Positions 1-64,000 of a DNA stretch of 64,000 nucleotides are shown here, piece after piece. Below the pieces are notes generated by a model. It had not been told where the DNA came from. It made no database searches and worked only from the letters and a program-made list of their open reading frames with translations. A program made the position numbers and the translations under genes. Source of the DNA: Anaerolineaceae bacterium (GTDB lineage: Bacteria; Chloroflexota; Anaerolineae; Anaerolineales; Anaerolineaceae); contig PABH01000019.1 of assembly GCA_002702705.1 (NCBI GenBank), positions 55,192-119,191 on the forward strand. The letters run 5' to 3'. How positions within the stretch are numbered: the stretch's first letter is position 1; every line of letters begins with the position of its first letter.

Positions 1-1851
1 CAAGATGATTCCCGCGAAAAATTACAACAGATTTTACATAATGGAATAAGGGATCATTCTTTGGTGGATGGATTAACTATTCTTTCTGACAAAGGTGAAC
101 CGTTCGCATTGGATGCGTGGGCCAGTATGACAAATTGGGATGGTGAACCCGTATTTGCTTTATGGTTCTGGGAAAAGACAGAAAAAGAGAAAAAATCCGT
201 TTTAGAGAGCGCAGCCCAATCTTTAAATTTGTTTGATGACCTTCCTGTTCCTGTAATGTTTGTGGACCCGACCTCAATGTTGGTTTTATATGCCAACCAA
301 TATGTAAGTGATCAGTATGGTTATCAAAAATCTGAAATGATGCAAAAAAATTTTTTTCAGTTTTTTGATTCCGATGCTTATCACAAAATTGCAATACTCC
401 TGCGAGAATTTCGTCTGGAAGAAATTAATCGTATCATTTGGAATCAAATTGATGCATTTGGACAAAAAATACGGGTGCGTTTTTTTATCCGCATTGTTTT
501 TAGAGCGGAAAAAACACTATATGTTATTGTTCCCAATCCGGTTATTTCATTAGAGGATGAGAATTACATTACCAATCAAGATCGTTATCGATCTGTGTTG
601 GATCAACAAACGGATATTATTTTGAGATTTTCTCCTGATGGATTGATTACTTACGTAAACCAGGCTTATTGTGATTTTTTCAATAAATCATCTCAGGAAT
701 TGATAGGTACTTCCTTTATGGAAAATGTATATGCCGCTGATTTTGAAATTGTCAGTTCTCACTTAGCCCAATTAACACCTGAAAGACCACTGAGAGAATC
801 CAAAAATCGGATGGTAGATGGTAATAGAAATGTACGCTGGTTCCGATGGATTGATCGTGGCATCTTTGAAGGAAATCATTTAATGGAAGTTCAAGCTGTG
901 GGACGCGATATAACGGAAACTGAAGAGGAAGCATTAAAGAGTGTCAGCATTGAAAATCAATTCCGTTCTTTAATTGAAAATTCTCCCGCCATAATATATT
1001 TTTTAGAAGCAAAAAGTTTGTTTCCGATTTACGTTAATGAGCAGTTAGAGAAAATGACGGGTTATTCCAAACAGGAGTTTTTAAAAGATTCAAAATTTTG
1101 GAAAAAGATTATTTATCCCGAAGATTATAAAAATTGGTTAACCACGATGAATAAAAGACAAGCAAACGAGCAAACAGAAAATATGGAGTTTCGTGTCTTA
1201 ACAAAATCTGGTGAGCTGATCTGGTTAAAGGAAGAGGGTAATTTAATAGAAATTCGGGGACAAGGTCTGTTTATTGAAGGAATTATCTCAAATATTACCC
1301 AACAGAAAAATTCCGAACAAAAACTAGCGTTCTACTTGTCGCTGGAACGATTAATCAGCCAGGTTATCATAAACCTGGTAAATACATCATCAAAAACTTT
1401 ACCCCAGACGATTCAAGAAACCTTAAGTATGATTGGTCAATTCATGAATGTGGATCGAAGTTATATTTTTTATTATGATGAAACCAGTCGAACAATATCC
1501 AACCGATACGAATGGTGTGCAGAGGGGGTTAATCCCCAGCGAGATAATTTACAAAATATATCGGTTGAGGAATTACCTCATTTTTATGAAACGGTTTTTG
1601 TTAATCAAAAGTTTTTCCAAACGGATGATATTAATCAATTGGGTTTGGAAGCAGTTAGTGAGAGAAGTCATTTTAGTCAACAAAATATTTTATCAATCCT
1701 GGTTGTCCCGATGGTGGCTCAGAATAAGGTGATTGGGTTTATGGGTTTTGATTCTGTGCATGAACGAAACCAATGGAGTGAAGAAACAGTAGCCTTACTC
1801 CAGGTGGTTTCCAACTTGATAGTTTTGGTGGAATCCAAGCTTAAGGTTTGA
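1..1851 (+). CDS. PAS/PAS/GAF multi-sensor signalling protein, 5' end cut by window edge
   Basis: Frame 1 is open from nt 1 (QDDSREKLQQILHNG...), so the TTG listed at 61 is probably internal. PAS-like blocks are present (DIILRFSPDGLITYVNQAYCDFF; PAIIYFLEAKS..YVNEQLEKMTGYSKQEF), followed by a C-terminal GAF-like block (VDRSYIFYYDE...ILVVPMVAQNKVIGFMGFDS). No output domain precedes the stop. Confidence 0.7.
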   Translation, partial: QDDSREKLQQILHNGIRDHSLVDGLTILSDKGEPFALDAWASMTNWDGEPVFALWFWEKTEKEKKSVLESAAQSLNLFDDLPVPVMFVDPTSMLVLYANQYVSDQYGYQKSEMMQKNFFQFFDSDAYHKIAILLREFRLEEINRIIWNQIDAFGQKIRVRFFIRIVFRAEKTLYVIVPNPVISLEDENYITNQDRYRSVLDQQTDIILRFSPDGLITYVNQAYCDFFNKSSQELIGTSFMENVYAADFEIVSSHLAQLTPERPLRESKNRMVDGNRNVRWFRWIDRGIFEGNHLMEVQAVGRDITETEEEALKSVSIENQFRSLIENSPAIIYFLEAKSLFPIYVNEQLEKMTGYSKQEFLKDSKFWKKIIYPEDYKNWLTTMNKRQANEQTENMEFRVLTKSGELIWLKEEGNLIEIRGQGLFIEGIISNITQQKNSEQKLAFYLSLERLISQVIINLVNTSSKTLPQTIQETLSMIGQFMNVDRSYIFYYDETSRTISNRYEWCAEGVNPQRDNLQNISVEELPHFYETVFVNQKFFQTDDINQLGLEAVSERSHFSQQNILSILVVPMVAQNKVIGFMGFDSVHERNQWSEETVALLQVVSNLIVLVESKLKV

Positions 1852-1912
1852 TTGAAAAATGTTTCCACTTATCCATCAGATGGTAATGTGAAAAAATGGT
1901 TAGCTCATAAGC

Positions 1913-3187
1913 TTAAAGCCAATTTAACCGTTGGATTTCTTTTGTATTGATTGGCTTTAAACCACCTAAAATTTGTGCTTCGATATATGAACGTGCAGTA
2001 AGCTCACTGACCTCAAGTCGATCATATGCCTTCAGAATATTTTCACCCGTAACAACGATGCCTAAATTTCCTATCATAACGGCCGGTGATTCCTTGGTAA
2101 TCTTTTGGGCAACTTTTTCCGGAGAACGGATGGTATCTGTTAGTGAGAGTTGTTCAACTTTTCGTAATAACATATAACTCTCGGGAATATAACGGGTATC
2201 CAACAGGGTATTTGTGATTGCAAAAGCAGTTAAATAGGGTGCTTGTGCAGTGATTATAGCTTGCACATCAGGGTGTTGTTTGTATATTTCCGAATGCAGT
2301 GCTAACATGCGACTTGTGGTTTTACCTTGTTCTTGTTGTTTGTTTGAAACATAAACCAGATCATCCGGTTCTAATAAAACCCTATCGATGCCATGAGGGG
2401 TAATCAAAAAATCAAGGTTTTTGATACGGGCAGAGGCACTACCCGATATAGAAAAAAGAAGATGATGTTTGTTGGCTCGGTGAATGATTTCGATTAACTT
2501 TTCTCGCTTGGATTGAATTTCAATGGAGTTAGGAATTTTTTTGAGAGGATTTAAATTCTGCGGTGTTTTCCATTCATTAATCAAAGCTTCTTCCTGGACA
2601 TAATTTATTTTGCCTAAATTTTGTGCTTGAATGGCCGTTCGTGCAGCAAATTCCAGGGATTCCATACGTTGGTATGCTGTGATCAAGTCCGGACCACCTG
2701 CAACCACACCATGATTTTCGAGAATGACGATGTTGTGTCCTTCTGCAAATTTTTCTGCTATCACCTCTCCTAAACGTTGGCTGCCAGGGGGAGCATAAGG
2801 CGCAAAGCCGATCTCTCCGCATATTTCCATGTAAACAGGTGATATTCTCTGGTTAGGAACCTTACCAGCAATACTGAAGGCGATCAGGGCGGGGGAATGT
2901 GCATGTACGATGGCTCGGATGTCTTTTCGGGCTTTATAAATTGCCCAGTGAAAAGGATATTCGCTGGATGGACGGTGATTTCCACTAAATTCCCCCGTTT
3001 TATTAAAATGTGCAATATCTTCAGCTCTTAAATTTCCTTTGTCAATGGAAGTAGGGGTGATCCAAAAATTGTTGTCTTCATCAAAAATTGAGAGGTTTCC
3101 GCCGGAAAGAGATGTTAACCCTTGATCATAAATGCGTTTCATTAATGTTACGATTTGTTCCGCTGGGGTGGATCCATATGTTTTCAT
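1913..3187 (-). CDS. Tandem class II aldolase/adducin-domain protein (FucA/AraD-like N-domain plus degenerate C-domain)
   Basis: 424-aa ORF. Domain 1 carries the FucA-type motifs GGNLS, PSSEYPFH, VHAHSP and ILENHGV. Domain 2 aligns to the same fold but reads TSRMLALH, IITAQAP and MIGNLGI. Confidence 0.8.
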   Translation of the reverse strand: MKTYGSTPAEQIVTLMKRIYDQGLTSLSGGNLSIFDEDNNFWITPTSIDKGNLRAEDIAHFNKTGEFSGNHRPSSEYPFHWAIYKARKDIRAIVHAHSPALIAFSIAGKVPNQRISPVYMEICGEIGFAPYAPPGSQRLGEVIAEKFAEGHNIVILENHGVVAGGPDLITAYQRMESLEFAARTAIQAQNLGKINYVQEEALINEWKTPQNLNPLKKIPNSIEIQSKREKLIEIIHRANKHHLLFSISGSASARIKNLDFLITPHGIDRVLLEPDDLVYVSNKQQEQGKTTSRMLALHSEIYKQHPDVQAIITAQAPYLTAFAITNTLLDTRYIPESYMLLRKVEQLSLTDTIRSPEKVAQKITKESPAVMIGNLGIVVTGENILKAYDRLEVSELTARSYIEAQILGGLKPINTKEIQRLNWL

Positions 3188-3532
3188 TATGTGCTCTTTC
3201 TATTGAAACGTTTTATGAGAAGATCTTTTTGTTTGTTTTGGAGATAACTAAAAATATAATAGAATTTTACCAAAAAAACATCGAAAATCTTTGTCTTTAG
3301 TCGTAGGATGAAAATCTAAAGCCTTTTTAAGTTTATAGCCACATGGGTACCTATTTCGAGATGAACAGTTCATATTCAAAAACCGCCTATTTTGAAGAGG
3401 TAGTAGCATTTTATTTAGTTCTATGAAGATAGCCTAAAAAGTTGTTTAATGACCTACTCAAAAAGGTTGCAATCAGGTAAAGTTAAATAAATAAAAAATT
3501 CTGCTTATTTTATACAAGAATTAAGGAATTTT

Positions 3533-5269
3533 ATGGATCGATCAACTGCAATTAATGATTTTCATGAAGCCCATCGTCAGGCTTCTTTAAAAACCGTGAT
3601 GTCGAAAATTTTCGGACACCATTCAGATTTGTATTCTTATGATGAAGTTCTAAAAAAATTGCGGATGCGGGGGCAAGTTCAACGGGGTATCGAAGAAATC
3701 CCATTGGATGCGATTATTGGAAGTGTCGGTAGGTATACTGACTTCACTCGGGATTTTTTACCTAAACGTTCGTCAGATAGTGATCGTTGGGCTCGTGTAA
3801 AAATGGCAACAGAGACTTCTGTGGGTGTTCCGCCAATCGAAGTGTATAAATTGGGTGAGACTTATTTTGTAAAAGATGGCAATCATCGGGTTTCGATTGC
3901 CCGCCAGAATGGACAATCGCATATTGAAGCTTATATAACCGAAGTTGTGACCCGTGTACCTATTACAAAAGACATGCAACCTGATGATCTAATCATAAAA
4001 TCGGAATACGCGGATTTTTTGGAATACACTCAGTTAGATAATTATGTGGATGATGTAGATTTGACAGTAACCGCACCAGGTATGTATGATGAATTGTTAG
4101 ATCATATTAGTGTTCACCGATACTTTATGGGTATTGAACAAGAACGAGAAATTCCTTACGAAGAAGCAGTTGTAGACTGGTATAAAACGGTTTATCTGCC
4201 CGTGGTGGAGGTTGTCCATGAAAGGGGACTTTTACGAGAATTTCCTGATCGAACAGAAACCGATCTTTATTTGTGGATGTTAGACTATCGGGCTGATTTG
4301 GAAAATCAATTGGGATGGAAACTGGAACCAGATATCGCTGCCGATTCATTAGTGGAACGTTTTTCAAACCGTTGGCGATATTTGGTTCGAAAACTATGGT
4401 TTTTTATTTTAGATTTGATAACACCGGATACACTTGAATCAGGACCCAAAACCGGAACGTGGCGGAGATTACATAAACAATTGGTGCGCCGCAAACAATC
4501 TCCAATCCGTAATATTCTGGTGGCTTTACAATCCCATGAAGATTCTCATCAAGCATATGAACAAGCTTTATGGATTGCCCAACGGGAAGGTTCACGCATT
4601 AATGGTTTGCATTTGGTGGATTCGGAAGCTGCAAAAAATGAAGAAGGTGTACAGAAAATTCGGGATCATTTTAACTGGCGTCTGGGAGAACTCAATATTC
4701 AAGGTCAATTGGTTGTGGAAGTAGGCACCGCAAATCGTAAAATTGTAGAAGCAGCTGCTTTTGCTGATTTGGTAGTGGTGCCATTACATCATGCGCCGGG
4801 AACAGAACCTTTTTCAAAACTCAGATCTGGTTTACGGGTATTGATTCGACGTTGTGCTCAACCATTGGTGGTGGTACCAGGAAATATGCGGCCTATTCGG
4901 AAAGCTGTTCTGGCCTTTGATGGTAGTGAAAGAGCGAAAGAAGCTCTCTATATGGCTGCATATCTTGTCCAAAACTGGGGTATGGAATTAACGGTACTGA
5001 CTGTTGTAAAGGATGAAAATACCCGGAAGCAAATGGAAGAAGCCAATCAATTCTCAAAGAATTATTTGCAAAAACACGCGGTTTATGGAAAACATATCAT
5101 TCGAGAAGGTTGGCCTGGAGAAATGACTTTAGCTGAGGCAAAAAAGCTTCAAGCCGACTGTATTATCATGGGAAGTTATGGTGCCAACCCTTTAAAAGAA
5201 ATGGTCTGGGGCAGTGCGATTGATTATGTGTTAGAACAAACAGAAATTCCGGTTTTAATTTCAAGATAA
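3533..5269 (+). CDS. ParB/sulfiredoxin-like N-terminal domain fused to two universal stress protein (UspA) domains
   Basis: 578-aa ORF with an AAGGA RBS. ParB-type motif VKDGNHRVSIARQNG is present. The C-terminal half has two USP-like blocks (NILVALQSHEDS...; KAVLAFDGSERAKEAL...CIIMGSYGANPLKEMVWGSAIDYVLEQTEIPVLI). Confidence 0.6.
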   Translation: MDRSTAINDFHEAHRQASLKTVMSKIFGHHSDLYSYDEVLKKLRMRGQVQRGIEEIPLDAIIGSVGRYTDFTRDFLPKRSSDSDRWARVKMATETSVGVPPIEVYKLGETYFVKDGNHRVSIARQNGQSHIEAYITEVVTRVPITKDMQPDDLIIKSEYADFLEYTQLDNYVDDVDLTVTAPGMYDELLDHISVHRYFMGIEQEREIPYEEAVVDWYKTVYLPVVEVVHERGLLREFPDRTETDLYLWMLDYRADLENQLGWKLEPDIAADSLVERFSNRWRYLVRKLWFFILDLITPDTLESGPKTGTWRRLHKQLVRRKQSPIRNILVALQSHEDSHQAYEQALWIAQREGSRINGLHLVDSEAAKNEEGVQKIRDHFNWRLGELNIQGQLVVEVGTANRKIVEAAAFADLVVVPLHHAPGTEPFSKLRSGLRVLIRRCAQPLVVVPGNMRPIRKAVLAFDGSERAKEALYMAAYLVQNWGMELTVLTVVKDENTRKQMEEANQFSKNYLQKHAVYGKHIIREGWPGEMTLAEAKKLQADCIIMGSYGANPLKEMVWGSAIDYVLEQTEIPVLISR

Positions 5270-5307
5270 CTACCTTTTTTTACAATCGTCTGCTATTATA
5301 GGATTAA

Positions 5308-6942
5308 ATGAGTTACTATTTCTATTACCCTCACATTTTAATCCTGTTTTTAGCCAGCGTGTCGGCTTTTCTCATGGCGAGTATTCTCTTTCGAAAGAAA
5401 CAAATCCCCGCTGCGGTTTACCTCGGCATGGTTTTTATCAGTATTGGAATTTGGTTATTTGCTGGGGTATTTGAAGCCGCTGGATCAACACAAAACATCA
5501 AAATATTTTGGACACAGGTAGGTTATATAGGTTTGATGAATATCATGCCTTTCCTTTTTGTGTTTGTGGTGAAGTATTTCCAAAAGGATCAACAATTTAA
5601 TTCCAAAACTTTATATTGGATATGGCTGGTACCGGTTCTCGTTTTAATTTTAGTATGGACGAACGGCTGGCATGGGTGGGTTTGGCCTGCATTTTCTGAA
5701 ATATCATCTGATTTTAATGTCATGGTGTATGAACATGGGTTTGTATTCTGGATTGCCATCGCTTATATGAACCTCCTTGTGTTTGGGAGTTTGATCGTTT
5801 TATTGAGGGAATATTTTATTTATCAACATGGTCCTTATCGGATGCAAATCATTTTTATGATTGTGGCGATTCTTTTACCGTTAATTGCCAGTTTAATTTA
5901 TCTTGTGGATATGTATCCTATTGCAGGGTTGGATTGGATTTTATTAAGTATGTTTTTAAGTACGATGTTGGTAGCCATCAGTGTTTTGCGATTTGGTTTT
6001 ATTGATATTTTACCGATTGCCAGGGATCTGTTATTAGAAAATTTGGATAGTGGTGTTTTGGTTGTGGATCAGAACAAACGAATTGTGGATTATAACCAAC
6101 GTTGTGCTGATTATTTGGATGTACAATCGCGGGATTTATTTGGAGTAAATATCTGTACTTTTCTTTCAACCTATGGTTTTGAGCCTAAAAACAGATTTGA
6201 ACATGAATATTGGCGGGAGGAAATACAAATCAGAAAAGATCATACCCGTTATCTCGCACTGGTTGGGAGACCCATTAAACGTACATCCCGAACACCTTTG
6301 GGCTGGCTGCTTGTATTAAATGATATTACCTTTATTAAAGAAAAAGAATTGCAAGTACAGGATACGAACCGAAAATTAAAGTTGCAATTGGTTGAAACTG
6401 AACGGTTAAAAAACATTCTTGAAGAACAAGCTGTTCGGGATCCCTTAACAAATTTATATAACCGGCGTTTTTTGGAGGATAGCTTAGAGCGGGAAATTGC
6501 AAGGGCCATCCGGAATATTCATTTTATTGCCTTGTTGATGATTGATATAGACTACTTTAAAGCGGTTAATGATCAACATGGGCACAATGTAGGTGATCAG
6601 GTACTCTGTGTAATGGCCGAAGTACTTACTTCTTGTTGCCGTAAGGAAGATGTAGCCTCTCGTTTTGGTGGAGAAGAGTTTTTGTTATTAATTCCGAATA
6701 TAAGTCCGAAAGCTGCCGGAGAACGAGCAGAAGAAATTCGGTTAACATTTATTCAGCGCTGTCAAGATTTGTCCGAGAAGATTCATGTGACAGTATCTAT
6801 TGGTATTTCAATGTATCCACAACATGCTGATACCGCCCTAACATTATTCCGGCGAGCAGACCAGGCTTTATATGCTGCCAAACATGCCGGCAGAAATCAG
6901 GTTTGTTTCGCTTCCGAAAATGGAATGGATGAACTCATATGA
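5308..6942 (+). CDS. Membrane-bound diguanylate cyclase (7TM sensor, PAS-like domain, GGDEF)
   Basis: About 7 N-terminal hydrophobic helices. The GGDEF domain has active-site RFGGEEF and an RxxD I-site (RKED) five residues upstream. DPLTNLYNRRF leads into the domain. Confidence 0.85.
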   Translation: MSYYFYYPHILILFLASVSAFLMASILFRKKQIPAAVYLGMVFISIGIWLFAGVFEAAGSTQNIKIFWTQVGYIGLMNIMPFLFVFVVKYFQKDQQFNSKTLYWIWLVPVLVLILVWTNGWHGWVWPAFSEISSDFNVMVYEHGFVFWIAIAYMNLLVFGSLIVLLREYFIYQHGPYRMQIIFMIVAILLPLIASLIYLVDMYPIAGLDWILLSMFLSTMLVAISVLRFGFIDILPIARDLLLENLDSGVLVVDQNKRIVDYNQRCADYLDVQSRDLFGVNICTFLSTYGFEPKNRFEHEYWREEIQIRKDHTRYLALVGRPIKRTSRTPLGWLLVLNDITFIKEKELQVQDTNRKLKLQLVETERLKNILEEQAVRDPLTNLYNRRFLEDSLEREIARAIRNIHFIALLMIDIDYFKAVNDQHGHNVGDQVLCVMAEVLTSCCRKEDVASRFGGEEFLLLIPNISPKAAGERAEEIRLTFIQRCQDLSEKIHVTVSIGISMYPQHADTALTLFRRADQALYAAKHAGRNQVCFASENGMDELI

Positions 6943-7115
6943 GATAAGGTGCAAAAGCATAACACCTTAAATCACATGGTAATAACAGAAGAATATTCTT
7001 AATTTGATTGGTTTTTAAGAAAAGAAAATTTTCGCTTGACGAACCCATCGATGACGACTAAACTCTTTAATGTATGATTAAACCAATACAAATATACAGT
7101 TGAGGAGTGTTAAGT

Positions 7116-8594
7116 ATGAAGAAGTTGTCGTTTGTAATCTTGTTATTGGCTGCCGTTTTATTATTAAACGCCTGTACTTCTGCTGTGCCTACGGTGGCAG
7201 AAGAGTTGGTTGCCCCAACAGAAGCTATTGAAGAAATAACCTCTGAACCTCTTGTTCCCACCGATACGCCGGAACCAACACTTGAACCAGAGGATTTGGA
7301 ACCGGTTATTACCCTGGTAGGAATGGATGGGGAAAAATCATTTACCATGTCTGAATTAAAAAACATGGAAATCGTAGAGGGACAGGCTGGTATTAAAAGC
7401 AGCACAGGTCAAATTTATCCACCAGCATTATATAAAGGAGTCTCATTAAAAACCTTGTTAGCTGAAATGGGTGATATTGACGAATCAATGGGGGTTAACA
7501 TTGTCGCTGAGGATGGTTACGGATTATCTTTTTCATATGATCAAATCATGAATGGTAATTTTATCGCTTACGACCCTGCCACAGGTGATGAACTTCGCAA
7601 TCCAGTGGCATTAGATGCCATACTTGCTTTTGAACGGGATGGTGAAGAACTCGATAAAAGAGAAGATGGCACCCTGCGAGTTGTTATCATTTCTGAAAAA
7701 AATAATCAGGTTACAGATGGTCATTGGTCTATTAAATGGGTTGATCGGATTGAAGTCAATTCACTCGTGCAAGATTGGGCTCTCGTATTAACCGGAGCAA
7801 TAACAGAGACCATCGATCGATCTGGTTTTGAATCTTGTGTGAATTGTCATGAAGCTAGTTGGGAAGACGATAAAGGCCAAGTTTGGAAAGGTACGCCGTT
7901 ATGGCGCTTGATGGGTTATGCCGATGATGCTATCAAACACGAAGGTTTGTGTTATGTGGATGAACTTGCTGAAGCCGGGTATGCCATTGAACTGGTTGCC
8001 AGCGATGGTTATAGCGTAGAATTAAGTAGCATTGATGCAAATCGTAATGAAAACTGGGTAGTTGCCAACACTGTCGATGGAAACCCACTGCCAGAAAAAT
8101 ACTTCCCATTGCGTCTGGTTGGTGAAGGGCTCGAAAAATCATCCCTGGTGGGCGCACTTACCAATATCAATTTTGACCTGGAGCCAATTTCAGCAGAAGA
8201 TATGGTAGATCCAGATACCTTGCAGGTTGTGGATGTGGATACAGGTGATTTGGTTGTGGTCGGCCTGGTTTCTCAGGAAGTTGGATTAACCCAAGATGCC
8301 TTACGCGCTTGGCATTCTGCAATGTTCACCGTTGAACATCCCAAAAAAGGTGAAGTCGAATATGAGGGTGTATTGTTAAATGAACTACTGGATTTTATCG
8401 GTGTGGCAGATGGAGCAACTACCTTGGTGATGACGGCTGATGATGGCTACAGTATTGAAGTAGCATTGGAAGACGTACGCACCTGTGCGGATTGTTTAAT
8501 CACCTTTGATGAAGAAGGTAGTTTTGCGAGTGTTATGCCAGGTATGGAAACCAGCACCTGGGTAAAAGGTCTGGTACGTTTAGAAATCAAGTAA
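7116..8594 (+). CDS. Lipoprotein with three tandem sulfite-oxidase-fold (molybdopterin-oxidoreductase-like) domains and one CxxCH motif
   Basis: GAGGAG RBS 9 nt before the ATG at 7116. Lipobox LLLNAC. There are three repeats of the pattern G(V)xLxxLL...(A/T)xDGYxxxxxxxxx, ending in KWVDRIEV- or VKGLVRLEI-type strands. CVNCH lies in the second repeat. Confidence 0.5.
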   Translation: MKKLSFVILLLAAVLLLNACTSAVPTVAEELVAPTEAIEEITSEPLVPTDTPEPTLEPEDLEPVITLVGMDGEKSFTMSELKNMEIVEGQAGIKSSTGQIYPPALYKGVSLKTLLAEMGDIDESMGVNIVAEDGYGLSFSYDQIMNGNFIAYDPATGDELRNPVALDAILAFERDGEELDKREDGTLRVVIISEKNNQVTDGHWSIKWVDRIEVNSLVQDWALVLTGAITETIDRSGFESCVNCHEASWEDDKGQVWKGTPLWRLMGYADDAIKHEGLCYVDELAEAGYAIELVASDGYSVELSSIDANRNENWVVANTVDGNPLPEKYFPLRLVGEGLEKSSLVGALTNINFDLEPISAEDMVDPDTLQVVDVDTGDLVVVGLVSQEVGLTQDALRAWHSAMFTVEHPKKGEVEYEGVLLNELLDFIGVADGATTLVMTADDGYSIEVALEDVRTCADCLITFDEEGSFASVMPGMETSTWVKGLVRLEIK

Positions 8595-8656
8595 TAGTAG
8601 AAGAGACACTCTATTTCCTTGGTCCATCCTTTCCTTTGTTAACCTTATCATACAAA

Positions 8657-8711
8657 CCTCCCGTTGACCTTCTATAGAAATCATAATGTATAGAATCATT
8701 TCAACGGGAGG
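8657..8711 (+). promoter_or_regulatory. SD-sequestering hairpin and candidate operator upstream of wtpA
   Basis: Perfect 11-bp inverted repeat: CCTCCCGTTGA (8657-8667) and TCAACGGGAGG (8701-8711). The right arm contains the only good SD (GGGAGG) ahead of the in-frame TTG at 8722. The 33-nt loop holds a direct repeat of TATAGAA (8673-8679, 8689-8695) and a TTGACC hexamer (8664-8669). Confidence 0.4.
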
Positions 8712-8748
8712 AAAGTTTCCCTTGAATAGAAGAAAACAAGTCGGATAT

Positions 8749-9846
8749 ATGAAAAAACTAATTGTTGTACTCGTTTTATTATGTATATTGACCGTAAGCG
8801 GATGTGATAAAACTGAGTCTACGGCTGAAATCCCTAAGCCAACGAATACCCTTATACAAAAAACCCCATTGGTAGTTTTTGCTGCTGGTAGTTTAATTAT
8901 TCCATTCCATGAGTTGGAAATAGCTTTTGAAAAACAATATCCAGAAATCGATGTTCTAGCAGAATATCATGGTTCGATTCAGGTCATGCGGCATGTAACC
9001 GAAATGCACCATCAAATCGATGTGGTTGCTACAGCTGACTCCAATTTGATCCCGATGTTAATGTATGCAGTAGATGACCCTGAAACAGGTCTGCCGTATG
9101 CAAATTGGTATATTAATTTCGGGACTAATCGACTAGCATTAGCATATACTGATCGAAGTAATTACACGGAACAAATAAACCGAGAAAATTGGGCAGAAAT
9201 TCTATCAAAACCTGATGTTGTATTTGGTTTATCCGATCCTCGTTTTGATGCAGCTGGATACAGATCTTTAATGGCTTTTGCTTTACAAGAGGATTACCTG
9301 GGTCAGTATGGATTGTTTAAGAATATGTTTAATGACCAGTTTAAAACACCAATTACACTTTTTCGCGAGGATGAATTGGCATTGATTATAGTTCCTGAAA
9401 TTTTGGACACGAATCCAGCGGGACATGTTCTCATGCGGGGCGCATCTATCCAATTGATTGCCTTGTTGGAATCCGGTGATATTGATTATGCTTTTGAGTA
9501 TGAATCAGTCATTAAACAACATGGTTTATCTTACTTGATTTTGGATGATCGAGTTAATTTAGGTTCATTTGATGCGGTAGATTTATACGATAATGTTGAA
9601 GTCAAGCTCGATTTCCAGCGTTTTCAGTCGGTTGATCCACAATTTATTGGTGAGCCCATCCGTTACGGGATCACTATTCCTACTAACGCCATTCATTCGG
9701 ATGCTGCAACTTTATTTATTGAATTTTTGTTAAGTGATACCGGAAGAGAAATCTTATTGGAAAATCAACAGCCAATGTTTGAAACTTACTCGGTTGATGG
9801 CTATGAAAATATGCCGGAAAATTTAAAAAATATTCTAACTCCTTAA
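8749..9846 (+). CDS. wtpA: Tungstate/molybdate ABC transporter substrate-binding lipoprotein, WtpA type
   Basis: Lipoprotein signal MKKLIVVLVLLCILTVSGC. WtpA-like blocks VVFAAGSLIIPF, EYHGSIQVMRHV, DVVATADSNLIP and NWYINFGTNRLALAY are present. The start may instead be the TTG at 8722, 10 nt after GGGAGG. Confidence 0.75.
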   Translation: MKKLIVVLVLLCILTVSGCDKTESTAEIPKPTNTLIQKTPLVVFAAGSLIIPFHELEIAFEKQYPEIDVLAEYHGSIQVMRHVTEMHHQIDVVATADSNLIPMLMYAVDDPETGLPYANWYINFGTNRLALAYTDRSNYTEQINRENWAEILSKPDVVFGLSDPRFDAAGYRSLMAFALQEDYLGQYGLFKNMFNDQFKTPITLFREDELALIIVPEILDTNPAGHVLMRGASIQLIALLESGDIDYAFEYESVIKQHGLSYLILDDRVNLGSFDAVDLYDNVEVKLDFQRFQSVDPQFIGEPIRYGITIPTNAIHSDAATLFIEFLLSDTGREILLENQQPMFETYSVDGYENMPENLKNILTP

Positions 9847-9879
9847 CGATGATAAATTACTGTTTCCTTGGAAAGAATT

Positions 9880-10701
9880 ATGGATAAACTTATCTCGTTC
9901 GTAAAAATCTTTGAGGTTAAAAAAACAGGGGGAAAATTAAATATCATTTTTATCATTTTGATGGTTTTACTGCTGCTTTTTATCCTAACTCCATTAATCG
10001 GCACAATTTTTTCCATTTCAATAAAAGATTTTATTTCCTTATGGGTTGATCCTGAAGTGATAAACTCGATTCGACGCACGTTTTGGGCTGCATTTTTGGC
10101 TGTGTTTTTTTGTGGGTTGGTAGGTATTCCCACCGCGTATCTCTTGGCGCGATTTGCATTTCCGGGTAGGGGTGTTTTACAGGCCTTTGTAAATATCCCG
10201 TTGGTTATCCCACATACTGCGGCTGGTGTCGCGCTGTTGTTAGTATTTGGTCGATACGGTATATTTGGGAAATTCTTTCAACAGGTTGGGATCGTTTTTA
10301 CCGATCGATTGGCAGGAGTTGTTGTTGCAATGGCATTTGTAGGCGTGCCTTTTTTGGTGAATGCATCGCGCCAGGCATTTGCCTCCATTGATATAGATTT
10401 GGAGAGTGCTGCCCGAGTCGATGGTGCTTCCGGATGGCAGGTGTTTCGTTGGATTACGTTGCCTTTGGCATGGCGGGGTATATTAAATGGAGCCGTGATG
10501 ATGTGGGCGCGTGGTGTGAGTGAGTTTGGTGCTGTAGCGATCATCGCCTATCATCCTAAGATTGTACCGGTTTTGGTTTTTGAACGCTTTCAAGGGTTTG
10601 GGTTAAAGGCAGCTTTACCTGTGACCGTGTTTTTGATTTTAGCTGCAGTATTGGTTTTTATTTTGTTAAGCACGGTCTTGTTGCCGCGGGAAGAAAATTA
10701 A
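9880..10701 (+). CDS. wtpB: ABC transporter permease (WtpB/ModB type)
   Basis: Six-TM ORF immediately after wtpA. The EAA-like loop is ESAARVDGASGWQVFRWITLPLAWRG. The start is either ATG 9880 or TTG 9868. Confidence 0.75.
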   Translation: MDKLISFVKIFEVKKTGGKLNIIFIILMVLLLLFILTPLIGTIFSISIKDFISLWVDPEVINSIRRTFWAAFLAVFFCGLVGIPTAYLLARFAFPGRGVLQAFVNIPLVIPHTAAGVALLLVFGRYGIFGKFFQQVGIVFTDRLAGVVVAMAFVGVPFLVNASRQAFASIDIDLESAARVDGASGWQVFRWITLPLAWRGILNGAVMMWARGVSEFGAVAIIAYHPKIVPVLVFERFQGFGLKAALPVTVFLILAAVLVFILLSTVLLPREEN

Positions 10702-10812
10702 AAAAACGCGAATTAAACTGAAGAAATTCGTATCCATGTTTATAAAAATCCTTGTGAATAATCCTTAATTATCGGTATGATAGATTTACAAATCAATTCA
10801 GGAGGATTAAAA

Positions 10813-11022
10813 ATGAAAATTAGCGCAAGAAATGTATTAAAAGGAAAGGTCATTAAAGTTGAAAAAGGATCGGTTAATTCGGAAGTTGTTTTAGAGCTTC
10901 CTGGTGGAGTCCAGGTGGTTTCAATTATCACCAATAATTCCGTTGACTCTTTAGGTTTGGAAGAAGGAAAACAAGCTTTTGCTGTTATTAAAGCATCGAA
11001 TGTCATGATTGCAATAGAATAA
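10813..11022 (+). CDS. mop: Molbindin (Mop) / stand-alone TOBE-domain molybdate-tungstate binding protein
   Basis: AGGAGG RBS at 10801-10806. The 69-aa product MKISARNVLKGKVIKVEKGSVNSEVVLEL..VVSIITNNSVDSLGLEEGKQAFAVIKASNVMIA is a classic Mop/TOBE sequence. Confidence 0.85.
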   Translation: MKISARNVLKGKVIKVEKGSVNSEVVLELPGGVQVVSIITNNSVDSLGLEEGKQAFAVIKASNVMIAIE

Positions 11023-11457
11023 AGATATTCATTCAATAAAAAAATAAATTTTCTGAAGTGGATCCAAGGATTAAAAAGCAACCCATTTGAAGGTATTGAT
11101 CGGATGACAATCAATGCAGGCAATAACGGTTGCTGAAACAATTAATCTTTGTAAATATTATCAAGTGTTGAGAATTTTTAGAATTATTTTGTGGACTATG
11201 TAACGCTGTAGTGAATATAACCTCGTATATTATTGGTATATTTTGAGATTCTTTCTTGTTAAAAGTCAGATCGGTATTTTTTCCTTCCAACTCACCGGGG
11301 GATAGTAATGGTGCATGATTAATAAAAAATTTTATGCTCAGAAAATACTAATCCGGTAAAAATTGTATAAAAACAAAAAGGTAGAAACTACGTGGACTGT
11401 TTTTTGTAAAAAAATATGTCATAATGTTAGCACTTACAAATTGTTTTTGGAGGATAC

Positions 11458-14361
11458 TTGATTAAATTTCCAAAAATTAACTTAGCTGCAAGAATTGGTT
11501 TGTTATATCTGCTTTTCAGCACGCTTTGGATAATTTTTTCAGATAAAATTGTTGCCGGATTTACGCAAGACGCGGAAAAAATCACGGAGTTGCAAACTTA
11601 TAAAGGGTGGATCTTTGTTTTTTTAAGTGCAATGTTAATTTACCTTTTAATTAAGCACGAAATGAAAAAACAACAAAAGATTCATCAGGATTTGGTTCAA
11701 AATACAGAACGTTTTAATTCTATCGTCAATAATCTATTGGAAGGTGGGCAATTGATTGGGTTTGATTGGCGATATTTATACCTAAATAAAATGGCGGAAA
11801 AGCATAACCGTCGGCCAAATGAAGAGTTATTAGGGAATCGTGTGATGGATATGTGGCCAGGGATTGAAAATAATCCGGTTTTTCCTGCAGAAAAAATTTG
11901 TATGGAGCAACGCATTCCACAATTATTAGAAAATGAATTTGAATTTCCAGATGGGTATCGAGGATGGTTTGAACTTCAAATTATACCTGTTCCCGAAGGT
12001 ATTTTTATTTTATCCATCGACATTACTGAGCGGAAAAAAGCAGAAAATGCGAGATTAATCGCAGCTCAAAAATTAAAAGAATCAAATATTAATCTGGCGA
12101 AAGCTTATCATAGTTTGGAATTAAGTGAGGAAAAATACCGCGAATTATTTATGAATAATCCCCAGCCGATGTGGGTATATGATCTGGAAACTTTAGCATT
12201 CCTAATGGTGAATGATGCCGCAGTGCACCAATATGGTTACACCCACGAAGAGTTTTTAAAAATGACCTTATTAGATATTCGTCCTTCTGGGGAAACTGAT
12301 TCATTATTAGATAATATAAAGACGAATACTGAAGAATATCAACAATCTAGTCCGTGGACGCATCGTTTGAAAAATGGAGATATTATTTTTGTTGAAATCA
12401 CATCACATAAGTTGACCTATCAAGGGAGAAATGCTCGATTTGTTATGGCACAAAATATTACGCGGCGATTACAAGCAGAAAGTGAATTAAAATTACAAAG
12501 CACTGCTCTAAATTCCGCTGCAAATTCTATATTGATCACCGATGTCACTGGTAAGATTGTTTGGGTGAATCCTGCATTTGAAAAATCCTCCGGTTTTTCA
12601 TTTGACGAGGCAATGGGAAAAACCCCAGGTACATTAATTCGCTCTGGTGTGCAAAACAAAGAGTTTTACAAAAACATGTGGAAAACAATTTTACAAGGAG
12701 AAGTATGGCGAGGAGAAGTTGTTAACCGTAATAAAAATGGAATCTTATTTATTGTTGATGAATCCATCACACCGGTCAAGGATTCATCCGGAAAGATTAC
12801 CCATTTTGTTTCAATTCGTCAGGATATAACAGAAAGAAAAAAAACAGAAAAAGAATTATACGAAAATGAAGAACGTTTGCGCCTGGCATTAATGGCTACC
12901 AATCAGGGTTTATTTGACCTAAACGTTCAAACTGGTGAAGCGGTTGTGAATGATATGTACGCCATCATGTTAGGGTATGATCCGGAACAATTTGATGAAA
13001 CTAATGATCGTTGGAAGGAACGACTGCATCCTGAGGATCTTGAACGAGTTAGCCAAAATTATGCTGATTATATACAGGGAAAAATTCCCGAGTATCGGGT
13101 GGAATTTCGCCAACAAACAGCAAATGGCGATTGGAAATGGTTATTGGCGATTGGAAAAATTGTCGAATATGACCGGAATCAAAAACCGCTTCGTATGTTA
13201 GGTACCCACACCGATATCACGGAAAGCAAACACAATCAGCTCGAAATTGCCCGTTTGTTAGAAGAATCGGAGCGTCGATTAAAACGCCTCAGTGCTTTAA
13301 GAAATATTGATATGGTGATAATGACGAATCTGGAACTTAAAAGCACATTAAATATAATTACCCAACAAGTTATTACACATCTCAACGTTGATGCGACATC
13401 AATTTTGTTGTTTGATAAATCGGAACAGGAATTTTCTTATGTATCCGGTTTTGGTTTTTTGACACAAAAAATGAAAAGCGGAAAGATTAACCTTGGTGAA
13501 AGTTTAGCTGGCAAAGCAGCATCAGACCGAAAAATGTTATACATTCCGGATGTGGAACAAGCAACGATCGATGAACAGTTCTTTAATATTCTGAGGGAAG
13601 AGGAGATAAAGACCTATTTAGGATTACCATTGTTTGCCAAAGGGAAATTAATGGGTATTCTGGAAGTTTATCAGCGAACACCGCTCTATCCTACACAAGA
13701 GTGGTTTGATTTTTACGAAACATTAGGTGGCCAGGCTGCCATTGCGATTGAAAATGTTCAACTTATTGGAAATCTTCAAAGGTCAAATGTTGAATTAAAT
13801 CAAGCCTACGAGGCCACCATTACAGGCTGGTCCATGGCATTGGATTTAAAAGATCAGGAGACCGAAAATCACACGTTAAGGGTGATGGATTTGATGCTTA
13901 ATTTATGTAAAAAGCTGAACTTTTCCGAGGAAAGTCTAATTCATGTGCGTCACGGAGCATTATTACATGACATTGGAAAAATGGGCGTCCCGGATCAGAT
14001 TTTATTAAAAACCGGTAAATTAACCGATGAAGAATGGGTTAAAATGCGTGAACATCCAATCCATGCCTATAATATGCTTTACCCAATTGAGTACTTACGT
14101 CCAGCACTTGATATTCCTTATCTCCACCACGAACGGTGGAACGGCTCAGGATATCCCTTGGGCTTAAAAGGAAAAGAGATCCCATTGGTGGCGCGTTTAT
14201 TTGCAATTATTGATGTATATGATGCGCTAACGAGCGACAGACCATATCGTAATGCCTGGTCGAAAGAAAAAACAATCAGTTACATCCAGGAAAATAGTAA
14301 TATATTATTTGATCCGGAACTGGTCACAATATTTTTGGATTATTTGAAGGAAGAGCAATAA
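11458..14361 (+). CDS. Multi-PAS / GAF / HD-GYP c-di-GMP phosphodiesterase-type sensor
   Basis: TTG start after a GGAGGA RBS. N-terminal TM helices, at least four PAS blocks each followed by ITERKK-type linkers, and a GAF block. The HD-GYP signature is HDIGKMGVP ... HHERWNGSGYP. Confidence 0.85.
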   Translation: MIKFPKINLAARIGLLYLLFSTLWIIFSDKIVAGFTQDAEKITELQTYKGWIFVFLSAMLIYLLIKHEMKKQQKIHQDLVQNTERFNSIVNNLLEGGQLIGFDWRYLYLNKMAEKHNRRPNEELLGNRVMDMWPGIENNPVFPAEKICMEQRIPQLLENEFEFPDGYRGWFELQIIPVPEGIFILSIDITERKKAENARLIAAQKLKESNINLAKAYHSLELSEEKYRELFMNNPQPMWVYDLETLAFLMVNDAAVHQYGYTHEEFLKMTLLDIRPSGETDSLLDNIKTNTEEYQQSSPWTHRLKNGDIIFVEITSHKLTYQGRNARFVMAQNITRRLQAESELKLQSTALNSAANSILITDVTGKIVWVNPAFEKSSGFSFDEAMGKTPGTLIRSGVQNKEFYKNMWKTILQGEVWRGEVVNRNKNGILFIVDESITPVKDSSGKITHFVSIRQDITERKKTEKELYENEERLRLALMATNQGLFDLNVQTGEAVVNDMYAIMLGYDPEQFDETNDRWKERLHPEDLERVSQNYADYIQGKIPEYRVEFRQQTANGDWKWLLAIGKIVEYDRNQKPLRMLGTHTDITESKHNQLEIARLLEESERRLKRLSALRNIDMVIMTNLELKSTLNIITQQVITHLNVDATSILLFDKSEQEFSYVSGFGFLTQKMKSGKINLGESLAGKAASDRKMLYIPDVEQATIDEQFFNILREEEIKTYLGLPLFAKGKLMGILEVYQRTPLYPTQEWFDFYETLGGQAAIAIENVQLIGNLQRSNVELNQAYEATITGWSMALDLKDQETENHTLRVMDLMLNLCKKLNFSEESLIHVRHGALLHDIGKMGVPDQILLKTGKLTDEEWVKMREHPIHAYNMLYPIEYLRPALDIPYLHHERWNGSGYPLGLKGKEIPLVARLFAIIDVYDALTSDRPYRNAWSKEKTISYIQENSNILFDPELVTIFLDYLKEEQ

Positions 14362-14515
14362 TAATAAATCTTGAATTATCTGGATCGGATTTCCCTATAA
14401 ATACAGACAACCGGGCTCATGAATGAACCCGGTTATCGTAAAAAGAGGGTTTGAAACTGCATAACAAAACATATACTTTAGTGCCCAATTAAAAAAAATT
14501 GCATATAATAATAAA

Positions 14516-15133
14516 ATGAAAGTAAGCATAGGAAAAGCAGCAAAATTAGCAGGAGTTCATCCAGAAACATTACGGCGATGGGAAAAAGCCGGATTGATTG
14601 AAGTTGAGCGAACACCCACAAACCGGCGATTGTATGATGTTGGTCAGTTGTTGAAAATCAAACCGTGGATCGAAAAGACAGAACGAAAAAAAATAGGATA
14701 CGCGAGAGTAACAAGTACGGATCAAAAAGCAGACCTTGAACGACAGGTATCGTTATTTGAAGCCTTCTGGGCAGGGAATGGGTGGACATATGAAATCCTA
14801 TCCGACTTAGGATCTGGGATGAACTACAACAAACGTGGATTACAAAACCTGATCAAACACATATGTTACGGTGATGTGGGAAGGATAGTCATCACACACA
14901 AAGATCGATTATTGCGGTTTGGTGCGGAGTTGATTTTTACGATATGCGAACATTTTAATGTAGAAGTGGTTATTATAAATCGAGGAGAACAACCAATCAG
15001 CTTTGAAGAAGAATTGGGGCAGGACGTGTTGGAAGTCACAACTGTTTTTAGTGCCAGATTATACGGCAGTCGCAGTCACAAAAATCAAACACTGGTCGAA
15101 AGTTTGAAAGAAGCGGCAGAAAGCCTGGAATGA
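14516..15133 (+). CDS. tnpA: IS607-family transposase, serine recombinase with MerR-like HTH
   Basis: N-terminal HTH is IGKAAKLAGVHPETLRRWEKAGLI. The resolvase catalytic block is GYARVTSTDQKADLERQ. 205 aa. Confidence 0.9.
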   Translation: MKVSIGKAAKLAGVHPETLRRWEKAGLIEVERTPTNRRLYDVGQLLKIKPWIEKTERKKIGYARVTSTDQKADLERQVSLFEAFWAGNGWTYEILSDLGSGMNYNKRGLQNLIKHICYGDVGRIVITHKDRLLRFGAELIFTICEHFNVEVVIINRGEQPISFEEELGQDVLEVTTVFSARLYGSRSHKNQTLVESLKEAAESLE

Positions 15134-16359
15134 AAATCACACGAGCCTACAAAACCGAGTTGCATTTAAACAACCAACAAAGGACAGCCTGTCTGAAACA
15201 TGCAGGCGCAGCCAGGTTTGCATACAATTGGGGATTGGGGAAAAAGATCGAGGCATACAAACTGGGGGAAAAGACACCGAGCGCGAAAGATTTACACCGC
15301 GAGTTAAACCTCCTAAAAAAAGGAGAATTATCGTGGCTGTATGAGGTGTCAAAGTGCGCCCCACAAGAAGCATTACGGAATTTAGATAAAGCCTATGCCA
15401 ATTTCTTTCGGAGGGTAAAGACACAAAAGGGAAAGAAAGCTGGTTTCCCCCAATTTAAAAATAAAAAGGGAGGGGCGGGTAGCTTTCGTCTTACCGGAGC
15501 GATCCGGATAGAAGAACGGTTGATACAACTACCACGATTGGGAAAATTGCGGTTGAAGGAAGCTGGTTATATCCCGACATCAGGGATGCATGTGTTATCG
15601 GCCACAGTAAGTGAGAAGGCTGGGCGGTGGTATGTGAGTGTACAGGCAGAAGTAGAATTACCCGATCCATCCCCAAAGTCTGATGTGGTGTGTGGGGTAG
15701 ATTTGGGAATAACCAGGCTTGCGACCATCAGTGATGGGGCAGTATTTGAAAACCCAAAAGCCCTGAAACGATCCCTCACGAAGATCAAACGGCTACAACG
15801 GGTGGTATCTCGCCGGAAGAAAGGCAGTGCTAATCGTAAAAAGGCAGTGCAAAAGTTAGCAAAGGCACATCAGAAAGTTGCAAACATACGCAACCATTCC
15901 ATTCATCAAGTTACCAGTTTTCTGGCGAAAACCAAGTCAGTCGTGGTGCTTGAAAATCTCAATGTAAGTGGGATGATGAAAAACCATCGCCTTGCACAAT
16001 CCATTTCCGATGTGGGTATGTATGAGTTCAGGCGACAGCTCCAATACAAAGCCAATTGGTATGGCTGCAAACTTCATTTCGCAGATCGGTTTTTCCCTTC
16101 GTCTAAGACCTGTTCATCGTGTGGAACGGTTGCTGCTAAACTAAGCCTCAGCCAGAGGACATTCCACTGTGCCACCTGTGGATTCGAAATTGACCGCGAT
16201 TTGAACGCTGCTATCAATCTCTCTAATTTGTTTTTCACTACCGCAAGTTCTGCGGGAAGTCACGCCTGTGGAGAGGATGTAAGACCTGCTTTTTCGCAGG
16301 CAGACCTCGTTGAAGCAGGAACAAAACCTCAAACTACTCCTGTGAGTATGTTTGTGTAA
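15130..16359 (+). CDS. tnpB: TnpB (OrfB) RNA-guided endonuclease-family protein
   Basis: N-terminus is typical: RAYKTELHLNNQQRTACLKHAGAARFAYNWGL. RuvC motifs are intact: GVDLGITRLAT (D), VVVLENLNVSGM (E), EIDRDLNAAINL (D). Zinc finger CSSCG...CATCG. Confidence 0.9.
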   Translation: MKITRAYKTELHLNNQQRTACLKHAGAARFAYNWGLGKKIEAYKLGEKTPSAKDLHRELNLLKKGELSWLYEVSKCAPQEALRNLDKAYANFFRRVKTQKGKKAGFPQFKNKKGGAGSFRLTGAIRIEERLIQLPRLGKLRLKEAGYIPTSGMHVLSATVSEKAGRWYVSVQAEVELPDPSPKSDVVCGVDLGITRLATISDGAVFENPKALKRSLTKIKRLQRVVSRRKKGSANRKKAVQKLAKAHQKVANIRNHSIHQVTSFLAKTKSVVVLENLNVSGMMKNHRLAQSISDVGMYEFRRQLQYKANWYGCKLHFADRFFPSSKTCSSCGTVAAKLSLSQRTFHCATCGFEIDRDLNAAINLSNLFFTTASSAGSHACGEDVRPAFSQADLVEAGTKPQTTPVSMFV

Positions 16360-16391
16360 GTTTTTGAGGACGGAGGAGAATTATTACAGGT

Positions 16392-18023
16392 TTATGGGTG
16401 GCTTGAAAGCGTGACATCAACCGTAATGGTTTTTTGGTCCCGTATGATGGATAAAGTAACTTCATCACCGGATTCGTAATTCTGTAAGGTTTGGCGCAAC
16501 GCTTCAATACCATCAATTTCTGTATCATCAACTGCGGTGATTACATCACCACCAATCATTATTTCTTGCCCACGAATTGTGAGCGGTTTGGTGCTGCCAA
16601 TCAATCCTGCTTCTTCTGCCGGACTGCCTTTTGCAATTTCGACAATCAATACACCTTTTTGATCAGGGTTTAAGTCCATTGCATTGGCAACTTCTTCAAC
16701 CAATGTGCCGCCCATAATTCCCAGATAAGCCTGACCAGCTGAGGGTGCTTCCAAGGCAGCTTGTGGTTGTTGGGTTACGGTCGGGCGGGCACCCAGGGTA
16801 ATTGTCAGCTGTTGTGCTTTGCCATCACGTAGTATATCTAGAGTAATTTCTTGTCCGGGTTGTGTTTTACGTGCCAGGTAGGAAACTAAATCATCAAATG
16901 AGGTAACTTTTAGTCCATCAATTGCGGTAATAATATCGCCGCCAATACTGATTTGTGTACCTTTATAATCATAGGTTGTATCACTGCCGCGTAAGCCACC
17001 AACATCTGCAGGACCATCTGGAACGATGGTGTTGACCAAGATACCTTGGGTTTCACGATCCAAGTCCATTGCTTCAGCAATATCAGCTTGTAAGGTGCCG
17101 CCAGATATTCCTAACCAGGCGTGTTCATAAGTCCCATCCTTGATTAAAACAGGGACAACATTCGTGACGATATTGGCTGGTACAGCGTACCCAATGCCAG
17201 CATTTGAATTGCTGTCGGATGTAATCGCTGTCGTTACACCAATTACCTGTCCTAAATCATTTAACAATACACCACCAGAGTTTCCCGGGTTGATTGCAGC
17301 GTCAGTTTGTATAATGTCTGGGATGGAGTAGGTCCCGTTTGTATCAATCGATTGTACAGGTAACGAACGTCCTAATGCACTGATGATTCCAACTGTCATG
17401 GTGCCATCCAATCCAAAGGGGTTGCCGATGGCAACTGCGGTATCCCCAACCTGAACTTGATCGGAATCTGCAACTGCGACGGGATTTAATTCGCTGCTCG
17501 GCGCATCAATTTTAATGACAGCCAGATCAGAAGCAGGGTCGGCACCTACCAATTCAGCAGTGTAGATTCGCCCGGTTTCGAATACAACCTCAATTTCGGT
17601 GGCATTTTCTACCACATGATTGTTTGTAACAATATGGCCATCTTTATCCCAAACAAAACCAGAGCCCAAAGCCTGTTGGATAGGCGGCTGTTGATTGTTT
17701 GATTGAGGTAATCCAAAGGGTAACTCGACACCACCGGTTTTACTAACCTGAATATTTACTACAGAGGGATTTACAACTAAATAGAGCTGTTGTAAAGAAT
17801 TTTCGCCCACTGCTTGAGGTTTGACCTCATTGACCATTGGTGTAGGTTCAATCACCTGCACCGCTTGTGCCGTGCTTTCTACCATGGTTTTGTCATTCGT
17901 CAGGGCATCTCCAAGTCGCGCTACGGCACTTAATGGTGCACATGCGCCCATTACTAAAGCGGAAACAACGATAACGGATAAGATCAATAATTTTGACCTT
18001 GAGATTTGTTTTTTCATTTTCAC
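16392..18023 (-). CDS. htrA: HtrA/DegP-family serine protease with two PDZ domains
   Basis: N-terminal membrane anchor. Catalytic triad contexts TNNHVV, SDLAVIKI and GNSGGVLLN. Two PDZ-like blocks follow (GILVNTIVPDGPADVGGLR; GVLIVEIAKGSPAEEAGL). Confidence 0.9.
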   Translation of the reverse strand: MKMKKQISRSKLLILSVIVVSALVMGACAPLSAVARLGDALTNDKTMVESTAQAVQVIEPTPMVNEVKPQAVGENSLQQLYLVVNPSVVNIQVSKTGGVELPFGLPQSNNQQPPIQQALGSGFVWDKDGHIVTNNHVVENATEIEVVFETGRIYTAELVGADPASDLAVIKIDAPSSELNPVAVADSDQVQVGDTAVAIGNPFGLDGTMTVGIISALGRSLPVQSIDTNGTYSIPDIIQTDAAINPGNSGGVLLNDLGQVIGVTTAITSDSNSNAGIGYAVPANIVTNVVPVLIKDGTYEHAWLGISGGTLQADIAEAMDLDRETQGILVNTIVPDGPADVGGLRGSDTTYDYKGTQISIGGDIITAIDGLKVTSFDDLVSYLARKTQPGQEITLDILRDGKAQQLTITLGARPTVTQQPQAALEAPSAGQAYLGIMGGTLVEEVANAMDLNPDQKGVLIVEIAKGSPAEEAGLIGSTKPLTIRGQEIMIGGDVITAVDDTEIDGIEALRQTLQNYESGDEVTLSIIRDQKTITVDVTLSSHP

Positions 18024-18251
18024 CTCTTAAATTAATATTTTTTTCTCGAGCATAAGGATACCGAGTTTCATGGGGTTTGTCTTTAAAAATACCTTGTGCC
18101 AAGCTTAAGATGAGCTTAAGAAGGTAGGTATTGGCCAATCGCTCATCAATTATATAGAGTTCGATACTGTACTTTTCGGCAGGTATAAATACTTCTACAG
18201 GACGATAGCTTTGTTTAGAAAATTAAATTAAACTTGTTAATGGAGGTATGT

Positions 18252-18737
18252 ATGAAGAAAAAATATCTATGGGGGATAATACTACTAAGTTTTATCTGGA
18301 TAACCGGATGTAATTCTGAACAGTACCAAACTACAAAACCTACTTTAGATTTTCTGGTAAGTTTTCAAGGATTCCAAAATGGCGAAACAGAGATATTGCT
18401 CCAAGTCTTAAGCAACGATGGAAATATTCCAGCAGATGAAAATTTTGATGGACAATATATTTTGTATTCGGCAGATGGTACGGTTTTATCCAAGGCTCAT
18501 ATTAAAGGCTCGCCAGCTTTAATTGAGGGAGAACCTGAAGAAATAATTCGGATACAAACTCGCTTAGATACGGAAGAATACGTTGTCGTTTGGGGAGTTC
18601 CGGATTATGGTGCAAAGGTAGTGAAAATGGAAATGGTAGATATAGGTCCTAGTTCGATCATAGAACCAAGACTGATTCAAAGTATTTCTTTGCAAGCGTT
18701 GCCGGAAGGATTTCCAGATGTAGGTGCCTTAAGATAA
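18252..18737 (+). CDS. Hypothetical lipoprotein
   Basis: GGAGG RBS at 18242-18246. Signal peptide with lipobox WITGC. No recognisable family. Confidence 0.55.
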   Translation: MKKKYLWGIILLSFIWITGCNSEQYQTTKPTLDFLVSFQGFQNGETEILLQVLSNDGNIPADENFDGQYILYSADGTVLSKAHIKGSPALIEGEPEEIIRIQTRLDTEEYVVVWGVPDYGAKVVKMEMVDIGPSSIIEPRLIQSISLQALPEGFPDVGALR

Positions 18738-18858
18738 AAGAGATTATTGTTTGAAATTAATTCAAATAACAATTAAATATGTTGATATAAATCCAACTAT
18801 TGCGTGATATACTAGAACTAGTGTTCTTGTAATGATCCGTTTTAGAAAGGAGTATTTC

Positions 18859-19536
18859 ATGTTACATACATATCAGGAATTTCTGACTAAGATTAAAGAG
18901 GTGGGTGTTCTTTCTTTTTATGCACAGTTTTTAAATGGGTTTCCTAAGTTACAAGATGAAACCATGGATTCCCAATGGCATACGGGCAATCCCGAAACCG
19001 ATCCCTGGATTTGGAAAGATCAAGTTACTATCGATCACAAAGCGGCTTTTGGTAATATTTTGGGTGGAAATAAAGGTTTTATTTCGGAGAAAATGTACCC
19101 GCTTTTTTATGCTGCAAATCGCCCCGAATATTCTTTGGAAATACTTTATGAAGATGGAAAAATCAGTAAAACGGTTTTGGATGTTTATGAGTTGTTTACA
19201 GACTCGAAAGTTTTAAGCACTGCGACGATACGCCGATTGTTGGGTAAATCCGCTGCGGGAAAGGCACAAATTGATTCGGCAATTGTTCTTTTACAAAATA
19301 ATTTTTTTATCACGATTTGTGGAAACGAACGCAAGGTAAGTAAGGCTGGGAAGGAATACGGCTGGCCTGCAAATACTTATTGTAAAGTTGAAGATTGGGC
19401 AGGGGACTGGTTAGCAGATGTCCACAATCTCGATAAAAAAGAAGCACAGAAACAGATTTTGATTCATTGTGCCTCCATCGGAAAAGACCTGGATTTGAAA
19501 AAATTGGCTAAACTCTTGTTTGGTAAAAACCTTTAA
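18859..19536 (+). CDS. Hypothetical cytoplasmic protein, possibly an AlkZ-related winged-helix protein
   Basis: AAAGGAG RBS before the ATG at 18859. The 225-aa ORF has good coding character. The family call is from memory only and is weak. Confidence 0.4.
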   Translation: MLHTYQEFLTKIKEVGVLSFYAQFLNGFPKLQDETMDSQWHTGNPETDPWIWKDQVTIDHKAAFGNILGGNKGFISEKMYPLFYAANRPEYSLEILYEDGKISKTVLDVYELFTDSKVLSTATIRRLLGKSAAGKAQIDSAIVLLQNNFFITICGNERKVSKAGKEYGWPANTYCKVEDWAGDWLADVHNLDKKEAQKQILIHCASIGKDLDLKKLAKLLFGKNL

Positions 19537-19747
19537 AACAGCTAATAACCAGCTTTGTTATTCTGTAACGATGAATTTTCCAAACATCGTTGAACGAGTC
19601 TTTATTACTAACAACGTTGCCAACAATGGATAATCCCAGCCAGTTCAACAAGAAGATCACTCTTATGTTCTCTATAGGATGGTGTTACTTCCAGAATTAA
19701 TTATCATTCGGAGATAATGGATAAAAAATGTGTGAGACTCCAATCGC

Positions 19748-21268
19748 TTAAATTGATAATTTTTTTGCGACTCGATAGGCGGCTGGTATGACATTCATTA
19801 ATCCTCCACCGGATTCACTTTGATGTCCAATAAACCACAATCCTTCAATGGGGGTTTGATGCGGGAATCCGTCTTTTCCCATAATGGGGGCTAATCCGCC
19901 AAAGGCGTGATGTTTCGTATGGGTTAATTCCCGAAATTCTTCTGCAGTGAAAATCACCCGATGAACAATATGATCATTTAATCCTGGAAAATATTCCTCA
20001 GCCAGTTGAATTAGTTGATCGGCAAACAATTCTTTTTGATCCTTCCATGTACCATTCGATAGCGTGTCGGGGCAAATGGTGTATATTGTCATAGCATGGT
20101 GTGCATCTGGTGCCATCTCAGGTGAGTGATGTGTAGGTACATGGACTACAAATCCATCTTTTCCTTCATGGTAATGGCCCTGTTTTCCTTGCAGAATAGC
20201 ACCTTCAATATCATAGGTACGGTAATAATAAGTGCAGGTGCCACCGATAAATGGTTTGGGATCTATATCCAAACCTAAATGTACCATGAAGACCGAATCC
20301 ATCAGCGGTAACTCATTAACCTTTTGAATAGTTTCCTCCAACAGCTGTTCTTTTCCGATCAAATCAAAAAAGAGTTCGTCAGCTCCTCCTGAAGCCAATA
20401 CAAGATCAGCTTCAAGTATCTCACTATGGTTAAGCTCCACTCCGGTCACCTTCCCATCTGCTACAATAACGCGGGTGACGTCCTGTCCCAACCTGATTTG
20501 ACCGTTATGAGCAGCGATCACGCCTTCAAGCGCATCAACCAGAGTTCGGGTGCCGCCCAGAAAACTATAAAAATTTAATTGGACGATATTGTTTTTTAGC
20601 TGTTGGGGTATTCGTTTATCAAATGAGGTTTCAGGATTCAGAGCAAAAACGCCTAACCCTTGAAATTGGCTGGGTGGGGTGAAAAAATCAGCTAGAATGG
20701 AAATAAAGACCGCACGCAATTTTTCCGACGAAAAATAACTTCGCATCAGTTGTTCAGCAGTCCAATCACGACGGGTAAAAAAGGGTAAAATAGCCCAAAT
20801 CAATCGAACTTTATCGATAAGACTATTTGAATTTTCTTGTTTCTTTAACTGGCGAGCTACAGTCATCAAATGAACAAAGCGCATATAATCATTCCAATAA
20901 CGGTCAAGTCCGGCAGTATCTTCGGGAAATTCTTGTTTTAATCGATCAATGCGCCATTTGACTCCCTGATAATTTTCGGGTTTTTGCAAATCAAAATCAG
21001 GAAAAACATAACGGCGCTCATCCAGTATGGTTTTAACCTGATCAAAAATGCCAAGATCCTGCATTATTTCACCAATCGGTTCATCGGGACCTAATCCCTC
21101 AATTAACAATTGGCCTAGATCCCAGGTAAAGCCCTTTGCCTGCCAACCGCGTAATACACCACCGCTGACTGGGTTATGGTCAACGATAGTTACTTCATGC
21201 CCGGCCTTCGCCAGGGTGGCTGCCGCTGTTAACCCCGCAGCACCTGCGCCAATTACGATTGTTTTCAT
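19748..21268 (-). CDS. FAD-dependent oxidoreductase, phytoene desaturase/amine oxidase family
   Basis: GGAGAG RBS, then MKTIVIGAGAAGLTAAATLAKAGHEVTIVD (GxGxxG dinucleotide fold). The length and C-terminal GLWFIGHQSESGGGL are typical of the CrtI-like family. Confidence 0.75.
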   Translation of the reverse strand: MKTIVIGAGAAGLTAAATLAKAGHEVTIVDHNPVSGGVLRGWQAKGFTWDLGQLLIEGLGPDEPIGEIMQDLGIFDQVKTILDERRYVFPDFDLQKPENYQGVKWRIDRLKQEFPEDTAGLDRYWNDYMRFVHLMTVARQLKKQENSNSLIDKVRLIWAILPFFTRRDWTAEQLMRSYFSSEKLRAVFISILADFFTPPSQFQGLGVFALNPETSFDKRIPQQLKNNIVQLNFYSFLGGTRTLVDALEGVIAAHNGQIRLGQDVTRVIVADGKVTGVELNHSEILEADLVLASGGADELFFDLIGKEQLLEETIQKVNELPLMDSVFMVHLGLDIDPKPFIGGTCTYYYRTYDIEGAILQGKQGHYHEGKDGFVVHVPTHHSPEMAPDAHHAMTIYTICPDTLSNGTWKDQKELFADQLIQLAEEYFPGLNDHIVHRVIFTAEEFRELTHTKHHAFGGLAPIMGKDGFPHQTPIEGLWFIGHQSESGGGLMNVIPAAYRVAKKLSI

Positions 21269-21355
21269 TTGTCTCTCCACTAGGATTGTTTCTTCTGATT
21301 AATTATAGTATTGTTTCAAAAATATTTCTGTGGAGGGCGGTGCTGAATAAATGGT

Positions 21356-22783
21356 TTAGTTATCGGGTTCTTCATGGACGGTGGTGAGAGGCAAGCATAC
21401 GGTGAATCGGGAACCCACTCCCGGGGTGCTGTTCAGAGTCAAGCGACCATTATGTGCTAATACCAAATCGCGCGCAATGGTTAATCCTAACCCCATGCCT
21501 TCCGGCAAACGTTGCGCTGCTTCTCCACGTTGAAACGGCTCAAAAATTAGATTCTGTTCCTGCGTGCTGATCCCGCTACCGGTATCCTCAACGGTCAGGC
21601 GAAATTCATCGGGTGTTTCTAAAGCGGAGATTGTAATTTTTCCGCCGGGAGGGGTATAACGAATGGCATTACTGATGAGATTCTGAACAGCTTGCGCCAG
21701 ACGATCCGGGTCAATATATAAATCGATTGGCATATTTTTATCTAAATTAACCTGCCAGGATAGTTTTTTATCAGTTGCCAAACGTTCCCAAGTGGGTAAA
21801 AACCGGCTCAGCCATTCTGCTGTATTAACCTTTTGGCAAACCAATTCCAGTGGACCTAAAACCTGATCATGGAGATGGGCTAATTCGTTTAATAATCCCT
21901 GCAAGCGAACTAATTCATCATCCATACCTTGCATTAATTCCTGCCGAAGTTGTGGATCATCACCTGCGCCGCCTAACAGTGCCTGTGATGCGGAACGTAA
22001 TGCTCCAAGAGGTCGTCCCAATTCATGAACCAAATTGGCTAACAAGCGTTTACGACTTGTTTCCAAGGTTTGTAATCTTTCCGTAAGCGTATTAAATGCA
22101 CGTAATAAGAGACGAGTTTCTTGTGGGCCTACCTCGTCCAATGGTTGCGGGGTTTCTCCGCTGGCGAGGTGGTAAGCCGCTTGAGTGGTTTCCCTTAATG
22201 GCTTTTCCACTACTCTTGCTAATTGCCAGCTTAATATTAAGGCAACGATGAAACCACCCGCTAATACAAACCATAAAACCTCACGCAGGGTTTGAGATCG
22301 TTCGTAAATGGTAGCAAGAGGGTTAAGCAGACGCACAAAACCAATCAAACTGCCTTGATTATTAAAGACCGGGACGATAATATCTTGAATTTTGCGATTG
22401 TTAATTGTGATTTCAGCTGGGATTTCTTTTTCCAATAATAATTGAGCATCGGGTACATCAAAAACTTGCCCAATAAGATAAGAATCTTCCGGGTCGGAAG
22501 AGACGATCAAGTGGCCTGTTGGGTCAAAAAGCATTAATTTGGCGGTTAAACTTGGGCTGACCCTGCTCACGAAACCTTGTGCTCGTACGGGGTCTCGCCA
22601 AATTTCTTCATATGTGCTGGAGGCATCCGCTACTAAAAAAGCCTGCCGGGTAAGTTCTTTGGTTAAATTACCCAACAAAACTTGGGTTTCAAGCAGATAG
22701 GTGATGAGTACACCCATGACCGGAAGGATAATTAGAATGGGGATGAGTGAATTTAATAAAAGACGGGCGCGTAAGGTTTTCAA
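21356..22783 (-). CDS. Sensor histidine kinase (TM, sensor, HAMP, HisKA, HATPase_c)
   Basis: H-box LVHELGRPL, N-box LISNAIRYTP, G-boxes EDTGSGI and GMGLGL. The start overlaps the stop of the upstream response regulator. Confidence 0.9.
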   Translation of the reverse strand: MKTLRARLLLNSLIPILIILPVMGVLITYLLETQVLLGNLTKELTRQAFLVADASSTYEEIWRDPVRAQGFVSRVSPSLTAKLMLFDPTGHLIVSSDPEDSYLIGQVFDVPDAQLLLEKEIPAEITINNRKIQDIIVPVFNNQGSLIGFVRLLNPLATIYERSQTLREVLWFVLAGGFIVALILSWQLARVVEKPLRETTQAAYHLASGETPQPLDEVGPQETRLLLRAFNTLTERLQTLETSRKRLLANLVHELGRPLGALRSASQALLGGAGDDPQLRQELMQGMDDELVRLQGLLNELAHLHDQVLGPLELVCQKVNTAEWLSRFLPTWERLATDKKLSWQVNLDKNMPIDLYIDPDRLAQAVQNLISNAIRYTPPGGKITISALETPDEFRLTVEDTGSGISTQEQNLIFEPFQRGEAAQRLPEGMGLGLTIARDLVLAHNGRLTLNSTPGVGSRFTVCLPLTTVHEEPDN

Positions 22784-23478
22784 ACCGATTCCTCCGGTTG
22801 AAATTTGTATCCTACCCCACGGATTGTTAAAATTTGTTGGGGGTGTTGTGGATCATGTTCGATTTTTTCTCGCAGCCAGCGGATATGGACATATACAACC
22901 TGTGGTTGTCCGAAATATTCAGCTCCCCATACCTGGTTAAGGATTTCATCCGTCGTTAATACCTTGTTCGGATTGGAAGCCAATGTATACAACAAATCAA
23001 ATTCACGTGGAGCAAGATCAAGGGGTTCACCACGTAAAACTGCTGTATGAGCGTGTGGATTAATAGTCAAACTACCGGATTGGATAATTTCAGCCTGTTG
23101 GTTTTCTTCAGCAGTCTGGCTGCGGCGTAAAACGGCTTTGATATGAGCCAGGAGAACATTGATATCAAACGGCTTTGTAACGTAATCATCAGCACCCAGT
23201 TCCAATCCAAGTACTTCGTCTAACTCACGCCGCCGAGCAGTTAATAAAATAACCGGAAAACGTTGTTCATTGCGTAGTTTTTTGAGCGCATCAAGGCCAT
23301 CCATTCCTGGCAAGTTAATATCAAGCAAGATTAAATCAGGACGTTGGCTGATCGCAATGGTAATTCCATCCTCGGCACTTGCAGCAGTGTGTGTTTGATA
23401 ACCAGCCTGTTCTAAATTGAAGGCCAGACTACGCCGAAGGAGAGCATCATCATCAATTAATAAGATCCGTTTTGCCAT
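22780..23478 (-). CDS. OmpR/PhoB-family response regulator
   Basis: Receiver domain KRILLIDDD...DLILLDINLPGMDG...KPF. Winged-helix output domain LTIRGVGYKF. Confidence 0.9.
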   Translation of the reverse strand: MAKRILLIDDDALLRRSLAFNLEQAGYQTHTAASAEDGITIAISQRPDLILLDINLPGMDGLDALKKLRNEQRFPVILLTARRRELDEVLGLELGADDYVTKPFDINVLLAHIKAVLRRSQTAEENQQAEIIQSGSLTINPHAHTAVLRGEPLDLAPREFDLLYTLASNPNKVLTTDEILNQVWGAEYFGQPQVVYVHIRWLREKIEHDPQHPQQILTIRGVGYKFQPEESV

Positions 23479-23584
23479 AGGATTATTATAGTACAATCGA
23501 AATTCGTGTACTACGATTGGTTTATTGTTTTCACTGTTTTTTGCGCGTAGCCAAATTGCTTTTTTGGGTTACAATACCAAAAAA

Positions 23585-25165
23585 TTACTTGGTTTCGTTA
23601 ACACTAGCGGTTTGGGCTTGTAAAAGAGATGGCCAGCCCCATAGGCGTTTCCATTGGGGTGGTTCCCAGGTTTCAGGTGGAGCAAATAGTATATTATTCT
23701 GATCAAACTCGGGTAGAAAATTTTTCAGGCGTGATTTAAAGAACTCGTTATCTTTTTTCTCTGGCATTAACCATGCTGTTTCGGCAATGGCGAATAACCT
23801 CGGAAAAAGCTGCCAATCCAATCGTGCCTTGTTGGGGACAAATTCCGTCCACAACGGAGTTTCGATTCCTAAAATATTTTCGTGAAATTCCGGCTCGAGA
23901 TCAGGACTGACCGGCTCGTATTTATAAACAAAATCGAGTGGGGAATGCAGATAACCGTGATCGAGATAATAAGCACGATAATTGGAGAGAATTGTTTTAC
24001 GGCCAGCTCGGATCTGTTGCAAAAGTGTTTTTTCTTTGCCGACCCAATATTGGACGATGGTATCAGGGTTAAGCTGGGGTGACAAAATTTCATTCCAACC
24101 AATGGTATGACGGTTGTGGCTTGCTAAAAACTGAGTGAAGTGGTTGGTTAGATAGGTTTGTAAATCATTTACTCGATTTAAACCAAGTTGGTTTGACAAT
24201 GATTGACAATCCGGGCAGTTTTTCCAGCGATTTTTTGGCGCTTCATCGCCTCCGATATGAATATATTTCCCGGGAAAGAGATCGATTGTTTCCTTTAATA
24301 TGTCTTCAAGGAAAGGAATCGTTCCTTTTTTGCCGGGACAATATATTTCCTTATGAATTCCCCAGAAAGGGGTGACCTGGTACGGTCCACCTGTACAGCC
24401 AAAGGATGGATAAGCCGCTAAGGCAGCCAAACTATGCCCTGGTATTTCAATTTCCGGCACAATATTGATATGCCGTTCTGACGCATAACTTACAATCTCC
24501 CGAATATCCGCCTGACTGTAATAACCGCCATGAGGGAGGTTATTTGTCTTTTTTTGAAGTAAACCACTGGTTTGCGAATTTTCACGATAAGCACCATTTT
24601 CTGTAAGGAGAGGATATTTTAGACTCTCAAGACGCCAACCTTGATCATCGGTAAGGTGCCAATGAAAGGTATTTAGTTTTAAATAAGCCATCCAATTCAG
24701 AATTTGTTTGACGGTCTTTTTGCCAAAAAAATGTCTTGCTTCGTCCAGCATAAATCCTCGCCAGCTAAAACGAGGTTGGTCGATGATCTCCATACAAGGC
24801 AAGGAAATGATCGTTGTATTTTCTTTAGGTGATTGGCTTTTAATCAGTTGTAAAAGTGTTTGTAGGGCATAAAACATGCCAGCAGTTGAGGCGGCGGTTA
24901 ACATAATTTCGGATGGTGTAATCTTTAATTGATATGCTTCCGAACGAGCAGATTGGGGTTTTTCTGCTACCAGACAGATTTTGCAAGGGCGTTCTTCATC
25001 ATGTTCGATAGATAATAAACCTGGTAGATGATTGGTAAAGAAGTTGGCTTCTTCAAAATATGGGGCATCGAAGTTCAGGTTGGGTTTGTTCCAGACAAAT
25101 TCACCACTTATTGGTTTTAAAAATTGTGGGTATGGAATCAAGCGAATGGGTTCAGACATGGACAA
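23585..25165 (-). CDS. Beta-N-acetylhexosaminidase (GH20)
   Basis: Signatures RGFMLDEARHF, HWHLTDDQGWR and IHIGGDEAP (catalytic D-E pair). Confidence 0.9.
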   Translation of the reverse strand: MSMSEPIRLIPYPQFLKPISGEFVWNKPNLNFDAPYFEEANFFTNHLPGLLSIEHDEERPCKICLVAEKPQSARSEAYQLKITPSEIMLTAASTAGMFYALQTLLQLIKSQSPKENTTIISLPCMEIIDQPRFSWRGFMLDEARHFFGKKTVKQILNWMAYLKLNTFHWHLTDDQGWRLESLKYPLLTENGAYRENSQTSGLLQKKTNNLPHGGYYSQADIREIVSYASERHINIVPEIEIPGHSLAALAAYPSFGCTGGPYQVTPFWGIHKEIYCPGKKGTIPFLEDILKETIDLFPGKYIHIGGDEAPKNRWKNCPDCQSLSNQLGLNRVNDLQTYLTNHFTQFLASHNRHTIGWNEILSPQLNPDTIVQYWVGKEKTLLQQIRAGRKTILSNYRAYYLDHGYLHSPLDFVYKYEPVSPDLEPEFHENILGIETPLWTEFVPNKARLDWQLFPRLFAIAETAWLMPEKKDNEFFKSRLKNFLPEFDQNNILFAPPETWEPPQWKRLWGWPSLLQAQTASVNETK

Positions 25166-25293
25166 ATCCTTAAATCATGGATACCTTAATCATGAGCTGA
25201 AAGTTGTTTTTTTGCAAGTATTTTACGGTAAAATTATCCCTTAAATGAATTTGCACTTTTTAATAATTGTTAAATTTGCGGAGCTAATGGTAA

Positions 25294-27597
25294 ATGAAAA
25301 AAGCTTTGATTTTGGTTCGGGATTGGTTTAAAAAACAATGGATTCATTACCGACCAGGAAAAACCACTTGGAAGGGTATTTCCTGGGGATTGATTGGTGG
25401 TGGTTGTTTGTTTTGGGTGATTACCCAGATTGTTATGGTTGTTCCCGGCATGTTAACTTGGGTGGTGTTATTAAATACGTTGGTGCCGCCGTTGCTTATT
25501 TTAATGGGAGCTGCGTTAATTCATTGGCTTTTGGAATGGTTAAATTCTTGGCCAAAGATGTTCCGTTGGGCTTTCATCGCGGCGTTGGTTTTGTTTTCTG
25601 CGCCGTTTGCATTAATGGTTCGATTTGATAAAGCCACGGTGATAGGAACGGTTTATTTGGTTATCACAACTGCGTTATTGTGTGGTATTGTGACCGTTCT
25701 TTTAAAAACAAACTGGAACAATTTGCGCATAGTCAAAAAAATAGGAATGACAACTGGACTGATTGTAGGGATAGCTTCGATTGTTTTTGGGATGGTGTGG
25801 CTGTTAACACCAGGGGGTAAGAATCCTGAAAATATTAATGCTGCTTTGGTTAACATAGAAGATGTGCAACCAATGGATTTACCGAATCCATCCCTACCTG
25901 GTCCGTATACTGTAAAGACATTAACTTATGGTTCCGGTACAGATTTACGTCGCCCAGAGTATGGGAAAGAAGTGGACTTGATATCTCGTTCCGTGGATGC
26001 TTCCCCCTTCGTGCAAGGGTGGAAGGGATTTGTTGGTTGGGTTCTGCGAAGTTATTGGGGATTTGATTTGCAGAATCTACCCTTAAATGGAAGGATTTGG
26101 TATCCGGTGGGTGATGAAGAATATCCTTTGGTATTGGTTGTTCATGGTAATCACCGCCAGGAAGACTTTTCTGATCCCGGTTATGCTTATCTTGGGGAGC
26201 ACCTTGCCAGTCGTGGAATGATTGTTGTTTCTGTAGATGAAAATTTCTTAAATGGTACCTGGACGAGTTTATTTAATGGAGAGGAAACGAAAAATGAAAA
26301 TGATGCTCGTGCCTGGATGTTGTTGGAACATTTAAGATTATGGAAATCCTGGAATCAGAATGAAGAATCTCCATTTTACCAAAAAGTGGATTGGAACAAT
26401 CTCGCTTTGATCGGTCATTCTCGTGGTGGAGAAGCAGTAGCCGAAGCAGCATTATTTAACACCTTACCAACCTATCCTGATAATGCAAAAATTGAATTTA
26501 ATTACCATTATCCAATTCAGGCAGTTATTGCTATTGCCCCTATTGATTCACAATACAACCCCGGTGGAGTAAAAACACCTCTATCCGATATTAATTATTT
26601 GGTTTTACATGGTTCAATGGATGGTGATGTATCCTCATTTGATGGTATAGGACAATATAATCGGATCAAATTTACACCTGATTCCGACCATTATAAGGCT
26701 GCGGTCTATATTCATGGTGCAAACCATGGCCAATTTAACAGTGGATGGGGTAATTCGGACTCCGGTCCTGGTTTAGGAGCTGGTTTTTGGAACACAATGG
26801 CTATGTTACCGGCTGTGGAACAGGAAACCACAGCAAAAGTGTTTGTTTCTGCTTTTTTAGAAACAGCTTTTGATAAAAATTTGGATTATTTAGAAATCTT
26901 CCGGGATTGGCGAGTGGCGGCCAATTGGTTACCGGAAACGATCTATTTAACTCAATATAATGATTCCAGATATATAGTGCTTGCTGACTTTGAAGAAGAT
27001 TTAAATTCCGGCACTACAACTTTGGAAAATGGAGAAATTTTTTCATTAAACTTTGACCATTGGAAAGAATCCATTCTGAAGGGAAAATGGAATCAAGACC
27101 TATCAACATCCGTGGTATCTTTAGGGTGGGATAACCGAACGAAAGGTAGTTTTCCTGCCGTATATGGTATAAATTTACCCGAAAATTCAATACAATTAAA
27201 CTCGCAGGATTATTTTGTCTTTTCTATGGGGGATACAGGTGAAGATCCAAACACTAAAAATAAGGAATTATTCCCTGAAGTAAACCAAACACCTGGTATA
27301 AACTTCTGCGTGGAATTATCTAGCGGAAATCAAAAGGCTGTTATCCAAATGGATGAGTTGATGCTTTTACAACCACAGATTAAAGTTCAGCTATCAAAAG
27401 CTGGTTTCATGGATAAGGCAGAAGTTGGTGAAACCATTTTACAGCGTTTTTATATTCCATTGAATTTATTACAATCAAAGAACCCACAATTTAAGTTGGA
27501 AGGAATAAATAAAATTGTTTTCCGGTTTGATTTAAGCCCTTACGGTTGGGTTGTGTTAGATGATATTGGATTCTGGCAGGAGATTAGGAATGAATAA
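25294..27597 (+). CDS. Polytopic membrane protein fused to an alpha/beta-hydrolase domain and a C-terminal beta-rich domain
   Basis: About 5-6 N-terminal TM helices, then LVLVVHGNH...LIGHSRGGEAV (GxSxG nucleophile elbow) ... LVLHGSMDGDV ... HGANHGQFN. Confidence 0.6.
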   Translation: MKKALILVRDWFKKQWIHYRPGKTTWKGISWGLIGGGCLFWVITQIVMVVPGMLTWVVLLNTLVPPLLILMGAALIHWLLEWLNSWPKMFRWAFIAALVLFSAPFALMVRFDKATVIGTVYLVITTALLCGIVTVLLKTNWNNLRIVKKIGMTTGLIVGIASIVFGMVWLLTPGGKNPENINAALVNIEDVQPMDLPNPSLPGPYTVKTLTYGSGTDLRRPEYGKEVDLISRSVDASPFVQGWKGFVGWVLRSYWGFDLQNLPLNGRIWYPVGDEEYPLVLVVHGNHRQEDFSDPGYAYLGEHLASRGMIVVSVDENFLNGTWTSLFNGEETKNENDARAWMLLEHLRLWKSWNQNEESPFYQKVDWNNLALIGHSRGGEAVAEAALFNTLPTYPDNAKIEFNYHYPIQAVIAIAPIDSQYNPGGVKTPLSDINYLVLHGSMDGDVSSFDGIGQYNRIKFTPDSDHYKAAVYIHGANHGQFNSGWGNSDSGPGLGAGFWNTMAMLPAVEQETTAKVFVSAFLETAFDKNLDYLEIFRDWRVAANWLPETIYLTQYNDSRYIVLADFEEDLNSGTTTLENGEIFSLNFDHWKESILKGKWNQDLSTSVVSLGWDNRTKGSFPAVYGINLPENSIQLNSQDYFVFSMGDTGEDPNTKNKELFPEVNQTPGINFCVELSSGNQKAVIQMDELMLLQPQIKVQLSKAGFMDKAEVGETILQRFYIPLNLLQSKNPQFKLEGINKIVFRFDLSPYGWVVLDDIGFWQEIRNE

Positions 27598-28204
27598 TAA
27601 AAAGTTAATTTATTGGTTGGGTGGGGCACCTTGCGCTGGGAAAAGTACAATTGCAGAACATATCTCAGATAAATATCATCTAACCTATTACCGAGTGGAT
27701 GATCATTTTGAAAGGCATATTAAACAGACCAATCCGATAAATCATCCGGCATGTGATGCATTTAAGAAAATGGGACCAGAAGAAATTTGGATGGCACCGG
27801 TTTCACTTCAATTAACCAGAGAATGGAAGATATACCAGGAATTATTTGATTTTATTTTGGCCGATTTAATGGAATTACCCAAGCCAGTCATTGTTGAAGG
27901 AGCAGGATGCCTGCCAGGGCTGGTAAATCCGTTTTTGGCATTAAACCAGGCCGGGGTCTGGATCGTACCATCCAATGATTTTCATGATTTGTATTATGAA
28001 AAACGAGACTGGTCTCCGCAGTTTGTAAAAGATACTTCTAATCCTCAACAGGCTTATTTGAATTGGATGAAAAGGGATCATGCTTTTGCGGAAAAAATAC
28101 GTCAGCAAACGAAAGAATTAAATTTATCCTGCCTGGTGGTGGATGGAAGCCAATCACTCCAAGAAAATATGATTTGGGTTGAAAAAGAACTTGGCTTGAG
28201 ATAA
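27590..28204 (+). CDS. P-loop NTPase/kinase-like protein
   Basis: The ATG at 27590 overlaps the previous stop. Walker A motif GGAPCAGKST. Confidence 0.55.
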   Translation: MNNKKLIYWLGGAPCAGKSTIAEHISDKYHLTYYRVDDHFERHIKQTNPINHPACDAFKKMGPEEIWMAPVSLQLTREWKIYQELFDFILADLMELPKPVIVEGAGCLPGLVNPFLALNQAGVWIVPSNDFHDLYYEKRDWSPQFVKDTSNPQQAYLNWMKRDHAFAEKIRQQTKELNLSCLVVDGSQSLQENMIWVEKELGLR

Positions 28205-28249
28205 CAATACTCTTCTTCTCCCTGCGCAAAATTACAACTTGGGCTTATA

Positions 28250-28738
28250 ATGCGAATCATGATCAGAAAGAATCCTTGTATTCTGTGTGGTGCATGCTGC
28301 GCATACTTCCGGGTTTCTTTTTATTGGGGAGAAGCAGAGTTAGAGATGGGGGGCAGTGTTCCGAAAGAGTTAACGGAAGATGTTACCCCGTTTTACCGCT
28401 GCATGGCAGGTACAAACAAAAAAGATCCAAGATGTATCGCTTTGGAAGGTGTGATTGGGAAAAATACCTTTTGCACGATTTACGCAGATCGATCCTCGTC
28501 ATGTAGGGAGTTTGGTGTTCAATGGGATAATGGTGTGTTGCATCTTTCTAATGACGATATTAAGCGTTGTAATAAGGCACGTAAAGCTTGGGGTTTACCG
28601 CCATTAAATATAAGAGTAACAAATTTTGATTATTCCCGTCCTGTGATGCATCATGAACCACATATGAAAACGAAATTGCGTTTGGCTCGTAAAAAAAGGC
28701 ATGGACGAACCAATATTGGGGATAATTCAGCGGCTTAA
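28250..28738 (+). CDS. YkgJ-family cysteine-cluster (CxxCxxCC) protein
   Basis: Diagnostic N-terminal CILCGACC, plus downstream Cys motifs ([18 protein letters not shown]). Confidence 0.7.
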
Positions 28739-28825
28739 TTCCATTAATCAGTACAAGCATTTTCCTCACAAAAAATTTTATGCGAAAATGGTAATCGCAG
28801 AGATAAAAGATTGATTGGAGGAAAA

Positions 28826-29374
28826 ATGACAGTAAATTGGTCACAAGATGTTTATGACCGCGCTCTTCGATACGCTGCCAATGCCCATCACGGTCAAAAA
28901 TTTCGTAGGACAGAGTTGCCTTACTTGATCCATCCGACCCTGGCGTGTATGGAAGTGATTGCTGCGTTAGCAGAAGAAGACCATCATGATGGTAATCTCG
29001 CTGTGCAGTGTGCACTGTTACATGACGTGCTTGAAGATACCCATATTTTTTATGAAGATCTTCAAAAACAATTTGGAACCGATGTTGCTGATGGCGTTTT
29101 GGCATTGTCAAAAGATAAATCCCTACCGGAATCAGAACAAATGGCAGATAGTTTATTGCGGATTCAAAAACAGCCCAGTGCAGTGTGGATTGTCAAGCTA
29201 GGAGATCGTATAAGTAATCTTTCTGAGCCACCAGAATGGTGGACCACAGAGAAAAAAGTTAACTATCAGGAATCCGCCCGACAGATTTATGACGCTTTGC
29301 ATACAGCCAGTCCGTTTATGGCCCGGAGGATGAAAGATAAGATAACTGCTTATGGAAAATATATTGGGAAATAA
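28826..29374 (+). CDS. Stand-alone HD-domain protein, SpoT/Mesh1-like (p)ppGpp hydrolase family
   Basis: GGAGG RBS. Motifs AHHGQKFRRTELPYLIHP and ALLHDVLEDT are typical of the RelA/SpoT hydrolase domain. There is no synthetase domain. Confidence 0.7.
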   Translation: MTVNWSQDVYDRALRYAANAHHGQKFRRTELPYLIHPTLACMEVIAALAEEDHHDGNLAVQCALLHDVLEDTHIFYEDLQKQFGTDVADGVLALSKDKSLPESEQMADSLLRIQKQPSAVWIVKLGDRISNLSEPPEWWTTEKKVNYQESARQIYDALHTASPFMARRMKDKITAYGKYIGK

Positions 29375-29403
29375 AAGAGAAAAACTTTGGGAATAAAAAA
29401 AGA

Positions 29404-30786
29404 TTATTTTCCTTCAAACGGTAGAATAATTCGGACGGTTGTTCCTTTCCCAGGAGAACTTTTCATTTCAATTTGTCCATTATGAGCTTCTGTTAAGGAT
29501 TTCGCAATCGATAACCCTAATCCGCTTCCTTTGTTTTCTCCACCTCGAGAAGGATCAACCTGATAAAACCGATCAAAAACGCGGTTTAAATGTTGGGGGT
29601 CTATTCCAACACCTGTATCCTGAATATCAATATGCACCATCCGCCCTTCTATTTTCGATTGAATAAAAATTTGGTTTCCTTCGGGAGTATGCCTTAGCGC
29701 ATTATCTAAAATAATTAAAATAATCTGTCTCAACCGCGTTCGATCAGCAATTACTTTACCATCTAGGGATCCTACGATTAATTTAACCTGATGAGATTCT
29801 GTGACATGAGAAAAAGATCTGAGGATGTCTTCAATAAATGGAGATAATTCGATGCTTTCTTTATTTAATTTTAATTCTTTTGCATCTAATCGGGAGAGTA
29901 ACAACAAATCTTCTACTAATTTTGTCATGTGGTCAACTTCATTAATGATATCGCCCATTAATTCGTTTTGGTGACTGGTTGGATCAATATGCCTGGTAGC
30001 CACTTCTGCACTGGCTCGAACCAAAGTTAAGGGAGTACGCAGTTCATGACTGGCATTGGCTACAAATGTTTGCTGCATATCTAATGCTCTTTGGGTTGTT
30101 TTTAATGAATTGCCCGCCATCCACCAGCTTCCGAAACCTAAAATAATAACACTAATAAAACCAATGACTAATAATCCACTCATCAATTGATTCAAAACGC
30201 GTACCTGATCTGAGATGGGTTTCCCTAATTGGATAAGTCCATATCCACTGGATGAGGGTGTGGAATAAGTTAAGATTCTTACCTTGGAGCCGTCATTCAA
30301 GGAGGCCGTGCGTATATCATATCCGTTCATGATGGCGTTATTAACGGCCTCCATATTGGGGGACATAGGTGGCTGAAATGGATTCGGGTTAAATAATAAT
30401 CGTCCATTAATATCCAGGGGAAGCACAAAAATCGATGATAATTCGCCTTCATAATTTTCCGCAAGATAAACTGGGCTTGAAGAATAATGCTCACTATCAT
30501 CTCCATCATCGTCATCATCTTTATGACTTGAAATTGTTGGTTTTGGAATAGAGAAAAAAGTATTATGTAATTCATTCCAATCTTGCTGGGCTGTGACGAG
30601 TTCGGGTGGTAATGGTGCGGCTGCTTCTTGAAACGTTAACGCCATTTTATATCTTAATGCAGCATCATTGTTATTTTGGAAATAAAAATAGATCAAAAAA
30701 TAGGAACTAAAACTTACCAAACCTGCAAATACTAATGCCACAAAAAAATACAATATTGTTAATTTTATTCGGAGTCGATTAAGCAT
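29404..30786 (-). CDS. Sensor histidine kinase with an acidic (poly-Asp) extracytoplasmic loop
   Basis: H-box ASHELRTPL, N-box LDNALRHTP, G-boxes QDTGVGI and GSGLGLSIA. The extracytoplasmic loop contains SSHKDDDDDGDDSEH (nt 30496-30519). The likely start MLNRLRIKL overlaps the response-regulator stop. Confidence 0.9.
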   Translation of the reverse strand: MLNRLRIKLTILYFFVALVFAGLVSFSSYFLIYFYFQNNNDAALRYKMALTFQEAAAPLPPELVTAQQDWNELHNTFFSIPKPTISSHKDDDDDGDDSEHYSSSPVYLAENYEGELSSIFVLPLDINGRLLFNPNPFQPPMSPNMEAVNNAIMNGYDIRTASLNDGSKVRILTYSTPSSSGYGLIQLGKPISDQVRVLNQLMSGLLVIGFISVIILGFGSWWMAGNSLKTTQRALDMQQTFVANASHELRTPLTLVRASAEVATRHIDPTSHQNELMGDIINEVDHMTKLVEDLLLLSRLDAKELKLNKESIELSPFIEDILRSFSHVTESHQVKLIVGSLDGKVIADRTRLRQIILIILDNALRHTPEGNQIFIQSKIEGRMVHIDIQDTGVGIDPQHLNRVFDRFYQVDPSRGGENKGSGLGLSIAKSLTEAHNGQIEMKSSPGKGTTVRIILPFEGK

Positions 30787-31462
30787 GATCTGGATCCAAC
30801 CTGTAACCCACACCACGGATCGTTTTAATCGGATCGGTTAAACGAGGTATATTTAATTTTTGGCGCAAATAAGAAATATATACATCGACCATTTCCGGTT
30901 TTACCTTATTTTCATAAGACCAGACATAATCAAGAATATTTTGCCGGGTTAATGTTTGACCTGGATGACGTAAAAAATATTCTAATAAATCCCATTCGGT
31001 TTTTGTTAGTTCAAGTTGTTTGTTAGCCCGGCGAACACTATGAACTCGGGTATCCATGACCAATTCCCCAACGCGGATTTCCCAGCCATCACTATCTGTT
31101 CCGTTAAATCGGCGTCCTAAAGCGCGGACTCTCGCGAGCAGTTCTTCAAATGCGAAGGGTTTAATCAAATAATCATCTGCCCCGCTATCTAAGCCGGAAA
31201 CCCGATCCTCAATTTGAGTTCGGGCAGTTAACATTAAAATGGAGATAGGGATTTTTGCCGCTCGGATAGCTCGGATGATTGAAGGACCATCTTTCCCTGG
31301 CAGCATCCAATCAATAATTGCAACATCATGAACGCCCCGCAAAGCAATTTCTAATCCGATGTCACCCTCATGAACCATATCGTAAGAAAACCCCTCTTCC
31401 TCCAATACGGTTCCAATCAGTCTTGCTAACCGTTTATCGTCCTCTATTAATAAAACCCGCAT
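30779..31462 (-). CDS. OmpR/PhoB-family response regulator
   Basis: Receiver MRVLLIEDD...DVAIIDWMLPGKDG...KPF. Output domain IKTIRGVGYRL. Confidence 0.9.
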   Translation of the reverse strand: MRVLLIEDDKRLARLIGTVLEEEGFSYDMVHEGDIGLEIALRGVHDVAIIDWMLPGKDGPSIIRAIRAAKIPISILMLTARTQIEDRVSGLDSGADDYLIKPFAFEELLARVRALGRRFNGTDSDGWEIRVGELVMDTRVHSVRRANKQLELTKTEWDLLEYFLRHPGQTLTRQNILDYVWSYENKVKPEMVDVYISYLRQKLNIPRLTDPIKTIRGVGYRLDPDHA

Positions 31463-31651
31463 CGATCATTCCCTTTCGTGTTACCGAAAATATTAAATTG
31501 AGAATAGAATATTGATTTAAAATTTTTGATTATATCTTTTAAGTATAAGACCAAAACATTGGAATTTGATTGGAAAATTGCCCCACGATTTTTAGAAAAC
31601 TCCAATCTTGATGCTCTAAACTTATTTTATCAAGCCAAATGGAGGTTTTTA

Positions 31652-32377
31652 ATGAATAAACGCATCGTGACATTTGTCTCAATTGTAATTACGGTATTTA
31701 TCTTAGGCACGGCAGCGGTCGTCATTCGTGATGTATCTGCTAAAAAAGGAGAACCCGATCCTCAGGTAATTCAAGATCAATTACTTAACAGAGAACAGGT
31801 TTATAACCAGGTTATTACGGAAGCAAATCAGCGTATCGAGCAATTAAATGCTGAATTAAATGGTGTGCAAGCAGATCAAACCAATCCCAGCAATATTAGT
31901 CCGGAAAGTGCAGCATTAATTGCATTAGCCACTACAAATTATGAAGAGCCCTTATTAAAATTACCCGAGCTGGTTGATTTTGAAGGAAAAGTTGTTTATG
32001 AAGTCCAAGTTAAAAGCGGCGTAATCTATTTAGATGCTCAAAGTGGAGAAATTGTTTTTAATGGCGTCCCTCAAAAAATTGATTCTGAACAAGCTGCTGT
32101 TTTAGCGGGTGAATATTTGGGTGGTTTGGATCCCAAATACGGGGTGGTAAAACAAAGTGTTTTAAATGGAAGTGAAGTTTTTCAGGTAACGTTTAATAAT
32201 TACATTGTCTATTTGGACCAATTTGGAAATGTCTTACAAGCTCAGGTTTTGCAATATACGGAAGTGTCCAATCCGACAAATCAATCAAATACTAATACAA
32301 GTAATAACGCCACTACCAGCAGTCATTCTTATGATGACCATGATGATGACCATGGTGATGATCATGATGATGATTAA
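31652..32377 (+). CDS. Membrane-anchored double PepSY-domain protein with a His/Asp-rich C-terminal tail
   Basis: GGAGG RBS at 31641-31645. TM anchor IVTFVSIVITVFILGTAAVVI. Two PepSY-like blocks (VVYEVQVKSGVIYLDAQSGEIV; EVFQVTFNNYIVYLDQFGNVL). The tail is SHSYDDHDDDHGDDHDDD (32321-32374). Confidence 0.7.
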   Translation: MNKRIVTFVSIVITVFILGTAAVVIRDVSAKKGEPDPQVIQDQLLNREQVYNQVITEANQRIEQLNAELNGVQADQTNPSNISPESAALIALATTNYEEPLLKLPELVDFEGKVVYEVQVKSGVIYLDAQSGEIVFNGVPQKIDSEQAAVLAGEYLGGLDPKYGVVKQSVLNGSEVFQVTFNNYIVYLDQFGNVLQAQVLQYTEVSNPTNQSNTNTSNNATTSSHSYDDHDDDHGDDHDDD

Positions 32378-32422
32378 TATAAAGAAATTGAACAACACGA
32401 ATCTAGACAGAGGAGTATAAAA

Positions 32423-32863
32423 ATGCCGATTCCCGAGAAACAAAGACCATCAAAAGTAAACCAAAAAAATAATGGTGTGAAATACTTAATTACATCGGTA
32501 TCACTTGTGGCTGTTTTAGGTTTATGGAATCAATTTTCTTCCAGCGATCAATTGGCACAAGAAGTGAGTAAAAAAAATACACCAGAACCACAGGTAAATA
32601 CGGGATATGATTTAAATTTGCCGCCAATCCCTACGGTGGTGCCGAAATACTATGATCCTTTGAAAGTCTCTTCAAACGGCGTACAGGATCAAGTTAATCA
32701 AGGACAATTGAGGCAGGTAGGCATACCAACTATACAACCAAAATCTACTCCACCGATAACCATACAGCAGGTGATTATTAGCCAACCTGGTGGAAACAAT
32801 TCCGGATCAAATAATAATACGGTTGTAAATCCACCAGTCAATAACACAGGATCATCCCATTAA
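32423..32863 (+). CDS. Hypothetical single-pass membrane protein, Pro/Asn/Gln-rich ectodomain
   Basis: One TM helix (YLITSVSLVAVLGLW). The stop overlaps the apbE start (TAATG), implying translational coupling. Confidence 0.5.
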   Translation: MPIPEKQRPSKVNQKNNGVKYLITSVSLVAVLGLWNQFSSSDQLAQEVSKKNTPEPQVNTGYDLNLPPIPTVVPKYYDPLKVSSNGVQDQVNQGQLRQVGIPTIQPKSTPPITIQQVIISQPGGNNSGSNNNTVVNPPVNNTGSSH

Positions 32864-33774
32864 TGAAAACCATTCATTTCCGTGCAATGGGTTGTAAGAT
32901 GAATGCAACCGTTTTTTCGAGCTCCACAGCAGCCGTAAACAAATTGAATCAAGTCCCTGATTGGTTTGAAGAATGGGAACAAATCCTAAGTCGTTTTCGA
33001 CCTGATAGTGAATTAAGTCTATTTAATCAAAAATTTGGACGGGTAGATTCGATAAGCCCGGTTTTTCAATCTGTATTACGAACAGCAAACCAAATGGAAT
33101 ACGAAAGCGATGGATTGGTGACACCGAAAATTCTTAACCAATTAGAAAAAATTGGATATGATCGAAGTTTTGACATGATCAAACAGAGTCAATCAAATTT
33201 TGGTAATGCCAATAGCCTTAGATCTGTGATTATTATGGAAGACAGGTCGTTTCCTACAGAAAATAACACTGTCCAATATGACTTTGGAGGTGTTGCAAAG
33301 GGATGGGCTGCCCATCAAGCGATGCAGCGATTGGAAGGATATGCTCCAACATTAGTTAACGCAGGAGGAGATATTGCAATCAGTGCATTGATGCCTGATG
33401 GAAAAGGATGGATCATAAAAATTACAGATCCGTTTGACCATGAGAAGAACGCCGCTGAATTAAGGGTTGGCCGGGGTGGTGTGGCGACATCCGGGATTGA
33501 CTATCGAATATGGCAGCAAGGTGATCATTTACGACACCATATCATTGATCCTCGTACGGGTTATCCTGCTGAAACTGACCTTATCAGTGTGACGGTTATC
33601 GCCCCAACTGTTATGGACGCGGAAATGGCTTCCAAAACTATTTTAATTTTAGGTAGTGAAGAAGGCTTAAAATGGCTGCGACTTCATTCTTCATTTGCTG
33701 GTTTTCTGATTTATAAAAATGGAGAAGTGAAAATTAGTGAAACAATGGTTCAGTATCTGAGGTGGTCAATATGA
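32863..33774 (+). CDS. apbE: FAD:protein FMN transferase (ApbE family)
   Basis: ApbE blocks FGGVAKGWAA, NAGGDIA, ATSGIDYR and HHIIDPRTGYP. No obvious N-terminal signal peptide. Confidence 0.85.
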   Translation: MKTIHFRAMGCKMNATVFSSSTAAVNKLNQVPDWFEEWEQILSRFRPDSELSLFNQKFGRVDSISPVFQSVLRTANQMEYESDGLVTPKILNQLEKIGYDRSFDMIKQSQSNFGNANSLRSVIIMEDRSFPTENNTVQYDFGGVAKGWAAHQAMQRLEGYAPTLVNAGGDIAISALMPDGKGWIIKITDPFDHEKNAAELRVGRGGVATSGIDYRIWQQGDHLRHHIIDPRTGYPAETDLISVTVIAPTVMDAEMASKTILILGSEEGLKWLRLHSSFAGFLIYKNGEVKISETMVQYLRWSI

Positions 33775-34481
33775 CAGAACAAATTATAGAAACAGAAAAT
33801 AAATTTGATGTTCGAACGGTAATGACTGTTATGGTGGCGTTGGCAGTTGGTCTGTGGGTTACAGGGTTCGTTCTTCCTGAATGGTTGCCAGGATTAAGGC
33901 AATCCATTCTGGGTGAAGATATTAAAATGTATTGGTATATATCGCGTGGCAGTGCAATTTTTGCTTATGTTTTTTTGTGGTTTTCAATGATTCTGGGTTT
34001 ATTACTATCGAACCGTTTAGCGAAAATTTGGCTTGGAGGGAGGCTAACCAATGAATTTCACAATTTTTTCAGCATATTGGGCTTGTTGTTTTCTGCCCTC
34101 CATGCTGTTATCTTAATAGGTGATTCCTATCTTGGTTTGAATTTGTTAAATGTTCTTGCGCCATTTGGCGTATCAAACTACAAGCCAGTTTGGGTTGCCC
34201 TTGGGCAAATTGGCTTATATCTATGGTTGATGTTGGTTATCAGTTTTTATATTCGAAAAAGTTTAGGCCATGCTTCTTGGCGTATGGTTCATTACAGTAG
34301 CTTTTTATTGTTTGTTTTAGCACTGTTACACGGGATATTCAGTGGTAGTGACACAGGATCAATTGGTATGGTTAGTCTTTATTGGATAAGTGCAGCCAGC
34401 ACAATGTTTTTTGTTGTTTTTCGGATTCTTACCTCTTTATTTTCTCGGATTGTAAAAGTTCAAGAAGCGATGCAAAGGTAA
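33771..34481 (+). CDS. Ferric-reductase-like transmembrane (di-heme b, MsrQ/YedZ-like) protein
   Basis: ATGA overlap with apbE and a GAGGTGG RBS. Six TM helices carry paired His residues (FHNFFSILGLLFSALHAVIL; HYSSFLLFVLALLHGIF). Confidence 0.7.
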   Translation: MTEQIIETENKFDVRTVMTVMVALAVGLWVTGFVLPEWLPGLRQSILGEDIKMYWYISRGSAIFAYVFLWFSMILGLLLSNRLAKIWLGGRLTNEFHNFFSILGLLFSALHAVILIGDSYLGLNLLNVLAPFGVSNYKPVWVALGQIGLYLWLMLVISFYIRKSLGHASWRMVHYSSFLLFVLALLHGIFSGSDTGSIGMVSLYWISAASTMFFVVFRILTSLFSRIVKVQEAMQR

Positions 34482-34652
34482 ACCACAAGGAAGTTGGAAA
34501 TCCAATAAAAAAGACCACAAGGGAATTGCGCGTAGCCAATATTGAATATCATTATATCTATATTTTATATATAGTCTTATAATAAATTTGACTTACCCGG
34601 TTTATAATATGTTATACGATCTTCTGTTTTATTGATAAGAATTGGAACAAAA

Positions 34653-35582
34653 ATGCTTACCACTCCTGACCTATTATTAACCAAGGGTTATGTTTTTGAC
34701 ATTCACCGTTTTTCCATTCATGATGGACCTGGCATTCGCACCACAATCTTTTTGAAGGGATGTCCCCTTTCCTGTGTTTGGTGCCATAATCCTGAAAGTC
34801 AATCTACTAAGCCTGAAAAAATTGTCCGCGTTTCACGTTGTATTAAGTGTGGGGCGTGTGTGGAAGTTTGCCCCGTGCATGGTATTTCCATAAATGATAG
34901 TAGGGTGGTCACTGATTTGAGTCGTTGTACGGTATGCGGAACATGTGTCGAGGTTTGTGCAACTGAAGCGAGTGAGATTGTTGGGGAAGAGACGAGCGCA
35001 GCTGATCTAGCCCAACTTATACAAAGGGATCGTATATTTTATGATGAAAGTGGGGGTGGAGTGACATTCTCGGGAGGGGAACCGTTAGTTCAAGTCAAGT
35101 TTTTACAAACTGTAATGGCATCTGTTCATACAATGGGTATCCAGACTGCGTTAGACACCTGCGGTTATGCCCATTGGGAGGCATTTCTGAAAGTATTACC
35201 CTTTACTGATCTGATATTATTTGACATCAAGGTGCTTGACGATCAAAAACACAAACAATTCACAGGGGTTTCTAATCAATTAATTTTGGATAACCTGCAA
35301 AAACTGAACCAGCAAGGAAAAAAAATCTGGTTACGATTTCCAGTTATTCCTGGGATTAATGATGATGTAGATAATCTAACCGAGATCGTTGATTTGGCAA
35401 AAATGTATTCACATATAGAGCGTTTAAGTTTACTTCCCTATCACAAAGCTGCAGTAAAAAAGTATGAAGGATTGGGTTTGAATTATTGTTTGGATGATAT
35501 TGAGTCGCCCAGTGAAACCAGGATGGATGAATTGGCAGGGTGGTTTCAGCAATCAGGTTTGCCGGCTGTGGTGGGAGGATAA
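34653..35582 (+). CDS. Glycyl-radical enzyme activating protein (radical SAM plus two ferredoxin-like clusters)
   Basis: DIHRFSIHDGPGIRT, radical SAM motif CPLSCVWCHNPE, auxiliary clusters CIKCGACVEVCP and CTVCGTCVEVCA. The start could be 34632 or 34653. Confidence 0.9.
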   Translation: MLTTPDLLLTKGYVFDIHRFSIHDGPGIRTTIFLKGCPLSCVWCHNPESQSTKPEKIVRVSRCIKCGACVEVCPVHGISINDSRVVTDLSRCTVCGTCVEVCATEASEIVGEETSAADLAQLIQRDRIFYDESGGGVTFSGGEPLVQVKFLQTVMASVHTMGIQTALDTCGYAHWEAFLKVLPFTDLILFDIKVLDDQKHKQFTGVSNQLILDNLQKLNQQGKKIWLRFPVIPGINDDVDNLTEIVDLAKMYSHIERLSLLPYHKAAVKKYEGLGLNYCLDDIESPSETRMDELAGWFQQSGLPAVVGG

Positions 35583-35584
35583 AA

Positions 35585-37945
35585 TTGAATGAACGTGTAA
35601 AAAAATTAAGGGAATACAGCTTGACCATTCCAGCGACTTTATCTTCCGAAAGGGCCGTATTAATGACCCAGTTTTATCAACAGTTAAATCAACTTGTTTC
35701 TAAACCTGTGGAAAGAGCCCTATCTTTTGCTTTTTTAATGGAACACAAATCGATTTATATCCATCCCGGAGAATTGATTGTTGGTGAAAAAGGAGATCTC
35801 CCCAAAGCAGCACCAACTTTTCCGGAGTTATGCTGCCATTCGCTTAATGATCTGGAAATTTTAGATAGCCGAGAAAAGATTCCTTTTAAAGTTTCTTCCG
35901 ATACCTTAACTTTATTTCAGAATGAAATTATCCCGTTTTGGACTGGCAAAACCATGCGGGAACGTATTTTTACTGAAATGAGCGATGATTGGAAAGCAGC
36001 TTATGAAGCGGGAATATTTACCGAATTTATGGAGCAGCGTGCACCCGGGCATACTGTATTGGATGATAAGATCTATCATTTCGGTATGTTTGATTTTGTG
36101 GAAAAAATTGATCACCGTCTGCAAACATTGGATTACCTGAAAAATCCACGCGCATATGATCAGCAAGAAGAATTAAAAGCCATGCGGATTACTGCCCTGG
36201 CCATCATTCGTTTTGCGGAACGCCATGCTGAGGAAGCCCAACGCCTGGCCCTGATTGAAAAAGACCCGCAACGTAAAAAAGAACTGGAAAAGATAAATAA
36301 AATTTGCCGCCGAGTACCTGGCAATAAACCTGAAACTATGCATGAAGCCTTGCAGTATTATTGGTTTGTGCATTTAGGTGTTACCACAGAGCTAAATACT
36401 TGGGATGCTTTTGACCCGGGGAGACTCGACCAACATCTCTACCCCTTTTATGAAAAAGAAATTAAAACTGGTCAAATTACTCACGAACAAGCAGAAGAGT
36501 TATTACAGTGTTTCTGGATCAAGTTTAATAACCAGCCGGCGCCGCCCAAGGTAGGTGTCACGGCAGCAGAAAGTGGTACCTATACTGATTTTGCCCAGAT
36601 TAATTTGGGTGGTGTGCAGGCGGATGGTTCTGATGGTGTCAACGAGATCACATACCTGCTGCTCGATGTGGTTGAAGAGATGCGGCTTTTGCAACCGAGT
36701 GCATCCATTCAGGTCAGCAAAAAAAATCCAGATCAATTTATTACACGAGCTGCCCAAATTATCAGGACTGGCTTTGGGCAGCCATCCATATTTAATGCGG
36801 ATGCTATTATTCAGGAATTACAGCGTATGGGTAAATCCCTGCTGGATGCCAGAAACAGCGGCTCCAGCGGTTGTGTGGAGGTGGGAGCCTTTGGTAAGGA
36901 AAATTATAATCTAACCGGTTATTTTAATATTCCAAAGATTTTAGAATTAACCCTGCATAATGGTTTAGATCCTCGGACCGGAAAACAACTGGGTCCTCGT
37001 ACAGGCGATCCATTGAATTTTGCTAATTTTGAAAATTTATTCGAAGCCTTTTCCGAACAAATGCGTTATTTTATTGATATCAAGGTGCGTGGTAATCAAA
37101 TCATTGAACGTTTATATGCGCGTTATATGCCATGTCCGTTTTTATCTTTGTTGATTGATGACTGTATTGAAAAAGCAATGGATTACCACGAAGGGGGCGC
37201 GCGTTACAACACCACTTATATTCAAGGGGTGGGAATTGGCTCCATCACAGATCAACTTTCCGCAATTAAGACTCATGTGTTTGAAAAAAATTCGCTGACG
37301 ATGAAACAATTATTGAATGCTTTAGCAAATAATTTTGAAGGTCATGAACGTACCCGTCAGCTTCTGTTAAATCGAACTCCCCGTTATGGTAATGACGATG
37401 AGGCTGCTGATGAATTGATGCAGCAGGTATTTGAGTTATTTTTTGATTCGATTGATGGAAGGCCAAATACAAAAGGTGGTACCTATCATATTAATCTCTT
37501 GCCCACAACATGTCATGTTTATTTTGGCTCCGTGATGAATGCATCCCCGGAAGGTCGTTTGGCAGGAACACCTTTATCTGAGGGGATTTCTCCAGTGCAA
37601 GGTGCTGATCGAAAGGGTCCGACAGCTGTTTTACGGTCTGCCGCCAAGTTGGATCATTTGCGAACAGGGGGGACCTTGTTAAATCAGAAATTCTCGCCAA
37701 ATCTGATGAAGGGGGAAGCTGGCCTTATGCTGCTGACACAATTGGTGCGAGCTTATTTTAAAATGGACGGTCACCATATCCAATTTAACGTAGTAGATGC
37801 GGAAACTTTAAAACAAGCACAGAAAAACCCGCAAGATTACCGAGATTTAATAGTGCGGGTGGCGGGATACAGTGATTATTTTTGTGACCTCAGCCCAGCT
37901 TTACAAAACGAGATTATTCAGCGCACGGAGCACGAATCTTTTTAA
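35585..37945 (+). CDS. Glycyl radical enzyme, PFL2 / glycerol dehydratase / hydroxyproline dehydratase-like family
   Basis: Probable TTG start 3 nt after the activase stop. Cys loop GSSGCVEVG (Cys codon 36872-36874, Glu two residues later). Glycyl radical motif RVAGYSDYF (Gly codon 37865-37867), 25 aa from the C-terminus. About 786 aa. Confidence 0.9.
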   Translation: MNERVKKLREYSLTIPATLSSERAVLMTQFYQQLNQLVSKPVERALSFAFLMEHKSIYIHPGELIVGEKGDLPKAAPTFPELCCHSLNDLEILDSREKIPFKVSSDTLTLFQNEIIPFWTGKTMRERIFTEMSDDWKAAYEAGIFTEFMEQRAPGHTVLDDKIYHFGMFDFVEKIDHRLQTLDYLKNPRAYDQQEELKAMRITALAIIRFAERHAEEAQRLALIEKDPQRKKELEKINKICRRVPGNKPETMHEALQYYWFVHLGVTTELNTWDAFDPGRLDQHLYPFYEKEIKTGQITHEQAEELLQCFWIKFNNQPAPPKVGVTAAESGTYTDFAQINLGGVQADGSDGVNEITYLLLDVVEEMRLLQPSASIQVSKKNPDQFITRAAQIIRTGFGQPSIFNADAIIQELQRMGKSLLDARNSGSSGCVEVGAFGKENYNLTGYFNIPKILELTLHNGLDPRTGKQLGPRTGDPLNFANFENLFEAFSEQMRYFIDIKVRGNQIIERLYARYMPCPFLSLLIDDCIEKAMDYHEGGARYNTTYIQGVGIGSITDQLSAIKTHVFEKNSLTMKQLLNALANNFEGHERTRQLLLNRTPRYGNDDEAADELMQQVFELFFDSIDGRPNTKGGTYHINLLPTTCHVYFGSVMNASPEGRLAGTPLSEGISPVQGADRKGPTAVLRSAAKLDHLRTGGTLLNQKFSPNLMKGEAGLMLLTQLVRAYFKMDGHHIQFNVVDAETLKQAQKNPQDYRDLIVRVAGYSDYFCDLSPALQNEIIQRTEHESF

Positions 37946-37952
37946 CTTGCGC

Positions 37953-38711
37953 CTATTGGTTTTTTGCCCAGGTAACAGGATCATGCGAGGTGAGAATTTC
38001 TATCTCATCCCCGTGTTTTTCTAGCAGCGCTGCAATTTTTGGCTGGTAATTTCCCAAAATTAACTGGACTAATTTTTGCGGTGGGCTGACATATTGTTCA
38101 CTTTCGTTTAGATAAAATGGGTAACAAGCATCTCCACAGTTTAACAACCAGCCAGAATCGGTTTGGATAACCACCATACAGTGTCCTAAAGTGTGCCCAG
38201 GAGTGGGAATCAACATAATTTCAGGTGTAAAACCATTTAATCGGATGGCTGGGAAACCGAACCAAGTTGTATCTGTTTGTTCGTATAACTGCCAATTTGG
38301 TTTATGTGCCCAATGGTAGGGAAGGCAGCCAAGACCTAATAAACCACGACGTTTTATAGCTGCATCCAATTCTCTACGGTTTAGGTGAACTTGTGCTTTT
38401 GGAAAATCCGCCAGTCCGCCAGCATGATCCAGGTGCAGATGGGTTAACACAATATGGTTTATATCTTCTGTTTTCAGGCCGAATTTTCCAATTTGATTAA
38501 CAATACAAAGTGATGGATCGTTTGGAATGCGTAGTAACTTTAAGAACCATTTCATAAAAAAGGAAGGGTGTGAAAAATCTTGGGTACCAAAACCGCTATC
38601 TACCAAAAGCCATCCCTGGTTGGTTTCTACCAGCAACACATAGGTAACCCCGGTGATTTTTGGCCAGTATGGACGCATTGGTCCGCTGTCAAGATGGTAA
38701 ATTTTTGTCAT
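37953..38711 (-). CDS. MBL-fold metallo-hydrolase (paralog 1)
   Basis: THLHLDHAGG motif plus downstream PTPGHTLGH and CGDA. 252 aa. Confidence 0.85.
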   Translation of the reverse strand: MTKIYHLDSGPMRPYWPKITGVTYVLLVETNQGWLLVDSGFGTQDFSHPSFFMKWFLKLLRIPNDPSLCIVNQIGKFGLKTEDINHIVLTHLHLDHAGGLADFPKAQVHLNRRELDAAIKRRGLLGLGCLPYHWAHKPNWQLYEQTDTTWFGFPAIRLNGFTPEIMLIPTPGHTLGHCMVVIQTDSGWLLNCGDACYPFYLNESEQYVSPPQKLVQLILGNYQPKIAALLEKHGDEIEILTSHDPVTWAKNQ

Positions 38712-38746
38712 AAGATTTCCCTTTTACGAATTAATATTCGTTGGTG

Positions 38747-39505
38747 TTATTGGTGATTCTTCCAAAGATTAAAATCATGACCGGTGACCATATCAATCTG
38801 ATTACCGTATTCACTAAATAATTGTTTTAAACGTGAACGGTTCTGACCCCAGAACAGCTTTTCCAGCCATTTGGGTAAAGAATATATTTCGTTGGATTTA
38901 TCAAAGTTAAAAGGAAAAACAGCGGAGCCGGTTTGCAGAAGCCACCCTGTTTCAGTTTGCACTGCCACCATGCAGTGACCCGTTGTGTGGCCAGGCAGGG
39001 GGATGAGGTGGATTGGAGGTTGGAAATCACGTAAAGCGATGGATGGGAAACCATACCATTCCTCATCCGGTTGGGCATAAAATTTCCAATTCTGGTGATT
39101 TTTCCACTGGTGTTGTTGGTATCCCAGACCCAACAGTCCTTCCCTTTTATTGGCAGAAACCCATTCTCGTTTATAAACATGAGCTGTGACCCAGGGAAAA
39201 TCAGATAACCCGCCAATGTGATCGAGATGCAAGTGTGTAAAGATAATGTGAGACACATCATTGGGATCGATGCCCAAAGCTTGCACCTGATTAATAATGC
39301 TTTGTACAGGTTCGCGTTTGATGGACATTAGACTCATAAAAATCCTGGTGACAAGATCAGGGTGAAGAAAGTCTTTAGTGCCAAAACCACTGTCAATTAA
39401 TACCCAACCCTGGTTGGTTTCCACCAGCAAGACATGGGTCACGCCTTTAAGGACAGAAAGGGGTGGTGAAAAGGTGCCGCTGTTGAGGTGATAAATCGTT
39501 GACAT
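38747..39505 (-). CDS. MBL-fold metallo-hydrolase (paralog 2)
   Basis: THLHLDHIGG and PLPGHTTGH. It has the same length (252 aa) as its neighbour and aligns end to end with it (M.TIYHL.SG...LLVETNQGW.L.DSGFGT.DF). Confidence 0.85.
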   Translation of the reverse strand: MSTIYHLNSGTFSPPLSVLKGVTHVLLVETNQGWVLIDSGFGTKDFLHPDLVTRIFMSLMSIKREPVQSIINQVQALGIDPNDVSHIIFTHLHLDHIGGLSDFPWVTAHVYKREWVSANKREGLLGLGYQQHQWKNHQNWKFYAQPDEEWYGFPSIALRDFQPPIHLIPLPGHTTGHCMVAVQTETGWLLQTGSAVFPFNFDKSNEIYSLPKWLEKLFWGQNRSRLKQLFSEYGNQIDMVTGHDFNLWKNHQ

Positions 39506-39849
39506 AGGGATAAAAGGTGTTTATTTATGGAGAAATTGTATCATCCTTTCATTTAAATATGTCTTGTATCCGGTTTGTCCATAACTGACCAGATTATAAA
39601 TTTGTTATATATCGGAATAGAATGAATTTTAAGAATATTAGATTTTAGAAAATATTGGTAGTTGGTGGAAATATTTTAAAAAGCGCTTACAGAAAATTTG
39701 AATTTAAAGGAGATGAAGTTTATCAAAAATTCGTGTCAATTTTAGAGTACATTCTTAGTTTTTTTGAGGTAAAATTGTCAGGTCGCTTATATGTCTTTAA
39801 TTTCCTTATAGTTTTACGAAGCTAATCAAATATTGGGAGGGTCTACCCT

Positions 39850-42800
39850 ATGCGTTTCTCCGCAGGTCGCCGTATTTTTAATGTTATTGTTTTATTAATG
39901 TTTATTTTAAGTTTGTTTAGTTTTCCCACAGCGCCTGTTTCCGCAGAGCCGGTAGAGAGACCGCTGGCTCTTGATACTCCTCCAATGATTTCTTTACTAA
40001 CCCCGGGATCCGTTTTGATTGGTGAAGACTTAGATTTCACGGTTACCTTTAATAACAATGGAGATTCACCAGGTTATGGACCGTATATTGATGTTTTTAT
40101 TGACCGAACCGGGGTTGATGGGATCTATCCTGGAACTGGATTAACAGACCCAACAGATCTATTCGATGGGTTAGCCGCTGGCGGTGTCAATGACTTTTCT
40201 GTTGAGTACAATGGGGTTTCTATCAATTCCAATGATTTATTTTTTATTGAATTTCTCCCAGGTACTGGATCTGATTCGGGGCGAGTTGTTGCGACCCATC
40301 CGCTTTTAAGAGACCTTGCGGGTAATTATGTAACTGTTTATGGTGATGATTACGGTTATGAAGCAGGCGATGTTTTGGTCGTTGTGAGACTACCTTTTGG
40401 TAGTTTTGTTCCTGATCAACCAGCAATTGATATTGATATTTCCACATCCATGAGTAATTGGGCTGATCTTGGAACACCATTAAGCATTTCTGCACGTGGT
40501 GGGTATCAGTTCGGATCAACTGCAACCGATGATTGGTGCTGTGATAATCAGTTGGATCTGGTTAGTTTTCCTGTAACAGGAAATGTTATTCCGACTCTCG
40601 TTACTTTCGCAAAAACAAATTTTGCGTCTGAGGCTGAAACTGCAACCGGTCCTAATTTTGAACAGGATTATGAAATTTCCATCACGGTGGCAGACGGACA
40701 AACGATTACAGATTTTAATTTGGTCGATGAGCTAGATGATAATGTTTATTATGTTGGCCCATTAAGTTTTACCGGATCATCCCCCTCCTGTACACCTCCT
40801 GCTACTAGTCCAGGAGGAACCATCAACTGTACTTATTTGTCTTTGAGCGGAACTTCGACGATCAGTTTTCCTTTTTACATACCACGAATAAACAGTGGTC
40901 TTTCTGATGTACTCAATCCAAGCACTGGTGACGATTCATCATCTTGTAACCAGGCTGGTGGTCTGGGAACCTGGGTGTCGATTGATCCACGGGATATCGC
41001 AGAAGATGATAATGTACGTGTGAACTTAAACATCGGAGATGATGGTCTTGAGTCGACTTGTGAAGATACTTTAGCAGACAAATCAATTACAATTCAAAAA
41101 TCCAATACGATCGCTGTTAATGCAGGCGCAGCCGGTGCAAGTCCAAGTGATATTGTGCGCTATACACTTAATTTCCAAATATCCGATTATTTTGCTTTTG
41201 AGGATATCGTCGTAACAGATGTTTTGAGTGATGGACAGCATTTTTATCCTGGAAATCCTCCCACTTTATCCATTAACGGCAATAGTTTTGATTTAACTGC
41301 TTCAGCCATTGCTCCAGAGAATGTAGATATAGTATGTAAATACACAGGTGCTTTAGACGATGATACCAATTGTACCGAACTAGATCTAGATTCAAGTGGG
41401 GAAACCAGGCTCGTGTTTAATGTATCCAGTGAAATTATCTCAAAAGGGCAGCTAACCGGAAATATGGTGGGTGGCTGTGTAGAACCAACTGGCACGGGTG
41501 TTTTTCCTCCGAATTGTAATACGAGTGATTCGGATGGATATAATGATGGGGCTACTACCGGTACCATCACATATTACGCTTCCATTTTAGAAAATTTCAC
41601 AGACGTCTATCCTTCAGGTGATCCTTCAGTCGATCAAGGAGATACGCTTTCAAATACTGTGTTAGTGACAGGGCAGTTGCTGGATGTTTCTGATTTATCT
41701 TCGACTGCAAATAGCGAACTAGATAATAGTGCTTCCGAGTTATCTATTGCTCGTGGTTCTCTAACAAAATCAATATATGCGATAAATGGAGAAACACCAG
41801 AAGAGCCAGCAAAAATTACTGTGGGTGATGAAGTAACCTACCGGATTCAATACCAATTACAAACCAATGATATAGAAAATCTGGTTTTTACCGATTATTT
41901 TCCACTCCCTATTTTTAATGTAGGAGCAACTTGGGCTTTCGATGATACGAAAAATACTGGTGTCACAGATGTTCCTGCTCCTGGAACAGTAAAATTAGGA
42001 AGTGCTGATACTTTTTATGAATTGTATCGTACTGATCCTGACTTAGACCCTATCACAGGCTTTGGTATCACATCTGATATAGCAGCAAATTCAGTACGTG
42101 TGAGCTTTGGAGATTTTGATTCAAGTTCTGATCTCAATCCAAAAAATATTGATTTATTATTTACCGTTGAAGTGATTGATGCCCAATTTGCTGATGGTTT
42201 ATATTTTACAAACCAAGCACAGGTTGAAGAAAGTTCCACAGGGTTAAGCCCTGAATCTGCCAGTTCAATTGTCCAGATTCAATTTACATCTCCAATTCTT
42301 ACAACTTCAAAATCTGTTGTAGCAACCGATGGAAATGGAACCGTTACAACTGATGTAATGGGAGTTATCTGGTCAGCCCCGACTACAGCTGGTGTTTATC
42401 CTGGCGCTCGTTGGGCAGGAGACATTGCTGACATTGACTCCGTTTCAAATAATATTATAAATGCTGATGCAGGTGATTTGGTGACCTTCGCAATCGTCAT
42501 TCAAAATACAGGGAGTGGTATTAGTGGTGCCTTCGATATTGATATTTTAGATTCATTGGACTTAACCTATTTTGAGTATCCTGAACCTGGGGATATTCAT
42601 TTGCAAATTTATTATGGGGATGGATCAGGACCAATTGCATATGTGGGTTCGATTGACGATTTTATTGATGATACGAGTGATGCATTAGACGCTGCCAGTG
42701 GCATCCGTTTAGTGGACCCGACTCCCACTGAAGGTGTTTGTCAGGCTCATGACCCCAATAGTTTAAACGACACCATTGTGATCACCTATGATTTAAGGTT

Positions 42801-45800
42801 AAAATCCACAGTGGAAGCTGGTGAAATTTATACAAATAGCGGCACAATAATTCATTATGCTGGCCAGGAAGGTGGAACGAATTTAGTTCCTGACCCCAAT
42901 CCAACGGATGATTCTACGGTTACCATCAGTCAGCCTGAAATTTCCAAATCTTTTATCAGCACAGGTATCATCACACCTGGGACGAATAATGATAATACCC
43001 ATGCTGTTATTGGTGAGATTGTTACATATCAACTGGTAGTGACCGTTCCGGAAGGAACCACACCCAATGCTCAGATTATTGATACGATGAGCGCTGGTTT
43101 AGCCTTTGTTGATATTAACAGTGTGGTATCCGATACAAATGTGGAGTCTGCTAATCTAATTGGCACGGGGGTTACTCCAGCAAATGTAACAGTTAGCAGT
43201 ACGAATGGGGGCACTGGCAACCGACTGACGTTTAATTTTGGAACGATTACCAACAATAATACAAACAATGGCACAGATAACACAATTACCATTGAGTACG
43301 ACACTGTGGTGTTAAATGACATTAATAATCAAACCAACACTACTCTGGGGAATATTGCATACTTTACCTGGGGCAGTGACGGCAGTATCAATGACAGCAG
43401 TGACCAAATTACTGTGATTGAACCCGATTTATCGATTACCAAGATGGCACAACGATTGTTGCCCACAGCTGGTGGAGCATCCGTTGATGCGGATGATACG
43501 GTTGAATATACAATTTCTATTTCAAATAGTTCTGGTGTGGATGCTTTTGATGTAACGATTAGTGACACTTTTCCGAGTTATTTAGATCCCGCAACACTCT
43601 TGATTACTGGTGTGAATGATAGTGGATCAATCCTCGATACGGATGATTTTGACATAACCGGTAATGTTCTTTCCACATTAACTAATTTTGATATGTTAAT
43701 TGCAAATTCTCGAACAGTGTCGTTAACCATTACTGGTGTTGTTATTGACACAATTACACCTACTCGAACAATTACCAATACGGCTCGGGTTTCCTGGAGT
43801 AGTTTGGATGGTGATATTACTGACAGATCAACCTATAACACCAACTCCGATGAACGAACTGGTGCAGATGGACCCGGAACCGGATTAAACAATTATGCTA
43901 AAAACAGTTTAGCTGCTAATGTTTCCGTGCCTGCTTTATCCGGTGCAAAACTGTTTGTTACCTCTTCAGAAGCGGGAACTTCAAATACGTCTAATCCACC
44001 TCGTTTAACGATTGGTGAAATTGTTCGATATCGATTGTACGCTTTAGTTCCAGAGGGATTATCTACAGATCTATCTTTGTTTGACAGACTGCCCAATGGC
44101 TTGCAATTTATCAATGATGGTCAGGTAAAAGCAGCATTTGTCTCCACAGGAACTGCAAGTAATACATTTACATCGTCGACAATCGATGTAAGTACAAACC
44201 CGACAATAGAAATTACAGGAAGTGCAATTGATTTAATTTCATTACCATCGGGAAGTATTGTCTTTACATTACCGGATTCAGCAATCTCTAGATTGCCAGA
44301 TAGTAATGATGATACATATGGAAATGGGACAGATATTTATTTCAAATTTGGTAATATTTCCAATCTTGATGATGACGCAGACAATGAGTATATTGTTGTT
44401 GAATTTAATGCACTCGTGTTAAATGTAAATGGAAATCAAGGTTATAACAATAGTAACGGAGCCAGTATTGATACCAACCTGGATAATAATTTCCAAGGAA
44501 TCCGGAATACAAGCGGTACCCAGATCATTGATTTTACCTCATCCAATATGCGAACTCGGATTGCCGAACCCGCGATTACAAACCTTTCGAAGTCTGTTTC
44601 CCCATCTGGTGGGGATGCCGGCAATACCGTTTCTTATGCGGTTACTTTCTCAAATGCGAGTGGGGTGAATGCCTCACCTGCCTACAATGTGGAATTTACA
44701 GACACAGTACCAGCGAAGATGGAAAATGTATCACTTCCACCTACTGTGACGAGTGCCTGTGCAATTGGTGCAGATCCATCTGCTTCATCTGGGAATGCTA
44801 TTAATGTCAGTTTTACCGAACTCCCGGTAGGATGTGCTGTTACGATTGCCTACACAGCACAATTAACAACGGCCGTCATCCCGAATGAAATCTTAACCAA
44901 TAGTGCCAAAGTCACGTACACTAGTTTACCGGGCAGTAATGGAACTCCCTCAAACCCAACAGGGAGTGCCAATACAGGAACCCCGGGAGATGCTGATGGT
45001 GAACGTATTGATGGTTCTACTTTAAATGATTATGAAGATACCGACAGCGTTGATGTGACCGTAACCCCAATCCAACCAGTTAAATCATTGGTTAGTTCTA
45101 CCGATCTAAATACCATTGATCCTAACTTGACGATTGGTGAAACAGCTCGCTTCCGGATGGAAATATTAATTGGAGAAGGTTCTTCCCCAATTTTTATTGT
45201 CACTGATAACTTGCCAAGTGGCTTTGAATATACTGGGAACGCTACAATGGCATTTGTCGCATCTGGAAATACGATCACTTCCGACAATGCCGATATTGGT
45301 AATTCGCCTTGGGTTATTGGGGATGAAACAACCATAGATAGTATTACACCAACTTTTGATGTGCCCGCAAGTGCAATCAATGCAGGTCCTTTTACGAATG
45401 GAATGGATCCTGTATTCAACTTTAGCAATCTAACGAATGCGGAAACCGACACTGATGATGAATTTATTGTGGTTGAATTTGATGCAGTTGTTCTGAATGT
45501 TAGTGGAAATCAGGCTGTCGGTCCTCAAACCCAACTTGACAATACGTTCACGGTTTCAATTGACAGCGTAAATCGTGGTACATCAAATACAATTTCAACG
45601 TATGTTGTAGAACCACAGATTACAACTACAAAAGATGTTTCACTCAGTAGCGGTATGGCTTATGAAGCCGGTTCCGTGGTTGAATATAGTTTATCTTATG
45701 AAAATACCGGTTCATCCACAGCTTACGATGTGACCGTGGTAGATGATTTACCACCGTTTTTAACGTATGATGATGCCAGCATTTCTTGTACGATCAATGG

Positions 45801-48800
45801 GGGATCAGTTGACACGACAATTACACCGACATTGATGGATGCGACAGATCCTGCTCATGATTATTATCAGTTAGCGATCAATAGTCAAACAGAAGGCGAT
45901 TGGGGTATCCCGGTTGGGCAATCACTGGATTGTACCTTTACCGCCACAATCCAAACTTCGGTTTACACGGACGCTACTTACACCAATACCACTGATGCCG
46001 ATTGGAGTTCGTTTGACGGAACGGATAACACTGAAGACCGCAATTATGATGGCGGTAGCAACGGTTACGATACAGGTACCGATTACAATATTGATGTAGA
46101 CCAAGATACGGATAACGCTGAATTTGATATCCTTACCCCAACTATCGTAAAAACGGTTAATAAAACGGATGCGACCATTGGTGAAGTAGTTCGATATACC
46201 ATCACAATGACAAGTCCTTTAGGTACACTTTATGACTGGGTTGTTACCGATTCTCTACCGGCCGGTTTGATTTTTGCCGGGAATATTATAGAAACTGGAT
46301 TTGACTTCCCGGATCCTACAATTTCTTCCCCCAATGATGGTACAACCGCGGTGACACTTGAATGGGATATGAGTGGTGCGGAAGTTACATCAAACACAAT
46401 GTCCATTGCATTTGACGTGATCGTTGCAAACAGCGTGGATGGGAGTTCTGCTTACATCAATGTCAATGGCGATGATCCAAACAATAATGTGGAAATGGCT
46501 TATACAGATATTTCTGGTTCCACTCAAACGATTTCGGATGATGAAAGCTTTAATGTTATCGAACCTGAACTTCAGGTGGATAAAAACTTTACACCAAACC
46601 CAGTTGGATTAGGCCAAACTGCAACCTACACCATTAATCTTTCTCACACCGCCGCCAGTTCCACAAACGCGATGGATATTACCATCACGGATGTGATTCC
46701 GAGTGGTTTGACGTATGAAGTTGCGACTATTGGCGGAAGTTGTACCAGTGGTACTTTAACCCCAAGTGATGCAGGGTCACCAACCTTAACCTGGACGGTA
46801 GATAACCTACCCGTTGGAGAAACCTGTACATTAACCTATCAGGTCACCGTGGATGATAATTCTCTGGGTGAGATTTTAACCAACAGCGTTACGGGTGGTT
46901 ATTCCACCATTTCCGGCACCCCAACCCCGGATGAAGAACGGGATTACACCCTCAGTACCGATGTGGATCTGGAAATCACAGGTCCTGATCTGTCGATCAC
47001 AAAAGATGATGGTGTGATCGAAACAATACCAGGTTCTACCCTGACCTATACGCTTTCTTATGAAAATCATGGTAATGGGCCAGCAACCGGTGTTGTTATT
47101 ACGGAAACGGTTCCCAATAATGCAACCTTTACCACCACAGGCAGCACAGCAGGCTGGAGCTGCAGCGACGGGGCAGGCGCGGGGACGACTTGTACCTTAC
47201 CGATTGGAAACCTTGCCGCAGGTGCTACCGGTTCCGCAACGTTTGTGGTGATTGTTGATTCGAGTGTACCTGCAGATGTCACTCAAATCGTTAACGATGT
47301 ATCCATTGCGGGTAATGAAACCGAACCCACCCCGGATGACAACCCAAATTCTGATTCAGACACGGATACCTTAACCGCCGCAGTAGATTTGACCCTAACC
47401 AAGATTGATGATGTCGCCGATGGCGATTCTGTCAATCCGGGTGATACGATTATCTACACTTTAACCTACGACAATATTGGTAATCGTGATGCTACCGGTG
47501 TTGAGATTGTTGATGATGTTCCGGCAAATACAACTTTTACCACCACGGGCAGCACAGCAGGCTGGAGTTGTTCCCCGGACAGTAGCGCTGGTTCAACCTG
47601 TACCTTTGTGATCGGTGATGTTGATGTGAATGATCCTGCCGGCACGGTATACTTTGCTGTTGTGGTTGATGACCCATTAGCCAGTGGTGTGACTGAGATT
47701 TTGAACGCGGCTACTATTGGTGGTAATGAAACAGAATTGGTTACAACCAATAACACGGATGATGAAACTACCCCTGTTATTGCCGAGCCAAACTTAACCA
47801 TCACCAAAGTAGCCGATGGAACCCAAATCGTAACAGGTGGCACGATTGTGTATACCATCACTTATGATAACAATGGAGATCAAACCGCAACAGGTGTGGT
47901 CATTACCGAAACGGTTCCAGCAAATACGACCTTTACGACCACAGGCAGTGATCCACGTTGGAGTTGCAGCGATGGTGATGTGGCTGGGACGGAGTGCACA
48001 GTCACAATCGGTACACTTTCCGTTGGCGGAGGTCTGAGTGACCCGATTGCTTTTGCTGTTGTTGTGAATGACACTGTTCCTGCTGGGGTCGAAAATATTT
48101 ACAATTTGGTAGAAATTACTGACGACGGATTAAATAGTGAAGACGGTTTACCAAAAACAGATAATGATGACGAAGAGACACTATTACTTGCCGCTCCCGA
48201 TTTGAATATCGTCAAGGACGATGGTGTTGAAATCATACAAGCTGGACAGAACCTGACCTATACCATTACCTATAATAATGTAGGTGATCAAGATGCGACC
48301 GGTGTGGTAATCACGGATACAGTGCCCCTCTTTACAACCTATAATTCAGAAGCAACCCCCGGTTGGGTTTGTGTTCCAGATGAAACTGCAGGCTCATTGT
48401 GTACCTACACCATTGGCGATTTAGCCGCTGGCGCTACAGGTCAGGTAAGTTTTGCAGTCGATGTTGATGATCCAATTGACGCCTCCATTGATGAAATTTA
48501 CAATTTTGTAACTATCAATGATGATGGCGAAAACGGTGATGACCTGACCGAAGATAACCAGGATGATGAAATTACTCCAGTGGATGCCCTGCCGGACCTT
48601 ACGATCATCAAGAACGACCGCGATGTAACTGCTGTTCCAGGTGATTCGATTCAGTATGGCCTGGCGTATGAAAATGTCGGTCAGCAGAATGCAACGGGTG
48701 TGGTTATTACGGAAACGGTTCCGGGTTACACAACTTATGACGCGGTGAATAGTAACCCAGCTTGGGTTTGTGATGATATCACCGCTGGTTCAACGTGTAC

Positions 48801-50853
48801 ATTTGCGGTGGGTGATTTGAATGCCGGTGATTCAGGTAGTGTTTTGTTTGCTGTCCTGGTTGAAAACCCACTGACAGCTGGTGTTGAATCGATCCTGAAC
48901 AATGTTTCGATTGAAGATGATGGTACAAATGGTGAGGATCCAACGCCGGAAAATAATGTTGATGATGAAGAAACACCGGTGGATGCAATATCCGACTTGA
49001 CCATCACTAAAGATGATGGTGTGGTACAGGTTACCCCAGGAGAAGAATTAACTTATACGATCGTCGTTGCAAATGTAGGCACCCAATCCGCGACGGGGGT
49101 AGTGGTGACGGATACTTTGCCGATTGGTGTAGTGTTTGTTTCTGCCAGTGATGGTGGCGTGTATGATGACAACACTCGAGAGATTATTTGGAATTTGGGA
49201 GAATTAGCTGGAGGTGGTGAAATCACGCTGACCGTTGAAATTTCCGTGGAGGATCCGTTCACTGGTGTCAATCCGGAAATTGTGAATGAAGTTATCGTAG
49301 AAGACGACGGCAGCAACGGTGTTGATCCAACCCCGGAAAATAATGAAGACAGTGATCGTGATTTGATTGGTGACAGCGCGAAGGTTATCAGTGGTACCAA
49401 CCAAATACACACGACTGGTTTGGATGTGGCAGTAGGTGAGGTTGTAACTTATACAGTTACTTTGGATATTGCCCCTGGTTTGGTTGAAGATTTAGTATTT
49501 ACGGATATTCTGGATCAAGGTATGGCCTTCGTTGGTTGTAATCAGATTACTACCGATCCTGCTGATGTATTAACCTTAGAACCTGGTTATACCTTATCCG
49601 GTTTGTGTACAATGGCAGCCATTTCGCAGTATCCTGTAACCAGCACTAATGTAACAGACAGTGGCCGCCAGATGATAATCAACTTTGGCGATGTGACCAA
49701 CATCTCCGCTGCGGAGGAGGATATCACATTAACCATTGAATACGATGTGGTGGTACTAAATACAGAAGCCAATGTGGATGGCCAGACCTTGGGTAACCAG
49801 GCTGACTGGACTTGGGTAGGTGGTTCGTTAGAAGCTGAAGCCAGCCCTGTTACGATTGTGGAACCAGATTTGGTAATCACAAAATCTGTAACACCTGAAA
49901 CAGCATACAACAATCAGACGGTGACCTTCACGGTAACTTTAAATCACACCGAAGATAGTAATTCAGATGCGTTTAATCTGGCAATATCGGATACTCTTCC
50001 AGAAACATTAACCTATGTTCCGGGCAGTCTGGTGTTTGTCAGTGGACAGGTGCCGACTTTGATCAATGATTTGAATGCACCGATTTTACGGGTAGGTTGG
50101 GATATTTTTACACAAACAACCGAACCGACTGTGTTGAGCTATCAGGCACGAATTACCAAAGCCAATCCAGGTTCAAAAATTGAAAACACCGTCACCATGG
50201 AATGGACAAGTTTACCTGGTGATGTGCTTACACCGCAATCACCATACAACCAAACATCGGTTGAACGATCCTATACTCCGGGTTCGAATGTGGATGTATA
50301 TGGAGTCTCAGCGAATGCGCTTATCAATATCCCGCAACTCCCGGATACAGGTTTTGCACCTGGTGTCCGCACCATTTTGCCTCAACAACCGGAGAACCTG
50401 GTTTACCAAGCAATCGATGATCTGCGATTTGCCATTCCGAAACAAAACCTTGATCTGCCTATAGTTGGTGTGCCGTTGGCAACTGATGGATGGGATCTAA
50501 CTTGGTTAAGTTCACAGGTGGGATACTTGGAAGGTACTGCTTACCCGACTTGGGATGGAAACACTGGGTTAACCGCCCATGTTTACAATGCAGATGGTAC
50601 ACCCGGACCATTTGTGAACTTGCATCTCCTGCGTTGGGGTGATAAGGTAGAAGTGACCGCATTTGGACAGGTGTTCACCTATGAAGTTCGCAGTGTTGAA
50701 CGAGTAAGTCCGAATGATCTCTCGGTACTGCATCATGAAGATCGCTCCTGGTTGACATTGATAACTTGCCAGAGCTTCGATGAAACCAAGGGTAGTTACA
50801 CCTGGCGTGTGGTTGTACGGGCTGTGTTGGTTTCGGTAGAACCAATAAATTGA
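39850..50853 (+). CDS. Giant secreted surface protein (3667 aa): signal peptide, pilin-like and DUF11-type Ig-fold modules, LPDTG motif, C-terminal sortase domain
   Basis: GGGAGG RBS. Signal peptide MRFSAGRRIFNVIVLLMFILSLFSFPTAPVSA. A single uninterrupted ORF of 11 kb with Thr/Asp/Asn/Gly-rich beta-type composition. Details are in the sub-features. Confidence 0.9.
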   Translation: MRFSAGRRIFNVIVLLMFILSLFSFPTAPVSAEPVERPLALDTPPMISLLTPGSVLIGEDLDFTVTFNNNGDSPGYGPYIDVFIDRTGVDGIYPGTGLTDPTDLFDGLAAGGVNDFSVEYNGVSINSNDLFFIEFLPGTGSDSGRVVATHPLLRDLAGNYVTVYGDDYGYEAGDVLVVVRLPFGSFVPDQPAIDIDISTSMSNWADLGTPLSISARGGYQFGSTATDDWCCDNQLDLVSFPVTGNVIPTLVTFAKTNFASEAETATGPNFEQDYEISITVADGQTITDFNLVDELDDNVYYVGPLSFTGSSPSCTPPATSPGGTINCTYLSLSGTSTISFPFYIPRINSGLSDVLNPSTGDDSSSCNQAGGLGTWVSIDPRDIAEDDNVRVNLNIGDDGLESTCEDTLADKSITIQKSNTIAVNAGAAGASPSDIVRYTLNFQISDYFAFEDIVVTDVLSDGQHFYPGNPPTLSINGNSFDLTASAIAPENVDIVCKYTGALDDDTNCTELDLDSSGETRLVFNVSSEIISKGQLTGNMVGGCVEPTGTGVFPPNCNTSDSDGYNDGATTGTITYYASILENFTDVYPSGDPSVDQGDTLSNTVLVTGQLLDVSDLSSTANSELDNSASELSIARGSLTKSIYAINGETPEEPAKITVGDEVTYRIQYQLQTNDIENLVFTDYFPLPIFNVGATWAFDDTKNTGVTDVPAPGTVKLGSADTFYELYRTDPDLDPITGFGITSDIAANSVRVSFGDFDSSSDLNPKNIDLLFTVEVIDAQFADGLYFTNQAQVEESSTGLSPESASSIVQIQFTSPILTTSKSVVATDGNGTVTTDVMGVIWSAPTTAGVYPGARWAGDIADIDSVSNNIINADAGDLVTFAIVIQNTGSGISGAFDIDILDSLDLTYFEYPEPGDIHLQIYYGDGSGPIAYVGSIDDFIDDTSDALDAASGIRLVDPTPTEGVCQAHDPNSLNDTIVITYDLRLKSTVEAGEIYTNSGTIIHYAGQEGGTNLVPDPNPTDDSTVTISQPEISKSFISTGIITPGTNNDNTHAVIGEIVTYQLVVTVPEGTTPNAQIIDTMSAGLAFVDINSVVSDTNVESANLIGTGVTPANVTVSSTNGGTGNRLTFNFGTITNNNTNNGTDNTITIEYDTVVLNDINNQTNTTLGNIAYFTWGSDGSINDSSDQITVIEPDLSITKMAQRLLPTAGGASVDADDTVEYTISISNSSGVDAFDVTISDTFPSYLDPATLLITGVNDSGSILDTDDFDITGNVLSTLTNFDMLIANSRTVSLTITGVVIDTITPTRTITNTARVSWSSLDGDITDRSTYNTNSDERTGADGPGTGLNNYAKNSLAANVSVPALSGAKLFVTSSEAGTSNTSNPPRLTIGEIVRYRLYALVPEGLSTDLSLFDRLPNGLQFINDGQVKAAFVSTGTASNTFTSSTIDVSTNPTIEITGSAIDLISLPSGSIVFTLPDSAISRLPDSNDDTYGNGTDIYFKFGNISNLDDDADNEYIVVEFNALVLNVNGNQGYNNSNGASIDTNLDNNFQGIRNTSGTQIIDFTSSNMRTRIAEPAITNLSKSVSPSGGDAGNTVSYAVTFSNASGVNASPAYNVEFTDTVPAKMENVSLPPTVTSACAIGADPSASSGNAINVSFTELPVGCAVTIAYTAQLTTAVIPNEILTNSAKVTYTSLPGSNGTPSNPTGSANTGTPGDADGERIDGSTLNDYEDTDSVDVTVTPIQPVKSLVSSTDLNTIDPNLTIGETARFRMEILIGEGSSPIFIVTDNLPSGFEYTGNATMAFVASGNTITSDNADIGNSPWVIGDETTIDSITPTFDVPASAINAGPFTNGMDPVFNFSNLTNAETDTDDEFIVVEFDAVVLNVSGNQAVGPQTQLDNTFTVSIDSVNRGTSNTISTYVVEPQITTTKDVSLSSGMAYEAGSVVEYSLSYENTGSSTAYDVTVVDDLPPFLTYDDASISCTINGGSVDTTITPTLMDATDPAHDYYQLAINSQTEGDWGIPVGQSLDCTFTATIQTSVYTDATYTNTTDADWSSFDGTDNTEDRNYDGGSNGYDTGTDYNIDVDQDTDNAEFDILTPTIVKTVNKTDATIGEVVRYTITMTSPLGTLYDWVVTDSLPAGLIFAGNIIETGFDFPDPTISSPNDGTTAVTLEWDMSGAEVTSNTMSIAFDVIVANSVDGSSAYINVNGDDPNNNVEMAYTDISGSTQTISDDESFNVIEPELQVDKNFTPNPVGLGQTATYTINLSHTAASSTNAMDITITDVIPSGLTYEVATIGGSCTSGTLTPSDAGSPTLTWTVDNLPVGETCTLTYQVTVDDNSLGEILTNSVTGGYSTISGTPTPDEERDYTLSTDVDLEITGPDLSITKDDGVIETIPGSTLTYTLSYENHGNGPATGVVITETVPNNATFTTTGSTAGWSCSDGAGAGTTCTLPIGNLAAGATGSATFVVIVDSSVPADVTQIVNDVSIAGNETEPTPDDNPNSDSDTDTLTAAVDLTLTKIDDVADGDSVNPGDTIIYTLTYDNIGNRDATGVEIVDDVPANTTFTTTGSTAGWSCSPDSSAGSTCTFVIGDVDVNDPAGTVYFAVVVDDPLASGVTEILNAATIGGNETELVTTNNTDDETTPVIAEPNLTITKVADGTQIVTGGTIVYTITYDNNGDQTATGVVITETVPANTTFTTTGSDPRWSCSDGDVAGTECTVTIGTLSVGGGLSDPIAFAVVVNDTVPAGVENIYNLVEITDDGLNSEDGLPKTDNDDEETLLLAAPDLNIVKDDGVEIIQAGQNLTYTITYNNVGDQDATGVVITDTVPLFTTYNSEATPGWVCVPDETAGSLCTYTIGDLAAGATGQVSFAVDVDDPIDASIDEIYNFVTINDDGENGDDLTEDNQDDEITPVDALPDLTIIKNDRDVTAVPGDSIQYGLAYENVGQQNATGVVITETVPGYTTYDAVNSNPAWVCDDITAGSTCTFAVGDLNAGDSGSVLFAVLVENPLTAGVESILNNVSIEDDGTNGEDPTPENNVDDEETPVDAISDLTITKDDGVVQVTPGEELTYTIVVANVGTQSATGVVVTDTLPIGVVFVSASDGGVYDDNTREIIWNLGELAGGGEITLTVEISVEDPFTGVNPEIVNEVIVEDDGSNGVDPTPENNEDSDRDLIGDSAKVISGTNQIHTTGLDVAVGEVVTYTVTLDIAPGLVEDLVFTDILDQGMAFVGCNQITTDPADVLTLEPGYTLSGLCTMAAISQYPVTSTNVTDSGRQMIINFGDVTNISAAEEDITLTIEYDVVVLNTEANVDGQTLGNQADWTWVGGSLEAEASPVTIVEPDLVITKSVTPETAYNNQTVTFTVTLNHTEDSNSDAFNLAISDTLPETLTYVPGSLVFVSGQVPTLINDLNAPILRVGWDIFTQTTEPTVLSYQARITKANPGSKIENTVTMEWTSLPGDVLTPQSPYNQTSVERSYTPGSNVDVYGVSANALINIPQLPDTGFAPGVRTILPQQPENLVYQAIDDLRFAIPKQNLDLPIVGVPLATDGWDLTWLSSQVGYLEGTAYPTWDGNTGLTAHVYNADGTPGPFVNLHLLRWGDKVEVTAFGQVFTYEVRSVERVSPNDLSVLHHEDRSWLTLITCQSFDETKGSYTWRVVVRAVLVSVEPIN
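46981..49380 (+). repeat. Six tandem ~133-aa (~400-nt) DUF11-type repeats inside the giant gene
   Basis: Units start near 46984, 47377, 47783, 48191, 48586 and 48985, each opening with (P)DL(S/T/N)I(T/V/I)K. The core is LTYT(L/I).Y.N.G...ATGVVIT(E/D)TVP..T(F/Y). Five units carry a W.C...(A)G(S/T).C Cys pair. Nucleotide identity is locally high, for example 32 nt with one mismatch at 47128-47159 versus 47536-47567. Confidence 0.8.
50338..50352 (+). other. LPDTG sortase-recognition-type motif (aa 3497-3501)
   Basis: The context is INIPQLPDTGFAPGVRTILPQQPENLVY. No hydrophobic helix or basic tail follows. Confidence 0.7.
50416..50850 (+). other. Sortase (C60 transpeptidase)-like catalytic domain fused in frame to the giant protein
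   Basis: LRFAIPKQNLDLPIVGV; GNTGLTAHV (His 3577, nt 50578-50580); RSWLTLITC (Cys 3640, nt 50767-50769); WRVVVRAV (Arg 3657, nt 50818-50820). The order and spacing match the sortase His-Cys-Arg triad. Confidence 0.75.
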
Positions 50854-50904
50854 AGAACTAAAAACGAAAAGTTAGTTATCGATTATCTTTTGGGGTAAAA
50901 ATTT

Positions 50905-50942
50905 CGAAAAGTGAAAAGGAAAACTTTTCACTTTTCGTTTTT
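50905..50942 (+). terminator. Rho-independent terminator after the giant gene
   Basis: Perfect 14-bp stem CGAAAAGTGAAAAG / CTTTTCACTTTTCG (50905-50918, 50924-50937), 5-nt loop, then TTTTT. Confidence 0.85.
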
Positions 50943-50961
50943 AACAATTACCTTTTCCCTT

Positions 50962-51951
50962 TTAGTCGTATAAAAAGTTCACTAATTCTTCTGCGGAAAG
51001 GGCACCAAAGTATTGATGCAGATCCTTACCATTTAAAACGGATAATAAACTCTGGCGGTCATACTTTTGGCCGATGCATAAACTTTCAACGTCATGAACA
51101 TCGGAAAGCCCTAAAAAATCGCCATAGATTTTTATATTGTTAATCAAACCCTGATTAACTTCAATCCGGGCATCAATTTCCCCAATTAGAAACCGTTTCT
51201 TTTTCTGTACGTTGAATGCCGGTGAACGACCATAATTCCAATCCCATTGGGCATAGCGGTCCCGAGTAAATTGGTTAATGGTTGTCCAATCCGTTGGGGT
51301 TAAATGATATTCGCTGTTTTCAGACTTGTTTAAGATGCCATTTTTTAACCGTTCCCGGAACTCCAAGATATCCACTGGGTTTTCTAAAAACTCACAGATA
51401 TTAGCAACACGCGAGCGCACTGATTTGATTCCCTTTGACTCGATTTTGTCCATTTTGACATTTAACGCTTCTGAGACTTGAGAAAGATCCGAATTATATA
51501 AAAGTGTTCCATGGCTAACCATTCGTACGCCTGCGCTATACTGCGCATTTCCGGATATTTTTCTACCATCTACTAAAACGTCGTTTCTTCCGCCCAATTC
51601 AGCATTTACACCCATTTCTAATAAAACATCAATAACAGGTGCGGTAAATTTCTTAAAGTTGTGAATGTTTTCCCTGCCGTTGTTACTGATAAAGCTAAAA
51701 TTCAAATTCCCTAGATCATGATAGACTGCGCCGCCTCCAGATAACCGGCGAACGACGTGGATGCCGTATTTTTCGACATATAGGTGATTGATTTCTTCTA
51801 AGGTGTTTTGGTTCCGTCCGATAATAATGGATGGTTCGTTGATATAAAATAAGAGGATGTCTTCATCAACGGTGAAATTTCGTAATAAATGTTCTTCAAT
51901 AGCCAGGTTTACTCTTGGGTCGGTGTGGTTTTGATTGTCTACAAAGATCAA
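50962..51951 (-). CDS. lplA: Lipoate-protein ligase A
   Basis: TTG start 5 nt after GGAGG. Motifs RRLSGGGAVYHDLGNLNFSF and GRKISGNAQ. 329 aa. Confidence 0.9.
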   Translation of the reverse strand: MIFVDNQNHTDPRVNLAIEEHLLRNFTVDEDILLFYINEPSIIIGRNQNTLEEINHLYVEKYGIHVVRRLSGGGAVYHDLGNLNFSFISNNGRENIHNFKKFTAPVIDVLLEMGVNAELGGRNDVLVDGRKISGNAQYSAGVRMVSHGTLLYNSDLSQVSEALNVKMDKIESKGIKSVRSRVANICEFLENPVDILEFRERLKNGILNKSENSEYHLTPTDWTTINQFTRDRYAQWDWNYGRSPAFNVQKKKRFLIGEIDARIEVNQGLINNIKIYGDFLGLSDVHDVESLCIGQKYDRQSLLSVLNGKDLHQYFGALSAEELVNFLYD

Positions 51952-52031
51952 AGCTGCCTCCGTGGGAAAAAATTATTTACTAATTATAATGTCTTGAGAT
52001 GATATTTTAAAATTTGATATACAACCTGCCT

Positions 52032-54728
52032 TTAGTGAAAAGGTTGCGAATTATTTTCCAAAATGAGTACATATCCACTATCTCCATCAACACGAATTTT
52101 CATACCGGTTTGAATTGTTTTGGTTACATCCATAATTCCAACTACAGCTGGTAACCCGTATTCACGAGCAACCACCGACCCATGTGTCATCAATCCACCA
52201 GTTTCAATAACAACCCCAGCAGCATGGATAAACAAAGGAGTCCATCCAGGGTCTGTATACGGTGCAACTAAAATTTCACCAGGATTTAATTGTTCCTGAC
52301 TGGGATCTAAAATCACTCTGGCAATACCTTCCACATATCCTGCAGAAACCGGGCTGCCGATGAGTGCATTTTCCGGTAAGCCTTCTCGGTGTAATTTCTC
52401 ACGTGGGATTTCGCCATCGCTTGTGATCACGCGCGGCGGGGTCAGTTTTTTATAGTGGTCATAGGCTTGTTTACGTTGTTGGATACGCGTTTTAAAATCG
52501 ATTGATTCGCCGTTAAAATAGTTGACGAGTTCTTCGTAATCCAGGAACCATACATCTCGTGTTTCATCAATCAACCCTTTATTCTTAAGTTCATTCGCCA
52601 GATTTAATAATTTAGTTCGGACAAAGTCGAGATAACTTACGATCAAATACTTTGGATGCTCACGAATGGGTGCCAGGTTGGTTAACAGCCGCATCAACCG
52701 TTTGACAAAAGGTAGAATCAATCGGCCTTTTAAAGAACCTTTAAGTGTAGTAATAATTTTTTCTTGTGATTGGTGGTTGATCTCAGTTAACAAAGTAAAA
52801 TGCCTACGGTGTTCGCCTATTGGTCTGTTTTGATGACTTGCAAGAATGATTTGAAACAGAGATTGGGGGTTTTCATTCCAGCGAAGATGGGCGATATCTA
52901 TTTCCCCTGGTCCGCGTTGTCCAAAGCGATCTAAAAATTCAGACCAAAGTTTGTTAAATTGGGGAAAAGATTTAAAGGGGAAATCAGACCAATTTTTATT
53001 TTGCTCTAGATGTTGGGTAAGAGTCTGGTGAAGTTTTGGTTGAGTTTGAACAAGGTCAGTTAAATCACCAACCATTAAGTCCATTTCCGTTGTGATATTT
53101 CCAATTAAGCCTCGTTGCAGACTTAAAACTTCTTGCTTAAGATCAAAATGGGATAGTATCTTTTCAAGTAAAAATTTTGCCATGATTCCTGAAGCGACAA
53201 TCGGTAGCATCCAAACCAAACCCTGATGGAAAAATGATGAGATTGACCTTTTTAAGGTTACTAGAAAATTTATTTTGTTTGAGATACTGTTTAAAAGATT
53301 TTTTTGTTCTGTTAAATATTTTTGGTTTTTTTCTAACACCTGAGCGGCAGTATTGTTTAACCGTCTGAAAAACGCCCAAGATATTAATCTTCCAAACAGT
53401 GGAAAAACCCATTCTGATAAAAAACTCAGTTTAATATGATGTTCATTGGTTTTATTACGAATCAAGAATTGATCCGTTTGCAAAAGATTTTTTATTTGTT
53501 GCGCTGCTATTGGTTCTGCACCAACTAAAATCTTTGGAAAAATTATTTTGCCCGGTTTTGAATTTAAAATCGAAGTTAAGTCTACAAACAATCTTCCACC
53601 TGCTGGTAATAAGTATGGCGAATAAACCGATTGAGATGGAGGACAACCAAATGGTAATAACAATCGTAAGATCGAAATACCCATTGGTGAAATCGGTTCT
53701 GTCATCATCTGCACATGGCCAAAACTAAAGTAAATATGCAGGTTATTTTCCAGTGGTGGAGGGGAGGGAATTGGGTAGAGTGATGTAATAGGCCGAGTTT
53801 GCAGTAAGAATAAATTTTCATTTTCAAAAGCCCATTCAATATCTTGTGGCGTTAAATATGCTTTCTCAACCTTTTTTCCTAATGCGGTTAAAGCCTCAAT
53901 TTGTTGATTGGTAAGAACCTCAGTTTGCTGCTGATTAGAATCAAGTGTTACTTGTTGTGTGCCACCAGATTCTGCTGCCAGAATGGCAGTGGTTTTGTTT
54001 GAGATTTCTTTTTCTATCACTCTGCCTGTATTTTTGTCTACACGGTAAAGATCGGGATTAACGATACCTGAGACAAGTGCTTCACCCAAACCAAACCCGG
54101 CATTGATGGTGATGACTCGATGGTTATTGCTGACTGGGTCGGCGGTGAAGAGGATACCTGACGTTTCCGGGAAGACCATTTCCTGCACGACAACGGCAAT
54201 TTTTATATCCTTCTGGTTGATCTGGTTTTGAAGGCGGTAGGTAATGGCACGGTCAGTATATAAGGAGGCCCAACACTTGCGAATATGCTCAAGAATGGAA
54301 GGTAATCCAAAAACATTCAGATATGTATCCTGTTGTCCGGCAAAAGAAGCATAGGGTAAATCCTCAGCTGTTGCACTGGACCGAACGGCAAAGTGCAATT
54401 CCGGTGGGTGATTTTGCAGTGCTAAATGAACTGCTTCTATCAAATCATCCGGTATAGGCGTTTGGTGGATTTGTTCTCGAACTTTTTTCCCGATTTCCTG
54501 TATTACCCCTGGATCATTGCTGGAGATGGCAAACAAGGCGTTTTGAATTATTTGATCGATCTGATTTGCCTGTAGAAAAAAATCAAAAGCGGTTGTTGTA
54601 ATAATGAACCCATTCGGTACAGGAAAACCAGCTGCTGTCATTTTAGCAAGATTCGATCCTTTTCCACCCGTTAATTTCAATATTTGTGCATCCGGTTGGT
54701 TGAAGCGCAGACAATAATCGATTTTCAT
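52032..54728 (-). CDS. PEP-utilising enzyme, phosphoenolpyruvate synthase / rifampicin phosphotransferase-like architecture
   Basis: N-terminal PPDK_N ATP-grasp (LTGGKGSNLAKM...VAVRSSATAEDL), a long central domain, and a C-terminal swivel His domain (GGLMTHGSVVAREYGLPAVVG). 898 aa. Confidence 0.8.
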   Translation of the reverse strand: MKIDYCLRFNQPDAQILKLTGGKGSNLAKMTAAGFPVPNGFIITTTAFDFFLQANQIDQIIQNALFAISSNDPGVIQEIGKKVREQIHQTPIPDDLIEAVHLALQNHPPELHFAVRSSATAEDLPYASFAGQQDTYLNVFGLPSILEHIRKCWASLYTDRAITYRLQNQINQKDIKIAVVVQEMVFPETSGILFTADPVSNNHRVITINAGFGLGEALVSGIVNPDLYRVDKNTGRVIEKEISNKTTAILAAESGGTQQVTLDSNQQQTEVLTNQQIEALTALGKKVEKAYLTPQDIEWAFENENLFLLQTRPITSLYPIPSPPPLENNLHIYFSFGHVQMMTEPISPMGISILRLLLPFGCPPSQSVYSPYLLPAGGRLFVDLTSILNSKPGKIIFPKILVGAEPIAAQQIKNLLQTDQFLIRNKTNEHHIKLSFLSEWVFPLFGRLISWAFFRRLNNTAAQVLEKNQKYLTEQKNLLNSISNKINFLVTLKRSISSFFHQGLVWMLPIVASGIMAKFLLEKILSHFDLKQEVLSLQRGLIGNITTEMDLMVGDLTDLVQTQPKLHQTLTQHLEQNKNWSDFPFKSFPQFNKLWSEFLDRFGQRGPGEIDIAHLRWNENPQSLFQIILASHQNRPIGEHRRHFTLLTEINHQSQEKIITTLKGSLKGRLILPFVKRLMRLLTNLAPIREHPKYLIVSYLDFVRTKLLNLANELKNKGLIDETRDVWFLDYEELVNYFNGESIDFKTRIQQRKQAYDHYKKLTPPRVITSDGEIPREKLHREGLPENALIGSPVSAGYVEGIARVILDPSQEQLNPGEILVAPYTDPGWTPLFIHAAGVVIETGGLMTHGSVVAREYGLPAVVGIMDVTKTIQTGMKIRVDGDSGYVLILENNSQPFH

Positions 54729-54877
54729 GATTTTCCTTTAGGGTACTTTGTTTCGTTAATGGATTTGTCAGTTGGGTTAATTATATATTATGAAATAATA
54801 ATAAATGGATTAATATAATCGGGGTATTGTTTTTTAAATAAAGTTATAATTAAAAAAATCACAAGACTGAGGATACA

Positions 54878-55720
54878 ATGGAAAACCAATATATAAATGT
54901 GGACGGTGTGAACACCCATTATTTAAAAGCTGGTAGAGGTGAGCGGACTGTTGTGTTGTTGCATGGTGGGGGATTGGATAATGCTGCCCTATCATGGGAA
55001 TTAATAATCCCCGATTTGGCAGAAACACATACTGTCATCGCTTTGGATTGGCCAGGTTATGGCAAAAGCGACACACCGGACGAAAAGTTCGTGGTTTCCT
55101 ACTATGTTCAGTTTTTTGAAAAATTTGTAAATTTACTTGGTTTAACCACGGTCAGCCTAGTAGGTATTTCTATGGGTGGGGCTATTGCAATTGGTTTTAC
55201 CTTAAACAACCCAACGTTTGTTGATTCTTTAATTTTGGTGGATAGTTATGGCTTGCAGAAAAAGGCTCCATTCCATAAATTAAGTTTTTTGTATGTCAAC
55301 TTTCCTGGTGTGCGGGAATTAACCTGGTGGATGGTACGCCAACGCTGGATGATTAAGTATTCTCTTGGATCAATTCTTAAACGCCAGGGCTCAATCACAG
55401 AGGAATTAGTGGAACGTGTCCACCAACAGGCTTTACAGCCCGGAGCGGGGCAGGCATTTGCTGATTTACAAGATGGTGATATAACCTGGTCCGGGTTAAA
55501 AACGGTCTTTCTGGATCGGTTGCCGGAAATCCAGCAAAAAACGTTGGTTATTCATGGGGAAAAAGATACGCTGGTTCCTTTAACTGCTTCGCAAGAAGCT
55601 GCCCGACTGATTCCAAATGCAGAATTTACCATTATGGAAGGCTGTGGGCATTGGCCACAGCGGGATAATCCAGAACTGTTTAATCAGCTTGTGAGGGAGT
55701 TTCTACGTAGAGAAAACTAA
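54878..55720 (+). CDS. Alpha/beta hydrolase
   Basis: VVLLHGGG, nucleophile elbow GISMGG, C-terminal GCGHWPQRDNPE. Confidence 0.85.
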   Translation: MENQYINVDGVNTHYLKAGRGERTVVLLHGGGLDNAALSWELIIPDLAETHTVIALDWPGYGKSDTPDEKFVVSYYVQFFEKFVNLLGLTTVSLVGISMGGAIAIGFTLNNPTFVDSLILVDSYGLQKKAPFHKLSFLYVNFPGVRELTWWMVRQRWMIKYSLGSILKRQGSITEELVERVHQQALQPGAGQAFADLQDGDITWSGLKTVFLDRLPEIQQKTLVIHGEKDTLVPLTASQEAARLIPNAEFTIMEGCGHWPQRDNPELFNQLVREFLRREN

Positions 55721-55861
55721 CCACGAAAAAGCATGAACAATTACTAAAACTTTTTAAATCCTCTCTTAAATACGGTTTGCACCTCACCAGAGGAAAAAAG
55801 TTTTCCCTGCGCCTTGTTGATTTACTGTGGTTTGACTGTAAAAAAATTTTTTTACTATAAA

Positions 55862-56416
55862 CTATTCACTTAATTTGTCTTTCCTTTTTCCGCCATTTTC
55901 CAAAAAATAAAATAGCAGCAAGGTTAAAACCACAAATAATGCTACAACCAGAAGGGGATGAACGCCTAACAGGGTCGGCAGGGTGACATTGCCCAGATTA
56001 GCCACTTTTGCGATGGGTGGAAAAACACTTTTATAAGTGAAACCAAATAAAAGTGCACCGGTTAACAAACCCCCTAATCCGGAAAGTAAGTAATCTAATT
56101 TGCCTTCTCCAGCGCCCGCTACGACGGTACCTGGACAGTAACCCGCTAGTGCCATACCCACGCCAAATATTAACCCACCAAACAGGTTGCCTAAGATATA
56201 AGTTCCGGGAATGTTAGGAAACTGAATCGAGCCGCTGGTTTGTAGAGTATATAACCCGATCATTGAAACTACAAGAGCTGTCATCATAAATTTAATGACC
56301 GTCAGATTGGTAAAACGGAACACGCCGACAATATTACCGTATTTGGTAAGGCCACCTTTTACCAAGACAAAACCAAACACAATTCCTAAAAGAATGGGTG
56401 ACAGATAAGTGCTCAT
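55862..56416 (-). CDS. YeeE/YedE-family sulfur-compound transporter half-protein
   Basis: 184 aa of hydrophobic helices with the characteristic GYCPG motif. The start abuts the stop of the upstream gene (TAAATG). Confidence 0.75.
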   Translation of the reverse strand: MSTYLSPILLGIVFGFVLVKGGLTKYGNIVGVFRFTNLTVIKFMMTALVVSMIGLYTLQTSGSIQFPNIPGTYILGNLFGGLIFGVGMALAGYCPGTVVAGAGEGKLDYLLSGLGGLLTGALLFGFTYKSVFPPIAKVANLGNVTLPTLLGVHPLLVVALFVVLTLLLFYFLENGGKRKDKLSE

Positions 56417-57586
56417 TTAATACCTCCTACGGAAAACAATGATGGCGGTGATAATGCCAGAAATAAACATACCAGCCATGAATAGGAAGGCGGATGGTGC
56501 CAGCAGCATACCGCCAGAGATAGCCAGGCCGCTGGTACAGCCGCCTGCTATGCTTGCACCATATTGAATGATCACTGCGCTGATAAAACCAATCAGGAAG
56601 CGTTTTAAACGAGATGTTCCAAAAATTTTCACCCAAACTGGATCTTGATTCCAGCGGATTTTAAAGGTGCCGCTTGAGAGGGATGCTAAAAATCCACCAA
56701 CAAACATACCAATCAGAATTAATACTTCCCAATCAAAGGCGGGCGGCATCACAAAGCGGAAGTATATATTTTTTTCGATGGTTTGTGGTGCAAGCCGGTG
56801 TACCAATGCACTTGCTGTTACAGCGATTCCACCAGAGGCTGTCATCAGATGATTGGCAACCACCACTGCCAGGATGCCAACAATACCAAGCCCGACCCCA
56901 GCAATATAGGGTGACCAATTTTCTTCTCGAAAGCGAATCCATAACCAGTTTAAGAAGCTAGAATTCGTTTGTTTGTTTTGGAGTTTTCTTTCATTTTTAA
57001 TAACCAAACCACCGCCTGTTACGGTTACAGCGGCTAATAACAACCCTGCTGCCAAATTAGCGGAGGAGTTATTGTTTGTATTTAATGGCGTGGATGGTTC
57101 TGTTTCAACTTCAGGTTCAAGTGGTGCAGTGACACCAAAAGGAGCGGGGGCCAAAAAACCATTGTTAAATGGTGATGAACTAGCAGAAACCGCCATATTT
57201 TCAGCGTCTTTCAAAAAACTGAGATCAGTGATATTCTTTTGAACTGCATAAGGCGCAAATCGGTCTTCCAAATCGTCACAATGGCAGGCCACACAATTTC
57301 CGGCCATTAATTTTAAATCCTTTGTAGTTCCTACATGGGCTGTTGCCATATCCGGTGCCATACGGCTGCCGCCATGACACTCAGCACAGGAATCGATAAT
57401 GATATGATCCGTGTGCCAATCACCGCGTGTATTGACAGGGTACTGTGATTGTACTTCATGGCAGGTTTTGCAGGTAGAAGGGGTTTTACATTGAGCGAAA
57501 ACTTCTCTGGTGGGAGTAAAAACCAGGAACCCAATCAGAACGAAAAAGGTCATGCTAATGGATAAAAAGAAAGACTGTGGTTTCAA
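56417..57586 (-). CDS. Triheme c-type cytochrome domain fused to a YeeE/YedE-family transporter half
   Basis: Probable TTG start at 57586, 7 nt after AAGGAGG, giving signal/anchor MKPQSFFLSISMTFFVLIGFLVF. Three CxxCH motifs (CKTCH, CAECH, CVACH; nt 57281-57472), a Pro/Thr/Asn linker, a TM helix, then the YeeE/YedE motif GGCTSG. Confidence 0.7.
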   Translation of the reverse strand: MKPQSFFLSISMTFFVLIGFLVFTPTREVFAQCKTPSTCKTCHEVQSQYPVNTRGDWHTDHIIIDSCAECHGGSRMAPDMATAHVGTTKDLKLMAGNCVACHCDDLEDRFAPYAVQKNITDLSFLKDAENMAVSASSSPFNNGFLAPAPFGVTAPLEPEVETEPSTPLNTNNNSSANLAAGLLLAAVTVTGGGLVIKNERKLQNKQTNSSFLNWLWIRFREENWSPYIAGVGLGIVGILAVVVANHLMTASGGIAVTASALVHRLAPQTIEKNIYFRFVMPPAFDWEVLILIGMFVGGFLASLSSGTFKIRWNQDPVWVKIFGTSRLKRFLIGFISAVIIQYGASIAGGCTSGLAISGGMLLAPSAFLFMAGMFISGIITAIIVFRRRY

Positions 57587-57701
57587 AGCGAGACCTCCTT
57601 TATACAGATAATGGATTTCTCCATTATACTCCGATTGTGCTTTTTTGCACTTTTGAGCAGAAAAAGGCATTGGTATAATAAACCTAAAAACGGATGGGTT
57701 T

Positions 57702-58760
57702 ATGAAATACAAACAAACCATATTTCAATTGTTAATACTATTGACATGCCTGGTCACTTTGTTAGGATTGGGTTTTGTGGGATACAAATATATTCGTCTT
57801 CGAAATGCTTATTTTCGTTTGGAAGGAATTTATTTAACCGAGATTAACGAAAATGTAAGTAGTAATATAGTAAATAAGATGCGAAGCGAATTATTTGAAA
57901 AAAACACCATTATAACGAACGATTTTTCATTTGATTATGAACAATTCCCATCTCCCGATCAAGTTATTCTAAATAAGGAGCCACTAATACCTGTCAGTGC
58001 GGATCAGACAGTGAAAATCCTCACTTTTGGTCATATTTATGCAAATGACCAAGCGGTTATTCCCCCTGCGGTATTATCTGCTAACTTGAGTTTGATCAAT
58101 AACGAACTCAAGCCTGATTTGGTTGTTTTGATGGGTGACCTCGTATACAAACCCTCACCGGACACGTTTTCCGCTTTAAAAGAAGGATTGATAGATCCAT
58201 TGTCCATGCCGGTTTTAAACGTCCCTGGCAACCATGATTTTTATGCAGGCAGACAGCTTTACCAAGAATATTTTGGACAGACCTTTTATAGTTTTACCCA
58301 TGGACCAGCCCAGTTGATCTTTTTGGATACAGAAATTGGTAATTGTTCGATCCTTGGCAAACAAAAAGAGATGTTGGATAGGGCACTTGAGCAAGCATCG
58401 GAATCTGAAGAAATACAGTATGTGTTTATCTTCATGCACAAAGTTCTTTTTCAGAATCTAAATTTACCTGGGGTGGGCAACCTAACCACAAACCATGAAT
58501 ATTGTGATCTTTTTGGCAGTAATTTTGAAGAGATAATTAACAAACAGTTGATTCCTGTTTCTGAAAACAAACCTGTTTATGTTTTCGCAGGAGATGTAGG
58601 TAAATCCGGAAATGAATTTTCCTACTTCACTAGCCAATTGGAAGGAACTCAGGTTTACCTAAATACAGCTGGAATTGGTGAACAGCCCGCTGATGCAGCT
58701 CTCTTGATCACATACGATCAAGCAGGGGTGTCCTTAACAAAGGTGCCATTAACTCCCTAA
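57702..58760 (+). CDS. Membrane-anchored calcineurin-like metallophosphoesterase
   Basis: N-terminal TM helix. Motifs VVLMGDLVY, VPGNHDF and FIFMHK. Confidence 0.75.
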   Translation: MKYKQTIFQLLILLTCLVTLLGLGFVGYKYIRLRNAYFRLEGIYLTEINENVSSNIVNKMRSELFEKNTIITNDFSFDYEQFPSPDQVILNKEPLIPVSADQTVKILTFGHIYANDQAVIPPAVLSANLSLINNELKPDLVVLMGDLVYKPSPDTFSALKEGLIDPLSMPVLNVPGNHDFYAGRQLYQEYFGQTFYSFTHGPAQLIFLDTEIGNCSILGKQKEMLDRALEQASESEEIQYVFIFMHKVLFQNLNLPGVGNLTTNHEYCDLFGSNFEEIINKQLIPVSENKPVYVFAGDVGKSGNEFSYFTSQLEGTQVYLNTAGIGEQPADAALLITYDQAGVSLTKVPLTP

Positions 58761-58922
58761 ACAAGAATCTGAGGGCTTGTAAACAAAAAAATCAATAAAA
58801 CTCTCTCAAAATTCCATATTTCCCCTTTAATTTTAGACAAATACTAGGTATGGTGATAAGATACTGGTATCATTACTAAATTGGTGAGAGAAAACCAAAA
58901 CTATTTTAGAAAGGTGGATAAA

Positions 58923-59117
58923 ATGGCTTTTACATACACAAATTCAAAAGGCGTTACCTACATTTTACACGGTAAAGATCGTGTAACGAGCACTGGCAAA
59001 AAAACCACACTTTATTTCTTCTCCAAAGAAGAAAAAGAGGGTGCCTTAAACGCAGTTCCAGAAGGTTATCAAGTTTCTGAAACCGCCAATGGCTTACCAG
59101 TATTAAAGAAGAAATAA
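58923..59117 (+). CDS. Small conserved hypothetical protein (64 aa)
   Basis: AAAGGTGG RBS. ORF MAFTYTNSKGVTYILHGKD..., followed by a strong terminator. Confidence 0.5.
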   Translation: MAFTYTNSKGVTYILHGKDRVTSTGKKTTLYFFSKEEKEGALNAVPEGYQVSETANGLPVLKKK

Positions 59118-59130
59118 ATTTTTTGTATCT

Positions 59131-59165
59131 AAAAAACGCCATCAATTTATTGGTGGCGTTTTTTA
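59131..59165. terminator. Bidirectional rho-independent terminator
   Basis: 11-bp stem AACGCCATCAA / TTGGTGGCGTT (one G-U pair) with a 4-nt loop. It is flanked by an A-run upstream and a T-run downstream, and lies between convergent genes. Confidence 0.8.
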
Positions 59166-59177
59166 ATTTGGAAGAAG

Positions 59178-59420
59178 TTATTTGTCTTTATTCTTAATAA
59201 AAATATCGATTATTGCGAAGACCACACCAGCTCCGATTAAACTATATCCAACAAGGCGGTTATCGCCGAATACAATACCTGTGATGATTAAACCAAAGGA
59301 AAGGCTTGCTAATCCAGAGAGTCGCTTTTTTGTTTTGTTTTTATTAGTGAAGAAAAACAAGATAGCAATGATAACCAAAATCAGGATGGAGGTAATTATA
59401 TATATTTGCGAGCCATTCAT
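59178..59420 (-). CDS. Small two-TM membrane protein
   Basis: 80-aa ORF with two hydrophobic helices separated by a basic loop (NKNKTKKR). Confidence 0.45.
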   Translation of the reverse strand: MNGSQIYIITSILILVIIAILFFFTNKNKTKKRLSGLASLSFGLIITGIVFGDNRLVGYSLIGAGVVFAIIDIFIKNKDK

Positions 59421-59529
59421 TCAATTTCCTTTGCTTAACCTTAATAGTATAAATTACAAAACACTGAGTCAATGAGTAATTTTTATGAGAAATCCCGGAT
59501 ATTGATAAAAATATCAAGTTGAATAGTGT

Positions 59530-61626
59530 TTATTTAACAATCATTGGTAGGAAGATGGGAATAACTTCCTCAACCCGTACTGAATATGTGGCTTGGGTAC
59601 CAAACAAGGTAGTCACCAAGGGGGTAAATTTAAAGAAAACAACACCATTATTTTCTGCTTTGTATAGATGATGCAGATTTAGACCAAGACCGGGAGCCTG
59701 AGCGCTGGTTAATATAGTGGTGCCGTCATCTGCCAGTATGGTTAGATTAACGGCAGCTCCACCATTTAATGAAAGCGCGTTGAATTGGTAATACTTTCCT
59801 TCCTGCACGGTTATCTGAAACCAGTCGTTATCTCCGGCAGGGCATAGATTTCTTTGTGCTATATTTCCAAGGTTGATCAGTTTGGCCTGCCCGCTGGTGT
59901 TATCAGGCTCACTACTGTCGGTGGTACAGATGCTAGGGAAGGTTACACTGGTTTCTGCATTGTCTCCCGTAGGCCATGCTTCCACCTGTCCATTTTCATC
60001 CACTGCACGCAGCCGGAAGGCATAAGAGGTGCCGCCCTGGCCGCTAAACCAGGCAGAGCGCTGGGCACCTGGAATAATAAGGGTGTTATTGGTTTGCCAG
60101 GTACCGGGGTTGGTGCGCCATTGGATTTCAAATGTGCTAAGGCCTGCACCTGCATCGACAGCCTGCCAAGAGAGTAAAGCAGCTGTGGAATCAAAATCCT
60201 GGACTGGGTTCAGCTGGCTGCTTGGCGGGGGACAGGAATGATCAACCTGAATAGTTCGCGGGGTGAGGGCAGTGGAAACATTACCTTCATGGTCCCAAAC
60301 GCGCAGTGCCACCTCCAGCGCTCCATTCACTGCGACGCCAGCTTCACAAAGATTCACATCCCAATCGTAAACACCTGGTGGGATAGTTTGGGAAATTTTT
60401 GGACCGATTTCGTTCCACTGACCATCCAATTTTGCCACCAGGCTTACCGCAGTTACACGGACATCATCGCTGGCGTTTGCGCGGACATCCATAATTTGAG
60501 TGGATCCAACGGTGACAGTAGCTCCAGCAGCGGGAACACTTAAAGACCCGGTTGGTGGATACGCACCGACATTACCGGATGGAAACCAATCGTTGGCCGG
60601 ATTACGTGGATCGGTCTTATCGCCTAAACATTCGGTTGCACCATCGTAAATGGGAAAATGGGTTACTTCGTAACAGGTGCGGGGGATGCCATTGTTAATG
60701 GCCACGTCTACAAAACGGATATCAATCGAGCGACCCCAATAATACCCATCGCCACCTAACCAGATGCTGTTGGTGACCATAAAATGCACATGCTGTGATG
60801 TGCTGTAGCCTGTATCATCAGTATCCCCGAGATACTGCCCTCGTTTTACCAGGGTGCCGTTGGTTAATTTATCAGGAATAGTGTTATTAGCTAGATGGAT
60901 GTAAATTTGGTAAAGCTGGGTATCCGGTTCCTGTAAAACGATATAATTGGTGCAGTATGGGTTACCATCGGTGCAGCTGTCTCGAGATGCCACAACACGT
61001 CCTTCTTTTGCAGCAAGCAGAGGAAAATGCCAGGCGTCGGTAAAATCATAGGCGTAGCGGCAATCATCAGGAACTTTACAAGATGGGTAACCCAGTTCTG
61101 GAATGGACTGAAAATGGCTGATCGAACCTTCCAGCCAGCGTGATGTGCCTGCGGCGTACGGTAAATAATAACCGGTTACGGGCGCTTTAATGTCTGCAGA
61201 AGTTTCAATATCCTCAGGGGATGGACTTTGTTCCAAAGGCACCAAGCCTGCTGGTAGGGTGGTTATGGTTTTTTCCCATGCTGGGTCATCCGGAAGCAGT
61301 ACTTCCCATCTGTTGTCATTTAAAACAGCTATCACCAAACCAGGTTCGGTCGCCAAGCGCTGTCCGTACTCATCTCGTAGTGCCAGCCACAGCACCGCCG
61401 TCGTACCGTCAGGTGTTAAAAAGGCTTCATCTAATTCAGGTGTAAAAAGATCAAACGTAAGATTTTTTTGATTTTCAGGTTGTAATACCTTGTCTGAAAA
61501 TGCGCTCCATAATTCAGCTTTTAAGTCCTCAGATGCAGTTTGATACGGCGGGGGATCCTCAGCCGCTAAAAACATCAATGGCACAGAAAAAAGAATAGAC
61601 AACAAGATACGATATATTGTTTTCAT
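59530..61626 (-). CDS. Secreted M23-like peptidase with Ig/FN3-like and pre-peptidase C-terminal (PPC) domains
   Basis: Signal peptide. M23-like core LLAAKEGRVV...YIHLANN...VKRGQYLGDTDDTGYSTSQHVHFMV (HxH present). An FN3-like block (ALLSWQAVD...YAFRLRAVDENG) and a PPC-like block (GDNDWFQITV...) follow. Confidence 0.65.
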   Translation of the reverse strand: MKTIYRILLSILFSVPLMFLAAEDPPPYQTASEDLKAELWSAFSDKVLQPENQKNLTFDLFTPELDEAFLTPDGTTAVLWLALRDEYGQRLATEPGLVIAVLNDNRWEVLLPDDPAWEKTITTLPAGLVPLEQSPSPEDIETSADIKAPVTGYYLPYAAGTSRWLEGSISHFQSIPELGYPSCKVPDDCRYAYDFTDAWHFPLLAAKEGRVVASRDSCTDGNPYCTNYIVLQEPDTQLYQIYIHLANNTIPDKLTNGTLVKRGQYLGDTDDTGYSTSQHVHFMVTNSIWLGGDGYYWGRSIDIRFVDVAINNGIPRTCYEVTHFPIYDGATECLGDKTDPRNPANDWFPSGNVGAYPPTGSLSVPAAGATVTVGSTQIMDVRANASDDVRVTAVSLVAKLDGQWNEIGPKISQTIPPGVYDWDVNLCEAGVAVNGALEVALRVWDHEGNVSTALTPRTIQVDHSCPPPSSQLNPVQDFDSTAALLSWQAVDAGAGLSTFEIQWRTNPGTWQTNNTLIIPGAQRSAWFSGQGGTSYAFRLRAVDENGQVEAWPTGDNAETSVTFPSICTTDSSEPDNTSGQAKLINLGNIAQRNLCPAGDNDWFQITVQEGKYYQFNALSLNGGAAVNLTILADDGTTILTSAQAPGLGLNLHHLYKAENNGVVFFKFTPLVTTLFGTQATYSVRVEEVIPIFLPMIVK

Positions 61627-61942
61627 GCTTTAAAAACCTTTACATACTTTTGTAAGGTAAAAAATTAATCCAATGACTCGATTATACTGGATGAAACAAT
61701 TTCTTCAATGAGATAGATGACGTATTTGCTGAGGAAAATTCTCTTTATTTAAGTAGTTAAGTGGAACTTTTGGTGTGATATTTTTAATAATTGTTTGTGG
61801 ATATTTTTAATGAATTTTATTGGATTATTGTGTTAAAATTAGCAAAATCCGTTTTTGAAAGTACTGATTTCATAATTGCTTCCCTAAATTTACTAACTTT
61901 TTCTATTTCAATTTGTTGCCGAAGAATGGTTGGTACCTCTTA

Positions 61943-64000
61943 ATGCCTTTTTCTATTCTTTCGACCAAACTATTTATCCCTTCCATTCCTCCCAATGTTA
62001 TTAACCGTCCTCACCTTGTTGAGCGTTTGTCTACGGGTTTAACAGCGGGGCGTATTTTAACACTTATATCCGCTCCGCCTGGTTATGGCAAAACGACTTT
62101 ACTTTCTGAATGGCTTGTTTCACATCGTGAACATACAGCTTGGCTAGGGCTTGATGAACAGGATAATAACGTAATCCGTTTTTGGACTTATTTTGTTGCC
62201 GCGCTACAGACGCTTACCAAAAACCCCTTTGGACAGGAAGCTTTGCAAATTCTGGAATCTCCTCAGGGTTTTGATCTTGTACAATTTCTTACTTCATTGA
62301 TTAATGATGCGGCAGCACTCGATCAAGCGATCATTTTTGTCCTCGAAGATTATCACGTCATTTCAAATAAAGAAATTCATGAAGGAATAACCTTTCTTCT
62401 CGACCATTTACCAAATACACTTCATCTGGTTATTGTGACACGCGCCGATCCACCTTTGCCGATTAATCGTTTACGAGGGCGAGGACAAATAACGGAATTT
62501 CGTGCTTCCGATCTTCGCTTCTCTACCAAGGAAGCAATGGCATTCCTAAACGACTCAATGAATTTGAGTTTGACTGAAATGGATGTACAGGTTTTAGAAA
62601 AACGCACGGAAGGATGGATTGTTGGATTACAGCTGGCGGCACTTTCGATGCAGGGAGACACAGATGCACATAAATTTATTCAAGCATTCACAGGTAGTCA
62701 TCATTATATTTTAGGATACCTTGCGGATGAAGTATTGCAAAATCAACCAGAAGATTTACGGAGCTTTCTGCTAAAAACTTCTATACTAAAAAGTATGTGC
62801 GTCCCTCTGTGCAATGCGGTGGTTGGAAACTCCGAGAATATGGATGTTCTGGAAAAACTTTATCGCAGCAATTTATTTGTTGTTCCGATGGATCGAGAGC
62901 ACTATTGGTTTCGTTATCATCACCTTTTTGCTGAATTACTACTTAGCCGCTTACACCGAACCTATGTAGATGAAATACCAATCTTGCATCGCCGTGCTGC
63001 GTTATGGTATCAAGATAATAACTACCCTGAAAGTGCTTTGAACCATGCGTTTGCCATTCCTGATTTTTCGTTTGCTACGAATATTATTGTTAACAATTGG
63101 CGAAAAATTTATCATAAGGGTCAACTGCATACTGCAGTACAGTGGCTCGAATCACTACCAAGTGATTTTATTCGTCAAACACCACCCTTGGGTGTAGCAT
63201 ACTGTTGGACCTTATTTGTTCGAGGAAATTATGATCGTATTGCAACCTATCTTGACGATATCACTTTCGTTTTTGAAGAAATGGTCACATCGGGAATGTT
63301 GCCGAAAGAACATCCAGAGTACAACATCATTTTACATCAAGTGATTTTATTGCGCGCCGTTGTTTTACGGCATCGCGGCGATGTTACTTCTGCGGTTAGA
63401 AATATTGAACAGCTGCTGCCAACAATCTCGGATTTACAACAAACACTTGGACAAGCATACGTCGATATGGGTCTCACGGCATGTTATTCACAGATGGGTT
63501 ATACCTATGTGGCAGCAAACGATTTAAGTAAAGCTTCTGATTATTTAAGCCGCGTCAGTTTACATGCACGCAGGTGTGAGAACTTTTTTGCACTGGCACA
63601 TACTACCATGGAATGGGCAAGAATAAGTATTTTGCAAGGTCAAATCGAACAAGCAGAAACAATCTGCCGGCATGAACTAAAACTCACGGAGAAGCCGGCT
63701 TATGCGGATTTCCCCGCTTTTTGTTTAATTCGCCTGGCGTTGGCAGATGTACTGCGTGTGAAAGGATCTTGGGATGAGGCGGAGAGTCTCTTGCAGCAGG
63801 GGTTAGAGACAGCGCGTAAAACCGGACACCGATATTATCTAGCACAGGGTTATCTGATAGCTGCAAATCTGCATCATGTACAAGGTGATTTAATCCAAGC
63901 ACAGGATGATTTACAGCAGGCTGTGCGAATAGCTGAATCCATTCAAAATCGATTTCTGAATGATGCAATTTCGTTAACAAAAGAGCGATTGGAAAAAAAA
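61943..64000 (+). CDS. MalT/LuxR-family large ATP-dependent (STAND) transcriptional regulator, 3' end beyond window
   Basis: Not in the supplied ORF track because no stop is reached. ATG at 61943 opens 686 uninterrupted codons to nt 64000. The N-terminus is typical (STKLFIPSIPPNVINRPHLVERL), with Walker A SAPPGYGKTT and Walker B IFVLEDYH, then TEGWIVGLQLAALSM, HHYILGYLADEVL and FLLKTSIL, followed by TPR-like helices. Confidence 0.85.
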   Translation, partial: MPFSILSTKLFIPSIPPNVINRPHLVERLSTGLTAGRILTLISAPPGYGKTTLLSEWLVSHREHTAWLGLDEQDNNVIRFWTYFVAALQTLTKNPFGQEALQILESPQGFDLVQFLTSLINDAAALDQAIIFVLEDYHVISNKEIHEGITFLLDHLPNTLHLVIVTRADPPLPINRLRGRGQITEFRASDLRFSTKEAMAFLNDSMNLSLTEMDVQVLEKRTEGWIVGLQLAALSMQGDTDAHKFIQAFTGSHHYILGYLADEVLQNQPEDLRSFLLKTSILKSMCVPLCNAVVGNSENMDVLEKLYRSNLFVVPMDREHYWFRYHHLFAELLLSRLHRTYVDEIPILHRRAALWYQDNNYPESALNHAFAIPDFSFATNIIVNNWRKIYHKGQLHTAVQWLESLPSDFIRQTPPLGVAYCWTLFVRGNYDRIATYLDDITFVFEEMVTSGMLPKEHPEYNIILHQVILLRAVVLRHRGDVTSAVRNIEQLLPTISDLQQTLGQAYVDMGLTACYSQMGYTYVAANDLSKASDYLSRVSLHARRCENFFALAHTTMEWARISILQGQIEQAETICRHELKLTEKPAYADFPAFCLIRLALADVLRVKGSWDEAESLLQQGLETARKTGHRYYLAQGYLIAANLHHVQGDLIQAQDDLQQAVRIAESIQNRFLNDAISLTKERLEKK

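Follow-up and report, generated by a model that had tools for sequence, protein, structure and literature searches.

The locus

Within the window, the stretch of 64,000 nucleotides that was analysed, a minus-strand pair encoding a sensor histidine kinase (HK) and a response regulator (RR) faces four plus-strand genes for a tandem-PepSY protein (P3), a small anchored protein (P4), an ApbE-family protein and a ferric-reductase-domain cytochrome (FRD). A sequence-only reading had described this layout, and a check of the open reading frames (ORFs) of the window recovered all six genes (Table 1). The overlapping stops and starts that it reported are likewise real (TAATG at 32861-32865 and ATGA at 33771-33774); the P3-P4-apbE-FRD operon is translationally coupled and divergent from the OmpR-type HK/RR pair. 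The true start of P3 is ATG 31652, with GGAGG ahead of it at 31641-31645, and not TTG 31526. For FRD, ATG 33771 is the likely start, while the longest ORF begins at GTG 33762. The source genome measures 5.9 Mb and is 96.8% complete.

Table 1. Genes and sequence features of the module, in window coordinates
Feature	Position	Strand	Remarks
HK sensor histidine kinase	29404..30816	-	470 aa from GTG; HisKA + HATPase_c
HK acidic patch KDDDDDGDDSEH	30487..30522	-	residues 99-110; variable insertion in sensor loop
RR, OmpR/PhoB-type response regulator	30779..31462	-	227 aa; Response_reg + Trans_reg_C
Conserved block AGTATAAG (family consensus AGTnTAGC)	31542..31549	-	box-anchored alignment, 33 loci
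Direct-repeat box TGGAATTTGATTGGAA (TGGAA-N3-GATTGGAA)	31560..31575	+	half-sites 11 bp apart; putative RR site
Inverted half-site TCCAATC (family consensus TTCCAATC)	31601..31607	+	conserved; about 25 bp downstream of box
P3, membrane-anchored tandem-PepSY protein	31652..32377	+	241 aa
P3 C-terminal Asp/His tail SHSYDDHDDDHGDDHDDD	32321..32374	+	coordinates exact
P4, small anchored protein	32423..32863	+	146 aa; no curated family
P4 extreme C-terminal motif T-G-S-S-H	32846..32860	+	candidate ApbE flavinylation site
ApbE-family FAD:protein FMN transferase, leaderless	32863..33774	+	303 aa; PF02424
FRD, six-TM ferric-reductase-domain (MsrQ/NOX/STEAP-like) cytochrome b	33771..34481	+	236 aa from ATG 33771

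Conservation and the divergent promoter

The four-gene core is found repeatedly across Chloroflexota, with ApbE adjoining FRD in 71 of 75 assessable species loci and P3 homologues present in 67 loci. About 31 of 80 species loci, from Anaerolineae, Roseiflexus and Chloroflexus, have an orthologous divergent HK/RR pair, with more than 270 bits for the RR and more than 290 bits for the HK, and a check of synteny finds the six-gene layout kept from Anaerolineae to Chloroflexia. About half of the cassettes have the two-component system linked to them, and these take in every basal branch of the ApbE tree; of the 23 unlinked loci, about 20 sit in one derived clade of that tree (0 of 500 label shuffles were equally tight). 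Within the order the cassette is patchy (15 of 61 genomes). Comparison of neighbourhoods across loci revealed nothing that ties the system specifically to a metal: neither a transporter nor a Fur-type site nor any other metal gene is kept near the cassette.

The direct-repeat box in the divergent promoter lies on the operon strand in 32 of 32 loci with a linked two-component system versus 4 of 40 unlinked loci. Exact copies number two in the genome (0.24 expected); the second is inside a coding sequence, and the promoter copy is the only exact intergenic one. In the box-anchored alignment of 33 loci, the blocks flanking the box are conserved as well. The reverse complement of AGTATAAG holds a -10-like hexamer, TAnACT, possibly that of the RR/HK promoter, and the consensus of the downstream half-site, TTCCAATC, is the reverse complement of GATTGGAA. 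Because of the linkage of the box and its status as sole intergenic copy, local two-component control of the operon is well supported. Such control had been proposed earlier, and the conserved six-gene layout and the footprinted direct-repeat box both speak for it. That the two-component system is a mere neighbour, with no regulatory tie to the operon, is very improbable: cassettes without a linked pair, mostly of the one derived clade, would fit that reading, but linkage holds across two classes, the box is oriented with the operon in every linked locus, and the HK sensor has modules in common with P3 (see below).

The ferric-reductase-domain cytochrome

The ferric-reductase label did not stand on a Pfam search of the window, in which the FRD sequence gave no Ferric_reduct match, but it holds through orthologues and fold. 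PF01794 is matched by 10 of 18 family members, and the AF2 model (6 TM helices, pTM 0.70) has as its best Foldseek matches the NOX5 TM domain 5o0t (prob 0.97), STEAP4 (0.75) and STEAP1 (0.66). Four invariant histidines form the pairs H100/H114 and H177/H190 (H-x13-H and H-x12-H), and this spacing, with the NOX5/STEAP top folds, bears out the proposal of an FRD-type transmembrane electron carrier with two haems. Conservation is highest on the surface that faces outward, and the short cytoplasmic loops of the protein carry no conserved Ser/Thr motif. The fold and the haem ligands are thereby established, and from here we infer haem binding. The electron donor is probably menaquinol, because the genome encodes MenA (252 bits versus a cut-off of 102).

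ApbE and its candidate substrate

ApbE (PF02424 E = 7.8e-51; PDB ApbE matches at E about 1e-20) is single copy in the genome. Its S209/H225/E253 are spaced as the triad S241/H257/D285 of Vc ApbE, and the catalytic Ser and His are invariant in the clade. The triad Asp is replaced by Glu and the Thr four residues later by an invariant Lys, and ApbE activity is therefore only presumptive. All orthologues begin M-x(2-5)-F-R-A-M-G without a hydrophobic leader, and the protein is predicted to be cytoplasmic. A genome search found no FMN_bind, RnfD/NqrB or DUF2271, that is, no canonical ApbE substrate; 12 of the 15 ApbE-bearing genomes of the order are without FMN_bind, and in the remaining three it adjoins a second, canonical ApbE. 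The generalization that ApbE flavinylates extracytoplasmic redox proteins, invoked by the sequence-only reading, does not simply transfer to a uniformly leaderless clade in a genome without a canonical substrate.

P4 has a basic N-terminus, one TM segment and a disordered Pro/Gly/Ala-rich linker of 60-130 residues across the family. None of 41 members matches any Pfam family, and NCBIfam gives noise only. By the positive-inside rule (K+R averaging 3.4 in the N-flank and 1.3 in the C-flank; N above C in 50 of 64), P4 is predicted to lie N-in/C-out, with its tail outside. In all loci the stop codon is adjacent to the apbE start or overlaps with it. The family tail consensus, directly before apbE, reads P-V-T-x-T-[G/R]-S-S-[R/K/H]0-1. 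Among 63 orthologues, T(-3) is found in 60, S(-1) in 57 and S(0) in all, followed by 0-2 residues; the rest of P4 averages 22% column identity, and the terminal T-x-S-S is its sole conserved feature besides the TM segment. Two cassettes without apbE (L061 and L074) retain the P4 tail, and ApbE is encoded elsewhere in those genomes.

The canonical ApbE acceptor motif is D-x-x-[S/T]-G-A-[S/T] (PMC12052999). The P4 motif differs from it in having no Asp at -6, Ser for Ala at -1 and Gly at -2 in only 23 of 63 members (Arg in 22 of 63). The P4 acceptor is Ser without exception, and Ser is the poorer acceptor for canonical ApbEs; ApbE does accept 7-residue tags, best at protein termini (PMC12052999). 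Unstructured C-terminal extensions are flavinylated in FMN_red proteins (bioRxiv 10.1101/2024.03.13.584918). Given the likeness of its C-terminal motif to that of ApbE acceptors, P4 probably serves as a domain-less carrier of flavin, with a bare C-terminal tail as acceptor. The earlier note had missed this "small membrane protein" as a likely ApbE substrate. We infer the flavinylation step from orphan status, the strict coupling of the genes and the resemblance of the motifs.

There is a conflict of topology, in that no orthologue of ApbE carries a signal peptide whereas the P4 tail is predicted to lie outside. An alternative reading, which we regard as unlikely, is that P4 is not flavinylated and the leaderless ApbE has a cytoplasmic role. 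It would either partner the inner face of FRD, binding FAD or acting as an FAD pyrophosphatase in place of a NOX-type flavin domain, or work on an unrecognised target in the cytoplasm. P4 would then be a subunit for structure or assembly, docking on FRD or P3 through its C-terminal T-x-S-S. The missing export signal, the altered active site and the only partly canonical P4 motif all fit such a scheme, the ATGA overlap of apbE and FRD also suggests coupling to FRD, and cytoplasmic ApbEs are documented (PMC12052999). On the other hand, the catalytic Ser and His have been retained, the genome is without a canonical cytoplasmic substrate either (FMN_bind is absent), the FRD loops on that side offer no Ser/Thr motif, and the best-conserved FRD surface faces the other way. 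To our knowledge, no ApbE is known with a redox role.

The PepSY protein and the sensor loop

P3 consists of a TM segment (3-31), a long helix (37-73), two alpha+beta4 modules (84-137 and 145-199) and a disordered tail (200-241). Its own Pfam PepSY score (E = 0.019, 15.7 bits) falls under the 24-bit cut-off and does not bear out the PepSY label, which is secured through orthologues (16 of 41 match PF03413, best E = 1.6e-22) and through the fold: the AF2 model (pLDDT 84.9) has as its best Foldseek matches the tandem PepSY-like 3elg, 3db7 and 2gu3 (YpmB), with prob 0.97-0.99. The earlier argument that PepSY domains accompany ferric reductases mixes the soluble PepSY of P3 (PF03413) with PepSY_TM proteins.

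The tail SHSYDDHDDDHGDDHDDD sits exactly where it had been placed. Such tails are rare: 2 of the 3,680 genome ORFs of at least 200 aa have 12 or more D/E/H among their final 18 residues. The last 20 residues of P3 orthologues average 8.6 D/E and 2.2 H, and the tail ends in D in 43 of 49 and in DD in 36 of 49. Acidic low-complexity tails can have other roles besides metal binding.

The HK has two TM segments (about 15-45 and 207-236) and an extracytoplasmic loop of about 160 aa. In about 31 Chloroflexota loci its orthologues reach 290-510 bits, and every NCBIfam equivalog falls under its cut-off; the RR (Response_reg E = 4.6e-23, Trans_reg_C E = 2.8e-25) has RppA as its best NCBIfam match, at 205.6 bits under a 250-bit cut-off. 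The acidic segment reported in the HK is present, but the 30496-30519 given for it cover only the DDDDDGDD core of the patch. The patch is extracytoplasmic, because its position falls between both TM segments. Its density of at least 8 D/E per 12-mer is rare too, being reached by 0.79% of the same 3,680 ORFs. Most Anaerolineae orthologues have 6-10 D/E per 12-mer at the same insertion, which in Chloroflexaceae is a true PepSY domain (29.9-37.4 bits, cut-off 24). At the sensor insertion, then, orthologues have an acidic patch in some cases and a PepSY domain in others, and these two modules are those of P3. The suggestion of matching acidic/His segments is sustained by composition, which is conserved in the HK loop as well as in the P3 tail. 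The tail most likely binds a cation.

The same hardware might serve another purpose, namely envelope redox repair or oxidant defence analogous to E. coli HprSR-MsrPQ, which we consider rather unlikely. The tethered flavin would then act on oxidised envelope components, by reducing them, or on oxidants, by detoxifying them, and not on metals; redox or envelope stress would be the signal for the HK, and the acidic segments would have a structural part or bind Ca/Mg, as in the acidic patch of PhoQ. E. coli hprRS/msrPQ is a precedent, with FRD-family MsrQ beside an OmpR-type two-component system, and HprR is among the NCBIfam matches of the RR (170.6 bits, below the 353-bit cut-off). The top P3 fold matches include the Ca-regulated and Ca-binding periplasmic PepSY-like 3db7 and 3u1w, and the surroundings of the cassette hold no conserved metal transporter. 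However, the cassette has neither an MsrP-type molybdoenzyme nor another reductase partner that is conserved, the HK loop residues that are conserved form no redox-sensing Cys or Met motif, and the P3 tail, with its alternating His/Asp, looks more like a binder of transition metals than of Ca/Mg.

A model for the module

Our preferred reading, to which we tentatively assign a probability of about 0.45, is a self-contained, two-component-regulated module that exports electrons via FRD and flavinylated P4 to a P3-bound cation. The HK would phosphorylate the RR, which would bind TGGAA-N3-GATTGGAA in the divergent promoter and, as comparative genomics suggests, control the P3-P4-apbE-FRD operon and probably its own genes too. 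The six-helix di-haem FRD would take up electrons on the membrane or cytoplasmic side and deliver them at its strongly conserved outer face. ApbE would move FMN from FAD onto the final serine in the T-x-T-[G/R]-S-S of the P4 tail, and the flavin, on its long, flexible, membrane-anchored tether, could take electrons from the outer haem. Anchored alongside, P3 would offer its two PepSY modules and Asp/His-rich tail, and the tethered flavin would reduce the cation bound there, for which Fe(III) is the first candidate and Cu(II) another possibility. The acidic insertion of the HK may sense the same cation as the P3 tail. Reduction and sensing of a cation by the cassette is the least secure step of the scheme.

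Relation to known electron-export systems

Listeria carries out flavin-based extracellular electron transfer with Ndh2/EetAB/FmnB/PplA. A comparable respiratory or dissimilatory outlet, in which menaquinol electrons pass via the di-haem FRD and the P4 flavin tether to insoluble acceptors or humics and P3 is a scaffold, is rather unlikely here. MenA is encoded, the disordered P4 linker could span a thick wall, and Chloroflexota are increasingly seen as monoderm, to judge from one preprint (bioRxiv 10.1101/2025.08.19.671072); the patchiness within the order is also expected of an accessory metabolic trait. Against this, each carrier has one flavin and there is no multi-flavin or multi-haem relay, neither a dedicated NADH dehydrogenase nor a quinone-biosynthesis gene is linked, and tight control by a dedicated envelope-sensing two-component system, along with a metal-type tail, would sooner be expected of acquisition or homeostasis than of bulk respiration. 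The module is a variant, not previously described, of known flavin-based electron-export systems, and we count it as a variant of the published "MsrQ-like" flavinylation systems.

Organization of the locus

The locus consists of a minus-strand two-component system (TCS), made up of a histidine kinase (HK) and an OmpR-type response regulator (RR), that faces a plus-strand cassette in which a tandem-PepSY protein (P3) and a small anchored protein (P4) precede an ApbE and a ferric-reductase-domain (FRD) cytochrome. An earlier sequence-only reading had described these six genes, and the layout was confirmed: the TAATG and ATGA stop/start overlaps that it reported are present, and its coordinates for the P3 tail are exact.

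Features of the six-gene locus, with coordinates in the window
Feature	Coordinates	Strand	Remarks
HK	29404-30816	minus	HisKA + HATPase_c
RR, OmpR-type	30779-31462	minus	Response_reg + Trans_reg_C
Intergenic region, RR to P3			189 bp
P3	31652-32377	plus	true start ATG 31652, preceded by GGAGG
P4	32423-32863	plus	
ApbE	32863-33774	plus	PF02424, E = 7.8e-51
FRD membrane protein	33762/33771-34481	plus	

The profile matches identify HK and RR as an OmpR/PhoB-type pair, a HisKA/HATPase_c kinase with a receiver plus winged-helix regulator; the H-box of the kinase reads SHELRTP and the receiver Asp lies within AIIDWMLPG. Identity with a named TCS was rejected as a pointer to the inducing signal, because every NCBIfam score for the equivalogs RppAB/NrsRS, PhoBR, CopRS/CusRS and HprRS falls under its cut-off (for RR, 205.6 vs 250 bits for RppA, 195.8 vs 279 for cztR_silR_copR and 170.6 vs 353 for HprR).

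Downstream, at 34632-37945, lies a glycyl-radical enzyme identified as trans-4-hydroxy-L-proline dehydratase (NF043068, 1302.7 bits vs a cut-off of 1100), next to an activase that scores 393.5 bits, slightly under the 425-bit cut-off. Neither is conserved with the cassette in the comparison of neighbourhoods across cassette loci, and apart from clade-level synteny those neighbourhoods have no further gene in common, be it a transporter, a reductase or an NAD(P)H-binding donor.

Conservation of the cassette and its regulators

One scan of species-representative genomes found at least 282 with FRD relatives, and the best 80 of these loci were compared (numbered handles such as L025 denote homologous loci in other genomes). 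All 80 are from Chloroflexota except for one contig labelled Bacteroidota. That contig, from a metagenome-assembled genome (L025, JBLMZU010000762.1), nests in the Chloroflexota ApbE clade beside an Anaerolineales locus and is probably mis-binned. ApbE is encoded directly upstream of FRD in 71 of the 75 loci with enough upstream DNA, and homologues of P3 and P4-type genes were found in 67 and 64 of the best 80, respectively. The sequence-only reading had proposed looking for the six-gene arrangement in related genomes, and TCS and cassette do recur together, with an orthologous divergent HK/RR pair in about 31 of the best 80 loci, including those of Roseiflexus (L020 and L063 are loci of this genus) and Chloroflexus. 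Among cultured carriers, Chloroflexus islandicus isl-2 (L052) shows all six genes in this arrangement. The TCS-linked loci fill all of the basal branches of the ApbE tree, while approximately 20 of 23 unlinked loci form a single derived clade; the six-gene layout therefore looks ancestral. In one locus (L062), a 600-aa ApbE reading frame runs across the position of FRD, which could reflect either an ApbE-FRD fusion or a sequencing frameshift.

The FRD cytochrome

The FRD protein of the window has no Pfam match, even at E = 10. The family to which it belongs is large and found mostly in Chloroflexota; PF01794 is matched by 10 of 18 close members (best E = 8e-8) and is carried by many database homologues. 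Two pairs of His residues, H100/H114 (H-x13-H) and H177/H190 (H-x12-H), are invariant and fall on predicted transmembrane helices 3 and 5, and most of the invariant residues are contained in the extracytoplasmic loops. The AlphaFold model has six transmembrane helices, with the NOX5 transmembrane domain (probability 0.97), STEAP4 and STEAP1 as the best structural matches; this fold comparison told more than a profile search against PDB sequences, which returned only weak SpNOX matches (E = 1.8). Apart from the missing Pfam match of its own, every test applied makes the protein an FRD/MsrQ-type cytochrome predicted to bind two haems, and the di-haem electron carrier postulated in the sequence-only reading is well supported by the His pairs, the six-helix model and the NOX5/STEAP matches. 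The genome encodes MenA, which makes menaquinol a plausible electron donor. The FRD family also occurs outside the cassette: in loci L040 and L075 an FRD homologue with an N-terminal extension stands alone, with no P3, P4 or ApbE upstream.

An orphan ApbE with an unusual active site

The ApbE assignment is secure (173.6 bits against PF02424, cut-off 25.6), and the PDB ApbEs 3pnd, 4xdt and 6nxi are matched at E of about 1e-20. An export signal or lipobox is typical of extracytosolic ApbEs but is not a defining feature of the fold. Neither was found in any of the ApbE orthologues, all of which start M-x(2-5)-FRAMG and have a low maximal 15-residue N-terminal hydropathy; because the hydrophobic leader is lacking throughout, the enzyme is predicted to be cytoplasmic.

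This is the only ApbE in a genome that is 96.8% complete, and no FMN_bind, RnfD/NqrB or DUF2271 protein was found in that genome. In a sample of 61 genomes of the order, ApbE occurs in 15, of which 12 have no FMN_bind gene; in the remaining three, the FMN_bind gene adjoins a second, higher-scoring ApbE. On this distribution, ApbEs of the cassette type lack a known substrate as a rule. Genomes with an orphan apbE have been taken to imply substrates that are as yet unidentified (Meheust et al. 2021, PMC8238504).

The catalytic centre of Vc ApbE is S241-H257-D285, with the His acting as general base (PMC12052999). Residues S209 and H225 are invariant in 60 members of the clade and have the same spacing as S241-H257, and the position of the triad Asp is occupied by an invariant Glu (E253). 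The canonical Thr four residues further on, which belongs to the metal site, is replaced by an invariant Lys (K257), so that residues 253-257 (window 33619-33633) fall in a segment reading A-E-x-A-A-K rather than the canonical A-D-A-x-x-T. The leaderless Glu/Lys clade may be a mechanistically distinct subfamily.

P4 as a candidate flavin acceptor

P4 was not suspected as a flavinylation target in the sequence-only reading. Neither the window protein nor any of 41 orthologues matches a curated family, and the only traits that P4 orthologues have in common are a basic N-terminus with one transmembrane helix, a linker rich in Pro, Gly and Ala, and a motif at the extreme C-terminus. The gene always precedes apbE, with a stop codon that abuts or overlaps the apbE start. 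The terminal motif is P-V-T-x-T-[G/R]-S-S, followed by 0-2 residues (the window P4 ends in N-T-G-S-S-H, with T142 at -3, S144 at -1 and S145 as the candidate acceptor). Across 63 orthologues the motif has Thr at -3 in 60, Ser at -1 in 57 and Ser at 0 in all 63, as against 22% column identity for the protein as a whole.

The canonical flavinylation motif of ApbE is D-x-x-[S/T]-G-A-[S/T] (PMC12052999). The P4 motif matches it at the acceptor residue and at -3, both Ser/Thr, and departs from it at Gly(-2), Ala(-1) and Asp(-6): position -2 is Gly in the window P4 but in only 23 of 63 orthologues, with Arg in 22, position -1 is Ser, and position -6 is Val or Ala. Substitution of the Asp, Gly or Ala of the motif lowers flavinylation without abolishing it, and seven-residue flavin tags perform best at protein termini (PMC12052999). 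In addition, proven ApbE substrates include the unstructured C-terminal extensions of FMN_red proteins (bioRxiv 10.1101/2024.03.13.584918). Two TCS-linked cassettes (L061 and L074) have no apbE, so that P4 runs straight into FRD; the P4 tail is nevertheless kept, and both genomes encode ApbE elsewhere. Taken together, the orphan status of the ApbE, the coupling of P4 to apbE, the terminal motif, the tag and FMN_red precedents and the tails retained in L061 and L074 make P4 the probable flavin acceptor of the ApbE, a reading to which we assign a probability of roughly 55-60%. The L061 cassette spans about -1019 to +704 relative to FRD, and the ApbE copies in its genome (G061) include one with a twin-arginine signal (L081) and one in a second ApbE-FRD pair (L083).

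Three features of the locus are problems for P4 as acceptor, namely the leaderless ApbE, its Glu/Lys active site and the predicted topology of P4. The flank N-terminal to the P4 helix averages 3.4 Lys plus Arg residues vs 1.3 on the C-terminal side, with N exceeding C in 50 of 64 proteins, and by the positive-inside rule the tail is predicted to be extracytoplasmic. The conflict could possibly be resolved by flavinylation of P4 in the cytoplasm before its tail is exported, by an unconventional location of ApbE, or by a non-transferase role for ApbE at the cytoplasmic face of FRD. Export of P4 by the Tat system, which could bring a cytoplasmic ApbE and an exported tail into agreement, was rejected, since RR/KR-W-L occurs in only a few orthologues and not in the window P4. 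Also rejected was a P4-ApbE fusion made by programmed frameshifting or readthrough, because the distance from the P4 stop to the apbE start, and hence the frame, varies among loci. A search of the genome with a strict tail pattern found no second P4-type protein, but its power is limited, as this pattern also missed the NNTGSSH of the window P4.

P3 and the sensor of the kinase

Taken alone, P3 scores 15.7 bits against PF03413, under the cut-off of 24, while 16 of 41 P3 orthologues match that profile (best E = 1.6e-22). In the confident P3 model (pLDDT 85), a transmembrane anchor and a long helix are followed by two alpha+beta4 modules and, at the end, a disordered tail, and its top fold matches are tandem PepSY-like proteins including B. 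subtilis YpmB. The profile matches of the orthologues and the predicted alpha+beta4 fold together identify P3 as a PepSY-domain (PF03413) protein.

The tail of P3 is conserved in composition but not in sequence. The last 20 residues average 8.6 Asp/Glu and 2.2 His, the terminal residue is Asp in 43 of 49 orthologues, and the tail is found in cassettes both with and without the TCS. The kinase carries an acidic patch of its own, KDDDDDGDDSEH (30487-30522), between its two transmembrane segments. Both features are rare in this genome: of the 3,680 ORFs that are 200 aa or longer, a patch of the HK type was found in 0.79% and a tail of the P3 type in only 2. Besides P3, the genome scan turned up a single acidic tail that contains His, in a 147-aa SlyD-type FKBP-like protein (contig C9:88485-88925, minus strand), which has an Asp/Glu/His-rich tail ending in DDEDFEDDDDESSDNHHH.

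The HK patch lies within a variable insertion that is flanked by two conserved sensor elements. In most Anaerolineae orthologues this insertion has 6-10 acidic residues per 12, and in the Chloroflexaceae orthologues (L038, L041, L045, L052, L064 and L074) a PepSY domain stands exactly at the position of the acidic patch (29.9-37.4 bits, cut-off 24). Across orthologues, then, the sensor is equipped with either an acidic segment or a PepSY domain, and P3 is composed of both. The remark in the sequence-only reading that HK and P3 have matching Asp/His-rich segments is strengthened by this result, and the sharing of modules suggests that HK and P3 either recognize a common ligand or interact with each other. 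The alternation of Asp and His points to a transition metal as the ligand, and the combination of FRD with a putative flavin favours one that can be reduced, Fe(III) or Cu(II). Cation sensing with metal reduction is the leading hypothesis for the locus.

A putative operator in the divergent promoter

Spurious upstream ORFs in many of the loci translate to the same LE-K-DWK peptide, which argues for a conserved DNA element. This element is a box, TGGAA-N3-GATTGGAA, at window 31560-31575, a direct repeat with half-sites 11 bp apart. The box is present on the operon strand within the divergent intergenic region in all 32 TCS-linked loci vs only 4 of 40 unlinked loci, and one of those four is a truncated TCS locus. 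A repeat search limited to the intergenic region of the window missed the box, which emerged from the comparison across loci. In a box-anchored alignment, a third half-site in inverted orientation, TTCCAATC, stands about 25 bp 3' of the box, and on the regulator side there is a conserved AGTnTAGC block, the complement of which resembles a -10 hexamer. In L001-L004 and other loci this block lies approximately 8-25 nt from the RR start codon, which would imply a leaderless or very-short-leader RR transcript. None of the conserved blocks could be taken with confidence for sigma-70 hexamers, since their spacings depart from 17 ± 1, and a consensus promoter/terminator scan gave a match count equal to the shuffled expectation.

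The whole 5.9-Mb genome contains two exact copies of the box vs 0.24 expected, the second inside the coding sequence of a membrane protein, and 26 boxes with one mismatch, all but three of which are within long ORFs. A wider RR regulon was rejected on these grounds, because apart from those three the boxes elsewhere are inside long ORFs. Direct-repeat operators are a classic architecture for regulators of the OmpR/PhoB family. From this architecture and the near-absence of other boxes outside long ORFs, RR appears to be dedicated to its own locus, presumably by binding the putative operator. The local two-component control that the sequence-only reading proposed is well supported by the distribution of the box and the conserved linkage of the TCS; its interpretation as a whole, that of a cation-responsive electron-transfer or metal-reduction module, is partly supported.

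A speculative mechanism, and the wider interest of the cassette

The observations can be combined into a scheme in which P4 would be the first case in nature of a covalent flavin carrier that has no domain. One FMN would be esterified to the C-terminal Ser of a disordered tether of 60-130 residues, a "flavin on a leash", and the leaderless Glu/Lys ApbE would load it in the cytoplasm before export of the tail. Once exported, the tethered flavin would take electrons from the outer haem of FRD and pass them to a metal ion bound by the Asp/His tail of P3, which is likewise tethered; the kinase, whose sensor shares the PepSY and acidic modules of P3, would keep watch over these steps. We consider this complete scheme rather unlikely.

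Flavinylation-based extracytosolic electron transfer is a recently recognized and widespread principle, and the cassette provides a concrete candidate for a missing ApbE substrate, one in which a C-terminal peptide by itself takes the place of a folded domain that binds flavin. If P4 is indeed the acceptor, the list of ApbE substrates grows, a natural counterpart of the engineered flavin tag becomes known, and the orphan ApbE that recurs in abundant Chloroflexota of wastewater, sediments and hot-spring mats acquires a function. The leaderless ApbE raises the question of the cell compartment in which flavinylation occurs; if loading before export is correct, cytoplasmic flavinylation would be a real biogenesis route. 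A metal-reductase role, if borne out, would turn the module into a candidate route of iron acquisition or metal homeostasis, and knowledge of such routes is poor in this phylum. An apparently dedicated regulator with a defined putative operator also provides an experimental handle on the inducing signal.

Comparison with known systems

The regulatory arrangement resembles that of E. coli, where the OmpR-family TCS HprSR (YedVW) is divergent from, and controls, msrPQ (yedYZ) in response to HOCl and H2O2. In both cases an OmpR-family TCS lies beside an operon with an FRD-family di-haem cytochrome that feeds (here, putatively) an extracytoplasmic acceptor. However, the partner of MsrQ is the molybdoenzyme MsrP, with no ApbE or flavinylation, and the RR described here is below the HprR cut-off and has a different box. 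With respect to the sensor, cation-sensing kinases with acidic periplasmic motifs include PhoQ, with its acidic patch, and PmrB, with its ExxE Fe(III) sites. The HK shares with them a carboxylate cluster in an extracytoplasmic sensor loop and an OmpR-type partner; no homology to their sensor domains was detected, and in the HK the patch is an insertion of low complexity, in place of which some orthologues have PepSY.

Iron-reduction clusters with PepSY-like proteins (FoxB/VciB), DUF2271 and ApbE (PMC8238504) have in common with the cassette an ApbE, a di-haem membrane protein, PepSY-type extracytoplasmic modules and a suspected ferric-reductase role. In those clusters the PepSY is part of the haem-binding transmembrane protein (PF03929) and the substrate is a folded DUF2271 (PMC8238504), whereas here PepSY (PF03413) resides on a single-span protein of its own, and the genome lacks DUF2271.

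Two likenesses bear on P4. In the monoderm envelope of Listeria monocytogenes, the ApbE-type enzyme FmnB puts FMN on the membrane-tethered surface protein PplA, which passes electrons to external acceptors (PMC12052999). PplA differs from P4 in being a lipoprotein with folded FMN_bind domains, FmnB is exported, and for the membrane step Listeria relies on EetA/EetB/Ndh2 with a dedicated quinone rather than on an FRD cytochrome. In the engineered "flavin-tag" (Tong et al. 2021, as outlined in PMC12052999), a short unstructured terminal peptide is enough for FMN attachment by ApbE, and P4 would be its natural counterpart. The tag as outlined there has the canonical D-x-x-S-G-A-T, whereas P4 has P-V-T-x-T-[G/R]-S-S with Ser as the putative acceptor at the very C-terminus.

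The closest likeness is to the "MsrQ-like" clusters (Meheust et al. 2021, eLife, PMC8238504; models in Huang et al. 2024, bioRxiv 10.1101/2024.03.13.584918), which are proposed to carry out transmembrane electron transfer and sometimes iron reduction. In both, apbE adjoins a six-helix di-haem cytochrome of the PF01794 type, assigned here from relatives, His pairs and fold, and a membrane-anchored extracytosolic flavin carrier, the carrier being a candidate here. The published clusters are mainly actinobacterial and have an FMN_bind substrate, often with an NAD-binding domain or a NuoF-like donor and sometimes with VIT1. In contrast, FMN_bind is absent from the present genome, there is no NAD domain, the candidate acceptor is a domain-less tail and the ApbE is leaderless. 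The 2021 survey defined the class by a PF01794 gene clustered with a signal-peptide-bearing ApbE or an FMN_bind gene (PMC8238504); the cassette falls outside it, having an adjacent but leaderless ApbE and no FMN_bind, and it is missing from that catalogue because genes without signal peptides were discarded. By analogy, then, the cassette would work like the MsrQ-like class, yet it lies outside the operational definition of that class, and what it adds to the known systems is a candidate acceptor of the tail type, a partner in which tandem PepSY is joined to an acidic/His tail, and an apparently dedicated TCS.

Follow-up and report, generated by a model that had tools for sequence, protein, structure and literature searches.

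A giant adhesin of an Anaerolineaceae bacterium joins an LPXTG motif to a sortase domain in what looks like a self-contained covalent anchoring device

Introduction

In canonical sortase/LPXTG sorting (classes A-F, Bacillota and Actinomycetota), a substrate with a signal peptide and an LPXTG motif is processed by a separate, membrane-anchored enzyme, and the LPXTG anchor ends in a hydrophobic helix and a positively charged tail, which lie within about 35 residues of the C-terminus. Class C sortases, which build pili, have in addition a lid with the motif DPW, DPF or DPY. The acyl intermediates of sortases hydrolyse when a nucleophile is lacking. In SrtE1, the active site is filled in a substrate-like manner by a tripeptide that belongs to the N-terminal linker of the enzyme itself and lies 22 residues before the structured domain (PMC5148588). 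Enzyme and substrate have been joined by engineering: in autocyclases of the order protein-LPGTG-linker-SrtA, the reaction is unimolecular when the linker has 7-19 residues, to which about 14 disordered residues of SrtA are added (PMC9985607). Fibrillar adhesins with CLIPPER repeats form a further related group; the domain was named and characterised in a survey that annotated sorting motifs only in the last 50 residues (PMC12617251).

Here we describe a gene whose product shares with canonical sorting the signal peptide, the LPXTG motif and a sortase β-barrel with His, Cys, Arg and TLxTC. Unlike in the canonical systems, however, a single polypeptide comprises enzyme and substrate; the substrate part is without a hydrophobic helix and basic tail, and the enzyme part without a membrane anchor. 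The fused LPXTG motif and sortase look like a self-contained covalent anchoring device, which is probably used only once.

Results

The window that we analysed is a stretch of 64,000 nucleotides from an Anaerolineaceae bacterium (PABH01000019.1:55192-119191). Positions 39850-50853 of its plus strand, on which all protein features given below are located, encode a secreted giant fibrillar adhesin of 3667 aa with a C-terminal LPXTG-sortase module. The ATG start is preceded, 7 nt upstream, by a Shine-Dalgarno-like GGGAGGG. The protein is deposited in NCBI as MAT41871.1, a 'hypothetical protein' of an Anaerolineaceae metagenome-assembled genome. The gene is monocistronic and its neighbours are metabolic genes; no conserved partner gene was found beside it. 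Between the adhesin gene and a convergent lipoate-protein ligase gene, direct reading of the sequence revealed a hairpin followed by a T-run (CGAAAAGTGAAAAG-GAAAA-CTTTTCACTTTTCG-TTTTT, 50905-50942), which is likely a terminator.

At the N-terminus, inspection and hydropathy identified a signal peptide (aa 1-32, MRFSAGRRIFNVIVLLMFILSLFSFPTAPVSA, followed by EP; 39850-39945) with a basic n-region, a hydrophobic core and a VSA cleavage-type site, the cleavage position being set by inspection. Most full-length homologues have equivalent N-termini. The signal peptide is the sole hydrophobic stretch of the protein (19-residue Kyte-Doolittle mean 2.28 at aa 12), and the sortase domain, 3500 residues downstream, has no membrane anchor. 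A conserved head domain follows (aa 33-330, 39946-40839); nothing in Pfam matched it, and it is common to 62 of the 114 long family members (31-48% identity). A second motif, LPGTG, occurs at aa 136 inside a non-conserved insertion. The stalk (40840-49866) consists of Ig-like repeats assigned by Pfam to CLIPPER/DUF11 (368.7 bits across 12 stretches), DUF7507, DUF7619 and DUF7927, with paired cysteines in the repeats from about aa 2430 to 3260. With its tandem repeats in a secreted protein, the adhesin falls under the definition of CLIPPER adhesins, which rests on CLIPPER (PF01345) or CLIPPER_2 (PF24346). The last Ig-like, CLIPPER-type domain (aa 3340-3496, 49867-50337) belongs to the conserved C-terminal cassette; its conserved loop WTSLPGD..PQSP.N..S.ER.Y.P was modelled with low confidence.

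As the original prediction had stated, the ORF ends with a sortase-type domain (aa 3520-3667, 50407-50850; β-1 starts at aa 3520 in the model). PF04203 matched aa 3528-3661 with 79-84 bits (cutoff 26.6; E 2.7e-22 to 9e-24) and the NCBIfam model sortase_fam (TIGR01076) scored 54.5 bits (cutoff 39.35), both above threshold. The domain and the ORF end together, 27 residues past the catalytic Cys. The class-specific NCBIfam cutoffs were not reached (class C 45.8 of 160, F 43.9 of 166, E 41.7 of 160, D 41.3 of 165 and GN 30.3 of 158 bits), and among the matches at E <= 0.01 there was no class A or B model. AlphaFold2 predicted the domain with a pLDDT of 93-95.5, and Foldseek matched it to more than 50 sortase structures with a probability of 1.00, with TM-scores of up to 0.82 (normalised to the target) and rmsd values of 2.3-2.8 Å over about 145 residues. 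That is, HMM score, residue order including TLxTC, and β-barrel fold are all those of the sortase superfamily.

The predicted order of the catalytic residues held, as did His3577 (LTAHV, 50578-50580) and Cys3640 (TLITC, 50767-50769), each invariant in 121/121 aligned sequences. The Arg had been placed four residues off, in VVVRA: this residue, Arg3657, is kept in only 96 of the 121 sequences. We assign the role to Arg3653 (TWRVVV, 50806-50808), because it follows the Cys at the distance known from other sortases, 13 residues, and is kept in 121/121 aligned sequences (342/343 family members). Motif search located the catalytic Cys in 343 of 347 members; in the other four, the motif is a variant (SLITC, SLLTC) or the ORF is truncated. 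When the six-frame translation of the window was searched with an HMM of the adhesin's sortase family, no other sortase domain was found, as had been claimed; the window and 1.3 Mb of flanking DNA likewise yielded no stand-alone sortase and no ORF of the canonical LPXTG-helix-tail type.

The predicted sorting motif LPDTG was recovered at aa 3497-3501 (50338-50352), with the Thr3500-Gly3501 bond as the putative scissile bond. One LPxTG in so large a protein is not significant alone, since 0.14 are expected by chance for this size and composition. By contrast, about 1e-3 are expected in any given 30-residue stretch, and in 330 of 336 members [L/M/I/V]PxTG[F/Y] precedes the catalytic Cys by 140-145 aa (exactly 143 in 213). 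An LPDTG just upstream of the sortase domain, with fixed spacing in these homologues, is thus far beyond chance. Across homologues, P, T and G are each kept in 117/117 and L in 106/117, while the x position varies (A in 40, D in 21, E in 14, and others). Such a pattern marks a true sortase substrate. The helix and basic tail were correctly reported as missing: the maximal 19-residue hydropathy mean within aa 3490-3667 is 0.86, which leaves no membrane helix after LPDTG, and Pfam found no Gram_pos_anchor in the adhesin. Instead of a helix and a positive tail, 166 non-hydrophobic residues follow and form the sortase domain.

Between Gly3501 and β-1 lies a conserved, non-hydrophobic linker of 18 residues (aa 3502-3519, FAPGVRTILPQQPENLVY; 50353-50406), compared with 7-19 plus about 14 disordered residues in the autocyclases. 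Its family consensus is FAPG.vT.LP.QP....Y (F 115/117, A 112/117, P 111/117, T3508 107/118, P3514 98/118, Y3519 113/120), and it is as conserved as the enzyme core. In AlphaFold2 models, motif and linker reached pLDDT blocks of about 90-96 with or without the preceding Ig domain, although in the short model without that domain the first 10-residue block, which includes LPDTG, had a mean of only 84. Since the blocks of 96 and 89 were obtained without the preceding domain, the linker is predicted to pack on the sortase domain. We read the last ~330 residues as a self-contained C-terminal sorting cassette of Ig-like domain, LPxTG-FAPG, docked 18-residue linker and sortase domain. In a profile alignment against PDB sequences, LPxTGFAPG aligned immediately before the DPF motif of 24rr, a class C sortase, and we take this DPF to be the class C lid.

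This roughly equivalent position, together with the order of the linker in the models, would suit a motif that is never cut: LPXTGFAPG could be an autoinhibitory lid like DPW/DPF, and the giant protein a scaffold that displays a sortase active on other proteins. Known lids, however, are not scissile LPXTG motifs, and a perfect substrate consensus beside an intact Cys-His-Arg site should be cleaved. A free x between fixed L, P, T and G is moreover a substrate signature, and neither the window nor its 1.3 Mb of flanks yielded a candidate trans substrate. We consider this explanation improbable.

The combination of adhesin, LPXTG and sortase is common to hundreds of related species. A survey of relatives for C-terminal fusions of this kind found them at no fewer than 592 loci in genomes of Anaerolineae/Chloroflexota and in 1336 protein clusters. 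Independently assembled genomes showed the same unbroken arrangement at 80/80 loci, as did the 150 best cluster representatives, while the DNA of public 'stand-alone' copies revealed a fused gene split by a frameshift. Each giant protein has one sortase domain, tandem paralogues (L027, L030, L056 and L068) included. The N-terminal domains differ among the passengers that carry the cassette, which is what an autonomous sorting module would lead one to expect.

Conservation also disposes of an artefact in which a frameshift or assembly error joined two ordinary genes, one for an LPXTG substrate and one for a sortase; the original prediction had called such a mis-joined pair unlikely, and we regard it as excluded for practical purposes. 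Frameshifts do occur in such genes in long-read assemblies, but their effect is to break up a fused gene, not to produce one. The ORF is continuous in all of the 80 loci and 150 representatives mentioned above, no helix, tail or second start lies between motif and enzyme, and the identical protein in NCBI stands on a 166-kb contig.

By profile, class C pilus sortases (24rr, E 2e-17; 8t28; 2xwg) are closest among solved structures. They speak for an explanation in which the sortase of one molecule would cut the LPXTG of another and attach the Thr of that motif to a further subunit, at a Lys or in its N-terminal region, giving covalent fibres or sheaths of giant subunits, as class C sortases build pili. 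In the same direction point a weak GramPos_pilinBB match in the adhesin, a conserved Lys255 in those 62 of 114 long members that have the head domain, and a Levilinea orthologue that NCBI names 'isopeptide-forming domain-containing fimbrial protein'. Intermolecular products also arise from engineered sortase fusions (PMC10804404). Nevertheless, we judge polymerisation in trans rather unlikely. It leaves the nearly invariant length and sequence of the linker and its confident docking unexplained, a recognisable pilin motif was not identified in the adhesin, and many family members have unrelated N-terminal domains. In addition, an enzyme that is catalytic in trans needs no copy per substrate. 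The fixed distance between motif and Cys instead favours action in cis, because a substrate used only in trans needs no fixed linker length.

Discussion

The reading we prefer, although we rate the chances of its being right as about even, is that the sortase domain cleaves its own LPDTG in cis between Thr and Gly and hands the adhesin over to an amine acceptor, which is probably the cell wall, after which the enzyme domain is discarded. We infer cleavage, cis action, single turnover and the identity of the acceptor. The protein would be exported by the Sec pathway via its N-terminal signal peptide, and the sortase domain would fold outside the cell. The conserved linker would hold the protein's own LPDTG in or next to the active-site groove, where Cys3640, together with His3577 and Arg3653, would attack the Thr3500-Gly3501 bond and link the 3500-residue passenger to the enzyme domain as a thioacyl intermediate. 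An amine nucleophile, most likely of a peptidoglycan precursor or cross-bridge, would then resolve the thioester at the membrane-wall interface, the site at which the C-terminus is the last part to emerge. This would leave the adhesin covalently attached and the sortase domain free, with GFAPG as its new N-terminus. If cleavage proceeds in these steps, each enzyme domain would therefore serve one substrate molecule.

This cis, single-turnover scheme agrees with the spacing, the docked linker, the one enzyme per substrate and the engineered precedents. The alignment of the motif beside the class C lid and the substrate-like linker tripeptide of SrtE1 also speak for it. Several points argue against it. 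The pLDDT is lower in the block that contains LPDTG; an acyl-enzyme that lacks a membrane tether has no evident route to lipid II; the amine of Gly3501, which stays near after cleavage, would favour the reverse reaction; and a wall acceptor sits uneasily with nearest solved relatives that are pilus-polymerising and use Lys acceptors.

The same cut could also end in release, with water resolving the thioester and the adhesin being shed or matured without covalent attachment. Hydrolysis without a nucleophile is an established property of sortases, and an enzyme without a membrane tether next to lipid II might be prone to it. In vivo hydrolysis has been described in engineered fusions (PMC9985607). 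Yet a simple protease site would give the same result at far lower cost, and an unanchored protein would be lost to the medium, a poor fit with a stalk-type adhesin. We give self-cleaving release little credence compared with cis anchoring.

Class C sortases and the lidded actinobacterial SrtA provide the best sequence, profile and fold matches (2xwg, 24rr, 8t28, 5k9a), and in them an N-terminal segment about 20 residues before β-1 lies over the enzyme, as is predicted for the adhesin. In the adhesin, however, a bona fide LPxTG stands at roughly the position of the lid motif and no DPW-type motif occurs; the enzyme lacks a transmembrane segment and is fused to the C-terminal side of what is presumably its substrate. 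With the CLIPPER/DUF11 fibrillar adhesins (PMC12617251), the protein shares the signal peptide, the long tandem CLIPPER/CLIPPER_2 stalk and the paired cysteines, but its family would be missed by that survey because the motif lies about 170 residues from the end.

The C-terminal (Hint) autoprocessing domain of Hedgehog and the inteins resemble the proposed device in function only: a C-terminal domain forms a thioester with its passenger, hands it over in a single turnover and is discarded. They have no homology with the sortase module. Here the thioester would form by transthioesterification to a Cys 140 residues downstream rather than by an N-to-S shift at the junction, and the proposed acceptor is an amine, not the cholesterol of Hedgehog.

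We found no description of a natural LPXTG-sortase self-anchoring fusion in the literature; engineered autocyclases operate in the proposed way. Of the engineered fusions, which comprise an autocyclase and self-cleaving sortases (PMC9985607; PMC2901362), the autocyclase matches the adhesin in its order of passenger, LPXTG, linker and sortase. These fusions were made in the laboratory from S. aureus SrtA and combine flexible linkers with a Gly nucleophile that is added, whereas the adhesin family is natural, ancient and widely conserved, and its linker is rigid and conserved.

Results

The single very long open reading frame of the window (39850..50853, + strand, 3667 codons) encodes a giant adhesin. 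Its ATG is preceded by a Shine-Dalgarno-like GGGAGGG, and a typical signal peptide (MRFSAGRRIFNVIVLLMFILSLFSFPTAPVSA|EP) opens the protein; a whole-protein scan revealed this peptide as the sole hydrophobic stretch (19-residue Kyte-Doolittle mean of 2.28 at aa 12). Using Pfam, we found a stalk of 12 DUF11 stretches together with DUF7507, DUF7619 and DUF7927; DUF11 is now named CLIPPER (PMC12617251). The passenger part is a fibrillar adhesin of the CLIPPER type and carries an LPXTG motif, LPDTG, at aa 3497-3501 (window 50338-50352), where the original prediction had placed it. No hydrophobic segment follows this motif, again as predicted: between aa 3490 and 3667 the 19-residue hydropathy mean does not exceed 0.86.

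The C-terminus is formed by a sortase domain (PF04203, aa 3528-3661) scoring 79-84 bits against a Pfam cutoff of 26.6, and the generic NCBIfam sortase model also scored above its cutoff. The domain has no membrane anchor and, in line with the original prediction, ends the open reading frame, 27 residues past the catalytic Cys. Of the predicted catalytic residues, the His and the Cys stood, whereas the Arg had been sought in the wrong place: Arg3657 ('VVVRA') is an Arg in only 96 of 121 homologues, and the true residue is Arg3653, 13 residues past the Cys. His3577, Cys3640 and Arg3653 are invariant in all 121 aligned sequences. By HMM score, triad and fold, the domain belongs to the sortase superfamily. 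Assignment to a class failed; since no class-specific NCBIfam model came near its cutoff, the domain represents an unclassified sortase clade.

A protein of this size is expected to contain 0.14 LPxTG motifs by chance. A lone LPxTG in so large a protein is unremarkable; it is where the motif lies and how well it is conserved that make it significant. Searching with aa 3480-3667 yielded 438 matches, of which we examined 120. P, T and G of the motif were kept in all 117 sequences covering the site, L in 106, and the subsequent F, A and P in 115, 112 and 111, respectively, while x varied freely (A, D, E, K, Q, R, S, N and others). Among 347 family members, 330 of the 336 that were sufficiently long carried [L/M/I/V/A]PxTG[F/Y] 140-145 residues before the Cys, with a distance of exactly 143 residues in 213 members. 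Motif variants also occur, namely LPNSG and LPDVG in two cluster representatives. The second LPxTG of the adhesin, LPGTG at aa 136-140 (window 40255-40269), was rejected as a functional site: the insertion that holds it occurs in no more than 6-7 of the 61 homologues aligned, and the motif most likely arose by chance.

When 1.84 billion cluster representatives were searched without an index (E <= 1e-30), at least 1336 family clusters at 50% identity came up. The match was the extreme C-terminus in all of the best 150 representatives, in proteins of up to 5732 aa. Scanning one genome per species, we found at least 592 family loci. Among the best 80, which include the cultured Levilinea saccharolytica KIBI-1 with its orthologue GAP18020.1 / WP_062418398.1 (motif LPKTG), all but one carried Anaerolineae or other Chloroflexota labels, and at every locus the sortase domain was the end of a long open reading frame. 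The exception, a 3.8-kb contig (DYJM01000124.1) of a genome labelled Acidithiobacillus ferrivorans, holds an Anaerolineae-type fused gene, and the label probably reflects binning contamination. Four loci (L027, L030, L056 and L068) harbour tandem pairs of fused genes with one sortase domain each; the second copy in L056 has the degenerate motif APAAGFAPG. A word-index search with the Ig domain preceding the motif, aimed at relatives with a canonical anchor, returned short proteins only and gave no more than 3 matches.

Could the fusion be an artefact, an assembly error or frameshift joining a substrate gene to a sortase gene? The fused arrangement is conserved across the best 80 loci and the best 150 cluster representatives, and so is the motif-to-Cys spacing in 330 of 336 members. 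Short 'stand-alone' sortase calls in databases turned out to be fragments or frameshift-split copies of fused genes. One such entry, P0040 (156 aa; locus L081, 5800-6120, ENA contig_63132), is a fused gene that a frameshift just ahead of LPDTG has broken in two: in the sortase frame, the DNA upstream spells ...NLPDTGFAPGQ..., and the CLIPPER protein carries on in another frame. This contig may come from a long-read assembly. Because the fused family is conserved and its apparent stand-alone copies are fragments or split genes, an artefact is effectively excluded for the window. The suspicion that no mis-joined gene pair was at hand was therefore justified, and relatives with LPXTG-sortase fusions, proposed as a subject for a survey, proved abundant. 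Public-database entries for short sortases of this family are best read as fragments; public names of family proteins include 'hypothetical protein', 'isopeptide-forming domain-containing fimbrial protein', 'DUF11 domain-containing protein' and 'sortase, partial'.

The N-terminal head domain (aa 33-330, window 39946-40839) has no Pfam match. It is common to 62 of 114 long family members (31-48% identity) with the conserved motifs GYGP..D, HP, LPFGSF..QP and Lys255, and could be an adhesive tip or an acceptor domain. Most full-length members possess signal peptides. Since other members have N-termini unrelated to the head domain, the C-terminal cassette, comprising an Ig-like domain, motif, linker and sortase domain, behaves as a portable module.

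The adhesin is extremely acidic (518 Asp+Glu versus 100 Lys+Arg) and poor in Lys (40 among 3667 residues, 1.1%). Between about aa 2385 and 3178, Lys residues are spaced by ~120-135 residues, which may correspond to one putative isopeptide Lys per CLIPPER repeat. One may speculate that the scarcity of free amines could restrict self-reaction with a thioester. Stalk repeats contain paired Cys residues (2438/2448, 2574/2584, 2706/2716, 2841/2851, 2974/2983 and 3230/3253; window 47161-49611) in motifs such as 'TTGS..GWSCS....TC', in keeping with the disulfides described in CLIPPER domains of Chloroflexota. After aa 3253, Cys3640 is the sole Cys.

The adhesin gene stands alone, without an operon. 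Directly upstream and divergent are two metallo-beta-lactamase-fold genes (37953-39505, - strand), tandem paralogues of 252 aa each. They are preceded by a glycyl-radical enzyme pair (34632-37945, + strand), consisting of a radical-SAM activating enzyme with ferredoxin-type clusters and a pyruvate formate-lyase-like protein (759 bits) with a Gly_radical domain. Downstream, a hairpin with a T-run precedes a convergent lipoate-protein ligase gene and a gene for a PEP-utilising enzyme; each of the two lies next to fused genes in only 3 of the 80 loci. A conserved partner in an operon, be it an acceptor, an anchor or a separate sortase, was rejected as well, as no neighbouring gene family recurred in more than 14 of the 80 loci. 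Searched with an HMM built from the sortase domains of the family, the window, in agreement with the original prediction, and the 80 loci contained no sortases besides the fused genes. Canonical LPXTG-helix-basic-tail reading frames were absent from the window and ~1.3 Mb of flanks, where loose-pattern matches were ordinary membrane proteins or shadow reading frames. Scanning the window with Rfam and for tRNAs gave no match.

We then modelled the cassette. AlphaFold2 predicted aa 3340-3667, using the family alignment, with a mean pLDDT of 93 (pTM 0.85), and the 10-residue blocks holding LPDTG and the linker scored 95, 95 and 92. The sole low-confidence region was a loop of the last Ig-like domain (aa 3456-3485, window 50215-50304; blocks of 79, 57 and 74), the sequence of which, SLPGD..PQSP.N..S.ER.Y.P....Y, is strongly conserved; similar W-S-S-L-x-G...ER loops are found in several stalk domains. 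Without the Ig domain (aa 3493-3667) the model reached a pLDDT of 95.5 and a pTM of 0.91, with 84 for the first block (free N-terminus and LPDTG) and 96 and 89 for the linker blocks. Given these linker values, the linker is predicted to pack onto the sortase domain itself. Apart from one short helical turn it has no regular secondary structure in this model, and beta-1 begins at aa 3520. Foldseek matched sortases of classes C, D, E and A with a probability of 1.0. The best solved relatives by sequence profile are class C pilus sortases (24rr, 2e-17); the alignment to 24rr puts LPaTGFApg just N-terminal to a DPF motif, which we take to be the class C lid.

Discussion

The cassette can most economically be read as an autonomous device for sorting. 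Once exported, the sortase domain would fold with its own LPDTG kept on it by the conserved 18-residue linker. Cys3640 would attack the Thr3500-Gly3501 bond, an amine would resolve the resulting thioester between passenger and enzyme, and the enzyme domain would depart. We infer all three of cleavage, action in cis rather than in trans, and acceptor. The motif is conserved in the pattern of a substrate, the linker is near-fixed in length, conserved in sequence and confidently placed in the models, each substrate has one enzyme domain, and nearby partner genes do not recur. These points argue for a true substrate docked in cis; an uncleaved lid, with the enzyme remaining on its scaffold, appears improbable to us. 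Two published precedents demonstrate that such a geometry works. A tripeptide of the N-terminal linker of Streptomyces coelicolor SrtE1, 22 residues ahead of the structured domain, fills the active site of the enzyme itself in a substrate-like pose (PMC5148588). Engineered autocyclases, built as protein-LPGTG-linker-SrtA with 7-19 linker residues and, in addition, the disordered N-terminus of SrtA, react unimolecularly (PMC9985607).

Wall attachment is weakly favoured as the fate of the passenger, because the C-terminus is the last part to leave the Sec channel, beside membrane and wall. The preference is weak since the enzyme lacks a tether to the membrane and is most closely related to pilus polymerases. 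Polymerisation in trans into covalent fibres would suit those relatives, and we regard it as unlikely, next to the points that argue for docking in cis. Resolution of the thioester by hydrolysis instead of by an amine, which would make the cassette a self-release device, has little probability in our view. We tentatively propose, at not quite an even chance, that Anaerolineae possess a natural 'autosortase': membrane-free, single-turnover and one per substrate, it would carry the adhesin C-terminus through a thioester to covalent transfer onto the wall, another subunit or an external surface. The class would rely on it as its main, perhaps only, sortase system, and it would be a ready-made self-ligating protein tag.

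Sortases are membrane-anchored, multiple-turnover enzymes acting on separate substrates. If our proposal is true, this large natural family, in which a soluble sortase follows the LPXTG of every substrate, would represent a further mode of protein sorting, autocatalytic and stoichiometric. It would help to explain how giant surface proteins are attached in the filamentous Chloroflexota of sludge, sediments and oceans, which are abundant yet poorly understood. With about 170-330 residues, the cassette is compact; it is also well conserved and modelled with confidence, and is therefore directly testable as a recombinant protein. It may also be of use in protein engineering, as laboratory 'autocyclases' were designed for what it may do naturally.

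Within the full-text literature covered by the search, we found engineered substrate-sortase fusions only, no natural one, and no functional description of such a fusion. The bare domain combination may be listed somewhere, for example in InterPro architecture tables. A survey of CLIPPER proteins sought sorting motifs only within the last 50 residues (PMC12617251) and would therefore have missed this family. None of the defined sortase classes fits the adhesin's sortase domain. The adhesin is also no canonical LPXTG-anchor protein, because the helix and tail that follow the motif in such proteins are both absent. Its cassette does share its module order with the engineered autocyclases.

Follow-up and report, generated by a model that had tools for sequence, protein, structure and literature searches.

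Among the closest described systems, TsuA/YeeE with TsuB/YeeD (Spirochaeta thermophila and E. coli; PDB 6LEO and 8J4C) represents the Sulf_transp fold family to which both genes analysed here belong. TsuA has its N-terminus outside and its C-terminus inside the cell, with helix H7 reversing the orientation of its two halves, and its Cys293 forms the outer thiosulfate site (PMC7449682). Views differ on how the conserved pore cysteines of YeeE/YedE proteins work: in the sole mechanistic model, hydrogen bonds pass thiosulfate along them, and other authors have proposed zero-valent sulfur or selenium as the cargo. For a split form of the channel, PmpA/PmpB, a heterodimer has been proposed (Li et al. 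2024, PMC11582611). Among cytochromes, MccSep reduces polysulfide and selenite with heme, cysteine and selenocysteine, and triheme cytochrome c7 has polysulfide reductase activity (PMC13510729).

The window, i.e., the whole stretch of 64,000 nucleotides that was analysed (Anaerolineaceae bacterium, GCA_002702705.1, PABH01000019.1:55192-119191), carries two abutting genes, here called A and B, in which a triheme cytochrome c is joined to one half of a split YeeE/YedE channel. All features located below lie on the minus strand. An earlier note on this DNA had not recognised the combination as a described system; likewise, we found no paper within the searchable literature that joins YeeE/YedE to a cytochrome c module. 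Databases annotate these proteins only as 'YeeE/YedE family protein'.

Gene A and its triheme cytochrome module

Gene A (56417..57586) encodes a 389-aa fusion, delimited by the ORF list, its translation and a Pfam Sulf_transp match. Its N-terminal signal peptide is followed by a triheme cytochrome c module, a linker and a membrane helix, and a PmpA-like YeeE half makes up the C-terminal part; the gene ends with a TAA codon at 56417-56419. The earlier note had read a signal, three CxxCH motifs, a Pro/Thr/Asn linker, a helix and a YeeE domain with GGCTSG in this gene, and each of these elements was recovered. In its longest ORF form (56417-57721) the gene would run into a divergent gene beginning at 57702. 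The TTG codon at 57586-57584 is the better start, since a Shine-Dalgarno sequence, AAGGAGG (57594..57600, read from the sequence), lies 7 nt upstream and the N-termini of homologues align to the TTG at 57586. A search of 5.8 billion proteins returned a protein identical to the gene A product (cluster P0003). A promoter and terminator scan of 55600-57950 yielded counts not above those of shuffled sequence.

The predicted Sec signal peptide (residues 1-31; 57494..57586) has K2 in its n-region, an 18-residue hydrophobic core (hydropathy peak 2.47) and a V-F-A site. In the family alignment its end follows a 'VxAQC' consensus, where 90% or more of sequences have A31 and Q32 and all have C33, and cleavage probably occurs just before Q32-C33. 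We also considered Cys33 as a lipoprotein anchor, and rejected it because the conserved Gln between the small residue and the Cys leaves no lipobox.

Residues 32-136 (57179..57493) form the triheme cytochrome c module, which is delimited by invariant motifs and ligand candidates and is predicted to be extracytoplasmic. Its heme-binding motifs, taken from the translation, are CKTCH (residues 39-43; 57458..57472), CAECH (residues 67-71; 57374..57388) and CVACH (residues 98-102; 57281..57295), together spanning 64 residues. The module belongs to a family of 646 representatives at 50% identity, with the signature AQC-x5-CxxCH-x13-WHxxH-x5-CxxCH-x12-AH-x13-CxxCH, which is retained in about 110-120 of 121 representatives. 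Invariant in 70 sequences are C33, C39, C42, H43, W57, H58, H61, C67, C70, H71, H84, C98, C101 and H102; Cys103, directly after the third heme motif, is not conserved. Beside the three CxxCH motifs, the invariant residues H58, H61, H84 and C33 are candidate axial ligands. The last of these (codon 57488..57490), an additional cysteine that would be the second residue of the mature protein, may bind a heme axially or carry substrate on its thiol, as suggested by analogy to the His/Cys hemes found in TsdA, SoxA, DsrJ and MccSep (PMC13510729). In AlphaFold models, pLDDT is 62-95 across the module and falls below 50, in both models, in the Pro/Thr/Asn/Ser-rich disordered tether that follows (residues 137-173; 57068..57178). 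This tether differs in length and sequence among homologues, and is very short in a GC-rich fused group.

The module was compared with several known cytochrome families. The gene A product matches Cytochrome c7 (PF14522) at 16.4 bits against a cut-off of 24.8, and weak Cytochrome_C7 matches were obtained for 24 of 46 family members (best E-value, 2.6e-5). In 10 of the 46, the NapC/NirT N-terminal region was weakly matched, over the N-terminal helix and the first two heme motifs. Membership of the NapC/NirT/NrfH group was nevertheless rejected on the scores (PF03264, 18.6-22.1 bits against 24.1; TIGR03153, 21.1 against 134), on the presence of three hemes, not four, and on the conserved AxA cleavage site. 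DsrJ, TsdA and SoxA were likewise considered, and NCBIfam and Pfam searches gave no match to them at E-values up to 0.01. A profile search of PDB sequences returned marginal matches only, to NrfA heme segments and c7 (E = 0.005-0.28). Foldseek comparisons with the PDB, using the full-length model and a heme-module model built from 46 sequences, yielded nothing below E = 5; as the same searches missed even TsuA, they permit no statement at the level of fold.

Maturation genes for such a protein are present in the genome. One operon of Ccm system I, with CcmE, F, H, G-like, A, B and C, lies at about 164.8-173.1 kb of contig C22, so that the c-type maturation genes on which the earlier note had made its reading depend are present as a full CcmABCEFGH set. 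The genome contains more than 15 multiheme ORFs.

A channel split between two genes

Downstream of the tether, gene A continues with a membrane helix (residues 174-204; 56975..57067; an AlphaFold helix with a hydropathy of 2.04), after which a conserved juxtamembrane NER(K/R) motif lies on the predicted cytoplasmic side; five K/R residues occur between positions 198 and 225. The PmpA-like half (residues 205-389; 56420..56974) corresponds to TsuA helices H8-H13 and matches PF04143 (Sulf_transp) at 82.7 bits, against a cut-off of 27, over profile positions 109-309 of 310. Gene B (55862..56416), which begins at a TAAATG junction in frame with gene A, encodes a PmpB-like half of 184 aa, which covers the equivalents of TsuA H1-H6 and adds an H7-like helix; it matches the same profile at 80.2 bits over positions 8-149. 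These scores bear out the proposal that the two genes encode a split YeeE/YedE pair, with A providing the C-terminal half and B the N-terminal half. Together they are the sole PF04143 matches in the genome.

Each half contributes one pore cysteine. In gene A this is Cys350 (codon 56537-56539), within GGCTSG at residues 348-353; in an alignment of the family profile with residues 230-330 of S. thermophila TsuA, GGC350 falls on AGGC293. In gene B it is Cys94 (codon 56135-56137), within GYCPG; phmmer aligned residues 8-171 to TsuA residues 6-179 (E = 8.5e-8), placing C94 on C91. In TsuA, C91 and C293 are essential and belong to the re-entrant loops LB and LD. The two are the only cysteines in the membrane part of A and B, and both are invariant in the family alignment except where selenocysteine replaces C94 in relatives. 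The halves score far below the NCBIfam cut-offs for TsuA (NF041049/NF052577: A, 28.6/22.3 bits and B, 44.7/43.7 bits, against 645/400) and for the YedE/FdhT selenium transporter (B, 40.1 bits against 350 for NF033796 and 20.9 against 200 for TIGR04112), which speaks against assigning a substrate.

The arrangement predicted for the pair, inverted four-helix halves with an odd helix between them, is compatible with the alignments, the helix count and the bias of K/R residues, which concentrate in the predicted cytoplasmic loops and tails of both proteins. The topology-reversing element would be the H7-like helix of gene B (about residues 143-171; 55904..55990; hydropathy peak 3.04), a segment that aligns to TsuA up to residue 179; the K/R-rich tail of the protein, ENGGKRKDKLSE, holds four K/R and is predicted to be cytoplasmic. 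The gene A helix at 174-204 is predicted to run from outside to inside. The triheme module would then lie outside the cell, as the earlier note had supposed, and this prediction draws on the alignment to the solved TsuA structure, the positive-inside rule and the AxA signal-peptidase site. A model in which A and B form one chain through the in-frame TAA was dropped: with the end of A in the cytoplasm and the start of B outside, a one-residue join would impose the wrong topology.

Relatives, genomic neighbours and selenocysteine

The 5.8-billion-protein search identified more than 100 full-length cluster representatives that share the fused architecture, all with three CxxCH motifs and GGCTSG, and most with CxxCH spacings of 28-29 and 31 residues. 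At 76 of 81 related loci, mostly from Anaerolineae, the triheme module either forms one protein with the PmpA-like half or is the product of the gene immediately upstream, and the PmpB-like half comes next at all 81. With so many fused clusters of fixed heme spacing, and with fusion or adjacency at 76 loci, the pairing of cytochrome and channel is not due to chance. Phylogenetic profiling, a check proposed in the earlier note, placed the fused forms in a clade of Chloroflexota and on separate long branches in Myxococcota and Symbiobacteriaceae; the fusion arose in at least two or three separate lineages. By the Rosetta-stone argument, the 76 loci and the fusions in separate lineages suggest that cytochrome and channel are functionally coupled.

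Where the two are unfused, the cytochrome is equipped with a separate membrane helix and 60-100 aa of cytoplasmic tail, and the membrane part of these separate heme proteins ends in the same helix and NERK/R motif. The cassette is patchily distributed, being absent from 17 of 17 genomes of the same genus, which marks it as accessory and perhaps confined to a narrow role. An outer membrane is often said to be lacking in Anaerolineae; c-type cytochromes would in that case have to be membrane-anchored anyway, and the fusion of adjacent genes could partly reflect the convenience of anchoring.

The surroundings of the cassette differ between clades. Of the unfused cassettes, 46 of 55 adjoin genes for a PhsA/PsrA-like molybdoenzyme, for Fe-S subunits together with NrfD or cytochrome b subunits, for ExtM- and ExtP/Q-like cytochromes, and for an ArsR-family regulator; these regulators weakly match the model of the sulfite/persulfide sensor BigR. 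The clustering with ExtM- and ExtP/Q-like proteins recalls MccSep/ExtKL. The clade of the window, which is fused and stand-alone, has no adjacent reductase and no conserved regulator, and the best match in the window's genome to the PhsA-like enzyme of the sister clade has 23-29% identity and is not an orthologue. The chalcogen context is therefore borrowed from the sister clade. Around the fused stand-alone relatives, the accessory genes reflect lineage synteny only (a helicase, a decarboxylase with a PuuR-like regulator, and formate-tetrahydrofolate ligase), and nothing among them is sulfur-related.

The TusA family (PF01206), a usual partner of such channels, is represented neither adjacent to A and B, as the earlier note had observed, nor anywhere in the 97%-complete genome; a control search with the same profile was positive in 10 of 14 reference genomes. 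Without a TusA-family gene, the TsuA-TsuB mode is not available to this organism.

At 62 of the 81 related loci, the gene B codon corresponding to C94 is an in-frame TGA, which we read as selenocysteine; read-through gives a full-length protein of ~185 aa. A SECIS-like hairpin lies 3' of the TGA in two registers with correlated codon switches, and Sec and Cys were exchanged at least eight times on the tree. The window's own gene B carries Cys at this G(Y/F)UPG position.

The earlier note had gone on to suggest that the heme module couples redox conversion of a sulfur or selenium species to its uptake. That proposal stays conditional, while gaining independent support from the synteny, the recurrent fusion, the pore selenocysteine of most relatives and their PhsA/PsrA-like and Ext-like neighbours. 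The conserved pairing, in turn, suggests that the channel performs redox chemistry on its cargo rather than plain transport.

Proposed mechanism and comparison with known systems

The reading that we favor, and to which we give about an even chance, is a heme-driven covalent-relay channel that would reduce or oxidise sulfur or selenium species as they cross the membrane. The channel half of A would combine with B in a TsuA-like pore of two inverted halves, in the PmpA/PmpB arrangement. Once the protein had been exported by Sec, cleaved before Q32-C33 and loaded with heme by the Ccm system, a small c7-like triheme cytochrome would be displayed on the outer face, tied by the linker and one membrane helix to the half that bears the outer pore cysteine, C350. 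A relay of thiols or selenols would run inward from C33 (external) through C350 (outer site) to C94 (mid-pore; Sec in most relatives), and would hold the sulfur or selenium species covalently or semi-covalently; the likeliest cargoes are polysulfide or zero-valent sulfur, thiosulfate/tetrathionate, or selenite. Docked on the pore, the hemes would give or take electrons to cleave or form S-S or S-Se bonds, so that redox conversion and membrane passage would be one coupled step. They would, in this genome, stand in for the cytoplasmic TusA/YeeD partner that TsuA requires, with electrons coming from, or going to, the organism's many other membrane and extracytoplasmic cytochromes.

Some points weigh against a coupled relay. 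The linker of ~37 residues is disordered and the pTM only 0.62, leaving docking of the module on the pore hypothetical, and the precedent for one-electron hemes reducing an in-pore thiol/selenol pair is only indirect. More tentatively, and with a clearly lower probability, the pore may be the catalytic core of a new membrane-embedded chalcogen oxidoreductase, or a DsbD-like conduit, rather than a passive channel, with an external triheme wire trading electrons with an in-membrane Cys-Cys (Cys-Sec in most relatives) pair. If true, the sulfur or selenium would be translocated in the very event that cleaves its bond, and a TusA-type acceptor would be dispensable.

It is unlikely that the complex moves no solute at all and serves as a transmembrane electron conduit, in which a DsbD-beta/CcdA-like Cys/Sec pore would link a cytoplasmic thiol reductant with the external hemes and, through thiol-disulfide or selenenylsulfide exchange, feed or drain extracytoplasmic redox chains. 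The re-entrant-loop cysteines of TsuA lie about 7 angstroms apart at its centre (PMC7449682), and their counterparts are the only membrane cysteines here. Selenocysteine at one of them in 62 of 81 loci is typical of redox catalysis, not of a passive channel, and the predicted outward position of the hemes, the lack of a TusA partner and the wealth of multiheme cytochromes would also suit a conduit. However, the family members characterised so far have been described as carrying solutes, namely thiosulfate, zero-valent sulfur and selenium (PMC11582611, PMC7449682), no conserved cytoplasmic thioredoxin-like gene accompanies the cassette at the related loci, and coupling of a two-electron thiol pair to one-electron hemes across a pore has no known precedent.

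We attach the same low probability to the fusion being incidental or organisational, joining a general anchored electron carrier to an ordinary importer or exporter of sulfur anions, with the hemes not acting on the cargo. The carrier could serve, for instance, the neighbouring PhsA-like reductase in relatives; there, the unfused cytochrome stands on its own helix and tail within clusters of reductase and cytochrome genes, and a long flexible tether would allow it to reach other partners. Yet the adjacency of cytochrome and channel extends to 14 stand-alone loci that have no reductase, fusion took place in more than one lineage, and the window's genome has no PhsA-like enzyme to be served. Moreover, the GC-rich fused forms have almost no tether, which would keep their hemes at the pore.

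Less probable again is operation in the oxidative or export direction, whereby the hemes would take electrons from reduced sulfur species that arrive through or onto the pore, for detoxification or as an electron-donor pathway, and not for uptake; examples would be a TsdA-like conversion of thiosulfate to tetrathionate, or the oxidation and export of sulfide or persulfide. The His/Cys-heme enzymes TsdA and SoxAX oxidise thiosulfate, as cited in PMC13510729 and PMC11582611, the invariant C33 could supply ligation of this type, and the BigR-like match of the relatives' regulators fits such a role. Against this, characterised YeeE-type proteins import their substrates (PMC11582611, PMC7449682). 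The adjacent molybdoenzymes of the relatives are, in addition, of the PhsA/PsrA reductase type, and no terminal acceptor is encoded nearby. The least probable alternative, raised as a second option in the earlier note and in our view very unlikely, is that the heme module senses redox state or a ligand such as sulfide and gates the channel without catalysis: the module is small and tethered, and membrane proteins with a fused heme-based sensor are familiar, but three close c-type hemes with candidate bis-His ligation are more like a c7-type electron wire, and the pore Sec and reductase neighbourhoods of the relatives point to turnover.

In light of the unsettled action of the pore cysteines, the fusion of pore and cytochrome, together with a pore Sec in most relatives, is comparative evidence that a YeeE/YedE pore can be redox-active, and the compact two-gene family allows this idea to be tested directly. 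Through the cassette family, YeeE-type channels become connected with PhsA/PsrA-like and Ext-like respiratory clusters. The family further points to a so far unstudied module for handling sulfur or selenium that is common in Anaerolineae of sludge, sediment and soil, organisms of whose sulfur and selenium physiology very little is known.

Of the known heme proteins, cytochrome c7 (the PpcA family) and NapC/NirT/NrfH likewise present a small heme module, with every match for which a bit score is available falling below the curated cut-off. In c7 the ligand histidines come in another order, and NapC/NrfH have four hemes and an uncleaved anchor, whereas gene A has three hemes and a conserved AxA site. 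DsrJ (of DsrMKJOP), TsdA and SoxA are membrane-associated or periplasmic sulfur cytochromes in which an extra conserved cysteine serves as a heme ligand; in gene A, ligation by cysteine is hypothetical. The pentaheme MccSep/ExtKL of Geobacter sulfurreducens (PMC13510729) brings hemes, a catalytic Cys and Sec to bear on polysulfide and selenite outside the cytoplasm. It does so, however, as a soluble periplasmic tetramer that unites all these parts in a single protein, whereas here a membrane pore contains the Cys/Sec pair and a separate, tethered module bears the hemes; MccSep and this cassette showed no sequence homology.

Among the channels, a catalogued YeeE/YedE selenoprotein form (GUxSG; PMC13188914) is of the same Pfam family and has Sec at a pore cysteine. 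In that form the Sec occupies the GGC(T/x)SG loop, at the C293-type position, whereas the relatives described here have it in the other half, within the G(Y/F)UPG loop at the C91-type position. PmpA/PmpB of Serratia sp. ATCC 39006 has the same order, with the gene for the C-terminal half first, that for the N-terminal half second and one cysteine in each. At about 130 aa, PmpA and PmpB each have four helices and lack the central helix; A and B are both longer, B having the H7-like fifth helix and A being preceded by a topology-setting helix and the heme module. A TusA-like protein, PmpC, accompanies PmpAB. With TsuA the cassette shares the two essential pore cysteines, C91 and C293, kept as C94 (B) and C350 (A), while an equivalent of TsuA C22 is absent. 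A conserved cytoplasmic loop, RW..D..W...FG, which TsuA does not have, is inserted here. Compared with TsuA, finally, the pore is split over two genes, the genome has no TusA/YeeD gene, and an external triheme cytochrome has been added.

Gene structure and predicted topology

Gene A, on the minus strand, has a longest ORF of 56417-57721. We prefer the TTG start at 57586, which the earlier note also used, because AAGGAGG lies 7 nt 5' of it, the N-termini of aligned homologues coincide with it, and the longest form would overlap the divergent neighbour that starts at 57702. The 389-aa product opens with a basic and then hydrophobic segment running to V-F-A/Q-C. Three heme motifs follow (CKTCH, residues 39-43; CAECH, 67-71; CVACH, 98-102), then a Pro/Thr/Asn/Ser-rich stretch (residues ~137-173) that is disordered in both AlphaFold models, a long helix (174-204) leading into KNERKLQNK, and a C-terminal polytopic domain that closes with GGCTSG...RRRY. 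Gene B (55862-56416, minus strand) encodes 184 aa with a GYCPG motif and starts at the TAAATG junction (56414-56419), where the two genes are in the same frame with TAA as sole separator and ATG immediately next. This shared frame looks accidental, as junctions in related loci vary between 4-nt overlaps and short gaps; a read-through product would be a topologically impossible join.

The earlier note had described two abutting ORFs encoding a triheme module and a split YeeE/YedE channel, and the ORF list, the translation and Pfam bear this out. The HMM search it proposed places both halves above the Sulf_transp cut-off, and by a wide margin, gene A covering profile positions 109-309 (second half) and gene B 8-149 (first half). 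By Pfam, the channel is assigned to the YeeE/YedE family, in the split PmpA/PmpB form described previously (PMC11582611). Matches of both products to the NCBIfam TsuA and YedE models fall far below the cut-offs, and these curated models rule out a TsuA or YedE orthologue.

In the solved TsuA of S. thermophila, the N-terminus is outside, the C-terminus is inside, and H7 flips H1-H6 relative to H8-H13; its cysteines lie at the outer thiosulfate site (C293), in the middle (C91) and on the inner side (C22) (PMC7449682). Gene B aligns with TsuA residues 6-179 (H1-H7), C94 falling on C91, which would put its N-terminus outside and its end inside, past a fifth, H7-like helix. The family profile of gene A aligns with residues 230-330, C350 falling on C293; its channel part would begin and end inside, so that helix 174-204 would run from outside to inside and the heme module is predicted to face outside. 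Charge bias agrees with this topology: in gene A, lysines and arginines number five each after helix 174-204 and in the 303-328 loop, and its C-terminal tail has three; the tail of gene B has four, its N-terminus and 57-73 loop none. In addition, the conserved V-x-A/Q-C is a classical signal-peptidase site, at which the precursor is presumably cleaved, and the window's genome carries CcmE, CcmF, CcmH, a CcmG-like thioredoxin, CcmA, CcmB and CcmC in a single operon. The earlier note had listed a cytoplasmic heme segment, a failed YeeE/YedE match and missing maturation genes as grounds for abandoning its reading; the heme segment is predicted to lie outside, the family match holds and the maturation genes are present.

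Two pieces make up the pore, which has no cysteines besides C350 on the outer side and C94 at the centre; the piece bearing C350 is tied to the external triheme module, in which a further cysteine (C33, the second residue of the predicted mature protein) is invariant. A cytoplasmic loop at residues 309-331 of gene A (56483-56551, minus strand) shows strong conservation (R311, W312, D315, W318, G323, R329). This loop is inserted relative to the solved TsuA, which lacks it, and is a candidate docking site for a cytoplasmic partner.

Distribution and history of the cassette

Each prokaryotic species was represented by one genome in a scan that yielded 214 loci; the best 80, plus one more, were examined. 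Nearly all of these 81 belong to Chloroflexota, class Anaerolineae (Anaerolineales, Ardenticatenaceae, Promineifilaceae and Caldilineaceae); the other carriers are a few Myxococcota, one Symbiobacteriaceae genome and one labelled Eisenbacteria. Of the 81, 76 have either a fusion of the triheme protein with the PmpA-like half or a separate triheme gene directly 5' of that half, and a PmpB-like half comes next in all 81. Fused forms are a minority (eight Chloroflexota, two Myxococcota-type, one Symbiobacteriaceae), to which a search of 5.8 billion proteins adds many GC-rich proteins, likewise fused. Where unfused, the heme protein (265-335 aa) shares signal peptide, hemes, linker, membrane helix and NER(K/R) with the fused form and then continues into a cytoplasmic tail of about 60-100 aa. 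This tail carries a conserved motif, YP..V..LLP...L.P.G..AL..LL (heme genes of loci L014-L086, e.g., L036:7959-8813); its only possible Pfam match is a weak PBP_N, in 2 of 46 members, and it is lost in fused forms, gene A included.

In the tree of PmpA-like halves, the window falls in a clade of 14 loci (support 100/98) that contains every Chloroflexota fused form and five unfused ones. The remaining fused forms lie elsewhere on long branches, so the fusion arose more than once. Distribution is patchy among the genus and family genomes compared: no heme-bearing form was found in the genomes of 17 other species from the window's genus, and the full-length fused form was found in two genomes of its family.

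More than 100 cluster representatives in the 5.8-billion-protein search share the fused layout of gene A, and all full-length ones retain three CxxCH motifs, spaced mostly by 28-29 and 31 residues, and GGCTSG. They form two size classes: (i) 375-420 aa with long linkers, 42-55% identical to the window's protein, and (ii) 330-365 aa, GC-rich, with almost no linker and 33-36% identity. A 70-sequence alignment shows no variation at C33, W57, H58, H61, H84 or any of the nine heme-motif residues. Searched against 1.84 billion proteins, a heme-module profile recovered 646 representatives (at 50% identity), and about 110-120 of 121 complete ones retain AQC-x5-CxxCH...WHxxH...CxxCH...AH...CxxCH. Judged by sequence, the cytochrome-channel combination is a conserved family and not a chance juxtaposition. 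Some relatives have a second, shorter triheme-plus-helix paralogue (177-191 aa), and locus L070 has an additional PmpA-like/PmpB-like pair (these copies lie at L029:485-1060, minus strand; L070:6820-7353, plus strand; and L070:2770-4626); a ~190-aa class was frequent in the global heme-module search.

Selenocysteine and genomic context

In 62 of the 81 loci, the PmpB-like gene has an in-frame TGA at the exact C94 position, within G(Y/F)-U-PG (e.g., L007:9412-9414 and L023:2355-2357). Gene callers split such genes into pieces of ~93 and ~75 aa, and read-through gives a protein of ~185 aa. From about +15 after the TGA there is a SECIS-like hairpin of 6 bp, GC-rich and with GG in its loop. It comes in two registers, between which a serine codon (AGC to TCC) and an Ala/Val codon switch in step. 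The tree intersperses selenocysteine and cysteine forms and implies eight or more changes between them. Gene B itself has TGT (Cys) at C94 and no hairpin; SelA and tRNA-Sec are present in its genome. Selenocysteine is known almost exclusively from redox-active sites, which argues that the pore residue at the C94 position is chemically active.

Flanking DNA was sufficient for 55 unfused cassettes, and 46 of these are followed by a Tat-signal molybdopterin oxidoreductase; its best match is the thiosulfate reductase PhsA (600 bits; cut-off, 694). The same clusters encode a DsrO/TtrB-like Fe-S subunit and an NrfD-type or cytochrome b561-type membrane subunit, many also an ExtM-like multiheme cytochrome, an ExtP/Q-like cytochrome b and a Rieske protein, and an ArsR-family regulator is usually upstream. 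None of the 11 fused loci has a PhsA-like reductase nearby, and their flanks share only lineage synteny. The window holds the stand-alone fused version of the cassette, since genes A and B are flanked by unrelated genes (alpha/beta hydrolase, PEP-utilising enzyme, metallophosphoesterase) and the PhsA-like enzyme has no orthologue in the genome. Nor was a TusA-family (PF01206) gene found in this 97%-complete genome (the control was positive in 10 of 14 reference genomes), which is unusual, as TusA is usually a central sulfur-relay hub.

The same genome encodes more than 15 ORFs with at least five CxxCH motifs. Heme-rich ORFs (24, 20, 15 and 12 motifs) cluster on two of its contigs (C51:6850-13198 and C12:30403-33605), those on C51 adjoining an ExtP/Q-like cytochrome b and a Rieske protein; these clusters look like an extracytoplasmic electron-transfer chain. 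Elsewhere in the window (39850-50853, plus strand) lies a 3667-aa DUF11-repeat surface protein with an LPDTG-like motif and, past it, a C-terminal sortase domain (PF04203, 83.6 bits), an adhesin-like giant carrying its own fused sortase.

Proposed mechanism and comparison with known systems

Direct adjacency or fusion of the genes, and the repeated fusion, argue in Rosetta-stone fashion that cytochrome and channel act together. The hemes could exchange electrons with cargo held on a C33/C350/C94 relay, and cleavage or formation of an S-S or S-Se bond would be coupled to membrane passage; we give an even chance to such coupling of heme redox conversion to passage through the pore. The PhsA/PsrA-like and Ext-like neighbours in sister clades would fit a chemistry centred on polysulfide, thiosulfate or selenite. 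The coupled reading is weakest (i) in the models, where the tether is long and disordered and docking of module to pore is putative, and (ii) in its chalcogen context, drawn by analogy from a sister clade and not from the window's own. That the complex is a DsbD-type electron conduit seems unlikely, and equally so that the fusion, for all its recurrence, is incidental or serves for anchoring. Operation in reverse, oxidative or as export, is less probable again, and a sensor role for the heme module is the most doubtful.

The channel family is known; its conserved cytochrome partner, and their fusion, are undescribed in the searchable full-text literature, where we found no paper linking YeeE/YedE to a cytochrome c module. 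Databases name the homologues only "YeeE/YedE family protein", "hypothetical protein" or "cytochrome c553". The heme module matched no curated cytochrome family above threshold, and structure searches against the PDB returned no match to it; weak c7 matches occur in 24 of 46 members. Whereas the TsuA-TsuB mode is defined by a TusA partner, the window's system is without one. A YeeE/YedE selenoprotein has been catalogued with selenocysteine in the other loop, GUxSG (PMC13188914), in contrast to the G(Y/F)UPG loop of the relatives described here. The closest chemical precedent for the proposed heme, cysteine and selenocysteine chemistry is MccSep, in which hemes, a heme-ligating cysteine and selenocysteine reduce polysulfide and, less well, selenite; according to the same paper, triheme c7 has polysulfide reductase activity (PMC13510729).
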